Origin: a virus | Taxonomy: Duplodnaviria > Caudoviricetes | Length of the DNA: 64,000 bases | IMG/VR virus record: IMGVR_UViG_3300032320_001009 | Location: 1-64,000 of that record | Strand: one strand, 5' to 3' | In this document: positions 1 to 64,000 of the stretch, in pieces | Numbering within the stretch: the stretch's first letter is position 1 | Layout of the letters: each line of letters opens with the position of its first letter | The notes under the pieces: generated by a model | What the model was told of the DNA's origin: nothing | Seen by the model: only the letters and a program-made list of their open reading frames with translations | Database searches by the model: none | Position numbers and translations under genes: made by a program

Positions 1-312
1 ACAGCAGCAGCCCGCACAGCAGGTTCTGGTGTTACAACCATCACAGACTCATCACACGGATACGTTACTGGTAACAGAGTCACAATCTCTGGTGTTGACG
101 CAACTGTTAACGGTACATACACAGTTACACGTCTAACAGACAACACATACACAGTTACAACAACAGCAACAACCGTACTTGCCCTTACAGGCATTACAGG
201 TTCAAACGTTGCAGTTGCTGGAACAATCAAGTCTCAATCAATCGCAGCAGGTGCAGCAACAACTGCAGTTGGCGCAGCAGTAACAATTACTCCTTGGGCA
301 ACAGCCTCTTAA
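1..312 (+). CDS. 3' end of a truncated Thr/Ala/Val-rich beta-strand virion-type protein
   Basis: Frame 1 is open from base 1 to TAA 310-312 (TAAARTAGSGVTTITDSSHGYVTGNRVTISGVDATVNGTYTV...PWATAS). It has the HGxxxGxxVTISGxDxxxNG motif also seen in 40871..43081. Confidence 0.7.
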   Translation, partial: TAAARTAGSGVTTITDSSHGYVTGNRVTISGVDATVNGTYTVTRLTDNTYTVTTTATTVLALTGITGSNVAVAGTIKSQSIAAGAATTAVGAAVTITPWATAS

Positions 313-326
313 TTTAAGGAGAAAGT

Positions 327-1070
327 ATGGCAAGGGCAGCCAACTCTGGCAGCGGAGGACGACGTACAGCACGTGCTGTAGGTCCTTCAGCCGACGAGTT
401 AGCATCCTTGCTTGACCCAACTGCAGATTTTTATGGCATTGGGGAAAAAGAAGTACGCGGTATGTCACGGATGCTGGGAACAGTTCGTGGAAAGAGAATT
501 AATCCTTTCCAATCTCTCCCAGTATCCGCTGACTACTACGAAGCATTAGCCATCTATGAGGACGACGAGTCTTATGACCTAGATGATGAAGTAACAGCAG
601 GTACTTTTTATGAGCCAACTGTTTACGATAATTTTGCACGAAAGGCTCGTGATGATTACGACAGCCCTGCAGAACTTAGTATTATTCCAACTTCTACAAC
701 AAACTATCAACGTCCCCGCACAGTTGCTGCAGGTTACGATAAAGAACGCGAAGTTCTAACGGTCGTATTTAGAGACGGATTGTTCTACAACTATTACGAA
801 GTTAAACCTAGTGAGTGGACACAGTTTAAATCTGTGATTTCTAAGGGAAGATTTATCTTATCTAACCTTGATAGTAAGCCACGTGGTGCAGCAGATATGG
901 GCAACCTCCCATCGTATGCACGTGAGACCCTGTACCGTATTGTCCGTACCAATCAGATTTTCTTCAAGGGTCACCAGAGTTTAGTCCCTATGGAGAAAGC
1001 CCCTAAAAGCACTCGTAAACCTTCAACATCGGCAAACAAGCCAAAGAAATCGGCAAGTAGAAAGCGTTAA
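327..1070 (+). CDS. KTSC domain-containing protein
   Basis: SD AAGGAG upstream. The segment RTVAAGYDKEREVLTVVFRDGLFYNYYEVKPSEWTQFKSVISKGRFI matches the KTSC pattern. Basic C-terminal tail. Confidence 0.7.
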   Translation: MARAANSGSGGRRTARAVGPSADELASLLDPTADFYGIGEKEVRGMSRMLGTVRGKRINPFQSLPVSADYYEALAIYEDDESYDLDDEVTAGTFYEPTVYDNFARKARDDYDSPAELSIIPTSTTNYQRPRTVAAGYDKEREVLTVVFRDGLFYNYYEVKPSEWTQFKSVISKGRFILSNLDSKPRGAADMGNLPSYARETLYRIVRTNQIFFKGHQSLVPMEKAPKSTRKPSTSANKPKKSASRKR

Positions 1071-1072
1071 TA

Positions 1073-1360
1073 ATGCCCAAGGTCCACAACATCGGAAAAC
1101 AACACTTCGTTCAAGTTATTAAGCAGCCACTTGAATGGCATGACAAACGAACCGTAAAAGGTTGGACCCAAGAAATTGAAGCCCCTTATCGTTATGGCTC
1201 CCCCACCCTTATAAAACTATTTAAGACATATATTTTAGTTGTAGGCAAGTGGGAAGGTGCAAAAGATGAGATGGATGCACTAAACTCTGCCCTAGAAAGG
1301 CGGGATGTTACTTATGATGATTTTACGGAAGAAGCGGGATGGATACCAGCCCCAGACTAA
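1073..1360 (+). CDS. hypothetical protein
   Basis: 95-aa ORF packed directly after the KTSC gene. Confidence 0.6.
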   Translation: MPKVHNIGKQHFVQVIKQPLEWHDKRTVKGWTQEIEAPYRYGSPTLIKLFKTYILVVGKWEGAKDEMDALNSALERRDVTYDDFTEEAGWIPAPD

Positions 1361-1544
1361 AATTCAGAAACGCATTGCAAAATTACCGTCATCTGATTTA
1401 GTTGCTTGGGCAGAAAACTCTCTTTACGTTGTTGGTAAAGAACTAACTTCTTGGCAAAAAACAAAAGATAAATTTTTACTAAACGATGTAGAAATTGCTG
1501 CAGAAGTTTTAGGAGAAATTGCTAAAGAACTAAAACGACGTTGA
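1314..1544 (+). CDS. hypothetical protein (start uncertain, 1305/1314/1317)
   Basis: ORF overlaps the previous gene and fills the gap before the terminase promoter. Confidence 0.5.
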   Translation: MMILRKKRDGYQPQTKIQKRIAKLPSSDLVAWAENSLYVVGKELTSWQKTKDKFLLNDVEIAAEVLGEIAKELKRR

Positions 1545-1568
1545 ATTTGTTACAGTGTTTGCTATGAT
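1541..1568 (+). promoter_or_regulatory. sigma70/SigA-type promoter, TTGAAT-N16-TATGAT with extended -10 (TGn)
   Basis: TTGAAT 1541-1546, TG at 1560-1561, TATGAT 1563-1568, intergenic and upstream of terminase. Confidence 0.55.
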
Positions 1569-1601
1569 TACTTCTGTCTCCCTCTCTCAAGACGCGGGGT
1601 T

Positions 1602-1629
1602 GCCCACTGCAAAGTGGGCTTCTCTGTTT
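1602..1629 (+). terminator. GC-rich hairpin with GCAA tetraloop and pyrimidine tail (terminator/attenuator-like)
   Basis: GCCCACT-GCAA-AGTGGGC (1602-1619) followed by TTCTCTGTTT. Confidence 0.5.
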
Positions 1630-1639
1630 ATAGGAACAA

Positions 1640-3238
1640 ATGACAATTGATTATGATGATGACCAGTTTGAGGAAATCAATCCCGAACTGTATGCAAACG
1701 ACGATGATGAGCCAGAACTTCCACCTGAAGATGAAGAGTTAGACGAACTCTCCGCTCAGTTTGTCGAAAAGTTAGTAACTAAAATTTTAGACTTTCAAGA
1801 AGTATTAGTTGGCTATTCGTTACACCCATATCAATTACCTTTAGCACGTCGTGTTATTGAATCGGTAATTATTAATGATGGCGAAGAAATCACAGCACTT
1901 GCTGCACGTCAGTCAGGTAAATCTGAAACAGTTGCAAACACTGTTGCAACATTAATGATTCTTCTTCCTCGTCTTGCAAAGTTGTATCCAGATTTACTAG
2001 GGAAGTTTAAAGACGGATTATGGGTTGGCTTATTTGCTCCAACAGAAAGCCAGGCAGAAACATTATTCGGACGTACTGTTACACGACTTACATCAGAGCG
2101 TGCATTAGAAATTCTTGGTGACCCTGAAATTGATGACTCTGCTGCACGTATTGGTGGGGTTACTCGAATGATTAAGTTAAAGAAGTCTGGTTCAACAATC
2201 ACTATGATGACCGCAAATCCTCGTGCAAAGATTGAATCAAAGTCTTTCCACCTCATTGTTATTGACGAGTGCCAAGAAGCAGATGACTTCGTAGTATCCA
2301 AGTCAATCTCCCCGATGCTTGCTTACTATGCAGGAACCATGGTTAAGACAGGAACCCCTACAACAAGTAAAAACAACTTCTATCGTGCTATTCAGTTAAA
2401 CAAGCGTCGACAAACAACTCGTGGTTCTCGTCAAAATCACTTTCAGTGGGACTGGAAAGAAGTTGCCAAGGTCAACGCTAATTATCAAAAGTTTATGAAG
2501 AAAGAGATGCTACGTATTGGTGAGGACTCTGATGAGTTCCAGATGTCGTACAACTGTAAGTGGCTCCTTGAAAGAGGAATGTTCGTTACATCAGGTGTAA
2601 TGGACGAACTTGGAGATACCTCTCAAGAGTTAGTCAAGGTTTGGCACAAGACCCCTGTTGTAGTTGGTATCGACCCTGCACGTAAAATGGACTCGACGGT
2701 TGTTACCGTTGTGTGGGTTGACTGGGATAGACCAGATGAGTTTGGCTACTTTGAACACAGAGTTTTAAACTGGATGGAACTACAAGGCGACGACTGGGAA
2801 GAGCAGTACTTCCAGATTGTTAACTTTTTATCCAACTACGACGTACTTGCCATCGGTGTAGATGCTAACGGTGTCGGTGATGCTGTAGCACAGCGTTTAA
2901 AGGTATTGATGCCTCGTGCAGAGGTTGCCCCAGTAACTTCTAGCCCAACAGAACAATCCCAGAGATTTAAGCATCTACAAGCATTAATTCAACGAAAGAT
3001 GCTTGGATTTCCCGCACATGCAAAAACACGTCGCCTTAGAACTTGGAAGCGGTTTTATCAGCAAATGGTGGATGCAGAAATCCAATACAAAGGTCCGAAC
3101 TTCTTAGTTTCTGCCCCTGATGAGTCCTATGCCCACGACGACTACGTGGACTCCTTGGCTATTGCCTGTTCCCTCACCAAGGACCTAGTTATGCCCGAAG
3201 TTCTCCTGTCAGCCAACCCATTTTTTAGCAGTAATTAG
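1640..3238 (+). CDS. terL: terminase large subunit
   Basis: Walker A AARQSGKS, Walker B LIVIDE, coupling motif GT, RNase H-like nuclease motifs VGIDPA and HDDYVDS. Confidence 0.93.
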   Translation: MTIDYDDDQFEEINPELYANDDDEPELPPEDEELDELSAQFVEKLVTKILDFQEVLVGYSLHPYQLPLARRVIESVIINDGEEITALAARQSGKSETVANTVATLMILLPRLAKLYPDLLGKFKDGLWVGLFAPTESQAETLFGRTVTRLTSERALEILGDPEIDDSAARIGGVTRMIKLKKSGSTITMMTANPRAKIESKSFHLIVIDECQEADDFVVSKSISPMLAYYAGTMVKTGTPTTSKNNFYRAIQLNKRRQTTRGSRQNHFQWDWKEVAKVNANYQKFMKKEMLRIGEDSDEFQMSYNCKWLLERGMFVTSGVMDELGDTSQELVKVWHKTPVVVGIDPARKMDSTVVTVVWVDWDRPDEFGYFEHRVLNWMELQGDDWEEQYFQIVNFLSNYDVLAIGVDANGVGDAVAQRLKVLMPRAEVAPVTSSPTEQSQRFKHLQALIQRKMLGFPAHAKTRRLRTWKRFYQQMVDAEIQYKGPNFLVSAPDESYAHDDYVDSLAIACSLTKDLVMPEVLLSANPFFSSN

Positions 3239-3329
3239 ATTTGAGTTTGACATTACTAAACCCCATATATCAGCCACACTTTTCTACGGAATAGGCCATT
3301 CCGATTTATTAACCTTATAAGGAGTCAAA

Positions 3330-3725
3330 ATGACACTAGCACCAAACCCACAGTTCCCTGAAAAGGGTGCTCACACCTACGAAATGAAGGAATCAGGAAA
3401 CGCGACACGTCGTGGTCCACTTCGTTTTGAAGAAGGTATTGCAACAGATACAGATGTTCCAAATGATTTTCAGACAGGCATCATGAGCGGTTACGCTGCT
3501 GCTGCAGGTCGCCCAAACCGTAACGCACCAGTTCACACAAAGACTGCTGCAGAAACAATGCAAGCACGTGCCCACGTAGGTTCTGCTGCATGGACAGAAG
3601 CACCAACATTCCTTGCTGAGTTCTCACATGGTTCATTCACTGACTATGCAGAGCAGAATGTTGAAGTTGTGGCTCGTTCTGGAGGACGCACACAACGCGT
3701 TGCTCCAACAGTAGTAACAGACTAA
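3330..3725 (+). CDS. hypothetical protein, probably virion-associated
   Basis: Strong SD TAAGGAG, highly expressed-type codon usage, located between terL and portal. Confidence 0.7.
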   Translation: MTLAPNPQFPEKGAHTYEMKESGNATRRGPLRFEEGIATDTDVPNDFQTGIMSGYAAAAGRPNRNAPVHTKTAAETMQARAHVGSAAWTEAPTFLAEFSHGSFTDYAEQNVEVVARSGGRTQRVAPTVVTD

Positions 3726-3741
3726 TTAAGTAATCTTTAGT

Positions 3742-3768
3742 CCCCCTAGGAAACCCCTAGGGGGTTTA
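3742..3768 (+). terminator. intrinsic terminator-like hairpin
   Basis: CCCCCTAGG-AAACC-CCTAGGGGG (3742-3764) followed by TTT. Confidence 0.6.
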
Positions 3769-3786
3769 AAGTCGTAGAGGATTAGA

Positions 3787-4038
3787 GTGGCTGAGAAACC
3801 GATAAACCAAAAGTTGTGGGCAATGATTATTGCTCAAGCGAAGGCGAAGTATGCTCGCTACCCAAATCCTGCTGCAAGTAGTTGGGTTCATAAGAAGTAC
3901 GTCGAATCAGGTGGCAAATTTGTCGACACAAGTGACCCTGTATATCAAAGACAAATTCTTCAAAAAAAGCAGTTTGAGAAGAAGCAAACAGACAAATCAC
4001 CAGTAAGATTGCCTAAAAAGAAAAAGGGCGATAAATGA
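3787..4038 (+). CDS. small basic hypothetical protein
   Basis: GTG start with AGAGGA SD. Lys-rich, motif AKAKYARYPNPAASSWVHKKYVESGGKF. Confidence 0.65.
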   Translation: MAEKPINQKLWAMIIAQAKAKYARYPNPAASSWVHKKYVESGGKFVDTSDPVYQRQILQKKQFEKKQTDKSPVRLPKKKKGDK

Positions 4039-5774
4039 GTTTTGTAGATTTTTCACCACCGAGTTATAGGGCTGCGTCCTCTGACTTAACCATCTCCATT
4101 TCTCCTTTAGGTTTAGTTGAACTGGCTGATGAAGAGTTTGAAGTTCATGGTCCCCGATTAAATCGCTACTCACTTAACTGGGCAATGTACCTTGGTCATC
4201 ATTACGGTTATCGTCGTGAACAAGGCGAAATGCAGATTGCTGTTAATTACTACAGAGCATTCAATGATTATCTAGCACGTTTTACATTTGGTAAAGGAAT
4301 TTACTTCCGTTCTCCTAAAGCAACAGAAGCCATCATCCCAGACCGCCTACAAAGAGTTTGGGAAGTCGATAATGACAAGATGCAAGTTCTTTTTGAAATG
4401 GCACAAAGCGGTGGAATTTCTGGAGATTGTTTTGTAAAGGTTGCTTACGAAGAACCTTGGAGTGATTCAACAAATCGTGTACACCCAGGTCGTGTACGTA
4501 TTCTTCCTATGAACTCTGCTTTTTGTTTTCCAGAATTCCACCCACATGACCGCACACGTCTTTTACGTTTTAAACAGAAGTATCGTTTCTGGGGAACTTC
4601 TTTAGAAGGTACACGTCAAGTATTTACATACACCGAAATTCTTACAGACGACATCATTGAAGAGTACATCAATGACGAATTAATTGACTCTCGCCCTAAT
4701 CCTCTAGGTGAGATTCCTGTTGTACACATCCCTAACGTTCCAGTTGCGGGTTCTCCATGGGGACTATCTGATTGTCACGACATCATCAGCATTAACCGCG
4801 CCTATAACGAAATATCAACAGATGTTGCAGACATCATTAACTATCACGCTGCTCCTGTTACGGTTATCGTTGGAGCAAAGGCTTCTAACCTTGAAAAGGG
4901 TCCAAAGAAAGTCTGGGGCGGTTTACCTAAAGATTCACAGGTATTTAATCTTGAAGGTGGAGCATCAGGAATTGATGGTGCTTTAAAGTACCTAGAACTT
5001 CTTAAGCGTTCTATGCACGAGATGATGAACATTCCAGAGTCTGCTCTTGGACAAGTTCAACCTATTTCTAACACATCAGGTGTTGCACTTTCTATTCAGT
5101 ACCAGCCATTGATGAACCGTTGGTCACAAAAAGTGGCACAGTACGGAATTGGTCTTGAACGTATTAACCAACTGGTTATTTTGCATTTGGCTCTTAAAGA
5201 ACCAGATACCCTTAAGTACAATCCAGAAGAAGACGGCCCAATTAAAGAAGGTCAGTTAACACAACTTGACCCTAACGACCCTTTGACTTATCAGAGTTAT
5301 GTACAGTTCCCACCTCCACTCCCACTAGACAAGTTAATTGTTCTTAATGAAATCCAAACCAAAATTGGTATGGGACTTGAGTCTAAAGAAGGAGCACTTC
5401 GTCATCTTGGTGAAGAGTTCCCAGAGGAGAAGTTGGCAGAGATTCGCTCAGAACTGCGTGATGACGCAATTTCTGATGGAGCACTACAACTTATTAAGGT
5501 TCAGATTCAAAAAGAAATCCAGGATATGACTGGCATGATGCCAGGTCCTGATGGAAACTCCGCTATTCCGCTCCAACCAACACAGTTGGCTGATGGGGAC
5601 ATTATGGGTGACAAGGTAGAGGGTGCTCCAACACCTGACAATCTTGCCGACCCTGCAGTTCAGGAAGAGGCAATGATTGAAGCCCAGACTGAAAGTGCTT
5701 TGAGAGAGAAACTGGTCACCGAAGCATACGGAACGAAAATTCCGCAGCGAAGGGCAGTTGACAGAGACACCTAA
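4035..5774 (+). CDS. portal protein (SPP1 gp6-like)
   Basis: 579 aa between terL and scaffold/MCP. Segments such as VNYYRAFNDYLARFTFGKG, IPVVHIPN, GLSDCHDIISINRAYN and SGVALSIQYQPL are typical of phage portals. Confidence 0.85.
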   Translation: MSFVDFSPPSYRAASSDLTISISPLGLVELADEEFEVHGPRLNRYSLNWAMYLGHHYGYRREQGEMQIAVNYYRAFNDYLARFTFGKGIYFRSPKATEAIIPDRLQRVWEVDNDKMQVLFEMAQSGGISGDCFVKVAYEEPWSDSTNRVHPGRVRILPMNSAFCFPEFHPHDRTRLLRFKQKYRFWGTSLEGTRQVFTYTEILTDDIIEEYINDELIDSRPNPLGEIPVVHIPNVPVAGSPWGLSDCHDIISINRAYNEISTDVADIINYHAAPVTVIVGAKASNLEKGPKKVWGGLPKDSQVFNLEGGASGIDGALKYLELLKRSMHEMMNIPESALGQVQPISNTSGVALSIQYQPLMNRWSQKVAQYGIGLERINQLVILHLALKEPDTLKYNPEEDGPIKEGQLTQLDPNDPLTYQSYVQFPPPLPLDKLIVLNEIQTKIGMGLESKEGALRHLGEEFPEEKLAEIRSELRDDAISDGALQLIKVQIQKEIQDMTGMMPGPDGNSAIPLQPTQLADGDIMGDKVEGAPTPDNLADPAVQEEAMIEAQTESALREKLVTEAYGTKIPQRRAVDRDT

Positions 5775-5776
5775 AG

Positions 5777-5798
5777 AATCAAATGAAATCATTTGATT
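5777..5798. promoter_or_regulatory. perfect 10-bp inverted repeat (operator-like) upstream of scaffold/capsid genes
   Basis: AATCAAATGA-AA-TCATTTGATT. The 2-nt spacer suits a DNA palindrome better than an RNA hairpin. Confidence 0.4.
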
Positions 5799-5902
5799 TA
5801 ACCTGACAAGTATCTACTAATAGATGAGAATTGCCAGGTAATAACGCGGGCTACGTGGGAAACCACATTCGGACAACTAAAAAGAAAAGAGATGTGATTT
5901 CT

Positions 5903-6658
5903 ATGGATAACCAAGAAGTAAATGCTGAAACAGTAGTTGTAGCAGAAACTGCAACTCCCATCGTGGAAAGCGAGACTCCAGAGGTACAAATGGCTAACTC
6001 ACCTTTTACGCAGGACGACATTGTTCGTGCTCGTGAGCAAGAGAAGGCTAAGTTGTATCCACAAATGGAGAAACTTAAAGAAGAACTCGCAACCTTGAAG
6101 AAGGAGCGCGATGAGCGTGCAGCCGAAGAAGAACGTATGCGTCTTGCTCAGGCTGCTGAACAGCAAAAGAAGTTAGAAGATGACATGGACATTCGTGACC
6201 TTCTGTCAAAGAAGGAAGCAGAATTCCAGGCTCGACTAGAAGAAGAACGTCTTGAAAGAGAACGTGCCTTCGCACTCCTAGAGCAGGAACGCACGTTCCA
6301 AGAAGTAATGCAATACCGCCAACAACGTCTTGAACAGGAACGCGAAAGCATTATTCCTGAACTCATTGATTTGGTTGAAGGCAACAACAGCGATGAAATC
6401 GAGCAGAGCATCGCAAGTTTGAAAGATAAATCTGCTCGTATTCTCGACTCTGCAGCACAAGCAATGTCTAGTGCACGCAGAGAAATGGCTGGTGCACGTA
6501 TTACCGCACCAGCGTCAGGACCTCTCGATAACGACTCGGAACAACGTTCGTACTCACCTGATTCAATCAGGGACATGCCATTGGCGGAATATGCGAAACA
6601 AAGAGCCAAGTTACTTGGTGAAGCATCAAACAATCGCGGTCGGGGACTGTTCGGGTAA
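5903..6658 (+). CDS. capsid scaffolding protein
   Basis: Acidic, long coiled-coil (E/R/K/Q heptads) directly upstream of the MCP. ATG 5903 preferred over the ORF-track start at 5831. Confidence 0.8.
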   Translation: MDNQEVNAETVVVAETATPIVESETPEVQMANSPFTQDDIVRAREQEKAKLYPQMEKLKEELATLKKERDERAAEEERMRLAQAAEQQKKLEDDMDIRDLLSKKEAEFQARLEEERLERERAFALLEQERTFQEVMQYRQQRLEQERESIIPELIDLVEGNNSDEIEQSIASLKDKSARILDSAAQAMSSARREMAGARITAPASGPLDNDSEQRSYSPDSIRDMPLAEYAKQRAKLLGEASNNRGRGLFG

Positions 6659-6701
6659 AGCCCAAACAACTAACCATCTAACAGGAAAGGACTGATTCCA
6701 A

Positions 6702-7811
6702 ATGGCATCAGCAATCACTGGCACAAGTCAATTAGCAGGAGCACCTACCGCTTATTCAGGTAGCAACACCTCTCTTTCACAGGCCATTCAGACCATCTGG
6801 TCAAAAGAAATCCTGTTCCAAGCGATGCCAATTCTTCGCTTTGAGCAGTTCGCAGTAAAGAAGACGGAACTAGGTGTAGCACCTGGTCTTCGTGTTAACT
6901 TCCTCCGCTACAAGAACTTTGGCGTAGACCCAACACCACTTACAGAAGGTGTACGTCTAACAACCAACGCTCTAACAGCAGAGCAGATTGCAATTACAGT
7001 TGCAGAACACGGCTACGGCGTAGCAGTTTCTGAACTACTACTTAACGCATCATTCGATGACGTTATGGCCTCAGCATCTCGTCTACTAGGTCGCCACATG
7101 GCACAGTACCTAGACATCCAGGCACGTAACACACTTTCTGCAGCAACATCTGCAGTATTTGGTTACGACCGTTCTTCACTTTCAGGTGTTAACGACTGGT
7201 ACAACGAAGGTTCAAAGGCATCAAACCTTGCTGGCGTAACAGCAAACCACAAGTTGTCAACAGGTGCAGTTAAAGATGCTGCTCTAACACTTGCTGGTAA
7301 GAACATCCCTCGCCTTGGTGAGACTTATGTTCAGTTCATCCATCCTAAGCAGTCACGTGACATTCGTTCAAACCCAGAGTTTATCGAAGTTACAAAGTAC
7401 GCTGCTCCAGGAAACTTCATGCTTGGTGAAATCGGTCGTCTATACGACGTAGTATTCATCGAGACAACACAGGTCAAGAAGATTGCATCAGGAACCGCTG
7501 TAGATTACAGCGCAAATATCGGTGCAGTTTCAGACCAGGGTTCTGTCCCAGTAAAGGCAAACACAGGTCCAGGAACTGGTGGAAATCCAGAAAACCCAGG
7601 ACAGACTGCTCCAACAGGCACAACTCAGGCTGATGTCTACGAATCAATCATGATTGGTGACAACGCATTCGGTCACGCAATTTCCCTACCAGTTGAACTT
7701 CGCGATGGTGGCGTTCTTGACTTCGGTCGTGAGCACGCTCTTGCATGGTATGCAATTTGGGGACTTGGCGTTATCACAGACCAAGCAATTACAAAGGTCT
7801 ACACCGCTTAA
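6702..7811 (+). CDS. major capsid protein (HK97 fold, N4-gp56-like family)
   Basis: 369 aa after scaffold with SD GGAAAGGA and strongly biased codons. Motifs ILRFEQFAVKKTELG, PLTEGV, ITVAEHG, YVQFIHP, DFGREHALAWY. Confidence 0.9.
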   Translation: MASAITGTSQLAGAPTAYSGSNTSLSQAIQTIWSKEILFQAMPILRFEQFAVKKTELGVAPGLRVNFLRYKNFGVDPTPLTEGVRLTTNALTAEQIAITVAEHGYGVAVSELLLNASFDDVMASASRLLGRHMAQYLDIQARNTLSAATSAVFGYDRSSLSGVNDWYNEGSKASNLAGVTANHKLSTGAVKDAALTLAGKNIPRLGETYVQFIHPKQSRDIRSNPEFIEVTKYAAPGNFMLGEIGRLYDVVFIETTQVKKIASGTAVDYSANIGAVSDQGSVPVKANTGPGTGGNPENPGQTAPTGTTQADVYESIMIGDNAFGHAISLPVELRDGGVLDFGREHALAWYAIWGLGVITDQAITKVYTA

Positions 7812-7822
7812 GTTAAGCATCG

Positions 7823-7861
7823 GTTGGAGAGCCCCATACTCCTTCTTTGGGGCTCTCCAAC
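7823..7861 (+). promoter_or_regulatory. 14-bp perfect hairpin with pyrimidine (anti-SD-like) loop after the MCP
   Basis: GTTGGAGAGCCCCA / TGGGGCTCTCCAAC, loop TACTCCTTCTT. Confidence 0.6.
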
Positions 7862-7895
7862 TACAAAAATAAAAACGTATAGGAGAATAAACATC

Positions 7896-8267
7896 GTGGC
7901 AAATAAAGCAACCAGTCCGCTAGATGCAACAGGCAGAGCAGCGGAAGCAGCACAGAAAGCAAATGCGGACGCACTCCGTAAGCGAGCAGATGAAATATCT
8001 GTTGCAGCAGAAATAGAGCGAGAGAGTCTGGAACGGGACGTATTCGACCCACAGAAACCAGACGCACCGATTGTTCTAGACGAAATTCAAGAAGTTGGCG
8101 TATCACTTGCAAATGACAAGGTAATCATCCGTACCATTACAGACATCGATGAGATGACTTATGGTGTTGGAAATACCTACTCATTTAAGGCTGGAGTTAA
8201 GTACTCAGTCCCTCGTGACCTTGCAAACTATCTCGAAGGTCTAGGTTACATCTGGCGACCTAACTAA
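7896..8267 (+). CDS. hypothetical head-associated protein
   Basis: GTG 7896 with SD AGGAG at 7881-7885, in frame with ORF-track 7824..8267. Confidence 0.7.
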   Translation: MANKATSPLDATGRAAEAAQKANADALRKRADEISVAAEIERESLERDVFDPQKPDAPIVLDEIQEVGVSLANDKVIIRTITDIDEMTYGVGNTYSFKAGVKYSVPRDLANYLEGLGYIWRPN

Positions 8268-8281
8268 GTCGTCAACTAATC

Positions 8282-8333
8282 GTACGCCTCACTCTAGTTT
8301 CCGCCCTCCTCCTAGAGTGAGGCGTACCTTTTT
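8282..8333 (+). terminator. 16-bp perfect hairpin plus T-tract (intrinsic terminator) with anti-SD-like loop
   Basis: GTACGCCTCACTCTAG / CTAGAGTGAGGCGTAC, loop TTTCCGCCCTCCTC, followed by CTTTTT. Confidence 0.7.
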
Positions 8334-8396
8334 GTACTGACTAAATCAAAATAGTTAGAGATTATAACCAGTGAGAAACCCAGTGATGGAGGATGA

Positions 8397-9455
8397 ATGG
8401 CAACCGTACAAAGTCTTGTAGACCTAGTGCGGTCGGAATTAGGTGACACACCTAAATCGTTCGTCATGCAATTTATGGCAGACGGAACGACCAATCGCTT
8501 TACTCTTCATTATTCTCCCCTTGATGCCTCAGAACTGTTTGTAAGTTTTGATGGTGTTGACGTATCTGATGAGTGCTCTGTCGAAGAGAGCACAGGTGTT
8601 TTAGTCACCGATATTGTCCCTGTTGAAGGCGTAGAGATTCTTGTCTCAGGCAACTATTTCCGCTATTTCACAACAGCAGAAGTTCAAAGATTTGCAGAGA
8701 CTGCACTATTGCAGCACTCTAATAACCGCACAGATTCTCTAGGTAGAATCCAAAATGTCAGTAACCTTCCAGCGGTTGAGGTTTACCCAGTAGCACTACT
8801 CGCATCTACTCTTGCGTTGTACACACTTGCTACTGATGCTTCTTTTGACATCAACGTATTTGCTCCAGACGGTGTGACCATTCCACGTTCAGAGCGTTAT
8901 CGCCAACTTATGGACATGCTCAACGTACGTAAAGAGCAGTACCGTGAACTCTGCGTTCTTCTTGGTATTGGTATGTACCGCATTGAGGTCTTCTCCTTCC
9001 GCAGAATTTCCAAAGCAACAAATCACTACGTACCTCTATACCGACCACAGGAGATTGATGACTACTCATACCCAGAGCGAATCGAACTTACACGACCAAC
9101 ATACGGAGACCAACCATCAGAGCACCCTTATGACTCTGTGGAACTCACCGCTTACCAGGATGTGGCTTTCACATACTCCTTACCGTACACGGGTGACCTC
9201 ACTACTAAGGGCGTTGTTGCGAACATAAGGTGGAAGGCTGGGGTACTTCAAAGCCACATGCCATTTACGGTGACAGTTCAGACTTCGCCAACAAACAATC
9301 AGAGTCATACTATTACCTTGAGTTTAACGCAGGATGAAACAAAGAGACTTGCACAGCGTATGTACTGGGATGTTAATTTTGTGTACGACTCAGATGGACA
9401 TATTGAAACATACAAGGCTGGCAAATTATTTACTGTTCGTGAGGTGACAACATAA
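8397..9455 (+). CDS. putative head-to-tail adaptor/head completion protein with extra beta domains
   Basis: Position after MCP. N-terminal helix [11 protein letters not shown], helical middle, C-terminal Ig/BppU-like beta domain (inference). Confidence 0.55.
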
Positions 9456-11437
9456 TGGCAATCAATCCGAACAGCCCTAAGTACCCAGAAATTGACCCAT
9501 CATTACTTCCTGGTGTTCCAGGACAACGTGGACCAACTGGTCCTCGTGGTAACACAGGTCCAACTGGTCCTGCTGGTGTAGCAGGTTCTGCATCTGCAAC
9601 TGGTGCAACAGGTCCAATCGGTGCAACAGGTCCTACAGGTCCTGCCGTAACTGGACCAACAGGACCAACTGGTGCACGTGGTTTACAAGGTGTGACTGGT
9701 GAAGCAGGTCCAACTGGTCCTCGTGGCCCACTTGGTTTGCAAGGTGACTTAGGTCCGACTGGTGCACAAGGCTTACCAGGACCTACAGGTCCTGTTGGTG
9801 TTACTGGACCTACTGGTCCACAGGGTGCAGCAGGTTTTGTTGGTAGCGATGGTGCAACTGGACCAACAGGTGCAGTTGGTGCAACTGGACCAACAGGTGC
9901 TACAGGTGCTGCTTCAAATGTAACTGGACCAACTGGTTCACAGGGTCCAACTGGTCCGACAGGTGCTGTGTCAACTGTTCCAGGACCAACTGGTCCAACA
10001 GGAACACAAGGTGTTCAAGGTGCAACTGGTCCAACTGGAGCAACTGGTCCACAAGGTTTATTAGGACCAACGGGTGCAACAGGTCCTGTATCAACACAGC
10101 CTTCTACTGTTCCAGGACCTACTGGACCAACAGGTCCTGCAGGTGCTGCAACAGTAATCAAAGGTGAGTACGCAGATTTACCAACACTACAAGCAGCAAA
10201 ACCAACTGGTTCAATTGGTGACTCTTATCTTTTAACAAATGGTGACCTCTGCGTTTGGAATCCAACACTTATTTCTCCAACACAAGGTGGTTGGCAAAAC
10301 GTTGGAAACATTCAGGGTGTACAGGGTAACCAAGGTTTGCAAGGACCAACTGGTGCAACAGGACCAGCAAGTAACATAACAGGACCTACTGGTTCTCAAG
10401 GTCCGACTGGACCAACTGGAGCAACTGGTGCTGCTTCTAATATCACTGGTCCTACAGGCTCCCAAGGTCCTACAGGTCCTACTGGAGCAACGGGTGCTGC
10501 CTCAACTATTACTGGCCCTACAGGTCCGCAAGGACCTACAGGTCCGACTGGTGCACAGGGAACTTCTATCAATGTTAAAGGAGTTGTAGCAAACGTAGGA
10601 AACTTACCTGCAACAGGAAACACTGCTGGTGATGCTTACATCGTATCTTCTAACTCCAATATTTATATTTGGTCAGGCTCTGCTTGGGTAAACGCTGGAC
10701 AATTTGTTGGCCCAACAGGACCTACGGGTGTTACAGGACCTGCAGTTACAGGACCTACTGGTCCAATGGGTCCACGTAGTGGTACTACTTTTACAGTAAC
10801 CAACAACGGAACAAATGACCAGTACCTCATTGGAGGAATTGCTGGCAATACTCCAACACTTATTTTACTTCGCGGGGAAACGTACTACTTTGATGTTAGC
10901 GGATTAAATATTGCTGACCCATTTGCTTTACGTCTAACAGAGAACAACACAGCAAATGTTCCAGGTGCTACAAACAATGACCCAGTAGGTGGACGTTACT
11001 CAGCCTCTACAAACACTATTATCACTTATGTAGTTCCTTTAGATGCTCCTGCAAATATTGTCTATCAAAGCACAAATAGCGCAGCACAACTTGGCGTTAT
11101 TGCAATCTATGATAAAAAGGGTGAAACAGGACCTACAGGTCCAACTGGCCCTACAGGAGCCACGGGTCCTCAATCCCAGGTAACTGGACCAACAGGACCG
11201 TTAGGGCCAACAGGACCAACAGGTCCAGTCGGTAAATTTACTGCTACAGGTCCTACTGCCCCTAGCATTGCAACAGCAACTCTAGGTGATGCTTGGTTTA
11301 ACACTCAAAACGCAAAAACCTATGTATTCTTTCAAGGTGCGTGGGTAGAAGTTGCTTCAGGAAACGCGGGTCCTACAGGACCACAAGGTTTTGTTGGAAG
11401 TTTGGCAATCTCTACTTCATGGTGGTTTGGAATATGA
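9455..11437 (+). CDS. collagen-like fibre protein 1 (Gly-Pro-Thr repeats interrupted by small globular domains)
   Basis: Long (G-X-Y)n runs dominated by GPT/GAT. Spacers [11 protein letters not shown]...GDSYLL and [12 protein letters not shown]...GDAYIV. Degenerate cupredoxin-like domain at about 10780-11110. Confidence 0.85.
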
Positions 11438-11456
11438 TGCAGAAAGGTAGCAACTA

Positions 11457-14051
11457 ATGCCAGGATTTTTAGGCGGTAGTTCAAGCGGTGGAGGAGTAAG
11501 CGGAGAAATTCGTTTCCCAGCCGAATTCATTGACCCAGTAACCAAACTGCGTGTCTCTGAGCCTCAGACGCTCATGGACACGGACTTCGAATACGGTCTG
11601 CAGCCAACCAAGTGGGAAACAGTTGAACTTATCAACAACACTCCCTCATTCTTTTCCGCAAGTGGTGATACCACAATCCCAAATATTAGTGAGATGACCA
11701 CAACTGCTGGTTCTCGCGAAATTAAAATTGTTACTTCTTTACCTCATAACGTTGCGGTTGGTATTCCAATTAACGTTACAGGAACAAAGTCACTAACCGC
11801 AGATGGTTCTTACATCATTAACTCTATTCCAGATGCAACTACCTTTACATATCTATGTCGACAAAATCAATTAACAACTGCGTCTATCCTAGATTTGTAC
11901 ACATCTATTATTACAGGTCAGTTCTTCCAAGGTTCTCAAATTCGTATTTCTGACTCTTTAGGAATTGTTACAAATGCAACATCTCCACAATCTACACTTA
12001 CTATTACAACTGATGCTCCACATGGGTTTGGTGTTAACACTCCTTTCTACTTCCTAAACCTTAACTCAACTATTTCACAAACATTTGATTCTTCAAACAC
12101 AGGTTCAAAGACATTTGACGCATCAAATACTGCAACAGCACAATCTTTTGATGGCTCTAACACTCTTACAAGTTACTTATTTGATTTAAACAATCGCCCT
12201 GTTTCTGGAGGCGTAACTAGCAACGTGGTAAACGTTGCTGTAACTGAAGACACTATTACAGTTACACACGCAGGAGAAAACTTTGTGGGAAGACCTATAG
12301 GTACTCCTCTTTACTACTCAGTTTCTCCTACAGGTTCAACAGGTCACTTTGTCACTAATCCTAGAGGCGTTGTTTACCTTGCTTCAAATAATAACTTAGG
12401 AACTAACTCCTCTACATTCTCTGTTTCTCTATTGCCTGGTGGGGCAATTTTAGATTTAACTAACTCTTTTACAGGAACTTTCCAACTTGCAAACACAGCG
12501 ACTACATTTGCTGGAAATACTATAGATGAGCAAGGCCAGACAGTAGTAAACGTTGATGCTGGAACACCAAGAAGTTTTGATGGTGCAAATAACACAGGCT
12601 CACTTTCTACTGTTAACTCTTTCTCAAACGGCTCTCCATTTATTCAAATGGTTAACGATGCTGGTTCTGGTACTGACACAGGTCTATACGTTGGTGCAAT
12701 GGTTCTTTACACCTCTTCAAATGCAGTTCCTGGTCAAGCAGGTGGGTTAACACACAACACCACATACTGGGTTACTTTCTATAATGTAATTGTTCCTGCA
12801 GCCCCTGGATTAATTCAGATAAAGGTTTCTGCATCAATTGGTGGTCCAGACATCACAATTACTTCTCAAGGTTCTGGAACTCACAAATTTAGACAAATCG
12901 GTGTTTCTGTAGATAAGGACATCGTTCATCTTCGTTCACACGGTCTTGTATCAGGCGATATGGTTAAGTATACTTATCCTTCTGGTGGTGCTGTTACTCG
13001 TGCTGCTTTTGTTAAGGATTACATGTTCGTTACTCGTATTGATAACGATAATTTCCAACTTGAATCTGATATTGGAATGCAAGCAACTGGTGGAACGCTT
13101 ACCACCCAAAATATTGGTGGAATAAATTACAAACTGCACGAGTTTAAAGTTGCAGCAAGTCCATTTATCGATTCGCAAGTATTTACGCTTACCGTTACAT
13201 CGGGAAATGCAGTCGCTGATTTCTTAGTAATTGGTGGCGGTGGTGCTGGTGGTCAGTACGTAGGCGGTGGCGGTGGTGCTGGTCGTATGGCTGAAGGAAC
13301 CATAAATCTTTCTCCTGGAACATACACAGTCACAGTTGGTGGCGGTGGACGTAAAACTGCTAACGGGTCTACAGGTGGACGCGATGGCGATTGGCGTGAT
13401 GGCAACTTGTCCTCATTTGTTGGCGGTGGTATAACCATTTCTTGCCCTGGTGGTGGACGTGGTGGTAATTACCCAGATAATGGTCAAGGCTCTGCTAACA
13501 ATGGTGGTTCTGGTGGCGGTGCTGGTGCATTCCAAGCAGGTGGTGGCGTTGGTGGACAGCCTGTTGGTGCAACTTTAACTGGTGTGCTAACTGGTGCTTC
13601 TTATGGATTTAAGGGCGGAGACAACCAAGGTTCTCGCCCAAATAACGACTGTGAAGGTCGCGGTGGTGGCGGTGCTGGCGGTGCTGGTGTTACAGCCTAT
13701 GGTGCTGAACCATCTGATGGTGGTATTGGTCGCCAATCAGCAATCACAGGAACAAACTTCTTTTATGCAGGTGGCGGTGGTGGCGGTGGCTACTACCCAG
13801 GCGACTACGGTTCTGCTCGTTGCGGTAATGGTGGTTCTGGTGGTGGCGGTGGCGGTGGAGCCCACGCTAATGGAACTGTAGGTACAGGCGGTACTGGTGG
13901 ACCAACTAACGGTTCAAACGGTTCCTCGGTTGGAGAAGGTCCTGGCGGTAACGCTGCTCCACACACAGGTTCTGGTGGTGGAGGTTGCGGTCACTCCGAA
14001 AACGGCGGTAATGGTGGTTCTGGTTACGTTGTCATTAGATATAGAGCATAG
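11457..14051 (+). CDS. large virion structural protein with beta repeats and C-terminal glycine-rich (polyglycine II) domain
   Basis: N-terminal DPVTKLRVSEPQTLMDTDFEYG, HG..G...Y repeats, then GGGGAGG-rich domain ending GGNGGSGYVVIRY. Confidence 0.75.
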   Translation: MPGFLGGSSSGGGVSGEIRFPAEFIDPVTKLRVSEPQTLMDTDFEYGLQPTKWETVELINNTPSFFSASGDTTIPNISEMTTTAGSREIKIVTSLPHNVAVGIPINVTGTKSLTADGSYIINSIPDATTFTYLCRQNQLTTASILDLYTSIITGQFFQGSQIRISDSLGIVTNATSPQSTLTITTDAPHGFGVNTPFYFLNLNSTISQTFDSSNTGSKTFDASNTATAQSFDGSNTLTSYLFDLNNRPVSGGVTSNVVNVAVTEDTITVTHAGENFVGRPIGTPLYYSVSPTGSTGHFVTNPRGVVYLASNNNLGTNSSTFSVSLLPGGAILDLTNSFTGTFQLANTATTFAGNTIDEQGQTVVNVDAGTPRSFDGANNTGSLSTVNSFSNGSPFIQMVNDAGSGTDTGLYVGAMVLYTSSNAVPGQAGGLTHNTTYWVTFYNVIVPAAPGLIQIKVSASIGGPDITITSQGSGTHKFRQIGVSVDKDIVHLRSHGLVSGDMVKYTYPSGGAVTRAAFVKDYMFVTRIDNDNFQLESDIGMQATGGTLTTQNIGGINYKLHEFKVAASPFIDSQVFTLTVTSGNAVADFLVIGGGGAGGQYVGGGGGAGRMAEGTINLSPGTYTVTVGGGGRKTANGSTGGRDGDWRDGNLSSFVGGGITISCPGGGRGGNYPDNGQGSANNGGSGGGAGAFQAGGGVGGQPVGATLTGVLTGASYGFKGGDNQGSRPNNDCEGRGGGGAGGAGVTAYGAEPSDGGIGRQSAITGTNFFYAGGGGGGGYYPGDYGSARCGNGGSGGGGGGGAHANGTVGTGGTGGPTNGSNGSSVGEGPGGNAAPHTGSGGGGCGHSENGGNGGSGYVVIRYRA

Positions 14052-14060
14052 GAGAAAAAG

Positions 14061-17000
14061 ATGCCATTAGACATTACCGCAACAGGTGCTGCAGGTGTTC
14101 ACTCCCTTGCAAAGACTAACGTTAACGTTGAAGATAACTTCTTTTACTATAACTCCTTAGCAGGACAGGCTCGCCCTGCAGTTTTTGTTGAAAACTCTCC
14201 TTGGTTATTTAGAAACTTGACAGGAACTATTGGTGGGTTAACTTCTGGTTCTCTTTACTTTATTAGACCTATTGAAGGTAAGGGTTTTTCTTTAGCAACA
14301 ACTAGCGGTGGAACTGCTATTGACATTACTTCAGTAGTTACTGGAAATACCACCTTTAATATTCCTTATGTATTCAATAACCGTTTAAACCTCTCTACAG
14401 GCTTTGTATCTCGTCAAGCCGTAAAGTATTATACAAATAGCACTCCTTTGACAGGTATGGTTTCGGGAACCACCTACTACTTAAGACAAGTTGAAAACCC
14501 AGGTTTTGGTGAGGCTTCTCTGTATAGTTTTACAGCCCACACATTCACAACTGGTGGCGCAACAGGGCGTACTGCACCTACTTTAAGCACACTATCTACT
14601 GCCTATAACAATGCTGGAGCAACTTGGGCAACAAGTACCTCTAACCTTAACCAAGGAGCATTTCAAGGCTATCAAGATTGGACAGTTCCTATCTCTGGAC
14701 TCTACGAGTTTGAAGTTAGAGGTGCTGCAGGTAGAGCCTCGGCAGGTGCTGCAGGTGGTGGCGGTGCAATCGTTAGAGGACGCGTTCAACTTACAAAGGG
14801 CGAAATCATAACAATTGCTGTTGGTCAGCGAGGAATGAGTGCTCCTGAATCAGGAACAGGACCTAACAATAACTGGCCTGGTGCAAGTGGTGGAACATTT
14901 GTTGTTCGCAAAACAGGTAACGTCCCATTGTTTATTGCAGGTGGTGGCGGTTCTGCAACAACTAATAAAGTTGGTTTTGATGCTGCTATTGCACCAAACG
15001 GTGGTCTTGGTGAAGGCTCTTCCTCTGGAAACGGTGTAAACGGTAACGGTGGTACATCAGGTCAAACTGGTGGTTCTGGTGGTGGTTTCTTAACTGCTGG
15101 TTCTGGTGCGACATACGGTGGTTCTGGTGCTGGATTTAACGGCGGTCTTGTTGGAGGTACTGGTACAACTGGCGGTGACGGCGGTGGTAACGGAGGCTTT
15201 GGTGGCGGTGGCGGTGGAGATGGTTCTTTTGTAGGCGGTCCTGGTGGTTCTGGAGGTTACTCTGGAGGTAATGCTGGTACTGGTGGTAATACTAAAGGTG
15301 GTGCTGGAGGTTCATTCATTGTTGCAACTGCGGTTTCCGTAGCAACATCAGACGGAACTTACAGTGGTGCTTCTACATTTAACTCCTTACCTATAACTAA
15401 CTTAAACTCTCGAACCACAGGTGTTTCAGAAGGCTCTGTTACAGCAACTCTTATTCAGTCTAACAACGCTTCTTTTTCCGTACACCCTAATGCTGTTGAC
15501 GCAGACACAAACGCAAACGCAATTGCTATTACACCACAGGGTAGTCAGTACCACACTTTAGTTCCTATAACTTTAGACTTAGAAAATGACACAATAAACA
15601 TTCCTGCTGGACACGGGTTGTCAGCAAATGATGCTTTGGTATACAGATTTACAGGAACTGCCCCAACAATTGCGGGAACTCCTTCAACAAGCCTTGTTGC
15701 TGATACAACCTATTATGCAAACATAGTTAATGCTTATACCTTTAGGTTGAGTACAACTCCTGCTCCAACATATTCAAACATTAATTTCAGTGTGCCAGCA
15801 GGTGCTACAGGTCAGTCCTTTGGAAAAGTTATTGCAAACATTGCAACAGACAGCATTACTATTCCAAGCCACGGTTTCCTAGCAGGACAGCCTATTCGTT
15901 ATTCAACAGGTGGTGGAACCCCTATTCTTCCGCTACAAAATCTTGCTACTTACTATGTAAAGACAGTTATAGATAGCAATAACATTCAATTAAGCCAATC
16001 ACTTGGTGGACCTGTTATTAACCTAACTGCTGCGGGTACAGGAACAACCCATTCCTTTATTTACGTAGTTGTAAATATTGACGAAGATAGTTTATACATT
16101 CCAGGTCACGATTTAGTTACTGGTTCTAGAGTTGTGTACTCAGCAGGTTCGGGAACCGCTATTGGAGGATTAACCTCTGGTCAGTCTTACTTTATTTCTA
16201 AAGTTGATAACAACATCATCAAGTTAGCCACTAACAAAGAAGGAACTAACTTAGTTAATATAACATCTTTAGGTATTGGTAACCACACCTTAACTACTAA
16301 CCAACTTGATTTAGTTGCTAACCAAATCTCTATACCTGCTCATGGGTTTAGCCAGGGCGAACTTGTTCAGTATGATTCTGTTGGTCAAACTGTTGTAGGT
16401 GGGTTAGTTTCTGGTAACCCTTACTACATCATTTTAATTGATGGTGACAACATCAAACTTGCTTCAACATTAGAAAATGCAAATTCCAACGTACCAGTTG
16501 ATTTAACACAGGTGGGTGTAGGCGTTCACAGAATTCTTTCACTATCAAAGTCTCCTGATGGAACATACACAGTAAACTCTGTTCCTCAAACTCCAAACCC
16601 TACTACTTTTACTGTTCCTGCAAATGGTTTTGTACCAAATATCGTTAAAGTAGTGACACCTCGTAGCGTTGTAGACCTACAGCAGAATAACGTAAAAATC
16701 TTGTCACATGGATTTATTACAGGAACGTCTGTCAGATACAGTGCAGAAGGTGGAACTGCTATTGGTGGTTTAACAAATAATACTGTTTACTATGTAATCA
16801 ACATAAGCAAGGACCATATCCAATTAGCAAGCACAGTAGAAAATGCTTCGTCTGGTGTTCCTATTGTTCTAACTACTTTTGGTGGAGGTACTGACCACAC
16901 ATTTACTTCTTCTCAAATTAACGGATTTGTTACTGGTACAGGTACAGTATCCACGTCTTCTGGTTCTACTTTAGTATCTGGATTTAACACTTCATTTGCT

Positions 17001-19688
17001 AAGATTTTAAAGGTTGGAGATACTTTTAGACTATTTCCACCAAATGTTACTACTGTAATAACATTTGCTAGTGCTGCAGTTATACCAAATCCTACAAATA
17101 CTATTACCAGCAATGGACACCTATTTAGCACAGGAGATTCCGTTGTTTACACAGCGGGTATTGGTTCTGTTGCACCTACTGGTTTAACCTCTACACTCTT
17201 CTACTTTGTACGCCGTGTAGATGCTAATACTGTTGCGTTGTATAACACTTCTTCAGACGCAATAAACAATACTAACCGAGTAGTTATTACAACAGTAGGT
17301 TCTGGAACTACGCATACTTTGGTTAGAACAATTCCTGCTTCCCCAATTCTTCGTAAGATTACGGCTATTGGTTCTGATACACAGGTCACTGTTAATCGTC
17401 CATACGCAACTGCTTTTTCAGGAACATCTTACGCTTACCAGACTTTCGTTTATGTACGTCCTCAAGGCTACTCACTACACCGCCCATTTGACGGTGGTGT
17501 TGAAATGTCTACGGGTGTTGGTACATCTAATGCTTCGATTATTCGTCAAACACGTAAGTACTTCCGTTACCAGTCAGGTAAGGGTCTACAGACATCTGCT
17601 GGTATTAACTTCAAACCAACAATTGACCTTGAAACATTAGTACGTGTATCTGCAACTACTTTCCAAGGTACTTCTCGTCGTCCTCATGGGTTGATAAATG
17701 GGTTGTTTGTTACTATTTCTGAAGCACGAACAAATACTGGCGCAATCAGTACGGTCTATAACGGAAAATTCCAAGTCACTGTTTTAGACCCACTAAATTT
17801 CACTTGCATTGCTACGACAACAGTTCCTACAGGACTAAATGCAAAAGCGTATGGATTCCCACAATTCAACGTTGACTCTTGGACCAACGGAGCAATTCGT
17901 TCAGGTATGTTTGATTTCCAAAACGGAATGTTCTATGAGTTTGATGGACAGAAGATGTACGCTGTACGTCGTTCATCTACTCAACAAATGGCAGGAACTG
18001 CAGCAGCCTTGCAGGGTTCTGAGTTTATTTTTGGAACAGGAACTACCTTTACTACACAACTAGCCATCAATGACTACGTTGTTATGCGTGGTCAGTCTTA
18101 CAAGGTAACAAGTATCTTGAGTGACACACGTATTACTGTAAAGCCTGAATATAAAGGTGCTTCTGGAATTGAAAAAGAGTTTGACCCAGGAAATGGAACA
18201 ACAGGTGTAGTTCGTGTAGCAACTGATACATTTGTTATCCAAAATCACGGATTTACTCAAAACCTTCCAGTTGTGTATGACTCTATTGATGGAAGCCCAA
18301 TTGGTGGTCTCATCAATGGTCGTACCTACTACGTTGATGTTGTTGATAACAACGTTTTTGCTCTTAAGGCATCGCCAGATTCTGTAACTGACGTAGCAAT
18401 TTCTAGCGTCGGAGCACTTTCACCGCACTCCTTTACACCAGCAAAGAGCGGTATTATCATGACCAAGACAGTAGATACTCGTGTTGCACAGGAAAACTGG
18501 ACTATCGACCCTTGCGATGGAACTGGTCCAACAGGTTTTAACCTTGACCTAAACAAGATTCAGATGGTTTACATCGATTATTCTTGGTACGGTGCTGGAA
18601 AGATTCGTTTTGGATTTAAAGACCAGACTGGTGAAGTTAAGTATGTCCATGAATTTATCCACAACAATATTTTGCTGGAATCATACTTCCGCTCAGGTAA
18701 CCTACCTGCACGTTATGAGGTAACCACCTACACTGACCCTACCTACATTCCGTTCCTATTCCACTGGGGTACTTCGGTTATCATGGATGGTAAGTTTGAT
18801 GATGACAAGGCTTACTTGTTCTCTGGCTCAAGTCAGACCCTAACTATTACTGGAACTACCGCTAAGAACTTTGGTTCACGAGCAATCACTATTGCCACCG
18901 ACGTGATAACTATTCCATCTCACGGCTTTACTACTGGAGAAGCAGTCCAGTTTATTGGGTTGACTCCACAAGGATTAACAGGTTCTAATCTCCAAAACCC
19001 ATTAACAGTAAACAATGGCACTAATCCGTTTAATAACTTGCAAAATAGTAGGACGTACTTTATTCGTTCAGTAAACGCAAACGAACTTACTTTGCACCCA
19101 ACTGCTAATGACGCACTTGCAACAGGTGGAACAAACCGAATTGACATTACCTCTCAAGGTAACTCTCAATATACCTACTACTTGTACCCAATTGGCTCAC
19201 TAAATAACACCTCTGGATTAAACTACCAGCCACTTATTTCTCTTCGTCTATCTCCTTCAGTATCTGAAGGTTTGACAGGTAAGTTAGGTGACCGTGACGT
19301 TATTAACCGTATGCAGTTGCGTACAAAAGAACTTGCTGTTCAGACTACTCAGTTGGTAGATGTGAAGGTCTTGATTAACCCTCGCCTTAACAACCTCAAC
19401 TTTGTTGCTGTACCTTCACCTTCTCTAACACAGGTTATCCAGCACACTGCAAACGACACCGTATCTGGTGGAATTCAGGTCTATAACTTCCGTGCTGCTG
19501 GTCAAGGTGGTGCAGAACAGTCAACTAACGTTTCTCTAGATGAGTTGTTTGAGTTGTCAAACTCTATTCTTGGCGGTGACTCAGTGTTCCCAGATGGTCC
19601 TGACATCCTCACTATTGCGGTGTCTCGTTTGACTGGTAACACTACACTTGCATCTGCAAAGTTAACGTGGACTGAAGCACAGGCGTAA
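14061..19688 (+). CDS. giant (1875 aa) virion structural/fibre protein with about 10 beta repeats and an ALK/LTK-like glycine-rich domain
   Basis: Repeat consensus I.IP.HG...G..V.Y...GG..IGGL....YY....D.N.IKLA. The WTVPISGLYEFEVRGAAG-GGGGA domain resembles the ALK/LTK Gly-rich family. C-terminal RQTRKYFRYQSGKG...IDYSWYGAGKIRFG lectin-like region. Confidence 0.75.
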   Translation: MPLDITATGAAGVHSLAKTNVNVEDNFFYYNSLAGQARPAVFVENSPWLFRNLTGTIGGLTSGSLYFIRPIEGKGFSLATTSGGTAIDITSVVTGNTTFNIPYVFNNRLNLSTGFVSRQAVKYYTNSTPLTGMVSGTTYYLRQVENPGFGEASLYSFTAHTFTTGGATGRTAPTLSTLSTAYNNAGATWATSTSNLNQGAFQGYQDWTVPISGLYEFEVRGAAGRASAGAAGGGGAIVRGRVQLTKGEIITIAVGQRGMSAPESGTGPNNNWPGASGGTFVVRKTGNVPLFIAGGGGSATTNKVGFDAAIAPNGGLGEGSSSGNGVNGNGGTSGQTGGSGGGFLTAGSGATYGGSGAGFNGGLVGGTGTTGGDGGGNGGFGGGGGGDGSFVGGPGGSGGYSGGNAGTGGNTKGGAGGSFIVATAVSVATSDGTYSGASTFNSLPITNLNSRTTGVSEGSVTATLIQSNNASFSVHPNAVDADTNANAIAITPQGSQYHTLVPITLDLENDTINIPAGHGLSANDALVYRFTGTAPTIAGTPSTSLVADTTYYANIVNAYTFRLSTTPAPTYSNINFSVPAGATGQSFGKVIANIATDSITIPSHGFLAGQPIRYSTGGGTPILPLQNLATYYVKTVIDSNNIQLSQSLGGPVINLTAAGTGTTHSFIYVVVNIDEDSLYIPGHDLVTGSRVVYSAGSGTAIGGLTSGQSYFISKVDNNIIKLATNKEGTNLVNITSLGIGNHTLTTNQLDLVANQISIPAHGFSQGELVQYDSVGQTVVGGLVSGNPYYIILIDGDNIKLASTLENANSNVPVDLTQVGVGVHRILSLSKSPDGTYTVNSVPQTPNPTTFTVPANGFVPNIVKVVTPRSVVDLQQNNVKILSHGFITGTSVRYSAEGGTAIGGLTNNTVYYVINISKDHIQLASTVENASSGVPIVLTTFGGGTDHTFTSSQINGFVTGTGTVSTSSGSTLVSGFNTSFAKILKVGDTFRLFPPNVTTVITFASAAVIPNPTNTITSNGHLFSTGDSVVYTAGIGSVAPTGLTSTLFYFVRRVDANTVALYNTSSDAINNTNRVVITTVGSGTTHTLVRTIPASPILRKITAIGSDTQVTVNRPYATAFSGTSYAYQTFVYVRPQGYSLHRPFDGGVEMSTGVGTSNASIIRQTRKYFRYQSGKGLQTSAGINFKPTIDLETLVRVSATTFQGTSRRPHGLINGLFVTISEARTNTGAISTVYNGKFQVTVLDPLNFTCIATTTVPTGLNAKAYGFPQFNVDSWTNGAIRSGMFDFQNGMFYEFDGQKMYAVRRSSTQQMAGTAAALQGSEFIFGTGTTFTTQLAINDYVVMRGQSYKVTSILSDTRITVKPEYKGASGIEKEFDPGNGTTGVVRVATDTFVIQNHGFTQNLPVVYDSIDGSPIGGLINGRTYYVDVVDNNVFALKASPDSVTDVAISSVGALSPHSFTPAKSGIIMTKTVDTRVAQENWTIDPCDGTGPTGFNLDLNKIQMVYIDYSWYGAGKIRFGFKDQTGEVKYVHEFIHNNILLESYFRSGNLPARYEVTTYTDPTYIPFLFHWGTSVIMDGKFDDDKAYLFSGSSQTLTITGTTAKNFGSRAITIATDVITIPSHGFTTGEAVQFIGLTPQGLTGSNLQNPLTVNNGTNPFNNLQNSRTYFIRSVNANELTLHPTANDALATGGTNRIDITSQGNSQYTYYLYPIGSLNNTSGLNYQPLISLRLSPSVSEGLTGKLGDRDVINRMQLRTKELAVQTTQLVDVKVLINPRLNNLNFVAVPSPSLTQVIQHTANDTVSGGIQVYNFRAAGQGGAEQSTNVSLDELFELSNSILGGDSVFPDGPDILTIAVSRLTGNTTLASAKLTWTEAQA

Positions 19689-19700
19689 GGAGGACAACCC

Positions 19701-20225
19701 ATGCCGATTATTCGACTTGGAGTTCTAACTCCTGCTGCCAACACAGGTCAACAACTTATATCAGTTGCTAACTCACATTTAGCATCTGTAGTAATTGCTA
19801 ATACCTCTTCTCAAGCAACCCCCTTATGTAAAGTAGACATTTGGGTCCAGCCACAGGGAGCAACTCAAGTTAGTGATTATGCGTATATTGCCTCTAACTT
19901 AACTATTGGTGTAGGTCAATCTTTTGAGACTTTTAGATTTGCATTAAATGCTCAAGACTCTATTTTTGTAAAATCAACAATTGCAGGTACGTCTTTTTCT
20001 GCATACGGCCTACTGCAAGCAGATGATGTGGGTCCTGGAGATTTTCCCCTTGTCTTTAGAAATAAGACCATCAGAGGAATAAATAACACTTTGTATTTAG
20101 ATAAGGGAACTACTGCTGCTAGAGACGTTAATGCAGAAGTAGGGTATGTTAGGTTTAATACAGAAATCGATGCCCTAGAAGTGAAAACTGCTGCGGGTTG
20201 GAAAACGATAACGGCGGTGTCATAA
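19701..20225 (+). CDS. hypothetical virion protein; N-terminal domain paralogous to the next gene
   Basis: MPIIRLG...[20 protein letters not shown] vs MPITRLG...[20 protein letters not shown] in 20226..21458. Confidence 0.7.
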   Translation: MPIIRLGVLTPAANTGQQLISVANSHLASVVIANTSSQATPLCKVDIWVQPQGATQVSDYAYIASNLTIGVGQSFETFRFALNAQDSIFVKSTIAGTSFSAYGLLQADDVGPGDFPLVFRNKTIRGINNTLYLDKGTTAARDVNAEVGYVRFNTEIDALEVKTAAGWKTITAVS

Positions 20226-21458
20226 ATGCCCATAACACGACTTGGTTTAGCAAACCCTGCTGCTAATACATTGACTACTCTTGCTACAGCAGACAAGGGG
20301 TATGTAGCCTCTGTAATTATTGCAAATAAAAACAATCAAACTGTTACCAGCACTATTTACATAGTGCCAACAGGAGCATCTTTCACTGACCCTACTGCTG
20401 CTACTATTGTTAAAGACCTAGCAATTGGTGCAGGACAGTCTTTTGAAACCTTTAGATTTGCATTAAATGTTGGAGACAGCATTCAAGTAATAGGCAATAC
20501 CGCTGGACTGTCTTATTCTGTTACTGCTGCCTACGAAACTGACGGTCGTCAATACGTAAACTATTCTGCAAATGCTCCTGATAATCCTCAAATAGGAAAT
20601 CTATGGATTAAAACAAACAACACTGTTTCTTTTTGGAATGGAAGTATTTGGGTTGACTCTATTACTTCTGGTCCAACTGGTCCTACAGGACCTGTTGGTG
20701 CAGCAAGTAACGTAACTGGACCTACTGGTGCAACAGGACCTTCAGGTGGACCAATTGGGCCAACTGGACCAACAGGTGCTACTGGAGCACCAGGAGTATC
20801 CATTACAGGACCTACTGGACCAGGCTCTACTATTCCAGGACCAACAGGACCAACAGGACCTTCAGGTGGACCAATCGGACCTACAGGTCCTACAGGAACA
20901 GAGGGACCTACTGGACCTACTGGTGCGACAGGGGCTGCCTCTAACGTAACTGGACCTACAGGACCTACAGGCCCATCTGGTGGACCAATTGGACCTACAG
21001 GTCCAACAGGACCTTCAGGTGCTGCTTCAACTGTAACAGGACCTACAGGACCTACAGGACCTGCTGGTGCAGCCTCTACTGTAACTGGCCCTACAGGTTC
21101 AACGGGTAATGCAGGACCTACTGGACCTACTGGACCTATTGGCTTGTCAGTTATTGAAAACTACAACGTAACAAATAGCGGTGCATCTGCATACACCATC
21201 AATGGTGCAAGCAATCCAACGCTCACCCTTGTGCGTAACCAGACATACTTCTTTACGGTGAATGCTTCAGGACATCCATTCTGGATAAAGACTGCTGCAA
21301 CTACAGGAACTGGAGACCAGTACAACACTGGTGTAACCAATAACGGAGACGACGTTGGTGGAATTACCTTCACCGTTCCTGCTGGTGCTCCAAACACGCT
21401 GTACTACATCTGTCAGTTACACTCTTCAATGCAAGGAACTATCAATATAATCGGGTAA
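20226..21458 (+). CDS. collagen-like fibre protein 2 with C-terminal cupredoxin-like (type-1 copper motif) domain
   Basis: GPT-rich repeats at about 20670-21140. C-terminal GHPFWI ... [12 protein letters not shown] gives His + Cys-X2-His-X2-Met. Confidence 0.85.
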
Positions 21459-21482
21459 CACTAATTAGGAGCACAAATTCGG

Positions 21483-22532
21483 ATGAAGATAGCCGTATAC
21501 AGCATCGCCCTAAACGAGTCACAGTTTGTTCAACGTTGGTATGAATCTGCTAAAGAAGCAGACTACATTCTTTTGGCAGACACAGGCTCTACTGACGATA
21601 CTAAAGAAGTTGCACGTAGCCTAGGAATCCAAGTAGTTGAACTTTCAATTAAACCCTGGCGATTTGACGATGCACGTAATGCTTCTTTAGCGCATATCCC
21701 ATTAGACATCGACTATTGCATTGCCTTAGATGTGGATGAAGTTCTGGCTCCAGGGTGGAGACAACATCTCGAAGCAACCCCTAAAGAAGTTACAAGACCA
21801 CGATACAAATACACCTGGTCTTGGAATGATGACGGGTCTGAAGGTCTTGTTTACGGCGGAGATAAAATCCATGCTCGTCAAGGTTACCGTTGGAAGCACC
21901 CTGTACACGAAGTACTCAACAGTTACCTCATCCCAGAAGTTCAAGGTTGGATTGGCTTAGAGATTCACCATCACCCAGATAATTCAAAATCTCGTGGGCA
22001 ATACTTCCCAATGCTAGAGATGGCAACTGCGGAAGACCCAGAGGATGACCGTAACGCTCATTACTTAGGGCGAGAGTATTACTTCCAAGGAATGTGCGAT
22101 AAGGCTAAAGAAGAATTGCAACGCCATCTTTCTTTAAAAAGAGCACAGTGGAAACCAGAGCGTGCTGCTTCTATGCGCTACATTGCTAAATGTTCACAGG
22201 GACTAGAGCGGGAACGATGGTTAAAAAATGCTGCGACAGAATGCCCAGAGGGACGTGAGTCTTGGGTTGAACTGGCAGAGTATTACTACGAGCAGCAGAT
22301 GTGGGCAGAGTGTTATCAAACTTCTTTAAAGGCGTTGGAGATAAAAGAGAAACCACTGCAGTATCTCAACGACCCTAAAGCCTGGGGTTCATTGCCGTAT
22401 GACCTGGCAGCATTGGCTGCTCATCATTTAGGTTATAAAGAAGAAGCCCTGACTTTTGGGCAAGAAGCCCTTAACCTTAGTCCTACAGATTCCCGACTAC
22501 AAAAGAATCTTGAGTTCTATAAGGAGCCCTAA
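21483..22532 (+). CDS. family 2 glycosyltransferase with C-terminal TPR repeats
   Basis: KIAVYSIALNE, DTGSTDDT, RFDDARN, DXD motif DVDE, WKHPVHE, then TPR-like helices (HYLGREYY, ESWVELAEYYY, PYDLAALAAHHLG). Confidence 0.88.
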   Translation: MKIAVYSIALNESQFVQRWYESAKEADYILLADTGSTDDTKEVARSLGIQVVELSIKPWRFDDARNASLAHIPLDIDYCIALDVDEVLAPGWRQHLEATPKEVTRPRYKYTWSWNDDGSEGLVYGGDKIHARQGYRWKHPVHEVLNSYLIPEVQGWIGLEIHHHPDNSKSRGQYFPMLEMATAEDPEDDRNAHYLGREYYFQGMCDKAKEELQRHLSLKRAQWKPERAASMRYIAKCSQGLERERWLKNAATECPEGRESWVELAEYYYEQQMWAECYQTSLKALEIKEKPLQYLNDPKAWGSLPYDLAALAAHHLGYKEEALTFGQEALNLSPTDSRLQKNLEFYKEP

Positions 22533-23143
22533 TGCGTGGCAGTAGAATGCAAGGCCGTTTCAACATGGACTTCGAACAGAAGCGCATGTACGAAAGCATT
22601 AAAGAGGACCTTCAGCAACCCGTTGGTGTAGAGGTTGACTGGTTCCGTTGGCAAGAGTCTTACCTTGCTAACAACGTGACCACTGTAGTTGACGACATCT
22701 ACGATGTATCTAGCAATACCCCTGGGGAAGGTCGTCGTTGGATGCTCCCATTTAACATGCCTTGTATTACCGCCCAACTTGTTCGCGGTAGCAATGAGAT
22801 GAACGAACGCGGTTTCTACGTCGTAGACTCCTTACGCATTGTTCTTAACGTCGGAGATGTACAGCGTTTGATTCCAGACATGCTGGTAAACCCTGACAAA
22901 AATATCAAGGACCGTATACTTTATAGAGGAAACGTCTTTACTCCATCTCGCGTTTTACCTCGCGGTCATTTTGGTTATAACTGGGCAGTTGTAACTATTG
23001 AATGTACTGAGGTTAATTCAGATGAATTAATTAATGACCCGCAGTTTAAGCAGTACGCCCTAAAAGCAGCCAAAGACTGGGTTGAACCAGACGAATTAGA
23101 GTATGGTGCAGGGCAATTTGGTACGGAAGGGTACGGAAGATAA
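22532..23143 (+). CDS. hypothetical structural protein (possible head-closure/connector)
   Basis: TAATG-coupled to the glycosyltransferase gene, beta-rich, 203 aa. Confidence 0.55.
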
Positions 23144-23145
23144 TC

Positions 23146-24366
23146 ATGCCACTTAATAAACCACGCAGAGGCGATTTAGATTGGGACGTTGCTCTTAATG
23201 CGTCTCTTGATTATTTAGATGGCAAATTAGGAACTACTGGTGCAACTGGACCAACTGGTCCACTAGGTGCAACAGGACCAACTGGGGCTACAGGGCCAGC
23301 GTCTACAGTGCAAGGCCCATCAGGTCCAACTGGTGCACAAGGTCCTGCTGGTGCAGGTGGTGCTCAAGGTAATATTGGTGCAACAGGTCCGACAGGGCCA
23401 CAGGGACCAACAGGTCCGACAGGTGCTACAGGTTTAACTGGAGCAACAGGTGCAGCAAGTACAGTTACAGGACCTACAGGTGCACGAGGTGCTACGGGAC
23501 CTACAGGTGCAACTGGTCAAGGAATCCAGATATTAGATGCACACGCTACTTACAATGAATTTATTGCAGAACACCCAACTGGTGCAGCAGGTGATGCACA
23601 CATTGTTGGCGGAAGTCTTTACGTCTGGAACATTGAATCATCTACTTGGGTTAACTCTGGAAATCTTTTAGGGCCAACTGGTGCTACTGGTTTAACAGGA
23701 GCCACAGGTCCTACTGGAGCAACTGGAACAACAGGAACAACTGGTTCACAAGGTCCAACAGGACCAACTGGTGCTACTGGGTTAACAGGTGCAGTTGGAG
23801 CAACAGGACCACAAGGTCTTGTAGGGCCAACTGGTGCACAAGGTATTCAAGGTAATGGTGGTCCAACAGGGCCAACAGGTGCTGCTGGTGCAGCAAGCAC
23901 AGTGACTGGACCAACAGGTCCTACTGGTGCTGCTTCTACTGTAGCGGGTCCAACAGGCCCTACTGGTGCAACAGGCCCTGCTCCATCAAAACAAGCATAT
24001 TCAGCAACTTGGTCAGGAACAGGTCTTGCATTTACTGGAACTCCAGTTACCGCAAATTACCAAGTAACTGGTGACCAAGTTCAAGTAAGCATTTCCTGTG
24101 TTATGACTACTGTTACTAACTTTGGTACAGGACAATACTCAATAACTCTCCCAGTTGCACCAAATTCTGCACCTTTAATTCGTGGAACTTTAACTGTTGG
24201 TTCTAACCTCTATAACCTAGTAGGTATTGCAACTCCTGGTTCAACAACTATGACGCTTTGGTATTGGTCAGGTAACCCAGTACAAGCCACATCTTTTGAC
24301 CACAATAGTCCAGCAAACTTGAATACTTCTTCAAAGTTTGACCTATACGGAAGTTATCTTAAGTAA
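23146..24366 (+). CDS. collagen-like fibre protein 3 with C-terminal beta-sandwich head
   Basis: Two GPT/GAT runs separated by a [14 protein letters not shown] spacer. C-terminal [19 protein letters not shown]...YSITLP domain resembles fibre-tip trimerisation/head domains. Confidence 0.85.
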
Positions 24367-24509
24367 TGCCATTTAAATCAGAAGCACAGCGTCGTTTAAT
24401 GTGGGCTAAAGACCCAAAGATGGCAAAGGAATGGGAATCTAAAACCCCTAAAGGTAAACAACTTCCAGAAAAGGTAAAGAAAAATGGCAGAAAAAAAGAA
24501 GGACGTTAA
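24366..24509 (+). CDS. 47-aa basic peptide ([31 protein letters not shown]...)
   Basis: Not in ORF track. ATG overlaps the previous stop (TAATG); stop TAA 24507-24509. Confidence 0.65.
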   Translation: MPFKSEAQRRLMWAKDPKMAKEWESKTPKGKQLPEKVKKNGRKKEGR

Positions 24510-24744
24510 GCCAGAAAAGCCAGTAACTCTTGCAATTGGAGTACCTGGGAAAAAGGCTCATGTAACCCATAAGGTTTCAAAGAACAAGAAGGGCGACGTT
24601 GTAGTCGAGCACACCAACGTCAAACTAAAGAAATACGACAAGATTAATCTCACTGAAAAGGCTGGGGTTAAGAACGTCAAACAAGGCGTGAAAGCAGTAC
24701 AGTCATACCATAAGCAAAACCCGCATAGGAAGCAAGGTCGATAA
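24484..24744 (+). CDS. 86-aa Lys-rich basic protein
   Basis: ORF track; SD-like AAAGG/AAAGAA upstream. Confidence 0.7.
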   Translation: MAEKKKDVKPEKPVTLAIGVPGKKAHVTHKVSKNKKGDVVVEHTNVKLKKYDKINLTEKAGVKNVKQGVKAVQSYHKQNPHRKQGR

Positions 24745-24902
24745 TGAACGCAGAACAAAAGGCAGCAGCAATCGCTGTTCTAAAAGAAGAAATTGAAAAC
24801 GCAACCACTCGCAATCTTGATGAGCGTATGCAGGAGCGTATCCAGCAAGCCATCGAAGAGATTGAGCGCATGGAGACAACCGAAGAAACTCCAGCGGAGT
24901 AG
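24744..24902 (+). CDS. 52-aa acidic helical peptide
   Basis: TAATG coupling; MNAEQKAAAIAVLKEEIENATTRNLDERMQERIQQAIEEIERMETTEETPAE. Confidence 0.6.
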   Translation: MNAEQKAAAIAVLKEEIENATTRNLDERMQERIQQAIEEIERMETTEETPAE

Positions 24903-24904
24903 CC

Positions 24905-25048
24905 ATGGCAAAAGACACTAACCCATGCTGGGACGGATACGTCCAAGTGGGATTTAAGAACAAGAACGGTAAGAAAGTACCAAACTGTGTTCCCGAAGGT
25001 TCAGGCAAAAAGAAAGTATCCAAACCAAAGAAAGTAGGTAAAAAGTAA
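24905..25048 (+). CDS. 47-aa basic peptide with CWxGY...VPNCV motif
   Basis: MAKDTNPCWDGYVQVGFKNKNGKKVPNCVPEGSGKKKVSKPKKVGKK. I recognise the motif as recurrent in environmental phage proteins. Confidence 0.7.
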   Translation: MAKDTNPCWDGYVQVGFKNKNGKKVPNCVPEGSGKKKVSKPKKVGKK

Positions 25049-25218
25049 TGTGTGCAGCATGTGGATGTGGAAAGAAAAAGGGCGAGCCAGGTTTTGGCAA
25101 GGGTCCTAAGAAGAAGGCACTTTCTCCAAAGCAGTCAAAGATTGCAGGTGCAGCAGCACCTACAGACAAGATTGACGGCAAAGATTTCAAGGCTCTAAAG
25201 GCAAAGAAGAAGAAGTAA
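25048..25218 (+). CDS. 56-aa Lys-rich peptide with N-terminal CxxCxC
   Basis: TAATG coupling; MCAACGCGKKKGEPGFGKGPKKK...DFKALKAKKKK. Confidence 0.65.
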   Translation: MCAACGCGKKKGEPGFGKGPKKKALSPKQSKIAGAAAPTDKIDGKDFKALKAKKKK

Positions 25219-25322
25219 TGTGTGCTTCATGTGGGTGCAAGTGCACCAAGACTAAGGCAATGAAAGGCTGCAAGTGCCAGTGCAATACTTGCAAAGTAGC
25301 CCGTTCAGGAAAGGGTAAGTAA
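25218..25322 (+). CDS. 34-aa Cys/Lys-rich metallothionein-like peptide
   Basis: TAATG coupling on both sides; MCASCGCKCTKTKAMKGCKCQCNTCKVARSGKGK (8 Cys). Confidence 0.6.
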   Translation: MCASCGCKCTKTKAMKGCKCQCNTCKVARSGKGK

Positions 25323-25585
25323 TGGCAAAGCCACTTCCTTACAATAAGAAGAACGACACAAAGCAAGACCGTCAGACAACTAAAGGCTTGGACAAAGAAG
25401 AAAAAGCCAAGTTTGAGAAGATGGACAAGAAGCACCGTAAGCCAAAGAACCAGGCAGATGACCGTCGTATGGACGAAGCCAATGTTCGTAAAATCAAGGC
25501 TATGGATAAGCGTCATGAAGCCCGTGAGGGTAAGAAGGGCGAAAAGGCTGAGGACAAGAGAGAACTCAAAGCCAAAAAGAAGTAA
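25322..25585 (+). CDS. 87-aa highly charged (K/D/E/R) protein
   Basis: ORF track; TAATG-coupled; last gene before the terminator. Confidence 0.7.
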   Translation: MAKPLPYNKKNDTKQDRQTTKGLDKEEKAKFEKMDKKHRKPKNQADDRRMDEANVRKIKAMDKRHEAREGKKGEKAEDKRELKAKKK

Positions 25586-25591
25586 TGAGTT

Positions 25592-25626
25592 AAGCCCCCG
25601 TAGTTATTACGGGGGCTTTATTCTTT
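25592..25626 (+). terminator. intrinsic terminator
   Basis: AAGCCCCCGTA-GTTAT-TACGGGGGCTT (25592-25618) followed by TATTCTTT. Confidence 0.75.
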
Positions 25627-25700
25627 AAGCAGTAATTGACATGCGGTCTTTTACTGCTTTATTTGCTGATTGTTTTGCCTAGCCCTAGGGGGTCTTACCC

Positions 25701-25892
25701 ATGTCTACACCATGGTACGAGCAGATTAGTGATATTCACTCTGCTAATGAGCGTGATGAATTCGTCAAGGGAATGTACGGTATTCGACCAAATAGTCAGC
25801 ACACTTTCTTAGTTGGATTGCTTGCTGGATATTTCGGAACCAAGTACGCAACCAAAGCGATATTTAAGAAGTCACGCTATGACAGCCGTTGA
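25701..25892 (+). CDS. small hypothetical protein with one hydrophobic segment
   Basis: 63-aa ORF opening the tail operon. Confidence 0.5.
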   Translation: MSTPWYEQISDIHSANERDEFVKGMYGIRPNSQHTFLVGLLAGYFGTKYATKAIFKKSRYDSR

Positions 25893-26196
25893 TTTCCGCC
25901 AGGTATTACATCAAGCAGCAACTGACACAGCGAAGGTAATGACTTCGCAACTCCGTAGTGAGTGCATCGCAAGTGGATGGCCTCCACAGGTTGCAAACAA
26001 GATGAAGGTCAAGTATTCAGGCAACAAATTAGTTGTGGACATTCCTGCATCAATAAAGACAGAAGCCGACAATCTTGAGTACGGCAGCCCATCTATTCAA
26101 CTAACTGCTGCAATTCGACGTTTTGGAAACCGCCCAGAAATGGGTGAAAGTTTCCTATTGAAACGAGCAGCACAACTTATGAAGGGCAAACTATGA
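25879..26196 (+). CDS. putative neck/tail completion protein
   Basis: ATG 25879 in frame with ORF 25813..26196; LEYGS motif; position before the tail terminator. Confidence 0.5.
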   Translation: MTAVDFRQVLHQAATDTAKVMTSQLRSECIASGWPPQVANKMKVKYSGNKLVVDIPASIKTEADNLEYGSPSIQLTAAIRRFGNRPEMGESFLLKRAAQLMKGKL

Positions 26197-26852
26197 CACT
26201 AGGCCCGCTATTTTTATCTGAAGACGCTGCTCTAAAAGAACTTCTCAAAGGCATCGTGGTTACTGACCAACGAGCAAATGCTGAAGGCGAAAACCGTCCT
26301 GTGAAGGTGTGGTTTGGTATGCCTGACCAAGAACTCAGAGACCAGACTTACCCATACATCACTATTGACATGATTGATGTTGCTGAAGACCGTGCTCGTG
26401 CAACCCGTGGATTTTTAGATGGAACTTACGATAGTGCATACCTTCGCCCATCTAACGCAACTGCTGGATTGAAGATAGACACACCCATTCCAATCTACAT
26501 TGATTATCAAATTACAACGTATGCTCGTAACCCACGGCATGACCGACAGATTTTGAGTGACCTCTTGTTTACAAGACTGCCACTCAGATTTGGTGCATTA
26601 CTTCCAGCCGACGACACAGTTCGTCGTTTGGATGTGTTAGATGTAGCCAAACGCGACACAGTTGAACAGGCAAAGCGTCTGTTCATCAATGCAATAACAG
26701 TGCGTGTTTCAAGTGAAATGCCACTTACCCAATATAAAGAACTCTACAAGGTGCAAACAGTAATAACTTCGGGACCCCCTCTTCTTCGTCGTGGTGGCGA
26801 ATTTGTGGGTGTCGATAGGTTCACAATTACGCAACAAACAGGTCAAAACTAA
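26193..26852 (+). CDS. putative tail terminator / sheath stabiliser
   Basis: Directly upstream of sheath; YPYITI motif and DYQITTYAR. Confidence 0.6.
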   Translation: MTLGPLFLSEDAALKELLKGIVVTDQRANAEGENRPVKVWFGMPDQELRDQTYPYITIDMIDVAEDRARATRGFLDGTYDSAYLRPSNATAGLKIDTPIPIYIDYQITTYARNPRHDRQILSDLLFTRLPLRFGALLPADDTVRRLDVLDVAKRDTVEQAKRLFINAITVRVSSEMPLTQYKELYKVQTVITSGPPLLRRGGEFVGVDRFTITQQTGQN

Positions 26853-26874
26853 AAACTAGGTTAGGAGAAAAAAC

Positions 26875-28398
26875 ATGGCAGTTTATAACCGCCCAGGTAT
26901 TTACGTAAGTGAACGCCTATTAACTGCACCTATTGCTGCAGTTGGTACTTCTACCGCAGCAGGAGCAGTCGCTGCTCCTTTTGCGAGTGGACCAACTACA
27001 ACAACATTGGTGTCATCTTGGTACGAGTTTTCCAAGATTTTTGGAGGCTACAACGCCTCTTTTCCAGCAACTTTTGAAGTTGCAGCGTTCTTCCAAAACG
27101 GTGGACGTGAGTTATATGTAAAGCGCATTATCGCAGCAGATGCAATTGCAGCAGTTGTTGCAATTGGTCGTGCTTCTGGAGTAGGAAGCACTATCGAAGT
27201 AACAGCAAAGAACAAGGGCGCAGATGGTAACAACCTACGTGTCCGTTTGACAGCAGGTAATGCTGGAGCAGGTTACTACGACTTTGCTGTATACCGAGAA
27301 GGTGTAGCAGGAACAGCCGCTGATAACACTAACGACGTTCTTCTTGAGTCATACGAAAACATTGTTACAAACAGTGCTTCTTCTACTGACTACATCATGA
27401 CCGTTGTTAACATGGTGTCACAGTATGTAACAGTTAACGTTACAGACCTTGTGAATGCACCAAATGTGACATCAGTTTACCCACTTACAGGTGGTTCAAA
27501 CGGTTCAGCAGTTGCAATAACAGATTATCAATCAGCAACCCAAGGCGTTGTTGCAGCGTTTAGCACTATCGACCGACCATTGGTTATTTTTATGCCAGCA
27601 CTGGACGTTATCATCGGAGCAAACAACGCTAACACCTTCTATCTTGATGTAATTGGTTTTGCTGCAGCAGATGCAAAGCACTTCGTTGTAGCACAACCAC
27701 AAGCAGACCGCACTGTTGCCCAGGCTCTTACAATGGCAACTGCAATTGCTGGCTCAAGCCATGCTGCTGTCTACTACCCTCACTACTTCATCACTGACCC
27801 AGTTGGTCGTTCCGCAAGTGCAATCCGTAAGATTGGACCTTCAGGAGCAGTTGCTGGTCTTTACATGAACACCGATGCTACAACTGGTCCTTTCAAGGCT
27901 CCAGCAGGTATTGGAACAACTGTTCAAGGTGCTATTGCAGTAGAGAAGGTATTTACTTCAACAGAATTAGATAGCCTTAACGGTGCTTCTGCTCCAGTAA
28001 ATGCTATTCGTCAGATTCCAGGTGCAGGTATCTCAGTAATGGGTGCTCGTACTTTGAAGCAAGATGGAACAGCAAACAAGTATGTAAACATGCGTCGCTC
28101 ACTTATTTACTTACGTAAGAAGATAAGCGACCTCACTCAATTTGCACTATTCGAGAATAACGATGAGAAGTTGTGGGAACGTATTGACGCAGTTCTCGTC
28201 TCATTCTTGAATGAATACCGCAATCAAGGCGGTCTTCGTGGTGCAACTCCAGCAGACGCTTTCTTTGTAAAGTGCGATGCTGAAAATAACCCAGACAACC
28301 TGATTGCTCAAGGACAAGTTAACATCGAAGTTGGAGTTGCTCTGCAATATCCAGCCGAGTTTGTAATCATCACCTTAAGCCAGAAGACAGTAAACTAA
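26875..28398 (+). CDS. tail sheath protein
   Basis: RPGIYVSE N-terminus, AAFFQNGG, APAG, GARTL, YVNMRRSLIYL, FENNDEKLW, AFFVKCDAENN, VGVALQYPAEFV. Confidence 0.93.
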   Translation: MAVYNRPGIYVSERLLTAPIAAVGTSTAAGAVAAPFASGPTTTTLVSSWYEFSKIFGGYNASFPATFEVAAFFQNGGRELYVKRIIAADAIAAVVAIGRASGVGSTIEVTAKNKGADGNNLRVRLTAGNAGAGYYDFAVYREGVAGTAADNTNDVLLESYENIVTNSASSTDYIMTVVNMVSQYVTVNVTDLVNAPNVTSVYPLTGGSNGSAVAITDYQSATQGVVAAFSTIDRPLVIFMPALDVIIGANNANTFYLDVIGFAAADAKHFVVAQPQADRTVAQALTMATAIAGSSHAAVYYPHYFITDPVGRSASAIRKIGPSGAVAGLYMNTDATTGPFKAPAGIGTTVQGAIAVEKVFTSTELDSLNGASAPVNAIRQIPGAGISVMGARTLKQDGTANKYVNMRRSLIYLRKKISDLTQFALFENNDEKLWERIDAVLVSFLNEYRNQGGLRGATPADAFFVKCDAENNPDNLIAQGQVNIEVGVALQYPAEFVIITLSQKTVN

Positions 28399-28412
28399 GA
28401 AAGAAGGCATAA

Positions 28413-29072
28413 ATGGCTGACATCGTTTATCAGAATCGGTCGACTCTTGTAACCGACCCGATTCGCAATTTTAGGTTCCTTGTTTCGTTTGCTGCAACCG
28501 ATACAACCAGTTCATCTATAGGTGTTGCAACAGCAACCCTAGGATTTACTTCTGTATCAGGCTTGGCAGTGACAACAGACTCGATTCCTTACCGTGAAGG
28601 TGGATTCAACACCACTGTTCACCAAATTCCAGGACAGACCTCATTCCAACCAATCACACTACAAAATGGCGTGGTTATTGGAAAGAGCCAGAAGTGGGAC
28701 TGGATGCGTAATATGTTTGCAACCGTACAAGGCGGAGCACAACGAACACTTACAGCAGGATTCCGTTGCGATGTAACTATCAAAGTTCTCGCACACCCTG
28801 TCCCATTGCTAAGTGCAGCAGAAAAAGCAGGAACAGCAGATGTTGCAATGCAGTTCAAGGTGTATAACGCCTGGCCTACTGCTGTGGCATACTCTGACCT
28901 AAACGCTGGTGACAACTCTCTATTCGTAGAGCAGATGACTCTAGTACACGAAGGTTTTGACGCTTCATGGGCTAAGTGGTCCGCTGATGGCAAGACATTC
29001 ACACCTGCTGGCACAATTGGTGCTGCAGGAGCAGCACCTGCTGCTGCTACTGGTGGAGCAACACCAGTCTAA
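28413..29072 (+). CDS. tail tube protein (T4 gp19-like)
   Basis: DPIRNFRFLV, GFTSVSGL, IPYREGG, PGQTSFQPITL, FKVYNAWP, EQMTLVHEG. Confidence 0.9.
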   Translation: MADIVYQNRSTLVTDPIRNFRFLVSFAATDTTSSSIGVATATLGFTSVSGLAVTTDSIPYREGGFNTTVHQIPGQTSFQPITLQNGVVIGKSQKWDWMRNMFATVQGGAQRTLTAGFRCDVTIKVLAHPVPLLSAAEKAGTADVAMQFKVYNAWPTAVAYSDLNAGDNSLFVEQMTLVHEGFDASWAKWSADGKTFTPAGTIGAAGAAPAAATGGATPV

Positions 29073-29096
29073 ACACTTACAGAATAGGAACATAAA

Positions 29097-29918
29097 TTGA
29101 GTACACAAACAGATATAACTGTTAAAGGGTCTGAAAATCCAGAACTAATTAATAGCATGGTTGCACAGGCTTTGGCTAACGATAAAACGGAAGTCAAGCC
29201 AGTCACCATCATGCCTCCTTCTGACACAGTAGTGACCCTCCCTGGCGGATATTTAACATTCGCTGGGGAGGTTGTCAAAGAGGTAGAAGTACGTGAACTA
29301 AACGGTAAGGATGAAGAAGCAATTGCTCGTTCTACTAGCGTAGGAAAGGCACTGCTTCTAATCCTAAACCGTGGAGTAGTTCGTATTGGTGAAGAAAAAG
29401 CCACAGACTCCATGATTGATTCGCTTCTTGCGGGTGACCGTGACTACCTAATGATTGCTATTTATAAGGCAACCTTTGGTAACGAGGCTATTCTTCAAGG
29501 AATTTGCGGGGAATGTAACGAGATTAAAGATGTCAAGATAAACCTTGACACAGACATCAAGGTTCGTCCTATGGCAAATGCTTTAGAGCGTAAATTTACT
29601 GTGGATTGCAAGGTAGGTCCTGTAGAGATTGCTCTTCCAACAGGGCATACTCAAAAGGATTTGGTCAACAACTCTGACAAGACTGTTGCTGAATTGACCA
29701 CTATTTTGCTAGAAAATTGTGTCAACACAATTGATGGCAATGATGTGCTTGGAAAAGCACAGGTTCAAAATCTCGGGCTCAGTGACCGTAAGGCTATTGC
29801 AGAAGAGATTAACAGACGAAATTTTGGTCCACTATTCGATAATGTCGCAGTCACATGTCCCGACTGTGAGAGCGAGGTAATCGTTCCCATTAATCTGGGC
29901 ACGTTATTTCGTATCTAG
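29097..29918 (+). CDS. tail assembly chaperone / T4 gp26-like hub assembly protein
   Basis: Between tube and tape measure. VRELNGKDEE, LLAGDRDYL, CGEC and CPDC motifs. Confidence 0.7.
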   Translation: MSTQTDITVKGSENPELINSMVAQALANDKTEVKPVTIMPPSDTVVTLPGGYLTFAGEVVKEVEVRELNGKDEEAIARSTSVGKALLLILNRGVVRIGEEKATDSMIDSLLAGDRDYLMIAIYKATFGNEAILQGICGECNEIKDVKINLDTDIKVRPMANALERKFTVDCKVGPVEIALPTGHTQKDLVNNSDKTVAELTTILLENCVNTIDGNDVLGKAQVQNLGLSDRKAIAEEINRRNFGPLFDNVAVTCPDCESEVIVPINLGTLFRI

Positions 29919-30057
29919 TACAACCGACTATTCGTCTTTGTTGGCGGAGTATCTGGCACTGTCAGACCGTCATCAAGGATGGACACTTACTGAGATAAAG
30001 ACGTTATCAGTAAGAGAACGTCGAAATTGGATTGAACTCGTTCGAGAAGGCTATTAG
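29881..30057 (+). CDS. second chaperone ORF (+1 frame; gp51/gpGT-like extension), probably reached by frameshift
   Basis: The +1 frame is open 29881-30057 (…DYSSLLAEYLALSDRHQGWTLTEIKTLSVRERRNWIELVREGY*) with no ATG or SD. It overlaps the end of the upstream ORF at TTT-CGT. Confidence 0.65.
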   Translation, partial: SFPLIWARYFVSSTTDYSSLLAEYLALSDRHQGWTLTEIKTLSVRERRNWIELVREGY

Positions 30058-30067
30058 GAGATGACAA

Positions 30068-32716
30068 GTGGCAGGTGAAGTTAACGACTCGTTGGCGCAA
30101 ACCAACAAAGAGTTAGACGACATTGTAAAAAAACTTGCTGGCATTGAAAAGTCACTTAAATCAATAGGTGGCGGTGCTAGTAAGGTTCCTGGTGCTGTCC
30201 GTGGGGCTACAAAAGGTGGTGGCGATAGAGGTATAACTGCTGGTTCAACTAGCATGATGCCTCAAATGGAGAAGGTTTCTTTCTCCGAAAATGTTGACAC
30301 AGACATTGTTGGTCGCAGCAAAGAGACCTATAGCCGTCTCGGATTAGGAAAGTTCACCCCCAGCGACAGGATGCTTGGAGTTGCTCAAGGAGCAACGCAG
30401 ATAGGCATGGGCCTTATTGGTGGTGCGATGATGGGTTCCCCTAGCGCAAACTCAGTACTGTCAAGTTCTGCAAATTACTTTGGAGCATCTTTACGTTCAA
30501 GTGGTTTGGGCTATCAGCAAATTACTGCTATGACCATGAAAGGTCTTGGTAATTTAGGAATTACTGGCGAACAATCTCCAGGAGCAACTGCAGCAATGCT
30601 TGCTGCTCGTGGTGTTATGCCAGGGTCTTCTCAATACAACACCTTGCTTCGTGAAATTGGCGGTGCTGCTCGTGGCTATAACATGGCTAACGAGAATGCA
30701 GCCCTTGCTCTTTCGGGATTAACACAAGGCCCTATGAGTGCTCGTTTGTATGGCGCAGGTATTAGTACATATAACGCACAAACACAACAGTTCCGTGGTG
30801 GAACTGAGGTATTCCAACAAATTTATGACCGCATGACTATGGGTCGACCAAAAGCAACTTTGCAACAAACTATGAACAGTATTCAAGGAGGGTTTTTACA
30901 GCAAACCGCTTCAGATTTAGGTATGTCAGAAGACCAAAAACAGTTGTTCTACCAGTTTGCAGTTCAAAAGGCTGGCGGAAAAGAATCAGACTTAGCAAAA
31001 CTAGGTGTAGGAGATAACCCCACAACTTCTGCAAAGCGAATTGTTCAATCTGACGTAGAAACGTTGAATTCTTTTGTAAAACCTGTTCTTAAGGGGATGG
31101 AAAATGCTGCTGATATTGTAGAGGGAGCAAATAGGCAACTTCAAAGGTTTGCAGACCAACTTGGTTACGTAAGTGGCTTAATGGGAGGTCTTGGACAAAG
31201 CCGTGTAGGTGGCGGTTTAGGGGCTATGGTTGGAAGTTTTATAGGCGGTGCTGGGACCATTCTTTCAGGATTAGGTTTAAAAAGTTTGTTCTCAAAAGGC
31301 AAAGGTGCACCAGCAGCGACTGGTCCCGCTGCATCAAATGTTGCTAAAGCAAGTAAATTAACAGGGTTTTTAAAGTTCTTAAAGTTTTCTCCTTTAATTG
31401 GCGTAGGTGCTGGTGGTTCTTTCACAGTTGACCCAGAAACTGGGGAAAAAACACCAAGCAAATCTGGATTGCAAGAACTTATGGAGTGGCTAGAAAGTCG
31501 CGGTGGTTCAGGTGGAAGCACCAATACTCCTATGGGTGGTTCATTCGGCGGTGGAACACCAGGTGGCTCTAATGCAATTGCTCCGATTATGGGTGGAATT
31601 GTAGGAACTCCTTATGGCGCAAAAGGAAAGATGTGGAAGGGCTCTCACACAGGTGATGACTACCCAACTCCAATTGGTACACCTGTAGTTGCAGCCATGG
31701 ATGGAATTGTTTATAACGATAACCCTGGTCAGGCATACGGAAAAACCGTACAGATTGACCACGGCAATGGGTATCAAACTTTGTACGGTCACTTATCAGA
31801 GGTCATGGCATCTGTTGGTCAGTCAGTTAAAAAGGGACAGACAATTGGTAAATCAGGTGACACAGGAAACGTAGATGGTCCTCACTTACACTTTGAAGTA
31901 CGTCGCGGTAAGAACAACCCTGTAAATCCAAAAGAACTTGTAGGCAGTTCTTCTTTAGGAAACGGCCTTGTAGGTGGAGCGTCTTTAAGCGTAGAAACAG
32001 AAGGGCTCAAGAGTTCTGAAGTACAACTATCTAAGTTATTTGGCTCAGGTTCAACTAACGCTCTTTTAAAAGCAGGTGTAACAACTGGCGGTTCTTCCTC
32101 AGTTGGCTCTGCAAGTGCTGGAGGAACATCAAGGGTTATTCTCGGCACAGGTAGCGAAAAAGAGTGGGCTACAGGTCTACTACAAAAAATGGGTGCACCT
32201 GTTAATGAAAGTTCTATTGCTGCTCTTACAACGTGGATGCGTCATGAAGGCGGTCACTGGAAAAATAGCGCAAGTTACAACCCGCTAAATACAACTCTTG
32301 ACATGAGTAACAATGAGTCAATGAACAGCGTGGGCGTTAAACGCTACAAGTCTTGGGAAGAAGGTTACGCTGCAACTATCGGTACTCTTACTGGAAATAA
32401 AGCAGATGAGCGTGGATACACAGCAATTGTAAATGCTTTGAAGAGTGGTGCATCTACTGAATCTATTCTTGGAGCAATTAACAACTCTGCTTGGATGACG
32501 GGAAAAACAGGAAAAAACCCTTACAAATTCCAAGGTGGACCCGCAAGTCTTAGTGTTGCAACTCCGTCAGTAAACAGCGGTGGTGGCAGTGGTGCAACTG
32601 TCATTATTAATGCCACATTTGGAAAAGCGACAGAGGCAGAGGCATACCAACTTGTTCGACTTGTTAAGTCAGAACTCGAAAAAGACTCTTCTCTTAGAAC
32701 GATGGGTAGGTCATAA
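30068..32716 (+). CDS. tape measure protein with M23 peptidase and C-terminal lysozyme-like domain
   Basis: Ala/Gly/Gln-rich helical N-half. M23 motifs [18 protein letters not shown]-terminal WMRHEGG...YNPLNTT...YKSWEEG. Confidence 0.85.
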
Positions 32717-33975
32717 TGCCTGGCAAAATCCAAGTTAAATATGACCTTGCACTTAAAGACTACAAATACGCTGAAGAGCAACGCCGTTTCTTTAAGAAAA
32801 GGGTAGAAACAACTAAAGATAGCGTTCAAGATATTGAAGCAAAGGTTGCTAAAAACGCAAAAGACTTAAAGTCTGCTAATACCGCCTACAAAAAAGCAGG
32901 AGATGCCCTAATTGCAGACCCTAGTAATGCAACTAAAAAAGCAGCATATAAGACCGCTCAACTTAAAGTACAAGATTTAGAACAACAAAAGGGAGCACTA
33001 AGTTCAAGACTTAATGTTGCTAAAAGTTCTTTGTCTTCATACAACAGTGTTCTATCAAAACTTACTGACATCACAAATAAAACCAGCAACGGTCTTCTTG
33101 ACACTGGTGGTAATAACAACACAAATGGGGAAAACGCTTCTGGTGGACCTACTACAATTGCAAAGTATTACTACAATGCCCCAGCAGCAAAGAGTATTTA
33201 CTTCTCTAGTTCAACAGGCAACTCTCTTCAAACAAGCCTGACAAAAGCACAAAAAACTTTACCAACAACCATGTTAAACGCTTTAAGTGATGCTTTTAAA
33301 AGCCCTAATGGAAATCGTGGAGCAATTCAGATGTACTCTGAAACTGCAAAGCACCTTAAAACAAGGTTTAAAGACGTTAAGCAGGTAACGTATCAAGACC
33401 TTAACCCTTATGGATTTAGGTTTCACTACAACCCAACAAGCGTGAGCCTTACCTACGGCTCTATGGATAAAATGTCTCCTGAACTTATGCGAGATGAAAT
33501 GCAGGTGTTTAACCCTGTTACTCCTATTAACGTGGGTGGTGTTAGTTTTGAACTGTATTTAAATCGTATTGATGACCTTTCATTTATTCAGTCTAACGGA
33601 ACTTTGTCTTTAGGTGGAACAACATTTGGGTCTACAGACTTATACCCAGAAGAAGTAGATGCAACACAACTAAAAGAGATTTATCGCAAAGGAACGATGT
33701 ATGACCTTGAGTATTTGTTCCGTGCACTTCACGGTGGTCAAAATGATTACAACAGCATTATGCGAGGCAAAACTTCTGACATAGGTTGGATTGCTCGTGT
33801 TCCAGTTGAAGTTCACTTAGGAGATGGGCTTCGTTATTTATTATCGCTTAATAGCATCGGAGTTAACCATATTTTGTTTAACGATAGAATGGTTCCAATG
33901 TTGACTGTAATAACTATTTCAGGTTCAAGGTTTTTTGACATGCCACTGCCTAAGAAGAAGGAGAATAGGGATTGA
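32716..33975 (+). CDS. tube-initiator/baseplate hub-associated protein with N-terminal coiled coil
   Basis: Follows TMP; FRFHYNPTSVS, FELYLNR, DLEYLFR resemble CIS tube-initiator proteins. Confidence 0.6.
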   Translation: MPGKIQVKYDLALKDYKYAEEQRRFFKKRVETTKDSVQDIEAKVAKNAKDLKSANTAYKKAGDALIADPSNATKKAAYKTAQLKVQDLEQQKGALSSRLNVAKSSLSSYNSVLSKLTDITNKTSNGLLDTGGNNNTNGENASGGPTTIAKYYYNAPAAKSIYFSSSTGNSLQTSLTKAQKTLPTTMLNALSDAFKSPNGNRGAIQMYSETAKHLKTRFKDVKQVTYQDLNPYGFRFHYNPTSVSLTYGSMDKMSPELMRDEMQVFNPVTPINVGGVSFELYLNRIDDLSFIQSNGTLSLGGTTFGSTDLYPEEVDATQLKEIYRKGTMYDLEYLFRALHGGQNDYNSIMRGKTSDIGWIARVPVEVHLGDGLRYLLSLNSIGVNHILFNDRMVPMLTVITISGSRFFDMPLPKKKENRD

Positions 33976-34250
33976 TTTTTTTAGATAGCAGATATGCAGA
34001 TGGAACAATTTTTAAAGCGTATAACACTACTAAACTGCAATACGACCTTACTGTTCTTCGTAAGTTTCCAGACGTGTTAACCCCCGTTGTTTACTATCAA
34101 TGGGTAGAGGGAGACCGTATCGATAGGGTTTCTGCTAAATACTTTGCTGACCCAGAGTATTGGTGGCAAATTATGGATGCTAACCCTGAAATCTCTAACC
34201 CATTTGAAATTGCCCCTGGAACAGTTCTGAGGATACCAAATGTCTCTTAA
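33972..34250 (+). CDS. LysM/tail-X-like baseplate protein
   Basis: YQWVEGDRIDRVSAKYFADPEYWWQIMDANP...GTVLRIP. Confidence 0.8.
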   Translation: MIFLDSRYADGTIFKAYNTTKLQYDLTVLRKFPDVLTPVVYYQWVEGDRIDRVSAKYFADPEYWWQIMDANPEISNPFEIAPGTVLRIPNVS

Positions 34251-35502
34251 TAATCTTCCAGAAGGAGAACAGTCGCGGTTTAATACCACGTACTCTGTTT
34301 CATTTCCTGAGTTTCCTACATTTAAGTATCAGCCATACAAAATCACTATCATTCAAGAAGAACGTAGTCATGATATTGCTGTGCTTCGATTCCAGAGACA
34401 AACTAACTGGTATCACAAAGCACTAAAGACGGGAACTTTGGTCAAAATTACTTGGCAAAATAATAGAAAAGCCAAAGGTTCGTTTTATGGACACGTAATT
34501 TCTTACAAAAGAACTCGTGCTGCTCAAGTAGACCATGAAATTGAGATTCGCTGTGTTGCTGCCTCTTTTCCTCTTAAAGACAGTGTGGCTAATACTTGGG
34601 TAAATAAAACAGTTCCAGAAATTGTTCAAAGCATTGCAAAAAAAGTAAAAATGAAAGCAATAGTAACTCCGCATCAGGGAAGATTTGCTCAAATATCTCA
34701 ATACGGCATGTCCTATTGGGAATTCTTACATGAATTAGCCTACAAAGTTGGTTATGTGGTTTGGGTGGAAAACACTACTATTTACTTTAAGTCTTTTGAT
34801 GAGATTATTCAAAAGAATGTTGGAGCAATTCCTCTTTTAAAGTTTTCAGACGACTTTATTCCACCCTTTCACTCACTTGTTGAAAGAACGCTAGACAAAT
34901 TTGAACCAATGATTAGTGACTTTGTAGAAGACTCAGACCAACCAATTCGTTCTGGTAAAACCTTGACGGGTGTAGACCCCATCACAGGAAAGTCATACTC
35001 TTCAGTTAACAAAGCAACAAAAAGCATCAAGAAAACTGCTGCCCAAGTAATTTTTACAGACAACTCTAGCCTTGATGTTGCAAATAGTAAGTCTTTTGCG
35101 GATTCCCTTACTAAAGCAAAAGCAGAAAAAACGCGGTTTCAAATGCCAGCCAGTTTTTACGCTCAAGGTGACCCACGTATTCGCCCCTTTAATCTTGTGG
35201 AGATTCTAGGCGTAGACTCAACCACAGATGGCTATTGGTTAGTCAGGTCTGTCGTTCATACCATGACTAAAGATGGGCATTACTTTGCAGATGGAGTCGT
35301 AGTAAGCGATGGGCGTGGTGAAACGGTTTCTTTGCAAAAACGTGCCAAAGGAAACGCCATGATGCCCGCACTCAACCTTACAAACTTTGGAAACGGCGAT
35401 AACCTGTCACTTCCCGCAAAACCTACTCCGTCAAAAAATGTATTTATGTACAACGAGACCCAAAGTGGGTACACGATAACTAACCAGACTTGGAAGGTTT
35501 AA
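34240..35502 (+). CDS. baseplate hub protein (gp27/gpD-like)
   Basis: NKTVPEIVQSIAKK, QYGMSYWEFLHELA, GDPRIRP...VEILG...DGYWLVRSVVH. Confidence 0.75.
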   Translation: MSLNNLPEGEQSRFNTTYSVSFPEFPTFKYQPYKITIIQEERSHDIAVLRFQRQTNWYHKALKTGTLVKITWQNNRKAKGSFYGHVISYKRTRAAQVDHEIEIRCVAASFPLKDSVANTWVNKTVPEIVQSIAKKVKMKAIVTPHQGRFAQISQYGMSYWEFLHELAYKVGYVVWVENTTIYFKSFDEIIQKNVGAIPLLKFSDDFIPPFHSLVERTLDKFEPMISDFVEDSDQPIRSGKTLTGVDPITGKSYSSVNKATKSIKKTAAQVIFTDNSSLDVANSKSFADSLTKAKAEKTRFQMPASFYAQGDPRIRPFNLVEILGVDSTTDGYWLVRSVVHTMTKDGHYFADGVVVSDGRGETVSLQKRAKGNAMMPALNLTNFGNGDNLSLPAKPTPSKNVFMYNETQSGYTITNQTWKV

Positions 35503-35503
35503 C

Positions 35504-35905
35504 ATGGCTGAAGTCGCTATCTCTCTTCCGTTTGCATTAAACGCTTACGGCTCAATCAACTTCACTACATCCCAGTCTAAACTTTGGTCTGACCGTGTTC
35601 TTTCTGTTATTGGTACGTTGGTAGGAGAAAGAGTGATGGACCCTACTTTTGGGACAGAGATTCCAGAAAGCCTGTTTAACTCTACAGAACGAATGCAAGA
35701 AGTCATTCCAGTAGAGGTTCAAAAGGCATTTTCAACATACCTACCAGCATTAACTTTGGTAGACACTATAATTAACACTGACCCAACCAATGGAAGCGTT
35801 TATCTTGACATTGTGTACGGGTTACCAAATGACGAACAAACTAACACTGTAGTAGCACTGGTGGCTATTGCAGGTAAAAACCCACCAGTTGAGGAGTACC
35901 TATAA
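35504..35905 (+). CDS. baseplate wedge subunit (gp25/GPW-like)
   Basis: ISLPF, VIGTLVGERVMDPTFGT motif. Confidence 0.85.
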   Translation: MAEVAISLPFALNAYGSINFTTSQSKLWSDRVLSVIGTLVGERVMDPTFGTEIPESLFNSTERMQEVIPVEVQKAFSTYLPALTLVDTIINTDPTNGSVYLDIVYGLPNDEQTNTVVALVAIAGKNPPVEEYL

Positions 35906-37446
35906 TGGCTGACGAAACACCCGTAACGGTTGACTATACAAATCGAGATTACTACGCAATTCGTTCTGAATTGATTGCTCGTATTCAAGACAGAATCCCC
36001 GATTGGGCTGGAAACGACAACGCTGACTTTGGCCTTGCTTTAGTAGAAGCGTTTGCCTACATGGGGGACATCGCTAACTATTACATTGACCGAGTTGCAA
36101 ATGAGCAGTTTATTGCCACAGCAACCCAACGCGACACAATTTTAGCAATTGCAGAAACTTATGGATATGCTCCATCAGGTTACAAGAACGCTACTACTTT
36201 TGTTACCTTTTACAACAACTCAGGAAGTATTGTAACAATTCCTGCAGGAACTCGTATACAAGGCGAAGTTATTACTGATACCTCAGTTAAAGTAATTACC
36301 TACTCAACCTTAGAAACTATTCAAGTTCCAGCATTTGCTAGTGGTGCACGAGGTGAAGAGTTCACCCTTTGCGAAGAGGGAGAGTACAACACTGTTGAAG
36401 CAGGGAATGTTTATGGTGCTTTGCTGGGTAGTTCTGATGGAACATCAGACCAAACATTTGATATTGATGACGACCCTGTAGTAGCCGACAGTATTGAGGT
36501 GTATGTTGAAAGTGGAAACACCTTTAAAAAGTGGACTAAAGTCCAACATTTAATTGACTTTGGACCAAATGACAGCGTGTTTACAACTCGTTACGATAAA
36601 AATAATCGACTTTTTGTTTTGTTTGGAGACGGTATCTCTGGAGCAATCCCTACTGTTCACGCAGCAGTTCGTGTTAAATACACTGTCGGAGGTGGAAGTG
36701 TAGGAAATGTTGCAGCAGGAACACTCGATAACCTTGTATATGTTCCAGGACTTTCTGAGGCTCAAATTGCTGCACTTTCAGGTGTAATAGATGTAGCCAA
36801 TCTTGACTCTGCAACAGGCGGTTCAGACCCTGAATCAAATGATTCTATTCGCCGTAATGCTCCAAAGTTTCTTCGTACAACAGGTCGTGCAATCACTTTA
36901 GAAGACTACGAGAACCTTGCTCTTTCTGTAGATAACTGCGGTAAAGCAAAGGCTGTATCTAGCGGTTGGACATCAGTAACTTTGTACATTGCACCAGAAC
37001 GTGATGACAATGATGGTGACGCAACCCCAGGTGTAGATAACGTGGGTGCTGCAACTATTGAATGGACAAACCTTCGCGACACCGTTGTCTCTTTCTTATC
37101 GGATAGAACTTTGGCTGGAGTATCTTTAACTATTACACGTCCAACTTATGTTCCAGTAACTATGAACATTCAATACGCACGTGACCCTCAATACACAACA
37201 GCAGTAGCAGAGGGCAACCTTCGTTCTGCTTTAGTTGATAACTTTAGTTATAACTACGTTAATTTTGGCGAACTTGTTACTGCTCAAGACATTGAATTTG
37301 TTGTGCAAAACATTCCTGGAATTACACGAGCCAAATGTCAGTTCCTCTTTAAGAGTGGTGGCACACCAAGCCTTTCTCAGATTCAAGCACTTGATAATGA
37401 GGTTCTTGTATTTAGCGAAGCAGATATTCTTCTTGAGGTCTTGTAA
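35905..37446 (+). CDS. baseplate wedge J-like protein (gp6/gp47-like)
   Basis: VDYTNRDYYAIR, LVEAFAYMGD...YYIDRVANE, YTVGGGSVGNV, GGSDPES, RAITLEDYE. Confidence 0.88.
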   Translation: MADETPVTVDYTNRDYYAIRSELIARIQDRIPDWAGNDNADFGLALVEAFAYMGDIANYYIDRVANEQFIATATQRDTILAIAETYGYAPSGYKNATTFVTFYNNSGSIVTIPAGTRIQGEVITDTSVKVITYSTLETIQVPAFASGARGEEFTLCEEGEYNTVEAGNVYGALLGSSDGTSDQTFDIDDDPVVADSIEVYVESGNTFKKWTKVQHLIDFGPNDSVFTTRYDKNNRLFVLFGDGISGAIPTVHAAVRVKYTVGGGSVGNVAAGTLDNLVYVPGLSEAQIAALSGVIDVANLDSATGGSDPESNDSIRRNAPKFLRTTGRAITLEDYENLALSVDNCGKAKAVSSGWTSVTLYIAPERDDNDGDATPGVDNVGAATIEWTNLRDTVVSFLSDRTLAGVSLTITRPTYVPVTMNIQYARDPQYTTAVAEGNLRSALVDNFSYNYVNFGELVTAQDIEFVVQNIPGITRAKCQFLFKSGGTPSLSQIQALDNEVLVFSEADILLEVL

Positions 37447-37946
37447 TGAATGGAGACTCCCTTAAGTTTTACGGGATATACCGTGGGGTTGTCATGAAGA
37501 ATAAAGACCCAGAAGGTCACCGCCGTATACAGGTAAAGATTCCACAACTTGGTGGAGGCGAAACCATTACACAAGACTGGCCTTGGGCTTGGCCTCTTTT
37601 TGTTGCTGGGCAACGCCCATACATTCCTGAAGTTGGAGAGGGTGTTTGGATTCAGTTTGAGGCAGGTGACCCTGCTTACCCAATTTGGATAGGTTCATTT
37701 GGTAAAAACTTACAACAGAATAGGCACATCAATATTGAGCCTGTTCCCAATACTGTTGACCTAGCCCCACTAACTGGGTATGTAACGGTGGCTCGTCAAA
37801 ATGACGGGACTAATGAAGTTGACCTTATGGCAACCATTTTGGCTATGGCTAATAAAATCAAGGTTTTAGAGACAAGCCTGGCTCAAGTTAAAACTACATT
37901 GGCTACTAGAACTACACAAAACCATACCCACACCAGCAATGGTTAG
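37446..37946 (+). CDS. baseplate spike (gp5/GpV OB-fold)
   Basis: GIYRGVVMKNKDPEGHRRIQVKIP, WAWP, PEVGEGVWIQFEAGDPAYPIWIG; HTH at the C-terminus. Confidence 0.85.
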   Translation: MNGDSLKFYGIYRGVVMKNKDPEGHRRIQVKIPQLGGGETITQDWPWAWPLFVAGQRPYIPEVGEGVWIQFEAGDPAYPIWIGSFGKNLQQNRHINIEPVPNTVDLAPLTGYVTVARQNDGTNEVDLMATILAMANKIKVLETSLAQVKTTLATRTTQNHTHTSNG

Positions 37947-38008
37947 TGGTTAAGGCAGTCAAACCTCTTTAAACCCGAGAAAATAGCAAGGTAGATTAGG
38001 AGAAAACA

Positions 38009-38674
38009 ATGCCCGCTGTATACCCATCAGGGGTCAAGTCCTTTCAAAGTAAAACGGACTTTACCGACATCATTTTGGCAGAGCACGTTAATGCTATCCA
38101 AGAAGAAATTACTGCAATTGAAGCATCGGTTGGTGTATCACCAAACGTATCGGGCGGATATGTAGGTGCATTTGATGACACCACAGTTACCTTTGCAACC
38201 CTTTCTGCTCGCATTGCTAACATCGAAAAAGGTATCAAAGGCGATGTACATAATCAATACCTAAAATTTACTGGTGGCACAATTCAGCCAGCCAACTCTG
38301 GCACAGTTCCCCTTACCCTCCAAGGATTTACTAGCCAAGCAGCAGACTTGCTTAGATTTACAACATCTGCTGGTTCGGTTTTAACCAAAATTGATAAAGA
38401 TGGAAAAGTAATTGTCAATAACCAAGAACTAAAGCCAATTCTTATGGGGTCTACCCAACCAGATGCTGTTGCTCTTGGATTACCTACAGGAACAATTTGG
38501 GTTGATTCAGACTCAACTCCTGCCGTACTTGCTGCCGATACAACACTACAAATCACAGGAGGAACCCTTACAGGAGACCAAGCACTTACATCCCGTCTTC
38601 GTAACATCACGGTCTCAACTTCAGACCCAACTGGTGGTAATAACGGAGACATCTGGATTAAGTACATCGCGTAA
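38009..38674 (+). CDS. minor tail / fibre-base protein
   Basis: SD AGGAG; HVNAIQEEITAIE coiled coil; ends GGNNGDIWIKY. Confidence 0.6.
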   Translation: MPAVYPSGVKSFQSKTDFTDIILAEHVNAIQEEITAIEASVGVSPNVSGGYVGAFDDTTVTFATLSARIANIEKGIKGDVHNQYLKFTGGTIQPANSGTVPLTLQGFTSQAADLLRFTTSAGSVLTKIDKDGKVIVNNQELKPILMGSTQPDAVALGLPTGTIWVDSDSTPAVLAADTTLQITGGTLTGDQALTSRLRNITVSTSDPTGGNNGDIWIKYIA

Positions 38675-38683
38675 GGGATACAC

Positions 38684-39907
38684 ATGGCTATCGGCTCTAG
38701 AGTATCGGGTAACCTTAAGTCTGCTTCTGGGCTATTTGCAAAAGTAAATGGCGGTTGGAAGAAGGCTCAATTCGGCTATGTAAAAGTTGAAGGTGAGTGG
38801 AAGCAATTTTGGGCAGACAAATTAGAGGATGACTTTGGTCGAGCAAATACGCAAAGTGGTTTAGGTGTTGCAATTTCTGGTCAGGCTTGGTCTGTCTTAA
38901 GAAGTTTGTGGCAAATTAAAGATAACGCTGCTAATACTACAGGAACTAAAACAGACTACCCATTAGCGAATGTTGAATTAGGATTTATAGATTTTGAACT
39001 TGAAGCAAACGAATTAACGCCAGGAACAGGTGTTGCAGTACGTGTTGAAGACGCAAACAACTGGTGGGGAGTTCTTCCGTTTTACAACCAAACTGCTGAG
39101 TCTTACTCATACTGTGTTCAATCTGAAACTGTTTCGTACTGTATTCAAGCATGTACTGAACCCTACGATTACACTTTGCGGTGTGACCCGCCCAATACTT
39201 TAACTTCAGGGGACATTTACGACTTTTATTGTCCTGCTGGTTATGTAATTGGTGAACGAATTGAGTTAGTTGACACGGGTGAGGTCGGATGTACTGGAGG
39301 CGGGTACGTCTTAGAGTGCGAAGACGTAGAGACTTGCGTAAACAAATGTGTTAAATATGGCTCACGTGGACAATGTATTGACAGAGATATTGTCTGTACC
39401 ACTAAACGCGTCTGTGGTTATGTCAAGCAAGAACCAGTCTGTGAGCCCATCTTTGAGGAACGAATCGTAGAGTTTGAGTACTGCCCAGGTGGTGAGGCAT
39501 ACGGTGTAGTGGGAAGTTACCAGGAGTGTGGTCCCGATGGATTTACTAATGTTCCTTTGTACGCTTGTTGCTTTGCTGGCACTTATGAAAGATGCGTTCA
39601 ATCAGCCACAGGAATTAACTACACAAATTTCTACTATTTACAGGTAGTTAAAATGGTTGACGGTGTTTTTTCTGTTGTAAGTTCTGTTGAAGTCCCTTCT
39701 CGATGGAGTGCCGTAAAGGTTGTAGGAAACCTCAACACTTTGACTGCAACGGCGTATACTGACAGCCTATACACAAATGCTATAGGCACATTTACTACAA
39801 ACACCTTTACTTCAGCGGGTACGGGATATGGGGTAATGTCACGTGCAAGTAATTTTGAAGATGCTCGTACAATAGGTTCGATAAAAGTAAAAGCGTTAGG
39901 ACAATAA
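38684..39907 (+). CDS. tail-associated protein with 18-Cys insertion
   Basis: KVNGGWKK/KVEGEWKQ N-terminal fibre-type repeats. The beta-sandwich body has no Cys; all 18 Cys lie in 39113-39595. Confidence 0.7.
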   Translation: MAIGSRVSGNLKSASGLFAKVNGGWKKAQFGYVKVEGEWKQFWADKLEDDFGRANTQSGLGVAISGQAWSVLRSLWQIKDNAANTTGTKTDYPLANVELGFIDFELEANELTPGTGVAVRVEDANNWWGVLPFYNQTAESYSYCVQSETVSYCIQACTEPYDYTLRCDPPNTLTSGDIYDFYCPAGYVIGERIELVDTGEVGCTGGGYVLECEDVETCVNKCVKYGSRGQCIDRDIVCTTKRVCGYVKQEPVCEPIFEERIVEFEYCPGGEAYGVVGSYQECGPDGFTNVPLYACCFAGTYERCVQSATGINYTNFYYLQVVKMVDGVFSVVSSVEVPSRWSAVKVVGNLNTLTATAYTDSLYTNAIGTFTTNTFTSAGTGYGVMSRASNFEDARTIGSIKVKALGQ

Positions 39908-39908
39908 T

Positions 39909-40190
39909 ATGGAAAAAAGACCTTGGGATATTTGGAAAGAAAAACAGGCTGGTGACTCTGTTCGTCCTTGGGATTTAGTTAACCCAAAAATTGGAAGGGT
40001 AGATGCCGAGACTTACGAGTATAGATACACCAACCACTGTTTAAATTGCCCATTCCTTATTCAAGCCACTAAGACTTGCAAGAAATGCGGTTGCTTTATG
40101 ACTAAAAAGGCTGAATTGCCTCATGCTTCATGCCCCATAGGTAAATGGGGTTCTGTTACAGTATCTACCGAAGGAGAATCAAATGACTGA
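39909..40190 (+). CDS. small Cys-rich protein (DUF6171-like)
   Basis: CLNCPF...CKKCGCFM..K..L..ASCPIGKW; N-terminal RPWD repeated twice. Confidence 0.7.
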   Translation: MEKRPWDIWKEKQAGDSVRPWDLVNPKIGRVDAETYEYRYTNHCLNCPFLIQATKTCKKCGCFMTKKAELPHASCPIGKWGSVTVSTEGESND

Positions 40191-40413
40191 ACAAATCACC
40201 AGAAAAATCACACCTAGCAATCCAGACGTAACAAAGAACCTCGCCTTCATCCTAGATGACGAAGTTGTAATAGTTATGGGCACAGATGAGCGTCACGCTG
40301 CTGTATTTCTCAGCAACCCAACAGTTGTAGAGTTTACCCGTGGTGCTGAAAACAACCCGCAACTTGGTTGGAAATGGGACGGCACAAACTTCACACCACC
40401 AGTTAGTGAGTAA
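40183..40413 (+). CDS. small hypothetical protein
   Basis: LAFILDDEVV...DERHAAVFLSNP...GWKWDGTNF; overlaps the previous gene. Confidence 0.65.
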   Translation: MTEQITRKITPSNPDVTKNLAFILDDEVVIVMGTDERHAAVFLSNPTVVEFTRGAENNPQLGWKWDGTNFTPPVSE

Positions 40414-40415
40414 CT

Positions 40416-40862
40416 ATGCCTAATTACAGAGAAGTCCGAGTATGGAGTGGCACTGAGTGGGAAGCACTAGCAATTGCTTACCCTGACTTAACTGCCTTTG
40501 CGAACAAAGGAGCCAGCAATACATTTACAGGAACTAACACCTTTAACGCTCCGATTGTTCGTCCTGCTCAAGTACCTACAGCCTTTGAAGTAGGAACTGT
40601 TAATTTAGTTACCTCTGCTAATGGTGACTCACTTATTATCGGAACTAAGAACTTTGATTTAGGACGTTTTACCCAAATTCCTTTTGTTATTGCTACGGTT
40701 AACTTTCCAACTACAGGTGTAAATGGGTTTGTAACAGTCAAGAGTCGCAGTACAACTTCTTTTGGTTATGAAGTAGATATGAACGTCCCCGTTCAAAACA
40801 GTAACTCAGGCACAGGTTTTCCTCTCAAGATTACTTATTACGCTATTCAATTAACTGTGTAG
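40416..40862 (+). CDS. minor tail protein, lectin-like C-terminus
   Basis: VWSGTEWE N-terminal motif, FTGTNTF, then a beta domain resembling H-type lectin (inference). Confidence 0.5.
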   Translation: MPNYREVRVWSGTEWEALAIAYPDLTAFANKGASNTFTGTNTFNAPIVRPAQVPTAFEVGTVNLVTSANGDSLIIGTKNFDLGRFTQIPFVIATVNFPTTGVNGFVTVKSRSTTSFGYEVDMNVPVQNSNSGTGFPLKITYYAIQLTV

Positions 40863-40870
40863 GTGTCTAG

Positions 40871-43081
40871 ATGGCAAAGTATTTAAGTGCTGTCTATCGT
40901 GGTGCGGTTTATGGAAACCCTCCTCGCCTTATTTACAATGCAGAGCCGATGGAGGCTTCTGCCATTGACTACGGGAAACTATCTGTTTATTGGAACTCGC
41001 CTTCGGGAAATTTTACAAAAATTCGTCTTGTTAGAAACAACGATAATTTTCCTGAAACAGAAGAAGATGGCGTAATTCTGTGGGAACAAGCCTCTACAAC
41101 TTCTTTAAGCGGTTTAGTAAGTCGCAATAGTTTTGTAGACGGAGAAGATAACTTTACTGATGGTATAACCTCAAACGACCTTCCTGTAACTCCAGGTCAG
41201 TTTATTTATTACACCATTTGGCTTTTTACAAACAACAGCGTTTGGATTCCTGCTGGTTACGCATCTGCTTTAATGCCAGAAAATCGCGGAAGTCAAAAAA
41301 CTTTATTTGAAATTTTGCCAAAGGTATACACAAGTCTAGAACAAAGCCCAACAGGGATTCCAAACCCTAATAGTTTTATATATAACTTTCTTCAAGGATT
41401 CTCGTTTACATTTGACCAAACATTAACGTATGCGGAATTAGTAAAGCCTTCCTACGGTCGTCGTAAAACTCCCCCTACACTTTTGCCCGCATTAGAAAAT
41501 AGTTTGGGGCTAACCCCAGAGCGTGGTATTCCATATCGTAATCAAAAGAAGTTAATACGTGAAGCAATTTACCTGTACCAAACTAAAGGAACTCTAACTG
41601 GTATCCAAAATTACATCGAAGCATTGAGTGGCTATAACCCAACAGTCACCATATCTCCAAACCTTATGCTAGATACCCAAGACTCTTCATTCACTAAATC
41701 AATTGGTCGTTGGACACGTACTTACGGAACTTTAACTGCCGTTAGCAATAAGCCTGGACCAACGGGTACAAATGCAATTGATACTGTGTGGTCAGGTCGC
41801 ATGGTTACTGCTGTATCAGTTGTTACTTTTAAATCGCGCTTAAACAACGTTGCTACATTAACTACAGGTGCTGCTCACGGATTAATTGCAGGTGATTCTG
41901 TTGCTGTAACAGGTGTGGATTCTTCATTTAACGGCAATGTCAGCGTTGTCTCTGTCCCTACCCCAACAACATTTACTTATGCAAATACTGATGTAAATGT
42001 CACACAAGTGGCTGCTACAGGTTCCGTGTCTAATACCTCATCAATGTCTCTTGGACGCGATAACCCTGTAAAAAACGGTATACCTGTTAATGCAAGCACC
42101 TCATATAAGTTTACCTATCACGCTGCTTCAGACTCAAATGGAAGTCTTGTTGCTCAAATTTTTTGGTTTGATTACTTAGGAGCACAGATTGGCGGTGCTG
42201 TTGAAGGCACTGTGTACGGAACTACGGGCGTGTATCAAAGAATTGAGCAGACCGCTACCTCTCCTGCAACAGCGGTATACGCAGGTCTTCGAATAATTTT
42301 CCGCAATCAAAATTCTTATAACATTGACATGGTTCAATTTGGCGAAGCAGCAAAGGTCTCTACATTTGATGAGGCTAGAGCATTTGACGTATTTCTTGAA
42401 CCAAGAAAAGTAAACATTATTGCTAATCCTTCTTTTGAAACAAACACCGATAACTGGACAACAAACTCATCAAAAACACGAGTAGCGGATGTACCAGCAG
42501 GTTTGCCAGGAGCCTATTCAATGAGGTTATCTGGGCAGAATAGTTTGGCTGTTTCCGCAAACGCAAACAAAGTCCCAACCACATACAAACTTACAGAGGG
42601 ACAGTCATACACATTTTCTTGCTACTTAAAAGCATCTGCAGCAGCATCGGTCAATGTAAACATCACAGCAGTAGATGACAATGGTCCAGGTTCAGTTACA
42701 GCAACAACAGTTGCTGCATTAACAACAGTGTGGAAAAGGTACTATGTGTCACTCTTTGTACCTGAAGGTCTCTCTGTCAGTGGCAACATCACATTGAGCG
42801 TAGGGTTAACAGGCACTCTTACTGGACAAAACGTCTTTATAGATGCAGTACAGGTTGAACAATCCTTTACTCCAACTGATTACTTTGATGGCTCACTACC
42901 TCAAGACGTAGGTGTTTTCTGGTCAGGAACAGCCCATGCCTCCTACTCGTATTATTACGTAAACCGTTTGTCTAAGATGCCTCGCATTATTCTGACACTT
43001 AAAGACTGGGTTCCTTACAACGCCCCGTACAGAATCCGCTCATTTAAGGGTTTAGAAGGCACAAGCGACACAGTGATTTAG
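40871..43081 (+). CDS. baseplate/tail protein (P2 gpI-like) with FN3-like and carbohydrate-binding modules
   Basis: LPALENSLG...QKKLIREAIYLYQTKGTLTGI (gpI-like); two CBM-like NPSFETNTDNW / YTFSCYLKA domains. Confidence 0.7.
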   Translation: MAKYLSAVYRGAVYGNPPRLIYNAEPMEASAIDYGKLSVYWNSPSGNFTKIRLVRNNDNFPETEEDGVILWEQASTTSLSGLVSRNSFVDGEDNFTDGITSNDLPVTPGQFIYYTIWLFTNNSVWIPAGYASALMPENRGSQKTLFEILPKVYTSLEQSPTGIPNPNSFIYNFLQGFSFTFDQTLTYAELVKPSYGRRKTPPTLLPALENSLGLTPERGIPYRNQKKLIREAIYLYQTKGTLTGIQNYIEALSGYNPTVTISPNLMLDTQDSSFTKSIGRWTRTYGTLTAVSNKPGPTGTNAIDTVWSGRMVTAVSVVTFKSRLNNVATLTTGAAHGLIAGDSVAVTGVDSSFNGNVSVVSVPTPTTFTYANTDVNVTQVAATGSVSNTSSMSLGRDNPVKNGIPVNASTSYKFTYHAASDSNGSLVAQIFWFDYLGAQIGGAVEGTVYGTTGVYQRIEQTATSPATAVYAGLRIIFRNQNSYNIDMVQFGEAAKVSTFDEARAFDVFLEPRKVNIIANPSFETNTDNWTTNSSKTRVADVPAGLPGAYSMRLSGQNSLAVSANANKVPTTYKLTEGQSYTFSCYLKASAAASVNVNITAVDDNGPGSVTATTVAALTTVWKRYYVSLFVPEGLSVSGNITLSVGLTGTLTGQNVFIDAVQVEQSFTPTDYFDGSLPQDVGVFWSGTAHASYSYYYVNRLSKMPRIILTLKDWVPYNAPYRIRSFKGLEGTSDTVI

Positions 43082-43111
43082 TTTTGGCGGGGAAAGTAGT
43101 ACTCTCCTCCC
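43077..43111 (+). promoter_or_regulatory. promoter for a leaderless transcript (TTTAGT-N17-TACTCT-N6-ATG)
   Basis: -10 TACTCT at 43100-43105 lies 6 nt before ATG 43112 and there is no SD. This is a typical actinobacterial leaderless arrangement. Confidence 0.5.
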
Positions 43112-43363
43112 ATGACCACACTAATCGACATCCTCATCACAGCCCTAGGAGTTTCATACTTCGTAGGACTTATCGACACCTTCATCGACCTTAGAAAACT
43201 CAAGGGAATTATTGGGTTGCCCTTTTCTGTAGGCATCCTGTACATCATGGGTTACTTGCCACTTGATTTCTTGGTGCTTGCCCCCGCATCTACATTTGTA
43301 GCACTAGGCATTACAATGCTCCTTGACCGCCCAGCAATAATCCAAGCCCCAAGGAGATTTTAA
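43112..43363 (+). CDS. small membrane protein (2-3 TM; holin-like?)
   Basis: 83 aa, mostly hydrophobic. Confidence 0.55.
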   Translation: MTTLIDILITALGVSYFVGLIDTFIDLRKLKGIIGLPFSVGILYIMGYLPLDFLVLAPASTFVALGITMLLDRPAIIQAPRRF

Positions 43364-43827
43364 TGCGACTACTAATTATCGGCTCAGCAGATGACATTGA
43401 TGTAACTATGGGTTTGCGAACGCTCTTAGACAAAAAGCCTTTCACAGAAATTCTTTTGCCAGATGCAGAGCCAAATGAAACCTACGACCAGATTATGATG
43501 ACCGCTTCAGAACGCGGTATTCCCGTCCGCCAGGGAGGTCAAACTGATTCCTTAATGAACGACCTTCAAGACGATGACGTAGTAGCAATTGCGTGGGATG
43601 ACTCAGAGGAAGCCTTTGAAGCCGTCTTACATCTTGGCGGAGGTAGAACAGAACTCTGGGATATTGCAGATGGGCTATCCATCATCGACGTTGAGACAGA
43701 AGCCCTTGAAGAACATTTGAGCCACGTCATTGAAGATTTCGTTGACTCCCTGACTGCAGTTGTCTACAAAATGGTTATGGACAACATCAACGGGGAGGGT
43801 CGGTTTAAATACCGCAAGCCTGAATGA
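43363..43827 (+). CDS. hypothetical protein
   Basis: Acidic 154-aa ORF, TAATG-coupled. Confidence 0.6.
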   Translation: MRLLIIGSADDIDVTMGLRTLLDKKPFTEILLPDAEPNETYDQIMMTASERGIPVRQGGQTDSLMNDLQDDDVVAIAWDDSEEAFEAVLHLGGGRTELWDIADGLSIIDVETEALEEHLSHVIEDFVDSLTAVVYKMVMDNINGEGRFKYRKPE

Positions 43828-44783
43828 GTCAAGAACTAACCCACCACCAATTCCGACTACTTGTAATCATCAACTCCTTAGCCGACTCCAAAGGGGTCGT
43901 GGAGACCTCGGTCGCCCACCTTGGGGAACTTACCTCAACCAAGAGCGATTCTCATGTCAGAGCCTCTCTCAAGGCTTTAGAGGGGCACGGTTATCTCGTA
44001 GCGCAACGGCGAAAAAGAAACCTTGGCAAGTACACAACAAGTCGCTACACCCTTTCACCATCGCCTCTACAGAGTCTATGGCAAGGTACACCACCGCCTC
44101 CACAGAGGCGAACAACAACTGGTACAGATGGCTATGTGCTTAAGTCAATAAGTCATAAGCCATTAGTACCTAATACTAATAAGTTAATAAGTTATGAAAA
44201 TATAAAAATACTCAAAATCGATGAGGAAACAATGAATCGTAAATGGCGAGATGAACAAGAGTCCGACGAGTCAATCGGTGGAATCGGCAAGTTGGACACC
44301 GAGGAAACCGCCGAGTCCGTGCCCCGCAACAATCCAAAGACACGAGGCAAAAGACCACAAGAGCATTGGACAGTCCGCGATGTGGCTGCAGAGTTTTCCT
44401 TTCTGGTCGGGCGACGCTTCCCATGGTTGCCAGGAACGGTCAACGTCTACAACTTGTCGGGTGCATTAGCCAAGATGCGAAAGACGCACCAAACGACAGC
44501 CCTGGTCGAACTAGAGTTGTTAAAGATGTTTATGGCAGATGAGAGCAACTTTAAGAACGTTGGCAATGAAGCACCACACTTGTATAAAGTTTATTTGGCA
44601 ATGTTTAGAACTCACATGAATAAGGCTCGGGAGAACCTAGGTCTTAATCGTCTTGGCGACATGAGCCAAGAACCAGTCGTTGAAAGTGAGGACATGCTTT
44701 ATGCTTCCGACGGTACGGCATTCCACAACACCCTGCTAGGGCGCAATGCGTTGGAGCGATATGAAAGGAAACTCAATGCCTAA
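43824..44783 (+). CDS. replication initiator-like protein (N-terminal winged HTH)
   Basis: FRLLVIINSLAD...SVAHLGELT...VRASLKALEGHGYL...YTL wHTH; low-complexity linker carrying repeats and an AT-rich tract; DnaC-like and DnaB genes downstream. Confidence 0.65.
   Translation: MSQELTHHQFRLLVIINSLADSKGVVETSVAHLGELTSTKSDSHVRASLKALEGHGYLVAQRRKRNLGKYTTSRYTLSPSPLQSLWQGTPPPPQRRTTTGTDGYVLKSISHKPLVPNTNKLISYENIKILKIDEETMNRKWRDEQESDESIGGIGKLDTEETAESVPRNNPKTRGKRPQEHWTVRDVAAEFSFLVGRRFPWLPGTVNVYNLSGALAKMRKTHQTTALVELELLKMFMADESNFKNVGNEAPHLYKVYLAMFRTHMNKARENLGLNRLGDMSQEPVVESEDMLYASDGTAFHNTLLGRNALERYERKLNA
44056..44220. repeat. candidate replication origin: two 19-bp direct repeats plus AT-rich tract
   Basis: CACCATCGCCTCTACAGAG (44056-44074) and CACCACCGCCTCCACAGAG (44089-44107), 33 bp apart. 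AT-rich 44140-44220 with AATAAGT repeats. Confidence 0.5.
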
Positions 44784-44946
44784 GTATGACTTCAAATGCG
44801 ACACCTGCGAAGGAAGCGTTGTAGAGATGCACTTGTCTTTTGATTCAACAGAGCGTCCTTCTTGCGACCGTTGTGGCAATCCTATGAGCAAAGTATTTAC
44901 ACCACCTGCAGTTCAATTCAAGGGAGGAGGTTGGGGCGGACAATGA
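44776..44946 (+). CDS. FmdB family zinc-ribbon protein
   Basis: MPKYDFKCDTCE...PSCDRCG...MSKVFTPPAVQFKGGGW. Confidence 0.85.
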   Translation: MPKYDFKCDTCEGSVVEMHLSFDSTERPSCDRCGNPMSKVFTPPAVQFKGGGWGGQ

Positions 44947-45026
44947 ACCTCACACTTATTCTTGGAATTTTAATTGGCATCCCAATCGGTTGGCTTATCT
45001 ACGAATTATTTATGGGTGACAACTAG
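44943..45026 (+). CDS. 27-aa single-TM peptide
   Basis: MNLTLILGILIGIPIGWLIYELFMGDN; ATGA overlap upstream and TAGATG abutment downstream; not in ORF track. Confidence 0.5.
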   Translation: MNLTLILGILIGIPIGWLIYELFMGDN

Positions 45027-45224
45027 ATGCCTAAGAAAAAGCCAACACTTCCAGTACTTGCTATTGTTGAGATGCCAGCATGGAAAGCAAAGATTATTGA
45101 CATTGTTACAAGTATTTTGTTTCCAGGAGAAAAGTACTTTGTACTAACATTTCAGGAAACAGGTATTACATCAAACGGCAAAGGCAAGTACACAGACGAC
45201 AAGGGAGTAACAGTTGACGTATAA
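45027..45224 (+). CDS. hypothetical protein
   Basis: 65-aa ORF filling the operon. Confidence 0.5.
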   Translation: MPKKKPTLPVLAIVEMPAWKAKIIDIVTSILFPGEKYFVLTFQETGITSNGKGKYTDDKGVTVDV

Positions 45225-45936
45225 GGTTGAGCAACTTCCGTCTTTACACCGCCATTGGTTAATGCGTAATTCCAATATCCCCATGCGATTTTTAGGTATT
45301 GAACCAACAGACTTAAACGCGGAGGTCCCGTCTGCCATTGGGGAATGGCTAGATGAGATGCTCGCTGGAACCGTCATCAAGCAGGTGGGTGGTCTCGGAC
45401 TGACAGGTGTCGGTCTCCTGCTTGATGGCGGGCCAGGTCTTGGCAAGACAACTATGGCGGTTACGTCTGCTATGGAGTTCGTCCGTCGCTTGCCAACAGA
45501 TGATATTGAAGCCAGAAAAATACTTAAGTACAGCAAGACAGATGACTACGGAATGCTCTCGCGTCCTATCTATTACTTAACATACCCAGAGTTTATGTCG
45601 TTGAAGAAATCAACCTTTGATGCAGACCCTGATGAAAAGCGTGAATTAAACCGCATTATCGAGGGATTACACGGAAGGGCTAAAGAAGATTGGTTAAATG
45701 TCCGTCTTTTAATCCTTGACGACCTGGGCAAAGAGTACGGAAGCAAATACGACGATACATCTTTTGATGAGATTTTACGCAGTCGATATGACCGTGCACT
45801 TCCTACAATAGTTACCACCAACGTTCTGCTGGAAAACTGGGGAACCCAGTACAGCAAAGCAATGGAAAGTTTTGGTAACGAAGCATTCATCCGAGTGAAA
45901 TTAGTTAACCAAGACTTACGGAGGATTAGAGCATGA
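45214..45936 (+). CDS. DnaC/IstB-like AAA+ ATPase (helicase loader)
   Basis: Walker A GPGLGKT, Walker B LLILDDLGKE, RYDRALPTIVTTN. Confidence 0.85.
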   Translation: MTYKVEQLPSLHRHWLMRNSNIPMRFLGIEPTDLNAEVPSAIGEWLDEMLAGTVIKQVGGLGLTGVGLLLDGGPGLGKTTMAVTSAMEFVRRLPTDDIEARKILKYSKTDDYGMLSRPIYYLTYPEFMSLKKSTFDADPDEKRELNRIIEGLHGRAKEDWLNVRLLILDDLGKEYGSKYDDTSFDEILRSRYDRALPTIVTTNVLLENWGTQYSKAMESFGNEAFIRVKLVNQDLRRIRA

Positions 45937-46235
45937 AGAAAGGCTCAAAATTGGATTCGTGGCGTACAGTGCAACTGTTCATCTCACCCACAGGTGTGTA
46001 TGAAGTGCAACTAAGTCCTGACGACCCAAAGCCACGCTGTTCTTGCTCTACATACAAAGTACGCAACTCTTGCAAACATACAGACTTTATTAAAGTCCGT
46101 ATGGAAGAGAACGACGGACACTACGCGATTCTGGTTCCAGATAACATCCCAGAAGAACTTGCTGAACAAGCAAGTGAAACCGCAGAAGCATTCCGAGCAT
46201 TTGTTCTTAAATATGCACGAGTTGAGGTGCTGTGA
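45933..46235 (+). CDS. SWIM zinc-finger protein
   Basis: CSC-X8-CKH. Confidence 0.7.
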   Translation: MKKGSKLDSWRTVQLFISPTGVYEVQLSPDDPKPRCSCSTYKVRNSCKHTDFIKVRMEENDGHYAILVPDNIPEELAEQASETAEAFRAFVLKYARVEVL

Positions 46236-46648
46236 GAAACGGCGACATCTCTAACGAAACCCCTGCCCGCATTATTGTTCTTGCGGATGTAGTTGCAAAT
46301 CGTAAAGAAGAAACAACACGTAAATTATTACGTACAACAACTTCTTTTAGTATTGGCGACTTAAAGAAGTTAGAGATTGCAAAATTGTGGACCTTAACAA
46401 ATCGTTATGGATTATCTGTCGAACTTGCTGGAATTGAATCAGACGGGTGGGACCAGCAATTGCTTGATAAGGTTATGGACATTCTTGACAGGCGTGGCGG
46501 AAATCCATTTAATTTTGCTCAGGTATACACTTCCACCCAAGAACTTGTAGATGACTTGCCGTACCGAGTCAATCTGCGTGGAGTAATTGATGTACAGAGT
46601 CGTGTTGCAATGTATGGCTCGAAAGGCGTAGAACTAGATAACTTGTAA
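46232..46648 (+). CDS. hypothetical protein
   Basis: GTGA overlap; 138 aa. Confidence 0.6.
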   Translation: MRNGDISNETPARIIVLADVVANRKEETTRKLLRTTTSFSIGDLKKLEIAKLWTLTNRYGLSVELAGIESDGWDQQLLDKVMDILDRRGGNPFNFAQVYTSTQELVDDLPYRVNLRGVIDVQSRVAMYGSKGVELDNL

Positions 46649-46660
46649 GAGGGGCATAAC

Positions 46661-47914
46661 GTGGCAGCAGATAACGAGCACAGATTAGTTTCAAAAGTAA
46701 TTCGCGACAGAGACATACTTCCAGTAATACAACGTGGCGTAAAAGCCGATTGGTTTCTTGATGAAGACAACGTTGATGTGTGGAAGTTTGTCATACGCCA
46801 TTACACCGAATACTCAGAAGTGCCTACTGCAGTAACTGTTAAAGACCATTACCCCACCTACAAAATTTTAGATGTACAAGACTCATTAGAGTTTCTTGTT
46901 GACCAAGCAGTTGCATTCCGCAGACGACTTATAGTTCGTCAAGGTTTAGAGCAATCTGTAGACAAACTAACCAGCAACGACCACGAAGGTGCTTTAGTTG
47001 CTATGGAAGCAACACTCACTCGTGTTAATGCTTCTGGTGTTCAAGGAACTAACGAACTTGATTTAACGAAGGATGCAGAAGGTCGTTTTGCTGAGTATCA
47101 AGATTTAGCAAATCACACCATGCTAGGAATTCCCACAGGCTTTGATGTTATCGATGAAGCAACTGCGGGATTACAGGGAGGACAGTTAGTAACGGTAATT
47201 GCTCCTCCTAAAACAGGTAAGTCACAAATAGCCCTCGCCATGGCAATCCATGTTCACACCAATGGTGGGGTTCCAATGTTCCAGTCTTTTGAAATGACAA
47301 ACCGTGAGCAACAACAACGTCACGATGGAATTCGTGCACAAGTTTCACATGGTCGTTTACGTCGAGGAAAACTCTTTGCAGATGAAGAGCAGCGATACAT
47401 CGACATGCTTAAAGCAATGGACGGCATGGCAAACTCATTTCATTTAGTTGATGCAGTTAACGGACTTACAGTTGCCTCACTGTCAGCCACCATCACTAAA
47501 TTAAAGCCAAGCATTGTATTTGTTGATGGTGTTTATCTCATGATGGATGAAACGACTGGCGAGATGAACACACCTCAATCTATTACTAACATTACTCGTG
47601 CTTTAAAACGCCTTGCTCAACGCCACGACATACCTGTAGTTGTAACTACACAGACTCTGTTATGGAAGATGAAGGGTGGAAAAGTTTCCGCAGACTCTAT
47701 CGGTTACTCATCTTCCTTCTTCCAAGATTCAGATGTAATCCTTGGTCTTGAACCAGTACCTGACTACGACGACCTGCGTAATCTAAAGATTGTAGCCAGC
47801 CGTAACTGTCCTACACGAGAAGTCGTATTGACTTGGAATTGGGAAACAGGTTGCTTCCACGAAGAAACCAAGATGGCTAGTTGTGCTATTTGTAAACGTG
47901 GAATTATGCCGTGA
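46661..47914 (+). CDS. dnaB: DnaB-like replicative helicase
   Basis: GIPTGFDVIDEATAGLQGGQLVTVIAPPKTGKS, FEM, IVFVDGVYLM, LKRLAQRHDIPVV, QDSDVIL. Confidence 0.92.
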   Translation: MAADNEHRLVSKVIRDRDILPVIQRGVKADWFLDEDNVDVWKFVIRHYTEYSEVPTAVTVKDHYPTYKILDVQDSLEFLVDQAVAFRRRLIVRQGLEQSVDKLTSNDHEGALVAMEATLTRVNASGVQGTNELDLTKDAEGRFAEYQDLANHTMLGIPTGFDVIDEATAGLQGGQLVTVIAPPKTGKSQIALAMAIHVHTNGGVPMFQSFEMTNREQQQRHDGIRAQVSHGRLRRGKLFADEEQRYIDMLKAMDGMANSFHLVDAVNGLTVASLSATITKLKPSIVFVDGVYLMMDETTGEMNTPQSITNITRALKRLAQRHDIPVVVTTQTLLWKMKGGKVSADSIGYSSSFFQDSDVILGLEPVPDYDDLRNLKIVASRNCPTREVVLTWNWETGCFHEETKMASCAICKRGIMP

Positions 47915-48873
47915 GTATTAACATCAAAGAGGTTCTAGATAATCTCAGCATTGAGACTATCCGTGAACGTGGAGATGAAATTCTTTGCCATTGTCCTTTA
48001 CACGTGCAGAACCTTGGTAAAGAAGACCGCAACCCATCCTTTTGGATAAACCAAGAAACAGGAGCAAACCTTTGTTTCTCTTGTGGTTGGAAGGGAAGCG
48101 TATTTACCTTAGTTGGACACGTTCAGGGATTCTTTGAAGAGGACGGCGTAGTCGACTATGAGCAGGTCAAACAATGGCTTGCTAACATGCAGGAAGTGTC
48201 CGTCGAAGAATTGGGCAATCGTTTAAAGAACATGCCAGCGTATGTTTCTTTACCGAAACCGATTCCAATGTCTGAAGCACGTCTTGCCCTCTTTACAGAG
48301 CCACCAGCATGGGCATTAGAAAAACGAAAATTAACTGCAGAAGCATGTAAGAAGTACGAAGTGCTTTGGGATAAAGATAAATGGATTATCGTCATTCGTG
48401 ACCCCTACACTGATGAACTAATGGGTTGGCAAGAAAAAGCAGAAGGTAAGCGGGACTTTAAAAACCGTCCTACAGGCATAAAGAAGTCTCACACGCTCTT
48501 TGGCTACAAGCACATGAGCAGCGAGCAAATAGTTGTTGTTGAATCTCCCCTAGATGTGGTGAGGTTAGAAAGTATTGGCGTACACGGTGCTGTTGCTACT
48601 TTTGGAGCATTAGTCAGTGACACCCAACGAAAACTGTTGGGTAGAAGTGTCCGAATAGTTGCAGCCTTTGATAACCCTCGCATTGACGATGCTGGTCGTA
48701 AAGCATGTGAAAACTTTTTAGTTTCTGCAAAGAAGTATGGTATGGAGGTTAACTTCTTTAACTACAACGGAATTGATGCAAAAGACCCAGGCGATATGCT
48801 GGAAGAGGACATTAGATTTGGGATTGCAAATGCACGTGACATGATTTTTGGTGAGAGGGCGTACCTTGTTTAA
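47911..48873 (+). CDS. DNA primase (Zn-binding domain plus TOPRIM)
   Basis: CPLH...CFSCG zinc domain; VVVESPLD and AFDNPRIDDAG TOPRIM motifs. Confidence 0.85.
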   Translation: MSINIKEVLDNLSIETIRERGDEILCHCPLHVQNLGKEDRNPSFWINQETGANLCFSCGWKGSVFTLVGHVQGFFEEDGVVDYEQVKQWLANMQEVSVEELGNRLKNMPAYVSLPKPIPMSEARLALFTEPPAWALEKRKLTAEACKKYEVLWDKDKWIIVIRDPYTDELMGWQEKAEGKRDFKNRPTGIKKSHTLFGYKHMSSEQIVVVESPLDVVRLESIGVHGAVATFGALVSDTQRKLLGRSVRIVAAFDNPRIDDAGRKACENFLVSAKKYGMEVNFFNYNGIDAKDPGDMLEEDIRFGIANARDMIFGERAYLV

Positions 48874-50434
48874 GGGGACTCTTAAGCCTTATCAAGTTGA
48901 AGCCGTAGAACGTATGGCTAATCGCAAGAAGATGCTTGTTGCTTATGAGATGGGGCTTGGTAAGACTTGTATGACTATTGCTGCAATGGAGCAAATACGA
49001 GGTCAGAAGCCTGTGTTGGTAATTGCTTTAGCAAGTCTTAAATATCAATGGGCAAGTGAGATAGCGAAGTTTTCTGACGCAACTTCGATTGTTATTGATG
49101 GCTCTAAAGCAGCACGAACACTTCAATACGCAGATGCTGAATACCAGAACTACGTTATTACAAACTATGAGTCCATCGTCAATGATTGGGAACTTCTAAA
49201 GCATATAGACTTTGGAGCAATAGTGTGCGATGAAGCCACAGCCATCAAAGGATTTCGTTCTAAAAGAACAAAGAAGGTAAAAGAACTTGCTGGTGCAATA
49301 CCTGTACGTTTTGCTTTGACAGGCACACCTATTCAAAACGGTAAGCCTGAAGAGTTGTACAGCATTATGCAGTTTGTAGAACCTGGTCTCCTTGGTCGTT
49401 TTGACTTATTCGACAAAACCTTTATTGTAAGAAACAATTTTGGCGGAGTTCAGCGTTATCGCAACCTACCTCTTCTGCATGAGAAGATGAAGGAAGCCTC
49501 GGTTCGAAAAGCACAGTCTGACCCAGATGTTGCCCCGTATCTGCCAGAAACGATTCACTTAGACCCTGTACGAGTCAAGATGGATAGCAAATCGCGGGAT
49601 ATTTACGAGAAGATTGCAATGGACTTGTCTAATGAGTTACAGGAAGCCCAAGAATTATTTGGCGGTGGATTTTCAATAGAAGCACACTACGGACAGGGCT
49701 ATCAGCCAGGAAGCCCAGCAGATGCACTGCGTGGTTCCATCATGTCCAAGATAACTTCTTTACGAATGCTTTGCGACCACCCAAACCTTTTAGTTGAAAG
49801 TTCAACTAGATTCAAAGACTCCGAAGGACAGCACGGAAGTGCCTATGTCTACGGGTTATCCACAGGGGGTCATTTAGACAGCATTTCTAAAAACCACGCC
49901 AAATTGGATGCTGTAGTCAATTATGTGTCAGAACACATAGAGACAGACGAGAACTCTAAAGTTGTTATCTTTGCTTCATACCTGGGGATGCTGCCTTTGT
50001 TGCAGGAGAGGTTAGCCTTAAAGAAGATTGAGTCTCGCATTTATTCAGGGGAAATGAACTCTAAGGAAAAAGAAGTTGCCAAACTAGAATTCCAAACTTC
50101 TTTAGAAGTTCGTGTTTTAATTTCCTCTGATGCTGGCGGGTATGGCGTGGACCTACCCCAAGCCAACCTACTGGTAAACTACGATTTACCGTGGTCTTCA
50201 GGCACAGCAGTTCAACGTAACTCTAGAATTCGACGAGCATCAAGTACATGGAAGTCCGTGGTTATCCAAGACTTCATTGTTTTGAACTCAATCGAAGAAC
50301 GACAGTTTGAAATGTTAAACCAAAAGAACGCAGTTGCTGATGCTGTCATTGACGGCGCAGGAATCAATGAACGTGGGGGCGTTGACTTAACAGTCGGTAG
50401 CCTCCTAAACTTCTTAATTAAGAACCAAATCTAG
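48866..50434 (+). CDS. SNF2-family (SF2) helicase
   Basis: LKPYQ, MGLGKT, DEA(T), ALTGTPIQN, QRNSRIRR. TTG 48866 preferred start; ORF open from 48848. Confidence 0.85.
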   Translation: MFKGTLKPYQVEAVERMANRKKMLVAYEMGLGKTCMTIAAMEQIRGQKPVLVIALASLKYQWASEIAKFSDATSIVIDGSKAARTLQYADAEYQNYVITNYESIVNDWELLKHIDFGAIVCDEATAIKGFRSKRTKKVKELAGAIPVRFALTGTPIQNGKPEELYSIMQFVEPGLLGRFDLFDKTFIVRNNFGGVQRYRNLPLLHEKMKEASVRKAQSDPDVAPYLPETIHLDPVRVKMDSKSRDIYEKIAMDLSNELQEAQELFGGGFSIEAHYGQGYQPGSPADALRGSIMSKITSLRMLCDHPNLLVESSTRFKDSEGQHGSAYVYGLSTGGHLDSISKNHAKLDAVVNYVSEHIETDENSKVVIFASYLGMLPLLQERLALKKIESRIYSGEMNSKEKEVAKLEFQTSLEVRVLISSDAGGYGVDLPQANLLVNYDLPWSSGTAVQRNSRIRRASSTWKSVVIQDFIVLNSIEERQFEMLNQKNAVADAVIDGAGINERGGVDLTVGSLLNFLIKNQI

Positions 50435-50442
50435 GAGGCAAT

Positions 50443-50880
50443 ATGGCACGAGCAGCCGATGCACCACGTGACTTCACTGGTGACGACTTAATATCACAAG
50501 CAAAGGAATACATTGCTGTAAAGAAAAACATTGACCAGTATGAAGAAAGGCAGAAAGAACTAAAGGCTGCACTCTTCCTACAAATTGATGAAGGTGGTTT
50601 TGAAGACGACAAGGGAAACATCTGGTTAGAACTTCCAGAAGCAATTGATGATTACCTTAGCCTTCAAAAGCAAAAGCGTGTATCACGCAAAATTGATGAG
50701 GGCGTTGCAATGACTCTCATTGAAGAAAAAGGTTTAAGAGACCGTCTTATCAAAACTGTTGAAGTTGTTGATGAAGACGAACTAATGGCTGCTCTTTATG
50801 ACGGCACATTAACTGAAGAAGAAGTCGATGAGATGTTCCCAGCAAAAATTGTTTGGGCACTAACATTGAGTAAGAAGTAA
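50443..50880 (+). CDS. hypothetical protein (coiled coil, Mu Gam-like architecture)
   Basis: SD GGAGG; N-terminal helix followed by a short beta/helix region. Confidence 0.55.
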   Translation: MARAADAPRDFTGDDLISQAKEYIAVKKNIDQYEERQKELKAALFLQIDEGGFEDDKGNIWLELPEAIDDYLSLQKQKRVSRKIDEGVAMTLIEEKGLRDRLIKTVEVVDEDELMAALYDGTLTEEEVDEMFPAKIVWALTLSKK

Positions 50881-50882
50881 TC

Positions 50883-51143
50883 ATGGCATCTTTAGAACAC
50901 AACAAGCAGTGGGCTCAAAACCCAAAGCCAAAAGTCGTCGCTTCTACTGAAGAACCAAAGGTTGCTTCATTTCCAACAGGCTCAAACGTTCGTAACAAAA
51001 TTGTTGCTGACTTAAAAGATGAGTATGTTGCTCACCTTGAACTCATTATCAATGCTTTGAAAAAAGGCGATACAAATAAAGCAGTTGAGTATGAGATTTG
51101 GGCTAAAGCACTAAAGCAAGCGATTGCAATTGCGACTGAATAA
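50883..51143 (+). CDS. hypothetical protein
   Basis: 86-aa ORF in operon. Confidence 0.55.
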   Translation: MASLEHNKQWAQNPKPKVVASTEEPKVASFPTGSNVRNKIVADLKDEYVAHLELIINALKKGDTNKAVEYEIWAKALKQAIAIATE

Positions 51144-51620
51144 ATGCCAGGATTACGCGGAGAAGATGAGGTTCTAAAATCATTTGCTGACCTTGAGTAC
51201 AAACCAGGGTCAAAGCAAAAGAGAAGAACAGACTCTCCTACCGCAAAAAAACGGCGTGCAATTGCAGATGACGATTGGGACATTAACCCAATTGTTAAAA
51301 CCCTTGGAGGAAAAGAAACAGAAGTTTTCACGATTGGTGCAATGGCGAAGGCTCTTGAAAAGAGCATCATCAGTATCCGTTCGTGGGAAAAGAAGGGGTA
51401 TCTACCAAGAGCCCCCTACCGTTTACGTTCCAAGACCTTAAATGGTCAGAAGGTAAGTGGAAACCGCGTCTACACAAGAGTACTAATAGAAATTGCTATT
51501 GAAGAGTTCTCAAAAAGAGGTCTTTTGGGAACTGCTCGTGTAGAATGGTCTCAGCACACAGACTTAACCGACGCGATTGTTTCGCGTTGGAAAGAGTCCG
51601 TTGCTAACGAGAGTCAATAG
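51144..51620 (+). CDS. MerR-like HTH DNA-binding protein
   Basis: FTIGAMAKALEKSIISIRSWEKKGYLP...RVY. Confidence 0.75.
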   Translation: MPGLRGEDEVLKSFADLEYKPGSKQKRRTDSPTAKKRRAIADDDWDINPIVKTLGGKETEVFTIGAMAKALEKSIISIRSWEKKGYLPRAPYRLRSKTLNGQKVSGNRVYTRVLIEIAIEEFSKRGLLGTARVEWSQHTDLTDAIVSRWKESVANESQ

Positions 51621-51660
51621 ACCTCACTACCAACCGAGTGCGAAAGCCTCACTACCGAAA
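51608..51660 (+). promoter_or_regulatory. tandem bulged-hairpin RNA motif in the SSB leader
   Basis: Two copies of CGAG-N-stem/tetraloop-CTC-ACTACC (51608-51631 and 51635-51656). Confidence 0.5.
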
Positions 51661-51668
51661 GAAGAAAC

Positions 51669-52334
51669 ATGTCAATCTCAGCACCTAACGTCAATGCAGA
51701 TTCATATTTGGATGCAGACGACGAAAATGCAACACCTAAAGTAGGCACAACCGTTCAATCTGGATGGGATGCAGCCTCAAAAATCCTAAAGTCAACTGCT
51801 AAAGATGGCGAATACCCAAACGACTTTAAGTTCTCTGAAGAGTCTCAACTAATTAAGTTCATTGGTGACGGACCATTCCGTGCCTATGAGCAACATTGGA
51901 TTGACCGCTCATCAGGAAAGCGTTCATTCGTTTGCATCGCAGATTCTGATGAGGATGGTTGCCCACTATGCGACATCCTTGGAGATAAGCCACGAGGTAA
52001 GTTTGCGTTTACAGTTCTTGTCTTGAGTGGAGAAGAAACCAAAACGATGATTCTTACTGCACCACCTACTTTGTTCCGTCAAATCAAGGCAGCACATGAG
52101 GACACTAAGCGTGGACCATTGAATAAGTTTTATTATTCAATTGCACGCATGGGTACAGGACCTCAGACAACATACTCACTAGAGCGTGTTCGTCCGACTG
52201 ACTTGGCAGAAGATTGGGACCTTGACCCTGCTCAGGTCGAGGGACTCGTAGCAACGGCAACCCCCTTCACGCCCGATGTAATTTGGGATACACCTCGTCC
52301 CGAATTGCTGGAGATTGCTCGTTCGATTGCTTAG
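51669..52334 (+). CDS. ssb: single-stranded DNA-binding protein (gp32-like, Zn-binding)
   Basis: Aromatic-rich OB-like core, VC...CPLC, located directly before PolA; highly expressed codon usage. Confidence 0.65.
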   Translation: MSISAPNVNADSYLDADDENATPKVGTTVQSGWDAASKILKSTAKDGEYPNDFKFSEESQLIKFIGDGPFRAYEQHWIDRSSGKRSFVCIADSDEDGCPLCDILGDKPRGKFAFTVLVLSGEETKTMILTAPPTLFRQIKAAHEDTKRGPLNKFYYSIARMGTGPQTTYSLERVRPTDLAEDWDLDPAQVEGLVATATPFTPDVIWDTPRPELLEIARSIA

Positions 52335-52361
52335 TCCGTCAAAGTAATCGTCCCAGTACAA

Positions 52362-52410
52362 GTGGGGGGCTTGGTTTTTCGTAGTTGGTTTCCAAGCCCC
52401 CCACACTTTT
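52362..52410 (+). terminator. 13-bp GC-rich hairpin between ssb and polA
   Basis: GTGGGGGGCTTGG (52362-52374) / CCAAGCCCCCCAC (52392-52404), then ACTTTT. Confidence 0.6.
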
Positions 52411-52422
52411 AAAAGGAGCATC

Positions 52423-54435
52423 ATGAATATCATTACTACTTCTCTTGGTTTATCAGAGATGGTTGAGTACTACCTGAAGCAACCAGCATTTGCCTTTGAC
52501 GTTGAAACTGTAGGCGATGACGATTTTGCACGAGTACACCCCATCTTGAACAAAGTTACGTGGATTGCGTTTGCAACAGAAGGACGTGTCGACGTAATTC
52601 CTATGGGTCACCCAAACGGAGAGTTTCTTAGTTGGGAAAAACCCTTACTTGCATCAGGTCAAAAAAGATTAGAGGAAGGCAAGGAAATCCGTGAACAGGA
52701 TTACTCAAAACGCGAAGATAGTTGGACACCAGTTTTCGATACTGCTCCCGACCAACTCCTCCCAGGGGATGTGTTTAAAGCACTCAAGCCTCTATTGTTT
52801 AGTAACCAAACCAAAGTTGGACACAACCTTAAGTTCGACCTCAAAGCAGTTGCTAAGTACTATCGCGGAGTCGTACCCACCAAACCATACTTTGATACGT
52901 TAGTTGCAGCATTCATTCTTGATAATCGCACAAAGAACATGCTTGGTCTTGACGACTGTGCAAAGCGTGAACTAGGAAAAGTTGTTGTCAAAGGAATTGG
53001 TCACGCTGTAGAGAAACACGCATTTAGTGATGTTGCAAAGTATGCAGGTATTGATGCTGAATCAACGTGGGAGTTATACAAAATTTACAACGTTCGATTA
53101 AAAGAACGTGGGATGACAACTGTATGGCGATTAGAGATGGACTTGCTTCTTGTCTTAGCAGACATGGAACTTACTGGAGCATTTATTGATACTGAAGAGT
53201 TAGCCCGTTTAAAAACTAAGATTGAAAAAGACATTGTTGAGGTAACTGGCGAGGCTTACAAACTTGCAGGACGCGAGTTTCACATGAACTCAATTCCAGA
53301 AAAACAGAATATTTTGTTTACCCCCAAGTCTGAAGGTGGAAGAGGTATTCGCCCAAACAAGACTATTAAAATTGCGTTGACCCCTAAAGGATTAGAGGCA
53401 ATGAGAAATGGCGAAGAGGTTCAGATTAAACATTACTCTGTAAGTTCTGAAGCCCTTGAGTACTACCGTGAGAAAGACCCTTTAGTTGGAGCAATAATGA
53501 GGTATCAAGATTTAAATAAGTTGATGACTACTTATGTAACTCCTTACGCAGGTGGTGAAGTAACACGCACTACTGGCGGTAAATCAAAGATGGTTAATCG
53601 TCAGAGTCTTTTAGTTAGTGGCAAAGTCCATACTAACTTTAAGTCTTATGGAGCAGAGACTGGTCGTTTCTCTAGTAGTGAGCCAAACCTTCAAAACATT
53701 CCATCTCAAGGTGAGTACGGAAAGTTAATCCGTAACCTGTTTATTGCTCCTCCAGGGCATAAGTTGATTGTTGCTGACTACTCACAGATTGAACCAAGAA
53801 TCATTGCTTCATTTTCGCAAGACCCCGCATTCATTAAGAACTACATAGAAGGTGGAGACATCTACACGACAATCGGTGGTCGTATGGGTGTTGACCGTCG
53901 TGCTGGAAAAGTTCTTGTGCTTGCTATTGCGTACGGGATTGGTCCAGAAAAGATTGCTGACCAGATTGGGTGTAGCGTTAAAGAAGCCCATCAACTTATG
54001 GATTTGTTTAACGATAGGTTTGCTTCTATTAATCATTACAGAAACCGCGTTATTCGAATTGCACGACAACAACGTCCTTTGCCTTACGTTTCTACAGTTT
54101 TAGGCAGACGTAGATACATTCCTGAATTGAACAGTCCTGACATGGGTCCAAAGTCCCGTGCAGAACGCCAAGCCTTTAACACAGTAATTCAAGGCTCGGC
54201 TGCTGACCTCATCAAACTTGCAATGGTACGAGCACATTCTTGTTTCGTAAATGAGCCAACCGTCAATGTGCTATTGACTGTACACGACGAACTGGTGACA
54301 ATTGCACCAGACCACTTAGCCGAAGAAACGGCTGCAGCAATTAGAGAATCTATGGAAGGCGTAAAACTTCCAGACATGCTTGTCCCGTTGATTGCTGATA
54401 CACACATTGTCCAGAAATGGGGAGAAGCAAAATGA
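52423..54435 (+). CDS. polA: DNA polymerase family A with 3'-5' exonuclease
   Basis: Exo motifs FDVET, GHNLKFD, YAGID; TGRFSSSEPNLQNIP; motif A DYSQIE; motif B RRAGKVLVLAIAYG; motif C VHDE. Confidence 0.95.
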   Translation: MNIITTSLGLSEMVEYYLKQPAFAFDVETVGDDDFARVHPILNKVTWIAFATEGRVDVIPMGHPNGEFLSWEKPLLASGQKRLEEGKEIREQDYSKREDSWTPVFDTAPDQLLPGDVFKALKPLLFSNQTKVGHNLKFDLKAVAKYYRGVVPTKPYFDTLVAAFILDNRTKNMLGLDDCAKRELGKVVVKGIGHAVEKHAFSDVAKYAGIDAESTWELYKIYNVRLKERGMTTVWRLEMDLLLVLADMELTGAFIDTEELARLKTKIEKDIVEVTGEAYKLAGREFHMNSIPEKQNILFTPKSEGGRGIRPNKTIKIALTPKGLEAMRNGEEVQIKHYSVSSEALEYYREKDPLVGAIMRYQDLNKLMTTYVTPYAGGEVTRTTGGKSKMVNRQSLLVSGKVHTNFKSYGAETGRFSSSEPNLQNIPSQGEYGKLIRNLFIAPPGHKLIVADYSQIEPRIIASFSQDPAFIKNYIEGGDIYTTIGGRMGVDRRAGKVLVLAIAYGIGPEKIADQIGCSVKEAHQLMDLFNDRFASINHYRNRVIRIARQQRPLPYVSTVLGRRRYIPELNSPDMGPKSRAERQAFNTVIQGSAADLIKLAMVRAHSCFVNEPTVNVLLTVHDELVTIAPDHLAEETAAAIRESMEGVKLPDMLVPLIADTHIVQKWGEAK

Positions 54436-54869
54436 GTTGGTTTAAACGTAAAAAGAAGTTTGAGTTTGATGGGGATAGGTTTGCTGCAGAAGTTATGTAC
54501 AGAGTTCGAGGGTTATTCCTTGATTCTCAACTTCAAGACGCTTTCTCGTTAAGCGTTATTGCTGGCACTACCGCAGTAAGCGATGAAGTTGCCGAGATGG
54601 AACAACAGGATAGCGATAAGCGTGTGCAGAAGATTGAGCACTTAATTCCACTTATTTTGACTCAAACCTATTCAATATCAAAAGCCATGGCAGAGTTAGA
54701 AAAAGCCAAAGCAATGCGTACAGAGGTAGACGTTCCAGACGAGTTTTGGGAACTGTACCAATCCCGAAACCAAGACATAACAATTGCTGCTGTCGTTGGG
54801 TGCATTGCTCAGATGGTTGATATAGGATTGTTAACTGTAGGACCACGGAAACCAAGGAGTACAAAATGA
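54432..54869 (+). CDS. hypothetical protein
   Basis: ATG 54432 overlaps the polA stop (ATGA). Confidence 0.6.
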   Translation: MSWFKRKKKFEFDGDRFAAEVMYRVRGLFLDSQLQDAFSLSVIAGTTAVSDEVAEMEQQDSDKRVQKIEHLIPLILTQTYSISKAMAELEKAKAMRTEVDVPDEFWELYQSRNQDITIAAVVGCIAQMVDIGLLTVGPRKPRSTK

Positions 54870-55240
54870 CCAATGCTGACTGGTGGGCAAAGAAGTTACA
54901 GAATAACGCTCCACAACCACGTCGAGATGTCTCCCCTCCAATGCCCCCCTCACAACAGCCCATGACACGTTACACGCCTCCTCAACCCTTAGCCCCTGAG
55001 AGCAAAGCCCAAAGCGCAAAACAAACTCAGTCTTGCCCTGAGTGCTACAGCAACAACTACATGGCGATTCAAAACGCAGCCCCTCGTTGTTACGACTGTG
55101 GTTACCCATTATCCCAATCAGGTAGCAGGTACGGAAGTTTGACAGGAGCCCAAGTTGAAGGAGCCGTTAAATCTTCTTTAGGAAATGACAGTCAAAATAA
55201 TTGGAATCCACAAAACATTATTGGTCGTGTTGACGGATGA
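54866..55240 (+). CDS. hypothetical protein with CxxC-X-CxxC zinc ribbon
   Basis: CPEC...CYDC; Pro/Gln-rich N-terminus. Confidence 0.65.
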   Translation: MTNADWWAKKLQNNAPQPRRDVSPPMPPSQQPMTRYTPPQPLAPESKAQSAKQTQSCPECYSNNYMAIQNAAPRCYDCGYPLSQSGSRYGSLTGAQVEGAVKSSLGNDSQNNWNPQNIIGRVDG

Positions 55241-55623
55241 GCAAACTTTCTGACTTTGATTTAGATTTAAAATTTGGTCAAGAAGGAGAGGCTCTTGTTA
55301 AAGAACTTCATACTTCAGGTAAAACCGTTGAGGTAAAGACAGACCGTCAATGGGTACGTACAAATAACTTGTACATTGAAACAGAGTGCTACCACTTATC
55401 TTGTAAATGCTGGGAGCCTTCAGGGTTATCAGTTACAAAAGCAGACTATTGGGTATTTGTTTTGCAAAAAACAATGGTGTCAGTGCCTACCTCTATACTC
55501 AGATACGCTGTAGAGTCGTTTGGTAGACCTATCTCTTGTGACATACCGCCGAACATGAGTAAAGGGTATTTACTAACAGTAAATGATTTATTAGTTGCAA
55601 CAAAGGAGAACAAGGATGATTAA
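55237..55623 (+). CDS. PD-(D/E)XK nuclease-like protein
   Basis: FDLDLKFGQEGE, VEVKTD, NLYIE, SGLSVTKADYW. Confidence 0.6.
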   Translation: MSKLSDFDLDLKFGQEGEALVKELHTSGKTVEVKTDRQWVRTNNLYIETECYHLSCKCWEPSGLSVTKADYWVFVLQKTMVSVPTSILRYAVESFGRPISCDIPPNMSKGYLLTVNDLLVATKENKDD

Positions 55624-56635
55624 CGACGAAGCAAAAAAAGTCGCTGCACTATTAAACAAGAGGTTTGGAGATAACGTTGTTGTTGTTGCATCTGACATCC
55701 GTGAGGATTTGATACCTAGAATTACTTCAGGGTCAACAACTTTTGACTTTGTGTTAGGTGGAGGTTTTCCAGGAAACCAATGGAATGAGTTGATTGGCGA
55801 ATCTTCTCACGGCAAAACCGCTGTCGCTCTAAAAACAATTGCTGCCAATCAAAAGTTAAACCCAGACCACACAACCGTGTGGGTTGCTGCAGAGCAGTGG
55901 GTTCCTGAATACGCTCAAATGTGTGGAGTAGACACTAAGCGTGTAATCGTTATTGAAACCAACATTATGGAAGAAGCCTACGATGCAGTAATTGCATTTG
56001 CTGAGTCTAAGGCTGTTGACGCAATCGTTATTGACTCATTGCCAGCCCTGTCTCCATCTCCTGAAATGGAGAAGAACATGGATGAGATGACAGTTGGACG
56101 TGGAGCATTGTTGACCAACAAGTTCTTTAGAGTGGTGGGTTCAGCAATCAAAAGAAGTTTGGTAGAAGATGAACGTCCTGTACTAGGACTGGTCATCAAC
56201 CAATACCGTATGAAAATTGGCGTAATGCACGGAGACCCACGCACTACTCCTGGAGGAGAGGGAAAGAACTACGCATTCTTTACTCGTTCTGAAGTTCGTC
56301 GTGACGAATGGATTGAGGCTGGAACTGGCAACGACAAGAAACGTGTTGGGCAGACCATCAAGATTCGTACCCTAAAGAACAAGACCGCACCCCCACAAAG
56401 AGTGGCTTTCTTTGACTTTTACTTTGATAAGGGCGGTTCTTGTGAACCAGGCGAGTACGACTTTGCCAAAGAAATTGCAGCCATGTCAGTTCTGCATGGC
56501 ATCATTGAACGCAAGGGTGGTTGGTACTACTATGGTGAGCGTAAATGGCAGGGCACAGAATCTGTTATTGCAAGCATCCGTGAGGAAATCGACCTCATGG
56601 AAGAGTTACGAAAGAAGGTGATTGACCTTGGGTGA
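55616..56635 (+). CDS. recA: RecA-like recombinase
   Basis: SGSTTFDFVLGGG, GESSHGKT, IVIDSLPAL, INQYRMKIG, TTPGG, TLKNKTAPP, GWYYYG. Confidence 0.95.
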   Translation: MINDEAKKVAALLNKRFGDNVVVVASDIREDLIPRITSGSTTFDFVLGGGFPGNQWNELIGESSHGKTAVALKTIAANQKLNPDHTTVWVAAEQWVPEYAQMCGVDTKRVIVIETNIMEEAYDAVIAFAESKAVDAIVIDSLPALSPSPEMEKNMDEMTVGRGALLTNKFFRVVGSAIKRSLVEDERPVLGLVINQYRMKIGVMHGDPRTTPGGEGKNYAFFTRSEVRRDEWIEAGTGNDKKRVGQTIKIRTLKNKTAPPQRVAFFDFYFDKGGSCEPGEYDFAKEIAAMSVLHGIIERKGGWYYYGERKWQGTESVIASIREEIDLMEELRKKVIDLG

Positions 56636-56852
56636 AGGACCAAATTGGTTTCTTTCTATGGACCAGTTCCTAGAAATTGTAAACAAAGTTGTGCGTAGTA
56701 AAGACTCGATGTTTACAGGTCGCAACATCCACGAGAGTGGTCACCCCGAAGATTTAATGGTCATTGTTATGGATATAACTGAGACCGTTGCATCAACCAT
56801 CGCTGTTCTTGGTGAGACCAAGAATCACATGTTTGAAGCACCAGCAAAATGA
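56622..56852 (+). CDS. hypothetical protein
   Basis: 76-aa ORF bridging recA and the resolvase. Confidence 0.5.
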   Translation: MTLGEGPNWFLSMDQFLEIVNKVVRSKDSMFTGRNIHESGHPEDLMVIVMDITETVASTIAVLGETKNHMFEAPAK

Positions 56853-57157
56853 AATCAGAAGGACAGAAGCAATCACGCAAACACGAAGAACGAATAGCCA
56901 AAAAGGTTGACGGTTCTCGTACTGCTGCTTCTGGAGCCTTCTGGTCGCGAAAGGGAGACGTACGTTCAAAGGATTTACTGATTGAACATAAGTGGACTGG
57001 CAAGAAGCAAGTCACCATTAAATCAGAGGTCTTAAAGAAAATAGTGAGAGAGGCAATCTTAGATAGCCGAATACCCGTACTTGGTTTACATCTAGATGGG
57101 GAGAACTACGTGGTTCTCCTTGAAGACGATTACCTAGAAATGAGAGAGAACTTATGA
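56849..57157 (+). CDS. Hjc-like Holliday junction resolvase (PD-(D/E)XK)
   Basis: HEERIAK, ASGA, GDV, LIEHK. Confidence 0.7.
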   Translation: MKSEGQKQSRKHEERIAKKVDGSRTAASGAFWSRKGDVRSKDLLIEHKWTGKKQVTIKSEVLKKIVREAILDSRIPVLGLHLDGENYVVLLEDDYLEMRENL

Positions 57158-57170
57158 ACAGGAATCGTGA

Positions 57171-57503
57171 ATGGATGAACCTACTTATGCGTGGAGGTAT
57201 AAAGCACGGTGCAAAGGCGTTGCCGACACCGACATCTTTTACCCCCCACGTGACAAAGACCTTTACAAAGTAATTGCTGATGAAGCAAAATCTTATTGTT
57301 TTGGCGAGAACGGAAAGAACCCTTGTCCTGTCAGACTTAATTGTCTGTGGGATGCGGTAGAAAGAGAAGAGCCACATGGAATTTGGGGCGGTATGTCACA
57401 TCGTGAACGTAACGCTTTAATTCGAAAGTGGAAGAAAAGTTACAAAAAGAAGATGACATTAGAGCAATACATTATGGGATTGGACGATTGGGATGAGCAG
57501 TGA
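57171..57503 (+). CDS. whiB: WhiB-family Fe-S transcription factor
   Basis: WRYKARC, DIFYP, AKSYC, CPVRLNCLWDA, GIWGGMSHRER, basic C-terminus. Confidence 0.9.
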   Translation: MDEPTYAWRYKARCKGVADTDIFYPPRDKDLYKVIADEAKSYCFGENGKNPCPVRLNCLWDAVEREEPHGIWGGMSHRERNALIRKWKKSYKKKMTLEQYIMGLDDWDEQ

Positions 57504-58347
57504 CTTAAAGCGTTTCTTAGACGCAAAGAAGGCTAGTCCAAGACTGATTGGTGACATTGAGCGACACCTCATGGCAAAAAAACCCGAGGACCGTCGAACA
57601 GATGTTCTACACCCGTCAGAAATGGCAAAGGCTGATTGGTGTTTACGAGCATCTTATTTTGCGTTAAAGGGCGTATCTGTCAAGAAGACGAACCCTAATT
57701 TACGGTTGCAGTCAATCTTTGACGAAGGGCATTTTATCCACGCTAAATGGCAAAAGTGGTTTAATGAGATGGGTACTCTTCATGGCACTTGGTCGTGTGC
57801 TGTCTGTACAACTCTTTTTATAGGTACTTCACCTAAACTTTGCCCTGGTTGCAACGCTTATCCTAATTTTTTAACTTACGAAGAAGTACCTTTAATTGAC
57901 ACTGATTTAAGAATTGCTGGTCATGCCGATGGTTGGATAAAGAATATTGGTGATGATTGCCTTATTGAAATTAAGTCAATTGGTACAGGAACTTTAAGAT
58001 TTGAGGCTCCTGAGTTAATTGCAAAAGCAGACGGAGACCTTCAAACAGCGTGGCGAGGTATCCGTCGTCCTTTTAGAACTCACCTTATGCAAGGACAGAT
58101 TTACCTTGAATTAATGAAACGAGCAGGGCATAAGGTAAACGAAATTGTCTTTTTGTACGAACTAAAGGCTGACCAAGATTACAAGGAGTTTGTAGTCAAG
58201 GCTGACTTTGAGTTGGTAGAGGATAAATTCCGCAAAGCAAAAGAAGTTGTAATCGCTGTAGAGAACAACACTCCATTAGAATGCACGAACAAGCCAGGGT
58301 TTACTTGCAAATCATGCGAACAGTTTGGAGAGAACGATGACGCTTAG
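57493..58347 (+). CDS. Cas4/RecB-like PD-(D/E)XK exonuclease with Fe-S-type Cys
   Basis: LHPSE..WC, GHADG, LIEIKS, QGQIY, C-terminal C-X7-C-X2-C; internal CxxC-CxxC. Confidence 0.8.
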   Translation: MSSDLKRFLDAKKASPRLIGDIERHLMAKKPEDRRTDVLHPSEMAKADWCLRASYFALKGVSVKKTNPNLRLQSIFDEGHFIHAKWQKWFNEMGTLHGTWSCAVCTTLFIGTSPKLCPGCNAYPNFLTYEEVPLIDTDLRIAGHADGWIKNIGDDCLIEIKSIGTGTLRFEAPELIAKADGDLQTAWRGIRRPFRTHLMQGQIYLELMKRAGHKVNEIVFLYELKADQDYKEFVVKADFELVEDKFRKAKEVVIAVENNTPLECTNKPGFTCKSCEQFGENDDA

Positions 58348-58828
58348 ACTAGGACCAGCCTCACAAGAAGCGGTAGATACACTGCTTGGTCAGGGGTTTA
58401 CTTACCCACCTAAAGAAGACGTGTTCCCTGTTATGCCAAAGGAACTCACGACCCTAGATAGCGAAGAGTTAAGTGAGTTGTTTAGCACCCTAACTGCTTG
58501 GTCAAACTACGTTGCAACTCAGTTGTCTGCAGCACAGGTAGACGAACGTTCCTCAGATAGAGCCTTAGAAGTAACTTCGGCACGACTAATGGTTACTCGC
58601 ATGACACAGAAAGCAACTGGGGAAAGAATCACTGCCATTAAAGCAGAGGTTTCGATTGACCCAAAAGTTCTTAAACTGTCAGAAGATTTAGACAAAGCCT
58701 ACGCTTACCGAAAAATGATTGAAGCAATGTTTTACAACTTAGAGCGTGACACCGCTCTTGTTTCCCGTGAGTTAACAAGAAGAGCGTCAGATTTCCGTGC
58801 AAACCGAAAGGATAAGTTTTCATCATGA
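58337..58828 (+). CDS. hypothetical helical protein
   Basis: ATG 58337 with GGAG upstream; coiled-coil character. Confidence 0.6.
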   Translation: MTLRLGPASQEAVDTLLGQGFTYPPKEDVFPVMPKELTTLDSEELSELFSTLTAWSNYVATQLSAAQVDERSSDRALEVTSARLMVTRMTQKATGERITAIKAEVSIDPKVLKLSEDLDKAYAYRKMIEAMFYNLERDTALVSRELTRRASDFRANRKDKFSS

Positions 58829-59349
58829 TTATTGGTCTATCAGGATACGCACAGTCTGGCAAAGACACAGTTGCAGACGTTCTTGTCAAAGAGTATGGGT
58901 TTGAACGGGTTACTTTTGCAGACCCAATTCGTAAAATTCTTTACGCAATTGACCCTAAAATTAACGGTAACTCCTTGGTTGATTTAGTTGATGAGTACGG
59001 TTGGGACATTGCTAAGAAAAACCCTGAAGTTCGTGAAATGCTTCAACACCTTGGATATTCTGCTCGTGTACACATTTATCAAGACATTTGGATTATGGCT
59101 GCATTTAGTAAAATGCGTGAAGATAGCAATTACGTAATTACAGATGTAAGGTTTCAAAATGAAGCAGAGGTTATACAGAACCACGGAGGACATATCTGGA
59201 GAGTTCAAAGACCAGGAGTTGAAGCCGTAAACGCACATGTTTCCGAATGGGAAATGGATGACTACAACTTTGACAACATATTAGTAAATGATGGAAACCT
59301 TGAACAGTTAGAGTTCTTAGTCAAGAAAACGTATGACAAAACAATTTGA
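58825..59349 (+). CDS. deoxynucleoside monophosphate kinase
   Basis: IIGLSGYAQSGKDTVA, FADPIR, YVITDVRFQNE, HVSE. Confidence 0.9.
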   Translation: MIIGLSGYAQSGKDTVADVLVKEYGFERVTFADPIRKILYAIDPKINGNSLVDLVDEYGWDIAKKNPEVREMLQHLGYSARVHIYQDIWIMAAFSKMREDSNYVITDVRFQNEAEVIQNHGGHIWRVQRPGVEAVNAHVSEWEMDDYNFDNILVNDGNLEQLEFLVKKTYDKTI

Positions 59350-59902
59350 TGGCGGACTTGAGGTTGGTAAAGAAGTTTACTTAGGTATTGACCAATCATT
59401 AACTGGGTTTGCCATCGCTGCTGTACAGGCAGATGATTTGTCTAAGTACACCGCTTGGGTTTATAAATCCCCTTATTTTGGCGTTGAACGATTGCTAGAC
59501 ATACAAGAGTTTATGCGTGAGGTTATTTACGAATACGAAGTTCGTGGTGGCAAAATCCTAGATGTGGCAATGGAAGGCTCTGTACTGCAAAGTCCCGCAG
59601 CATTAAAGTTAGGTGAGTTAGCAGGAGCCGTTAAGTTAGAACTTCGTTTGCATAACCATTACCCACTACAAGTTCCTCCAATGACCTTAAAGAAGTTTGC
59701 TGCAGGTAAAGGCAACGCCAAAAAACAGGAGATGCTGCTCCAGATGTACAAGCGTTGGGGAGTTGAGTTCTCGGATGACAATGCTGCTGACTCCTATGCC
59801 TTAGCCCGTTTAATTGCTGGAAAGGGTATAGATGCCGTAGAAAAGGCGGTAATCAAGCAAATGTCTGACCCAAAGTACAGAGATGAGCCACGTTTAGGCT
59901 GA
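59333..59902 (+). CDS. ruvC: RuvC-like Holliday junction resolvase
   Basis: LGIDQSLTGFA, AMEG, PPMTLKKFAAGKGNAKKQEM, DNAADSYALA. Confidence 0.85.
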   Translation: MTKQFDGGLEVGKEVYLGIDQSLTGFAIAAVQADDLSKYTAWVYKSPYFGVERLLDIQEFMREVIYEYEVRGGKILDVAMEGSVLQSPAALKLGELAGAVKLELRLHNHYPLQVPPMTLKKFAAGKGNAKKQEMLLQMYKRWGVEFSDDNAADSYALARLIAGKGIDAVEKAVIKQMSDPKYRDEPRLG

Positions 59903-59927
59903 CGAAGCCTTGATTTATACCTACCTT
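59899..59927 (+). promoter_or_regulatory. putative promoter CTGACG-N17-TACCTT upstream of spoVS
   Basis: Near-consensus -35/-10 with 17-nt spacer in the intergenic gap. Confidence 0.4.
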
Positions 59928-59972
59928 TGTTGCAGGGATGGCATACAAAACGTAGCAAAGGAATACTAAATC

Positions 59973-60266
59973 GTGACCGAACTAGAAAACGCGGTATCTA
60001 AAGACGAACCGTTTCTAAGAGTATCAGCAGGAAGCAACCCACAATCCGTGGCTTCTGCTATTGCCCATGCTCTTTATGCAGACCATCAGGTTAAACTCCG
60101 TGCCGTAGGTGCAGGAGCCGTCAACCAAGCAGTCAAAGCCCTGGCAATTGCACGTGGGTACGTAGCCCCAAGAGGGTTAGACCTTACTTGCCGACCAGGA
60201 TTTACTACCATTGAGTCCCGCGATGGAGAAATCTCTGCCATCGTTTTTAGCATTCAAGCCAGTTAA
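59973..60266 (+). CDS. spoVS: SpoVS-family (Alba-like) nucleic-acid-binding protein
   Basis: LRVSAGSNPQSVASAIA, LRAVGAGAVNQAVKALAIARGYVAPRGLDL...PGF; closely follows the SpoVS consensus. Confidence 0.88.
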   Translation: MTELENAVSKDEPFLRVSAGSNPQSVASAIAHALYADHQVKLRAVGAGAVNQAVKALAIARGYVAPRGLDLTCRPGFTTIESRDGEISAIVFSIQAS

Positions 60267-60286
60267 AAGAAGGTATCCTTCTTTTA
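60264..60286. promoter_or_regulatory. perfect 10-bp inverted repeat (operator or bidirectional terminator)
   Basis: TAAAAGAAGG-TAT-CCTTCTTTTA. Confidence 0.4.
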
Positions 60287-60304
60287 GGGCACAAAGGAGT
60301 TCTA

Positions 60305-60715
60305 ATGTCAGATTACAGAAAGCAAGGACATGCTATGCGTCGTCGTGCAGGAGCAGCATCAAATCACATGGATGGTGCAGGAAAGAAAACTTCAGTTGAG
60401 ATTCCAAGCAACCTTGAAGCAATGATTTCAGGTGGCAGTGCTCGCATCGCCGTAGGCGAAATGCGTGGAACACTAATGCCTAAGAAGGGCACTCAGTCAG
60501 CAGACCCTGCTGTTATGGGAGCAAAGCCACGTCGTACACCAGTTAAGGTTGATGCAGGTTCAGCAGAACGCTTAAGTGCAAAGCACTCAATCACTGCAAA
60601 GATGCCAACAATTGACCCAGCAGCAGGTGCAACAATGGCAAATGCTCGTATTGTTCCTTCAACAATGGGTGCTCGTCAAGGATTTTCTGGTGGCGCATCC
60701 GATTCAATGCGATAA
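60305..60715 (+). CDS. hypothetical basic Ala/Gly/Met-rich protein
   Basis: SD AAAGGAG; highly expressed-type codons. Confidence 0.7.
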   Translation: MSDYRKQGHAMRRRAGAASNHMDGAGKKTSVEIPSNLEAMISGGSARIAVGEMRGTLMPKKGTQSADPAVMGAKPRRTPVKVDAGSAERLSAKHSITAKMPTIDPAAGATMANARIVPSTMGARQGFSGGASDSMR

Positions 60716-60718
60716 GCA

Positions 60719-60952
60719 ATGAACGGCAATCTCTCGTCAGCACAAAATCAAGGACAATCGATACAACCGTATCGTGGTGTTACTTCGCCACGTCCACTTG
60801 GTTCTACAAACATGTCTTCAGCACAAGCACGTACTGCTTGGGCAAATCAGAGTGACCCTTACGGAACTCCCACTCCTTTGTCTAAGCAGACTGCTGGCTC
60901 CTTCTATAATTGGGGCGACAACTCCCCTAATTACGGAGAATTTAAGAAATAA
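60719..60952 (+). CDS. hypothetical low-complexity protein
   Basis: 77-aa ORF, S/Q/N/P-rich. Confidence 0.55.
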   Translation: MNGNLSSAQNQGQSIQPYRGVTSPRPLGSTNMSSAQARTAWANQSDPYGTPTPLSKQTAGSFYNWGDNSPNYGEFKK

Positions 60953-61032
60953 TTAGTCGGCGAGTCTCTCTCGCGTTTCATCGCTACCTTCTGTAAGATT
61001 TCCTCAAGTAAATCCTTACAGGAGAGGTAGAG

Positions 61033-61305
61033 ATGGAATCATTAATTATGGAACAAGAAGCGTCAATTGAAGACTTCCAGAAACTTTTAGTTAGACTAAA
61101 CGACAGACCTGTTACCCCAAAGCACTGTAAATTTTCAAAGTGGCTCAACAGTTTACCTTCAGATAAAGCAGAAATTGTCCAAATAATGTTGGACTCTGAT
61201 TTAAGTCATGCCGAATTATGGCGAGAACTCGAAACAGTTATTACAACGCAGTTATGTAAAGACACAATGCGGACTCACAGACAAGGAACTTGTGCATGTC
61301 GTTAG
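61033..61305 (+). CDS. hypothetical protein, possible C-terminal HTH/Zn site
   Basis: SD GGAGAGG; CKF...HRQGTCACR. Confidence 0.55.
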   Translation: MESLIMEQEASIEDFQKLLVRLNDRPVTPKHCKFSKWLNSLPSDKAEIVQIMLDSDLSHAELWRELETVITTQLCKDTMRTHRQGTCACR

Positions 61306-62507
61306 ATAATAACTGGGAGGAACTTAAGAAGGCTGCAGAGCATTCTAAAGTCCGAGAACTTTTAGAGAAACAAGGGTTAGACCCAGATGACTTGGGTCGT
61401 ATTTCTAAGGTAAGCGTCTCTACATATCAAACAGTTACCAAAGATGAAGATGGTAACGCAACTGTTCACGACCTTGAAGGTTACAAGTATGTAATTCACC
61501 CTGCATGGGAAGGTTACGAGCCTTTACGTCAAGCAGACCCAGTACAGGTAAACCTTGGTTGGACACCTACTCGTCACGACAAAACAAAAACAAAACTTAA
61601 ATGTGCGGTAATTTTGCCTGACCCACAGATTGGTTATCGTCGTTACGAAGATGGAACACTAGACCCTTTCCACGATTTAGCAGCAATTGATGTTGCACTT
61701 CAGATTACTGCCTACGTTCAAGAAACGTATGGGGTTGATGACATCATTAATCTTGGAGATTTTCTTGATTTGCCAGAGCATTCTCGTTTTGCTCAGGAAC
61801 CTTCTTTTGCTAACACAACTCAGTTAGCCATTAACTACGGTTATGAGTTCTTAGCAAAACAACGAGCAATTGCACCCGATGCTCGTATTGCTCTACTAGA
61901 AGGTAACCACGACAATCGCCTTAGTCTGTATGCGTTTCGCAATGGACAGGCTTCTTACGGATTACGTAAGGCTGATAAGCCGTCAGGTGAACCAGTACTT
62001 AGCGTTCAAAACCTTTTGTGTTTAGAGGAGTTAAACGTTGAGTTTTACGACAAGTATCCTTCTTTAGACTCTCAAATTTGGCTGGGCAAATATCTACGTG
62101 CAATGCACGGAACTAAAGTGCGAAGCAATGGCTCAACCGCTGCTGCATACACAAATGACACACCCCACCTATCCACAATTTATGGACACATTCATCGTCA
62201 AGAGTTGCAGTACAGAACTACTTACGATGCTGATGGTCCAATTCGCAGTGTTGCTGTTTCTCCAGGATGTTTATGCCGTATTGATGGTGCAGTTCCATCC
62301 GTTAACTCAGGTGTAAGTTCTGATGGTAAACCAGGAAAACATTGGGAAAATTGGCAACAGGGTGTAGCAGTGGTTTGGTACAACGAAGAAACGGGACGTT
62401 TCGCGGTTGAATTAGTTCACATTATCGAAGGTGCTGCTTTGTATCAGGGACAAGAGTTTCTATACAATGAGCCTGTTTCTCCGACTCCGCCAAATCTCGT
62501 TGTGTAG
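61296..62507 (+). CDS. calcineurin-like metallophosphoesterase
   Basis: DPQ, NLGDFLD, EGNHD, AMHG, GHIHR motifs. Confidence 0.85.
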   Translation: MSLDNNWEELKKAAEHSKVRELLEKQGLDPDDLGRISKVSVSTYQTVTKDEDGNATVHDLEGYKYVIHPAWEGYEPLRQADPVQVNLGWTPTRHDKTKTKLKCAVILPDPQIGYRRYEDGTLDPFHDLAAIDVALQITAYVQETYGVDDIINLGDFLDLPEHSRFAQEPSFANTTQLAINYGYEFLAKQRAIAPDARIALLEGNHDNRLSLYAFRNGQASYGLRKADKPSGEPVLSVQNLLCLEELNVEFYDKYPSLDSQIWLGKYLRAMHGTKVRSNGSTAAAYTNDTPHLSTIYGHIHRQELQYRTTYDADGPIRSVAVSPGCLCRIDGAVPSVNSGVSSDGKPGKHWENWQQGVAVVWYNEETGRFAVELVHIIEGAALYQGQEFLYNEPVSPTPPNLVV

Positions 62508-62604
62508 TAACTGAGCCAGCCCAACCACATTTAACAGGGTTACATACCGCCTGAAAGCGGTTGTTACCAATTATTGCTATTGCAACGTAGTGCGTATGCC
62601 CCAT
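62422..62604 (-). CDS. small Zn-finger-like protein on the minus strand
   Basis: Strong minus-strand SD AAAGGAG upstream of the ATG; C-X4-CGW...H-C pattern; overlaps the 3' end of the phosphoesterase. Confidence 0.55.
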   Translation of the reverse strand: MGHTHYVAIAIIGNNRFQAVCNPVKCGWAGSVTTQRDLAESEKQAHCIETLVPDTKQHLR

Positions 62605-62657
62605 TTTGGTTCTCCTTTACCCTGACAAAACTTAGTCTACCCTAGAACATAGGGTGT

Positions 62658-63278
62658 ATGAGCGAGTCATTGAGCAACGAGCAATTAGCAGCCTACGTTA
62701 ACCACCCAGACAATTACGGTGCATCTGTCGGCTTTTCAAGCCGTGAACACGTTAAGGGTAAAGGGTTTATGACTGCATTTGACGGTGCAGAAAAGCCAAC
62801 TGCTATGCCTGTTAAAGCAGAGGACATCGCTAACTATCGTCAAGCACATCACCAACTTGCTTCTACACATGAAGGAGCAGTACACGGAGTTTGGAAGAAT
62901 CCAGCCACCCCAGGTGTAGCAGACCAAGATTTATCTGTACAAGTTAAGACCCCTAAAGAAGCACAAGAGATGGGTGTTGCTGAAAAGCAAAAAGCATCTT
63001 ATGGAATGCCAAAGACACGTGTTTCAGCACGTGGTCACAACATGGGTGGCGGTGGAGATGTTCTTTTGCATACCGCTGATTTGGGTAAGAACGACGTTGA
63101 CCCACGCTATCGTCCAGGTGCATTAGATACACCAGGCGAAGGAAGTTTTACTCGCAATCAGTACAAGAACAAAGACTGGGATAAAAAAGCGGGGATGTTA
63201 AACGGGAAACCAATTACATACGAGCACATTCTTCGTACAATAAATGAGAATCGCGTTAACCGTATGCGAGGTGAGTAA
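62658..63278 (+). CDS. hypothetical protein
   Basis: 206-aa ORF, preceded by the palindrome ACCCTA-GAACA-TAGGGT. Confidence 0.65.
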   Translation: MSESLSNEQLAAYVNHPDNYGASVGFSSREHVKGKGFMTAFDGAEKPTAMPVKAEDIANYRQAHHQLASTHEGAVHGVWKNPATPGVADQDLSVQVKTPKEAQEMGVAEKQKASYGMPKTRVSARGHNMGGGGDVLLHTADLGKNDVDPRYRPGALDTPGEGSFTRNQYKNKDWDKKAGMLNGKPITYEHILRTINENRVNRMRGE

Positions 63279-63808
63279 TGCCATCAAATAACATGAATCC
63301 AAGCCAGAACTGGCAAGCATTAGGTGCTGGCGGTTTATCTGGTTACAACAATCAAGGCGGTGTTGGTGGTCCTTCCGTCCGTTCAGATATGGACTTCATG
63401 CGTCTTGGTGTTGGTCGCGTTCCTTCTGCAGAGTATCCAGATGGTTACCTTGGAACTCTTACAACTCGTCGTCGTGACGACCGTCTTTTAGATTCTCTAA
63501 AGAACAATGTCAACAAAAAAGCGTATCAACGCGGAGTTCACAAAGGTGAACGTGTTGACCCATCCCAGTACTACTGGCCTCCAGAATTACAGCCCACCCG
63601 TGGATTAGCACGTCAAGCAAAGTCTAAGTTAGTGAATCACAACGGTGTGGCTGTCTTTTTATCTGACCGTTCAAAGCCAGAGGTTGAGTTAACTCCAGCC
63701 CCACACTTGGTAAACGACGGAAAAGCAAATCTCCGTGCTGATGAACCAGGTCAACTGTACGCAAAGCGTTCAGACAAATGGGCATCAATGCGTCCTGTTT
63801 GGAGATAA
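63278..63808 (+). CDS. hypothetical protein
   Basis: TAATG coupling; RVPSAEYPDGYLGT, YQRGVHKGER motifs. Confidence 0.65.
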   Translation: MPSNNMNPSQNWQALGAGGLSGYNNQGGVGGPSVRSDMDFMRLGVGRVPSAEYPDGYLGTLTTRRRDDRLLDSLKNNVNKKAYQRGVHKGERVDPSQYYWPPELQPTRGLARQAKSKLVNHNGVAVFLSDRSKPEVELTPAPHLVNDGKANLRADEPGQLYAKRSDKWASMRPVWR

Positions 63809-63809
63809 C

Positions 63810-64000
63810 GTGGACGGAGTAGAAAGAGAAAGATTTAGCCCACTGTGGTCACAACAGCAGATGGGAAAACACGTTGCTGAAATTCAACGTCGTTATGAAG
63901 GAGCGTCTAAAGAACAAAGAGAAGCAGGACATTCTTGGTACGCAAAAGCAAATGAAATTGCAACCAAGATAGGCAAAGGCGATGCTCGCAAAGGAGCAGG
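63810..64000 (+). CDS. 5' part of a truncated hypothetical protein
   Basis: GTG 63810 open to the window end (VDGVERERFSPLW...EQREAGHSWYAKANEIA...). Confidence 0.5.
   Translation, partial: MDGVERERFSPLWSQQQMGKHVAEIQRRYEGASKEQREAGHSWYAKANEIATKIGKGDARKGA

Follow-up and report, generated by a model that had tools for sequence, protein, structure and literature searches.

Phage host-recognition proteins are normally poor in cysteine because they fold in the cytoplasm. Cystine ladders are exemplified by theta-defensins, protegrins and tachyplesins, secreted host-defence peptides of 17–18 residues with two to three rungs, of which the theta-defensins are backbone-cyclic. The ultralong CDR-H3 of bovine antibodies has a rung-free stalk and carries its disulfides in a compact knob at the tip. 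Virus-encoded small Cys-motif proteins are known from the poxvirus vaccinia (the E10R sulfhydryl oxidase, A2.5L and G4L), in which disulfides form despite the reducing cytoplasm. A literature search for a disulfide-laddered hairpin design found no description of one, and for disulfide-bonded or Cys-rich phage tail proteins returned only one relevant case, the freshwater cyanophage Pam3 (a myophage), whose functional tail disulfides were shown by mass spectrometry and are DTT-sensitive (PMC9942802). In addition, binding to mycobacterial cell-wall glycans has been demonstrated experimentally for the BppU-CBM of Douge (PMC13033339).

Here we describe a gene at 38684..39907 on the plus strand of a 64,000-nucleotide stretch of phage DNA (the window, positions 1 to 64,000 of IMG/VR record IMGVR_UViG_3300032320_001009). 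Its 407-aa product, hereafter the ladder protein, is a putative peripheral baseplate or fibre protein with 72 full-length homologues. All other features given below lie on the same strand. The gene is situated within a myophage baseplate operon, with genes for the sheath, a gp19-type tube protein, gp25, Baseplate_J and gp5-OB upstream, and a P2 gpI-like baseplate protein of 736 aa that includes a CBM_4_9 domain downstream (40871..43081; Tail_P2_I, E 4.9e-5; CBM_4_9, E 1e-10). Also upstream is a fibre-like protein of 221 aa (38009..38674), the C-terminal 25 aa of which match the end of the tail-fibre family phrog_14064; its central part is a divergence hot spot relative to the corresponding locus L009 of a near-identical phage (55–71% nucleotide identity). 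The presence of a WhiB gene in the phage genome indicates an actinobacterial host.

The 18 Cys of the ladder protein are found at positions 144, 153, 157, 167, 183, 203, 212, 218 and 222 on one arm, and at 231, 238, 244, 253, 267, 282, 295, 296 and 304 on the other. As the initial annotation had noted, all of them fall in a single insertion of 161 residues, from C144 to C304 (39113..39595), which would hold nine nested disulfides; across the whole 407-aa translation, no Cys was found outside residues 144–304, and the protein lacks a signal peptide context. The inter-Cys spacings given in that annotation (8, 3, 9, 15, 19, 8, 5, 3 / 8 / 6, 5, 8, 13, 14, 12, 0, 7) were reproduced exactly, and the sequence likewise confirms the central turn VKYGSRGQ between C222 and C231 (39350..39373), the placement of EDVET (213–217) opposite TTKRV (239–243) and the occurrence of CVQS at both ends of the hairpin, at C144 and at C304. 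When mirror asymmetry was expressed as the sum of |s_i - s_mirror|, the observed value was 17, whereas permuted spacings averaged 44.8 (p ~5e-4), and the p value against random Cys placement was ~1e-4. This statistic was chosen post hoc, after the pattern had been seen, but the result recurs on ~50 distinct Cys patterns from homologues, most of which are significantly symmetric at p <= 0.005.

To either side of the insertion, the protein has a different character. Its N-terminal ~49 aa (38684..38830) form a segment of short beta strands with a G-x-W-K type motif, which is the best conserved part of the protein (mean column conservation 0.76) but has a pLDDT of only 51–79 in the AF2 monomer. 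The same segment heads other proteins (phrog_25859, phrog_36019 and loci L058–L062), and is probably an attachment adaptor that docks the ladder protein to the tail. The body, made up of aa 50–143 (38831..39112) and aa 305–407 (39596..39904), superposes in the AF2 model on two-sheet jelly-roll beta sandwiches of the ConA-like lectin/CBM type. Using VIA-align, the best scores were obtained with CBM66 (4b1m; Z 17.4, rmsd 2.3 Å, 148 residues aligned), the receptor-binding domain of TM4 gp23 (9n6a; Z 15.3) and Douge BppU (8zdo_a; Z 15.2). Dozens of further matches ranked below these, among lectins, GH16 enzymes and GH43-associated domains. These structural matches suggest that the body may bind sugar. 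At the level of sequence, the ladder protein matched no Pfam family at E <= 0.1, and its PHROG matches, all to families of unknown function, reached no further than the first 44 aa and a portion of the Cys region.

The pairing of the Cys residues can be followed across the family. All 72 full-length homologues have an even number of Cys (range 14–34), and in a wider superfamily of 1802 representatives (E <= 1e-3, 50% identity) the Cys-cluster count was even in 115 of 121 representatives at 50% identity (binomial p 3e-27). Where Cys columns vary between homologues, the reciprocal best partner of each is its mirror column (phi 0.92–1.0; column sums 564–584), and mirror Cys were both present or both absent in 1128 of 1224 cells. 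Longer homologues have up to four extra nested Cys pairs at the tip, and the two arms, which range from 73 to 104 residues, co-vary in length (r 0.86). Overall, members carry 7–17 rungs over 154–202 residues. None of the 1802 representatives belongs to a cultured phage, and a tblastn search of 50,697 GenBank phage records with the ladder protein and two distant members (P0257 and P0239) gave no match.

In agreement with this, AF2 (run with a 72-sequence alignment) predicted residues 126–325 (nt 39059–39658) to form a single continuous hairpin, with pLDDT averaging 89.3 over the whole protein and reaching 94.7 in a model of the hairpin on its own. The predicted strand pairs (126–166/288–325, 172–182/272–283, 188–201/254–266 and 207–225/231–249) are symmetric about the loop at 226–230, which is non-strand in both models, giving arms of ~85 residues each, interrupted by three symmetric Pro/Gly/Cys joints. 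Thus, prediction and co-variation together yield what defines a cystine ladder, an antiparallel ribbon with nested cross-strand Cys pairs, and the hairpin apparently contains nine such pairs, from C144–C304 inward to C222–C231. Within this arrangement some details are less certain. The column co-variation leaves the pairing of C153 and C157 with the adjacent C295 and C296 ambiguous. In addition, the strand boundaries imply registers (i+j) of ~454–456, from which the sums of several Cys pairs depart (C222+C231 = 453, C167+C282 = 449, C183+C267 = 450), so some rungs would lie at bulges or joints, or be paired differently. The initial annotation had proposed a long antiparallel hairpin with nested pairs from C1–C18 to C9–C10 on a beta-rich tail protein, as well as an insertion that is highly variable and yet retains even, symmetric Cys counts; the AF2 models, the mirror-column co-variation and the even counts in 72 of 72 homologues support the former, and the latter was borne out by the same counts, by the symmetry of ~50 patterns and by the divergence described below.

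The hairpin appears to be an insertion, since short relatives without the ribbon match both halves of the body (e.g. P0256, which has 259 aa and no Cys). Other relatives (P0177 and P0229) have long inserts in this position that lack Cys, showing that rungs are not obligatory for an insert. In the homologue alignment, the hairpin is the most divergent segment of the protein: the body is 96% identical to that of P0002 but the hairpin only 75%, and for P0041 the values are 61% and 19%. Relative to L009, nucleotide identity drops from 90–100% to 65–83% only across 39091–39630, and dS is ~2.9 in the hairpin as against 0.26 in the body. This ~10-fold difference between near-identical phages indicates exchange of a cassette: the ribbon is swapped by recombination, always in one position within a conserved scaffold. 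Hairpin dN/dS is well below 1 (0.06–0.24, with dS saturated) and so gives no direct sign of positive selection, which in its simple form was rejected as the cause of the divergence; the variability mostly reflects the exchange of old, purified alleles. The hairpin was also considered as the target of a diversity-generating retroelement and rejected as such, given that searches of the 89-kb genome found neither a reverse transcriptase (RVT_1) nor a template repeat (blastn of 39113–39595 returned only the self-match).

The divergence of the ribbon bears on what it does. One alternative to a role at the host surface is that it serves as a structural strut, running along or interlocked with baseplate or fibre subunits, or bundled into a beta tube, with the rungs locking the assembled state. 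Pam3 offers a precedent, in the form of disulfide-locked baseplate and fibre contacts and DTT-triggered loss of fibres, and the position of the ladder gene inside the baseplate operon rather than at its end is consistent with such a role, as are the low dN/dS and the fact that variability at the tip does not exceed that of the mid-ribbon (conservation 0.43 versus 0.36–0.38). Contact with a conserved neighbour would, however, be expected to conserve the ribbon, which is instead the least conserved segment, varies in length by 48 residues and is exchanged while flanking genes stay 90–100% identical. Moreover, the co-variation is intramolecular, between mirror partners, rather than intermolecular, and the ribbon is strongly acidic and polar without a hydrophobic face. 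We therefore regard a strut as unlikely.

It is also conceivable that the Cys residues bind metal across the two arms, as Zn or Fe-S clusters, rather than forming disulfides. Folding in a reducing cytoplasm would suit this, C-x2-C and CC clusters occur in some relatives, and the adjoining gene of the present locus encodes a Cys6 protein with a weak likeness to zinc ribbons. By contrast, counts of 14, 18, 22, 26 and 34 are common and only about half of the counts in the superfamily are multiples of four, which points to pairs rather than Cys4 metal sites, and Cys come and go one mirror pair at a time rather than in fours. Most Cys of the ladder protein are isolated, with the next one on the same arm 5–19 residues away, and the hairpin contains no His. 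Taken together, these features make metal binding improbable. The cross-strand Cys pairs most likely turn into disulfide rungs when the virion encounters an oxidising environment.

A further possibility is that the extended ribbon is an artefact of modelling, and that the inserted residues fold into a compact mini-domain knotted by disulfides, in which the nested order of the Cys mimics a hairpin. AF2 can over-extend beta hairpins when alignments are shallow (72 sequences here), and pTM was low (0.60 for the whole protein and 0.44 for the hairpin), which implies that the four ribbon segments may be either collinear or folded back; the three predicted joints could permit the latter. Local confidence is nevertheless very high along the ribbon (pLDDT 91–98), and both the correlated arm lengths and the constant midpoints of the nested pairs are independent of AF2. 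Strictly periodic rungs, as seen in the superfamily member P0257 (spacings 11x6, 17, 11x6), are also hard to fit into a globule, and we judge a compact knot to be as improbable as metal binding. Foldseek searches of the PDB with the whole model or the hairpin alone gave no match at E <= 1e-3. The idea that the hairpin penetrates a membrane or envelope, like the stems of beta-pore-forming toxins or the tail-knob loops of phi29, can be set aside as very improbable, because its only look-alikes are weak (the phi29 gp9 knob at Foldseek E 4e-3, the Andhra tail, and lysenin, anthrax PA, iota and CDTb stems) and insignificant (best Z 2.8 for the hairpin alone against solved chains using VIA-align; TM <= 0.16), reflecting a long hairpin and nothing else, mean hydropathy is similar at even and odd positions in all four segments so that there is no alternating hydrophobic face, 23% of residues are charged (net charge -15), and a pore stem is not expected to be hypervariable or variable in length.

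The ladder gene is followed by two small genes. The first (39909..40190) encodes a 93-aa protein with six Cys (C44, C47, C57, C60, C62 and C75) arranged as C-x2-C...C-x2-C-x-C...C, and the second (40183..40413) a Cys-free protein of 76 aa belonging to a family, A4, that is the most constant companion of ladder proteins. The initial annotation had described both as Cys-rich partner genes, which holds for the 93-aa protein but not for the 76-aa protein; it was right that they are tightly coupled, the gene junctions here being a 1-nt spacer, an 8-nt overlap and a 2-nt spacer. Its suggestion that the 93-aa protein is DUF6171-like was also sound. The protein scores 26.0 bits against PF19668, just below the cut-off of 27, and matches phrog_13558 at E 2e-12; PF19668 is present in 30 of its 77 homologues, and NCBI names one homologue a DUF6171 family protein. 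With all six Cys invariant in 29 aligned members, we assign it by sequence to DUF6171 (PF19668). Profile searches against PDB sequences gave only hits at E 0.12–0.4, to the RING-like domain of NSE1 and ribosomal protein L32, covering the region of C44/C47/C57/C60, and the resemblance of DUF6171 to a zinc ribbon is at most weak. A literature search on DUF6171 found nothing.

Synteny of the three genes, also anticipated from the single locus, reaches well past the close family. The order ladder protein, DUF6171, A4 was conserved at 44 of 45 related loci (41 from IMG/VR), each of the 45 having a full-length homologue and enough downstream sequence. DUF6171 loci number more than 583 in IMG/VR. When 49 distinct DUF6171 loci were surveyed, 36 proved to have a gene for a protein with at least eight Cys on the same strand, ending within 1.5 kb upstream, and the family profile recognises only 14 of these 36 genes (for DUF6171 lying downstream of Cys-rich genes, the Fisher odds ratio is 15 and p 7e-14, a statistic that ignores shared ancestry). 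DUF6171 and A4 were paired in 69 of 72 A4-anchored loci, and A4 also occurs behind distant ladder proteins at loci that lack DUF6171 (L012 and L013). The most distant DUF6171 members (L004, L006 and L008) have no Cys-rich neighbour, and the view taken from them, that DUF6171 has nothing to do with the ladder protein, was overturned by the 49-locus survey. These data show co-inheritance of DUF6171 and A4 with Cys-rich tail proteins in many phage lineages.

A4 matched no family in Pfam or PHROG. The possibility that it is a tail-fibre assembly protein of the Caudo_TAP/Caudo_TAP_N type was not supported: seven members gave no such Pfam match at E <= 1, and the only hint, an Atlas feature score of 0.78–0.79, was below a meaningful level. 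The sole likeness of A4 to tail-fibre assembly proteins is its place directly after a fibre-type gene. Searches of the 89-kb genome for a thioredoxin and for Erv1 gave no match, although the Erv1 search was silent in all control genomes as well and is hence uninformative.

We consider it probable that the ladder protein is an adhesin of an uncultured, contractile-tailed actinobacterial phage, in which a lectin-like body carries a swappable, Cys-laddered ribbon as a probe or spacer, accompanied by two helper-like companions. As a peripheral baseplate or fibre protein, it would be docked to the tail by its conserved ~49-aa N-terminus, and its sandwich would resemble those with which two actinophage proteins, Douge BppU and TM4 gp23, bind glycans of the cell wall. 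The two-stranded ribbon is predicted to grow from two neighbouring strands of this sandwich and to end in a short loop, and the rungs would stiffen and protease-proof what would otherwise be an unstable, acidic (net -15), solvent-exposed structure. Since the ribbon is both the most divergent segment and swapped by recombination, we read it as a probe or spacer that contacts the host surface and may help to set host range. The assembly of virions in a reducing cytoplasm counts against disulfide rungs. DUF6171 and A4 most likely contribute to the folding, oxidation or assembly of the ladder protein, and, should the rungs be real disulfides, these companions of Cys-rich tail proteins across lineages would be concrete candidates for the oxidation step. 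A more specific proposal, that the trio is an oxidative-maturation system in which DUF6171 and A4 template or catalyse the ordered closure of 7–20 rungs on virion adhesins produced in the reducing cytoplasm of an actinobacterium, or keep their client reduced and soluble until lysis, is speculative and, in our judgement, rather unlikely.

Read as an adhesin, the ladder family would represent a new probe design, a long, stiff and exchangeable two-stranded ribbon with up to 17 cross-links. If the rungs are truly disulfides, how and where the phage oxidises them becomes a question. If the oxidative-maturation proposal were true, the trio would be a phage counterpart of the poxvirus cytoplasmic disulfide pathway, serving a large unstudied class of cystine-ladder ribbons for host recognition, which may be the longest free-standing two-stranded beta ribbons known. 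A conserved lectin scaffold bearing a swappable, self-stapled ribbon would amount to a natural display platform, and the bounds of the cassette (~39091 to 39630) probably enclose a determinant of host range in abundant uncultured actinobacterial phages.

Compared with the systems introduced above, the locus shares individual elements with each. In Pam3, a few inter-subunit and intra-wedge bonds attach the fibres, and there is no ladder, hairpin or lectin scaffold, nor is a small Cys6 gene reported. The poxvirus pathway is a conceptual analogue only for DUF6171 and A4, the phage genome having no Erv1/ALR or thioredoxin-fold match. The nearest structural relatives, Douge gp23 BppU-CBM (8ZDO), the TM4 gp23 RBD (9N6A) and CBM66 (4B1M), have the beta-sandwich fold in common with the body (148–173 residues aligned), at 10–11% identity in the structural alignments and with no sequence-family membership detected for the ladder protein. 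The Douge and TM4 proteins likewise place a small N-terminal attachment part ahead of a lectin-like domain, at the baseplate periphery of actinobacterial phages. They come from siphophages, whereas the ladder-protein phage is a myophage, and the ~49-aa N-terminus of the ladder protein contrasts with the 100-aa ring domain of BppU. As the alignments to all three cover only the body (148–173 of 407 residues), they contain no counterpart of the ~160–200-residue ribbon. For the ribbon itself, cystine-ladder peptides show the same antiparallel strands and parallel, nested disulfide rungs as predicted here, but the ribbon differs from them in having nine rungs (7–17 in the family) and in being part of a cytoplasm-made virion protein of 407 aa. 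The bovine ultralong CDR-H3 is also a long two-stranded ribbon rising from a beta-sandwich binding domain, with a number of Cys that varies but stays even. The stalk-and-knob likeness proposed in the initial annotation nevertheless breaks down in its central feature, because in the AF2 model rungs occupy the entire length of the ribbon and a loop of only 5–8 residues takes the place of a knob at the tip. The two also differ in the source of their diversity, which is recombination between phages for the ribbon and somatic mutation for the bovine CDR-H3.

The ladder protein (407 aa) is encoded at 38684-39907 (+) by a gene that is single-copy in the genome, and it has the highest Cys number among all ORFs of the genome. 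A scripted position count places its 18 Cys between residues 144 and 304 (nt 39113-39595), and a scan of the whole 407 aa found no Cys outside this stretch. Recomputed by script, the inter-Cys spacings were identical to those in the initial annotation (8,3,9,15,19,8,5,3 / 8 / 6,5,8,13,14,12,0,7), and its other sequence details held as well: the VKYGSRGQ loop claimed at the centre sits between C222 and C231, EDVET stands opposite TTKRV on the two arms, and CVQS is found at both ends of the Cys stretch. The mirror asymmetry of the spacings was 17, and permuting them gave 44.8 on average (p about 5e-4). An AAGGGA Shine-Dalgarno-like motif lies 5' of the ATG, and the successive junctions downstream of the gene (1-nt spacer, 8-nt overlap, 2-nt spacer) bear out its proposed tight coupling to its neighbours, as translational coupling; promoter and terminator signals did not rise above chance. 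Other Cys-dense ORFs are short and putative (genome 86670-86909 (+), beyond the window, 15 Cys in 79 aa; window 238-468 (-), 13 Cys in 76 aa).

Upstream of the ladder gene lie genes for a sheath, a gp19-type tube, a T4-type baseplate protein, an M23-bearing tape measure, a LysM protein, a gpD-like hub, gp25, Baseplate_J and a gp5-OB spike, with a 148-aa protein and a P2 gpI-like protein with CBM_4_9 downstream, a gene set indicating a contractile-tailed phage. The full record has 89,243 bases and is about 93% complete. A WhiB-like gene at 57192-57419 (PF02467, E 1e-16, above cut-off) points to an actinobacterial host, such genes being characteristic of actinobacteria and the phages that infect them.

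AlphaFold2 models were obtained from A1, an alignment of 72 full-length ladder homologues, for the whole protein (mean pLDDT 89.3) and for residues 120-330 alone (pLDDT 94.7), with low pTM (0.44-0.60). The long antiparallel hairpin that had been proposed was predicted as a single hairpin in both, with the same strand pairs (126-166/288-325, 172-182/272-283, 188-201/254-266 and 207-225/231-249) and a tip loop at residues 226-230. It is interrupted by three symmetric, Pro/Gly-rich breaks (CDPPN/PDGF, CPAGY/CPGGE and GCTGG/EPVC), each with one Cys pair. C203/C253, C212/C244 and C218/C238 lie exactly in the predicted strand register (i+j about 454-456), and C222/C231, C167/C282 and C183/C267 fall at loops or bulges. 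The body that carries this ribbon is modelled as a ConA-like lectin/CBM sandwich. The ribbon would probably contact the host surface; that it is a structural strut is unlikely, and that the insert is a compact knot rather than the ribbon predicted in both models is considerably less probable still.

The expectation of even, symmetric Cys in homologues was confirmed across the 72 ladder homologues (31-100% identity; word-indexed search), in all of which Cys is restricted to the central region and even in number (14 to 34). Each of about 50 different spacing patterns was mirror-symmetric, mostly at p <= 0.005, and the midpoints of nested pairs C_i/C_(n+1-i) agreed within a few residues. In A1, the reciprocal best partner of a variable Cys column was its mirror column (phi 0.92-1.0, column sums 564-584), and across 17 column pairs both or neither position was Cys in 1128 of 1224 cells, so that the Cys co-evolve as nested pairs. 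Arm lengths (73-104 residues) also co-varied (r 0.86). An exhaustive profile search at E <= 1e-3 extended the superfamily to 1802 representatives of 50% identity clusters. Of the representatives listed, 121 had 8 or more Cys; their Cys-cluster count was even in 115 (p 3e-27), and 43 showed mirror symmetry at p < 0.05; strictly periodic ladders also exist (e.g. P0257, spacings 11x6, 17, 11x6). Only 60 of the 115 even counts were multiples of four, which fits pairs rather than Cys4 metal sites and leaves metal binding a very doubtful role for these Cys. Under oxidising conditions the Cys pairs would form disulfides, as do form in freshwater phage tails (Pam3; PMC9942802). A membrane hairpin is highly implausible, since the ribbon is 23% charged, has a net charge of -15 and lacks amphipathic alternation.

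Sequence comparison marks the hairpin as an insertion into the body: a Cys-free relative, P0256 (259 aa), matches both body halves with about 65 residues in between, and in other relatives the insert found here is either short and Cys-rich or long and Cys-free. In P0189, P0266, P0260 and P0280 this site holds unmirrored tandem Cys repeats (1,2,4,9 or 4,0,9 repeated), and so hosts more than one Cys-rich architecture. In five giant relatives (P0161, P0193, P0213, P0186 and P0247; 1593-2471 aa), the lectin-like body's N-terminal half (profile positions 47-128) is repeated 5-8 times in tandem; every copy bears a C-x8-C pair, with a regular spacing of about 100 and 180 residues.

The insertion is variable, as had been suggested, with conservation of 0.36-0.43 in the distal ribbon versus 0.70-0.76 in the N-terminus and body. 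Compared with L009, the contig encoding the close homologue P0002, nucleotide identity was 65-83% across 39091-39630 and 90-100% in the flanks; dS and dN were 0.26 and 0.018 in the body versus about 2.9 and 0.165 in the hairpin. This pattern is the signature of old-allele exchange, with the hairpin behaving as a recombining cassette. Local positive selection was rejected on the hairpin dS and its dN/dS of 0.06, and a DGR because the genome has neither a reverse transcriptase nor a template repeat. Divergence from L009 peaks a second time in the upstream 221-aa fibre-like gene (38009-38674; 55-71% nucleotide identity in its central part, 90-100% in the flanks), which may be exchanged jointly with the ribbon cassette or independently of it.

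The proposal of Cys-rich partner genes stood for the 93-aa product of 39909-40190 (+) and failed for the 76-aa product of 40183-40413 (+) (family A4), which has no Cys and no Pfam or PHROG family assignment. By homology, the former belongs to DUF6171 (77 homologues, many annotated PF19668), a family in which its six Cys are invariant; its gene evolves very slowly (dN/dS 0.03-0.04), and its sole match among solved proteins was a weak zinc-ribbon/RING-like one (E 0.12-0.4). Three distant DUF6171 loci (L004, L006, L008) have no Cys-rich neighbour, and adjacency was at first read as mere inherited gene order; larger samples overturned this. Synteny of the three genes, proposed as a check, was borne out: the ladder gene, DUF6171 and A4 follow one another in this order in 44 of 45 related loci (41 from IMG/VR) that encode a full-length ladder homologue and extend far enough downstream, including the divergent L056 and L057; in the exception, L031, the sequence stops too soon past DUF6171 for an A4 gene. 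In L012 and L013, whose genomic contexts differ, an A4 homologue directly follows a distant periodic-ladder gene and DUF6171 is absent.

Among the 80 hits closest to the query, 49 distinct DUF6171 loci had at least 3 kb of upstream sequence, and in 36 of these a gene on the same strand and with 8 or more Cys ended within 1.5 kb upstream. These genes (up to 1058 aa and 40 Cys; even count in 32/36) were recognised by the A1 profile in only 14 cases. Ignoring shared ancestry, 36/74 near-upstream genes were Cys-rich versus 10/169 others (odds ratio 15, p 7e-14). A4 lay within 700 nt of DUF6171 in 37/49 loci, and DUF6171 was present in 69/72 A4-anchored loci; these and the other locus counts likewise ignore shared ancestry. 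The combination of A4 and DUF6171 with a Cys-rich tail protein is nevertheless met repeatedly, the client varying and the genes standing in either order, and the two small proteins may assist folding, oxidation or assembly. The small-protein set is itself modular: two A4-family genes surround DUF6171 in L103:3697-4422, L127:1991-3349 and L128:2688-3980, sometimes with a gene of about 230 aa between them. In other phage lineages (L012:3564-6679, L013:5622-8694, L008:5162-9580) the A4 or DUF6171 gene precedes a 2OG-Fe(II) oxygenase (PF13640), a pair of unknown genes and an NAD-dependent sugar epimerase/dehydratase, joined in L008 by a GlcNAc-transferase-like gene; this gene content suggests that the tail proteins of the trio are hydroxylated or glycosylated.

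No paper was found on DUF6171 or on a disulfide-laddered hairpin in any phage tail protein, and tblastn of 50,697 GenBank phage records found no ladder homologue in cultured phages. The hairpin alone had no solved counterpart (best VIA Z 2.8, Z >= 2 for just 11 chains); its Foldseek matches, the phi29 knob (best E 4e-3) and pore-forming toxin stems, resemble the ribbon only in being long hairpins. By VIA-align, the modelled body matched CBM66 (Z 17.4), the TM4 gp23 receptor-binding domain (Z 15.3) and Douge BppU (Z 15.2), whose CBM binds mycobacterial glycans experimentally (PMC13033339). The ladder protein is best classed as a lectin-type actinophage adhesin, distinguished by an unprecedented structural insertion plus a companion gene pair.
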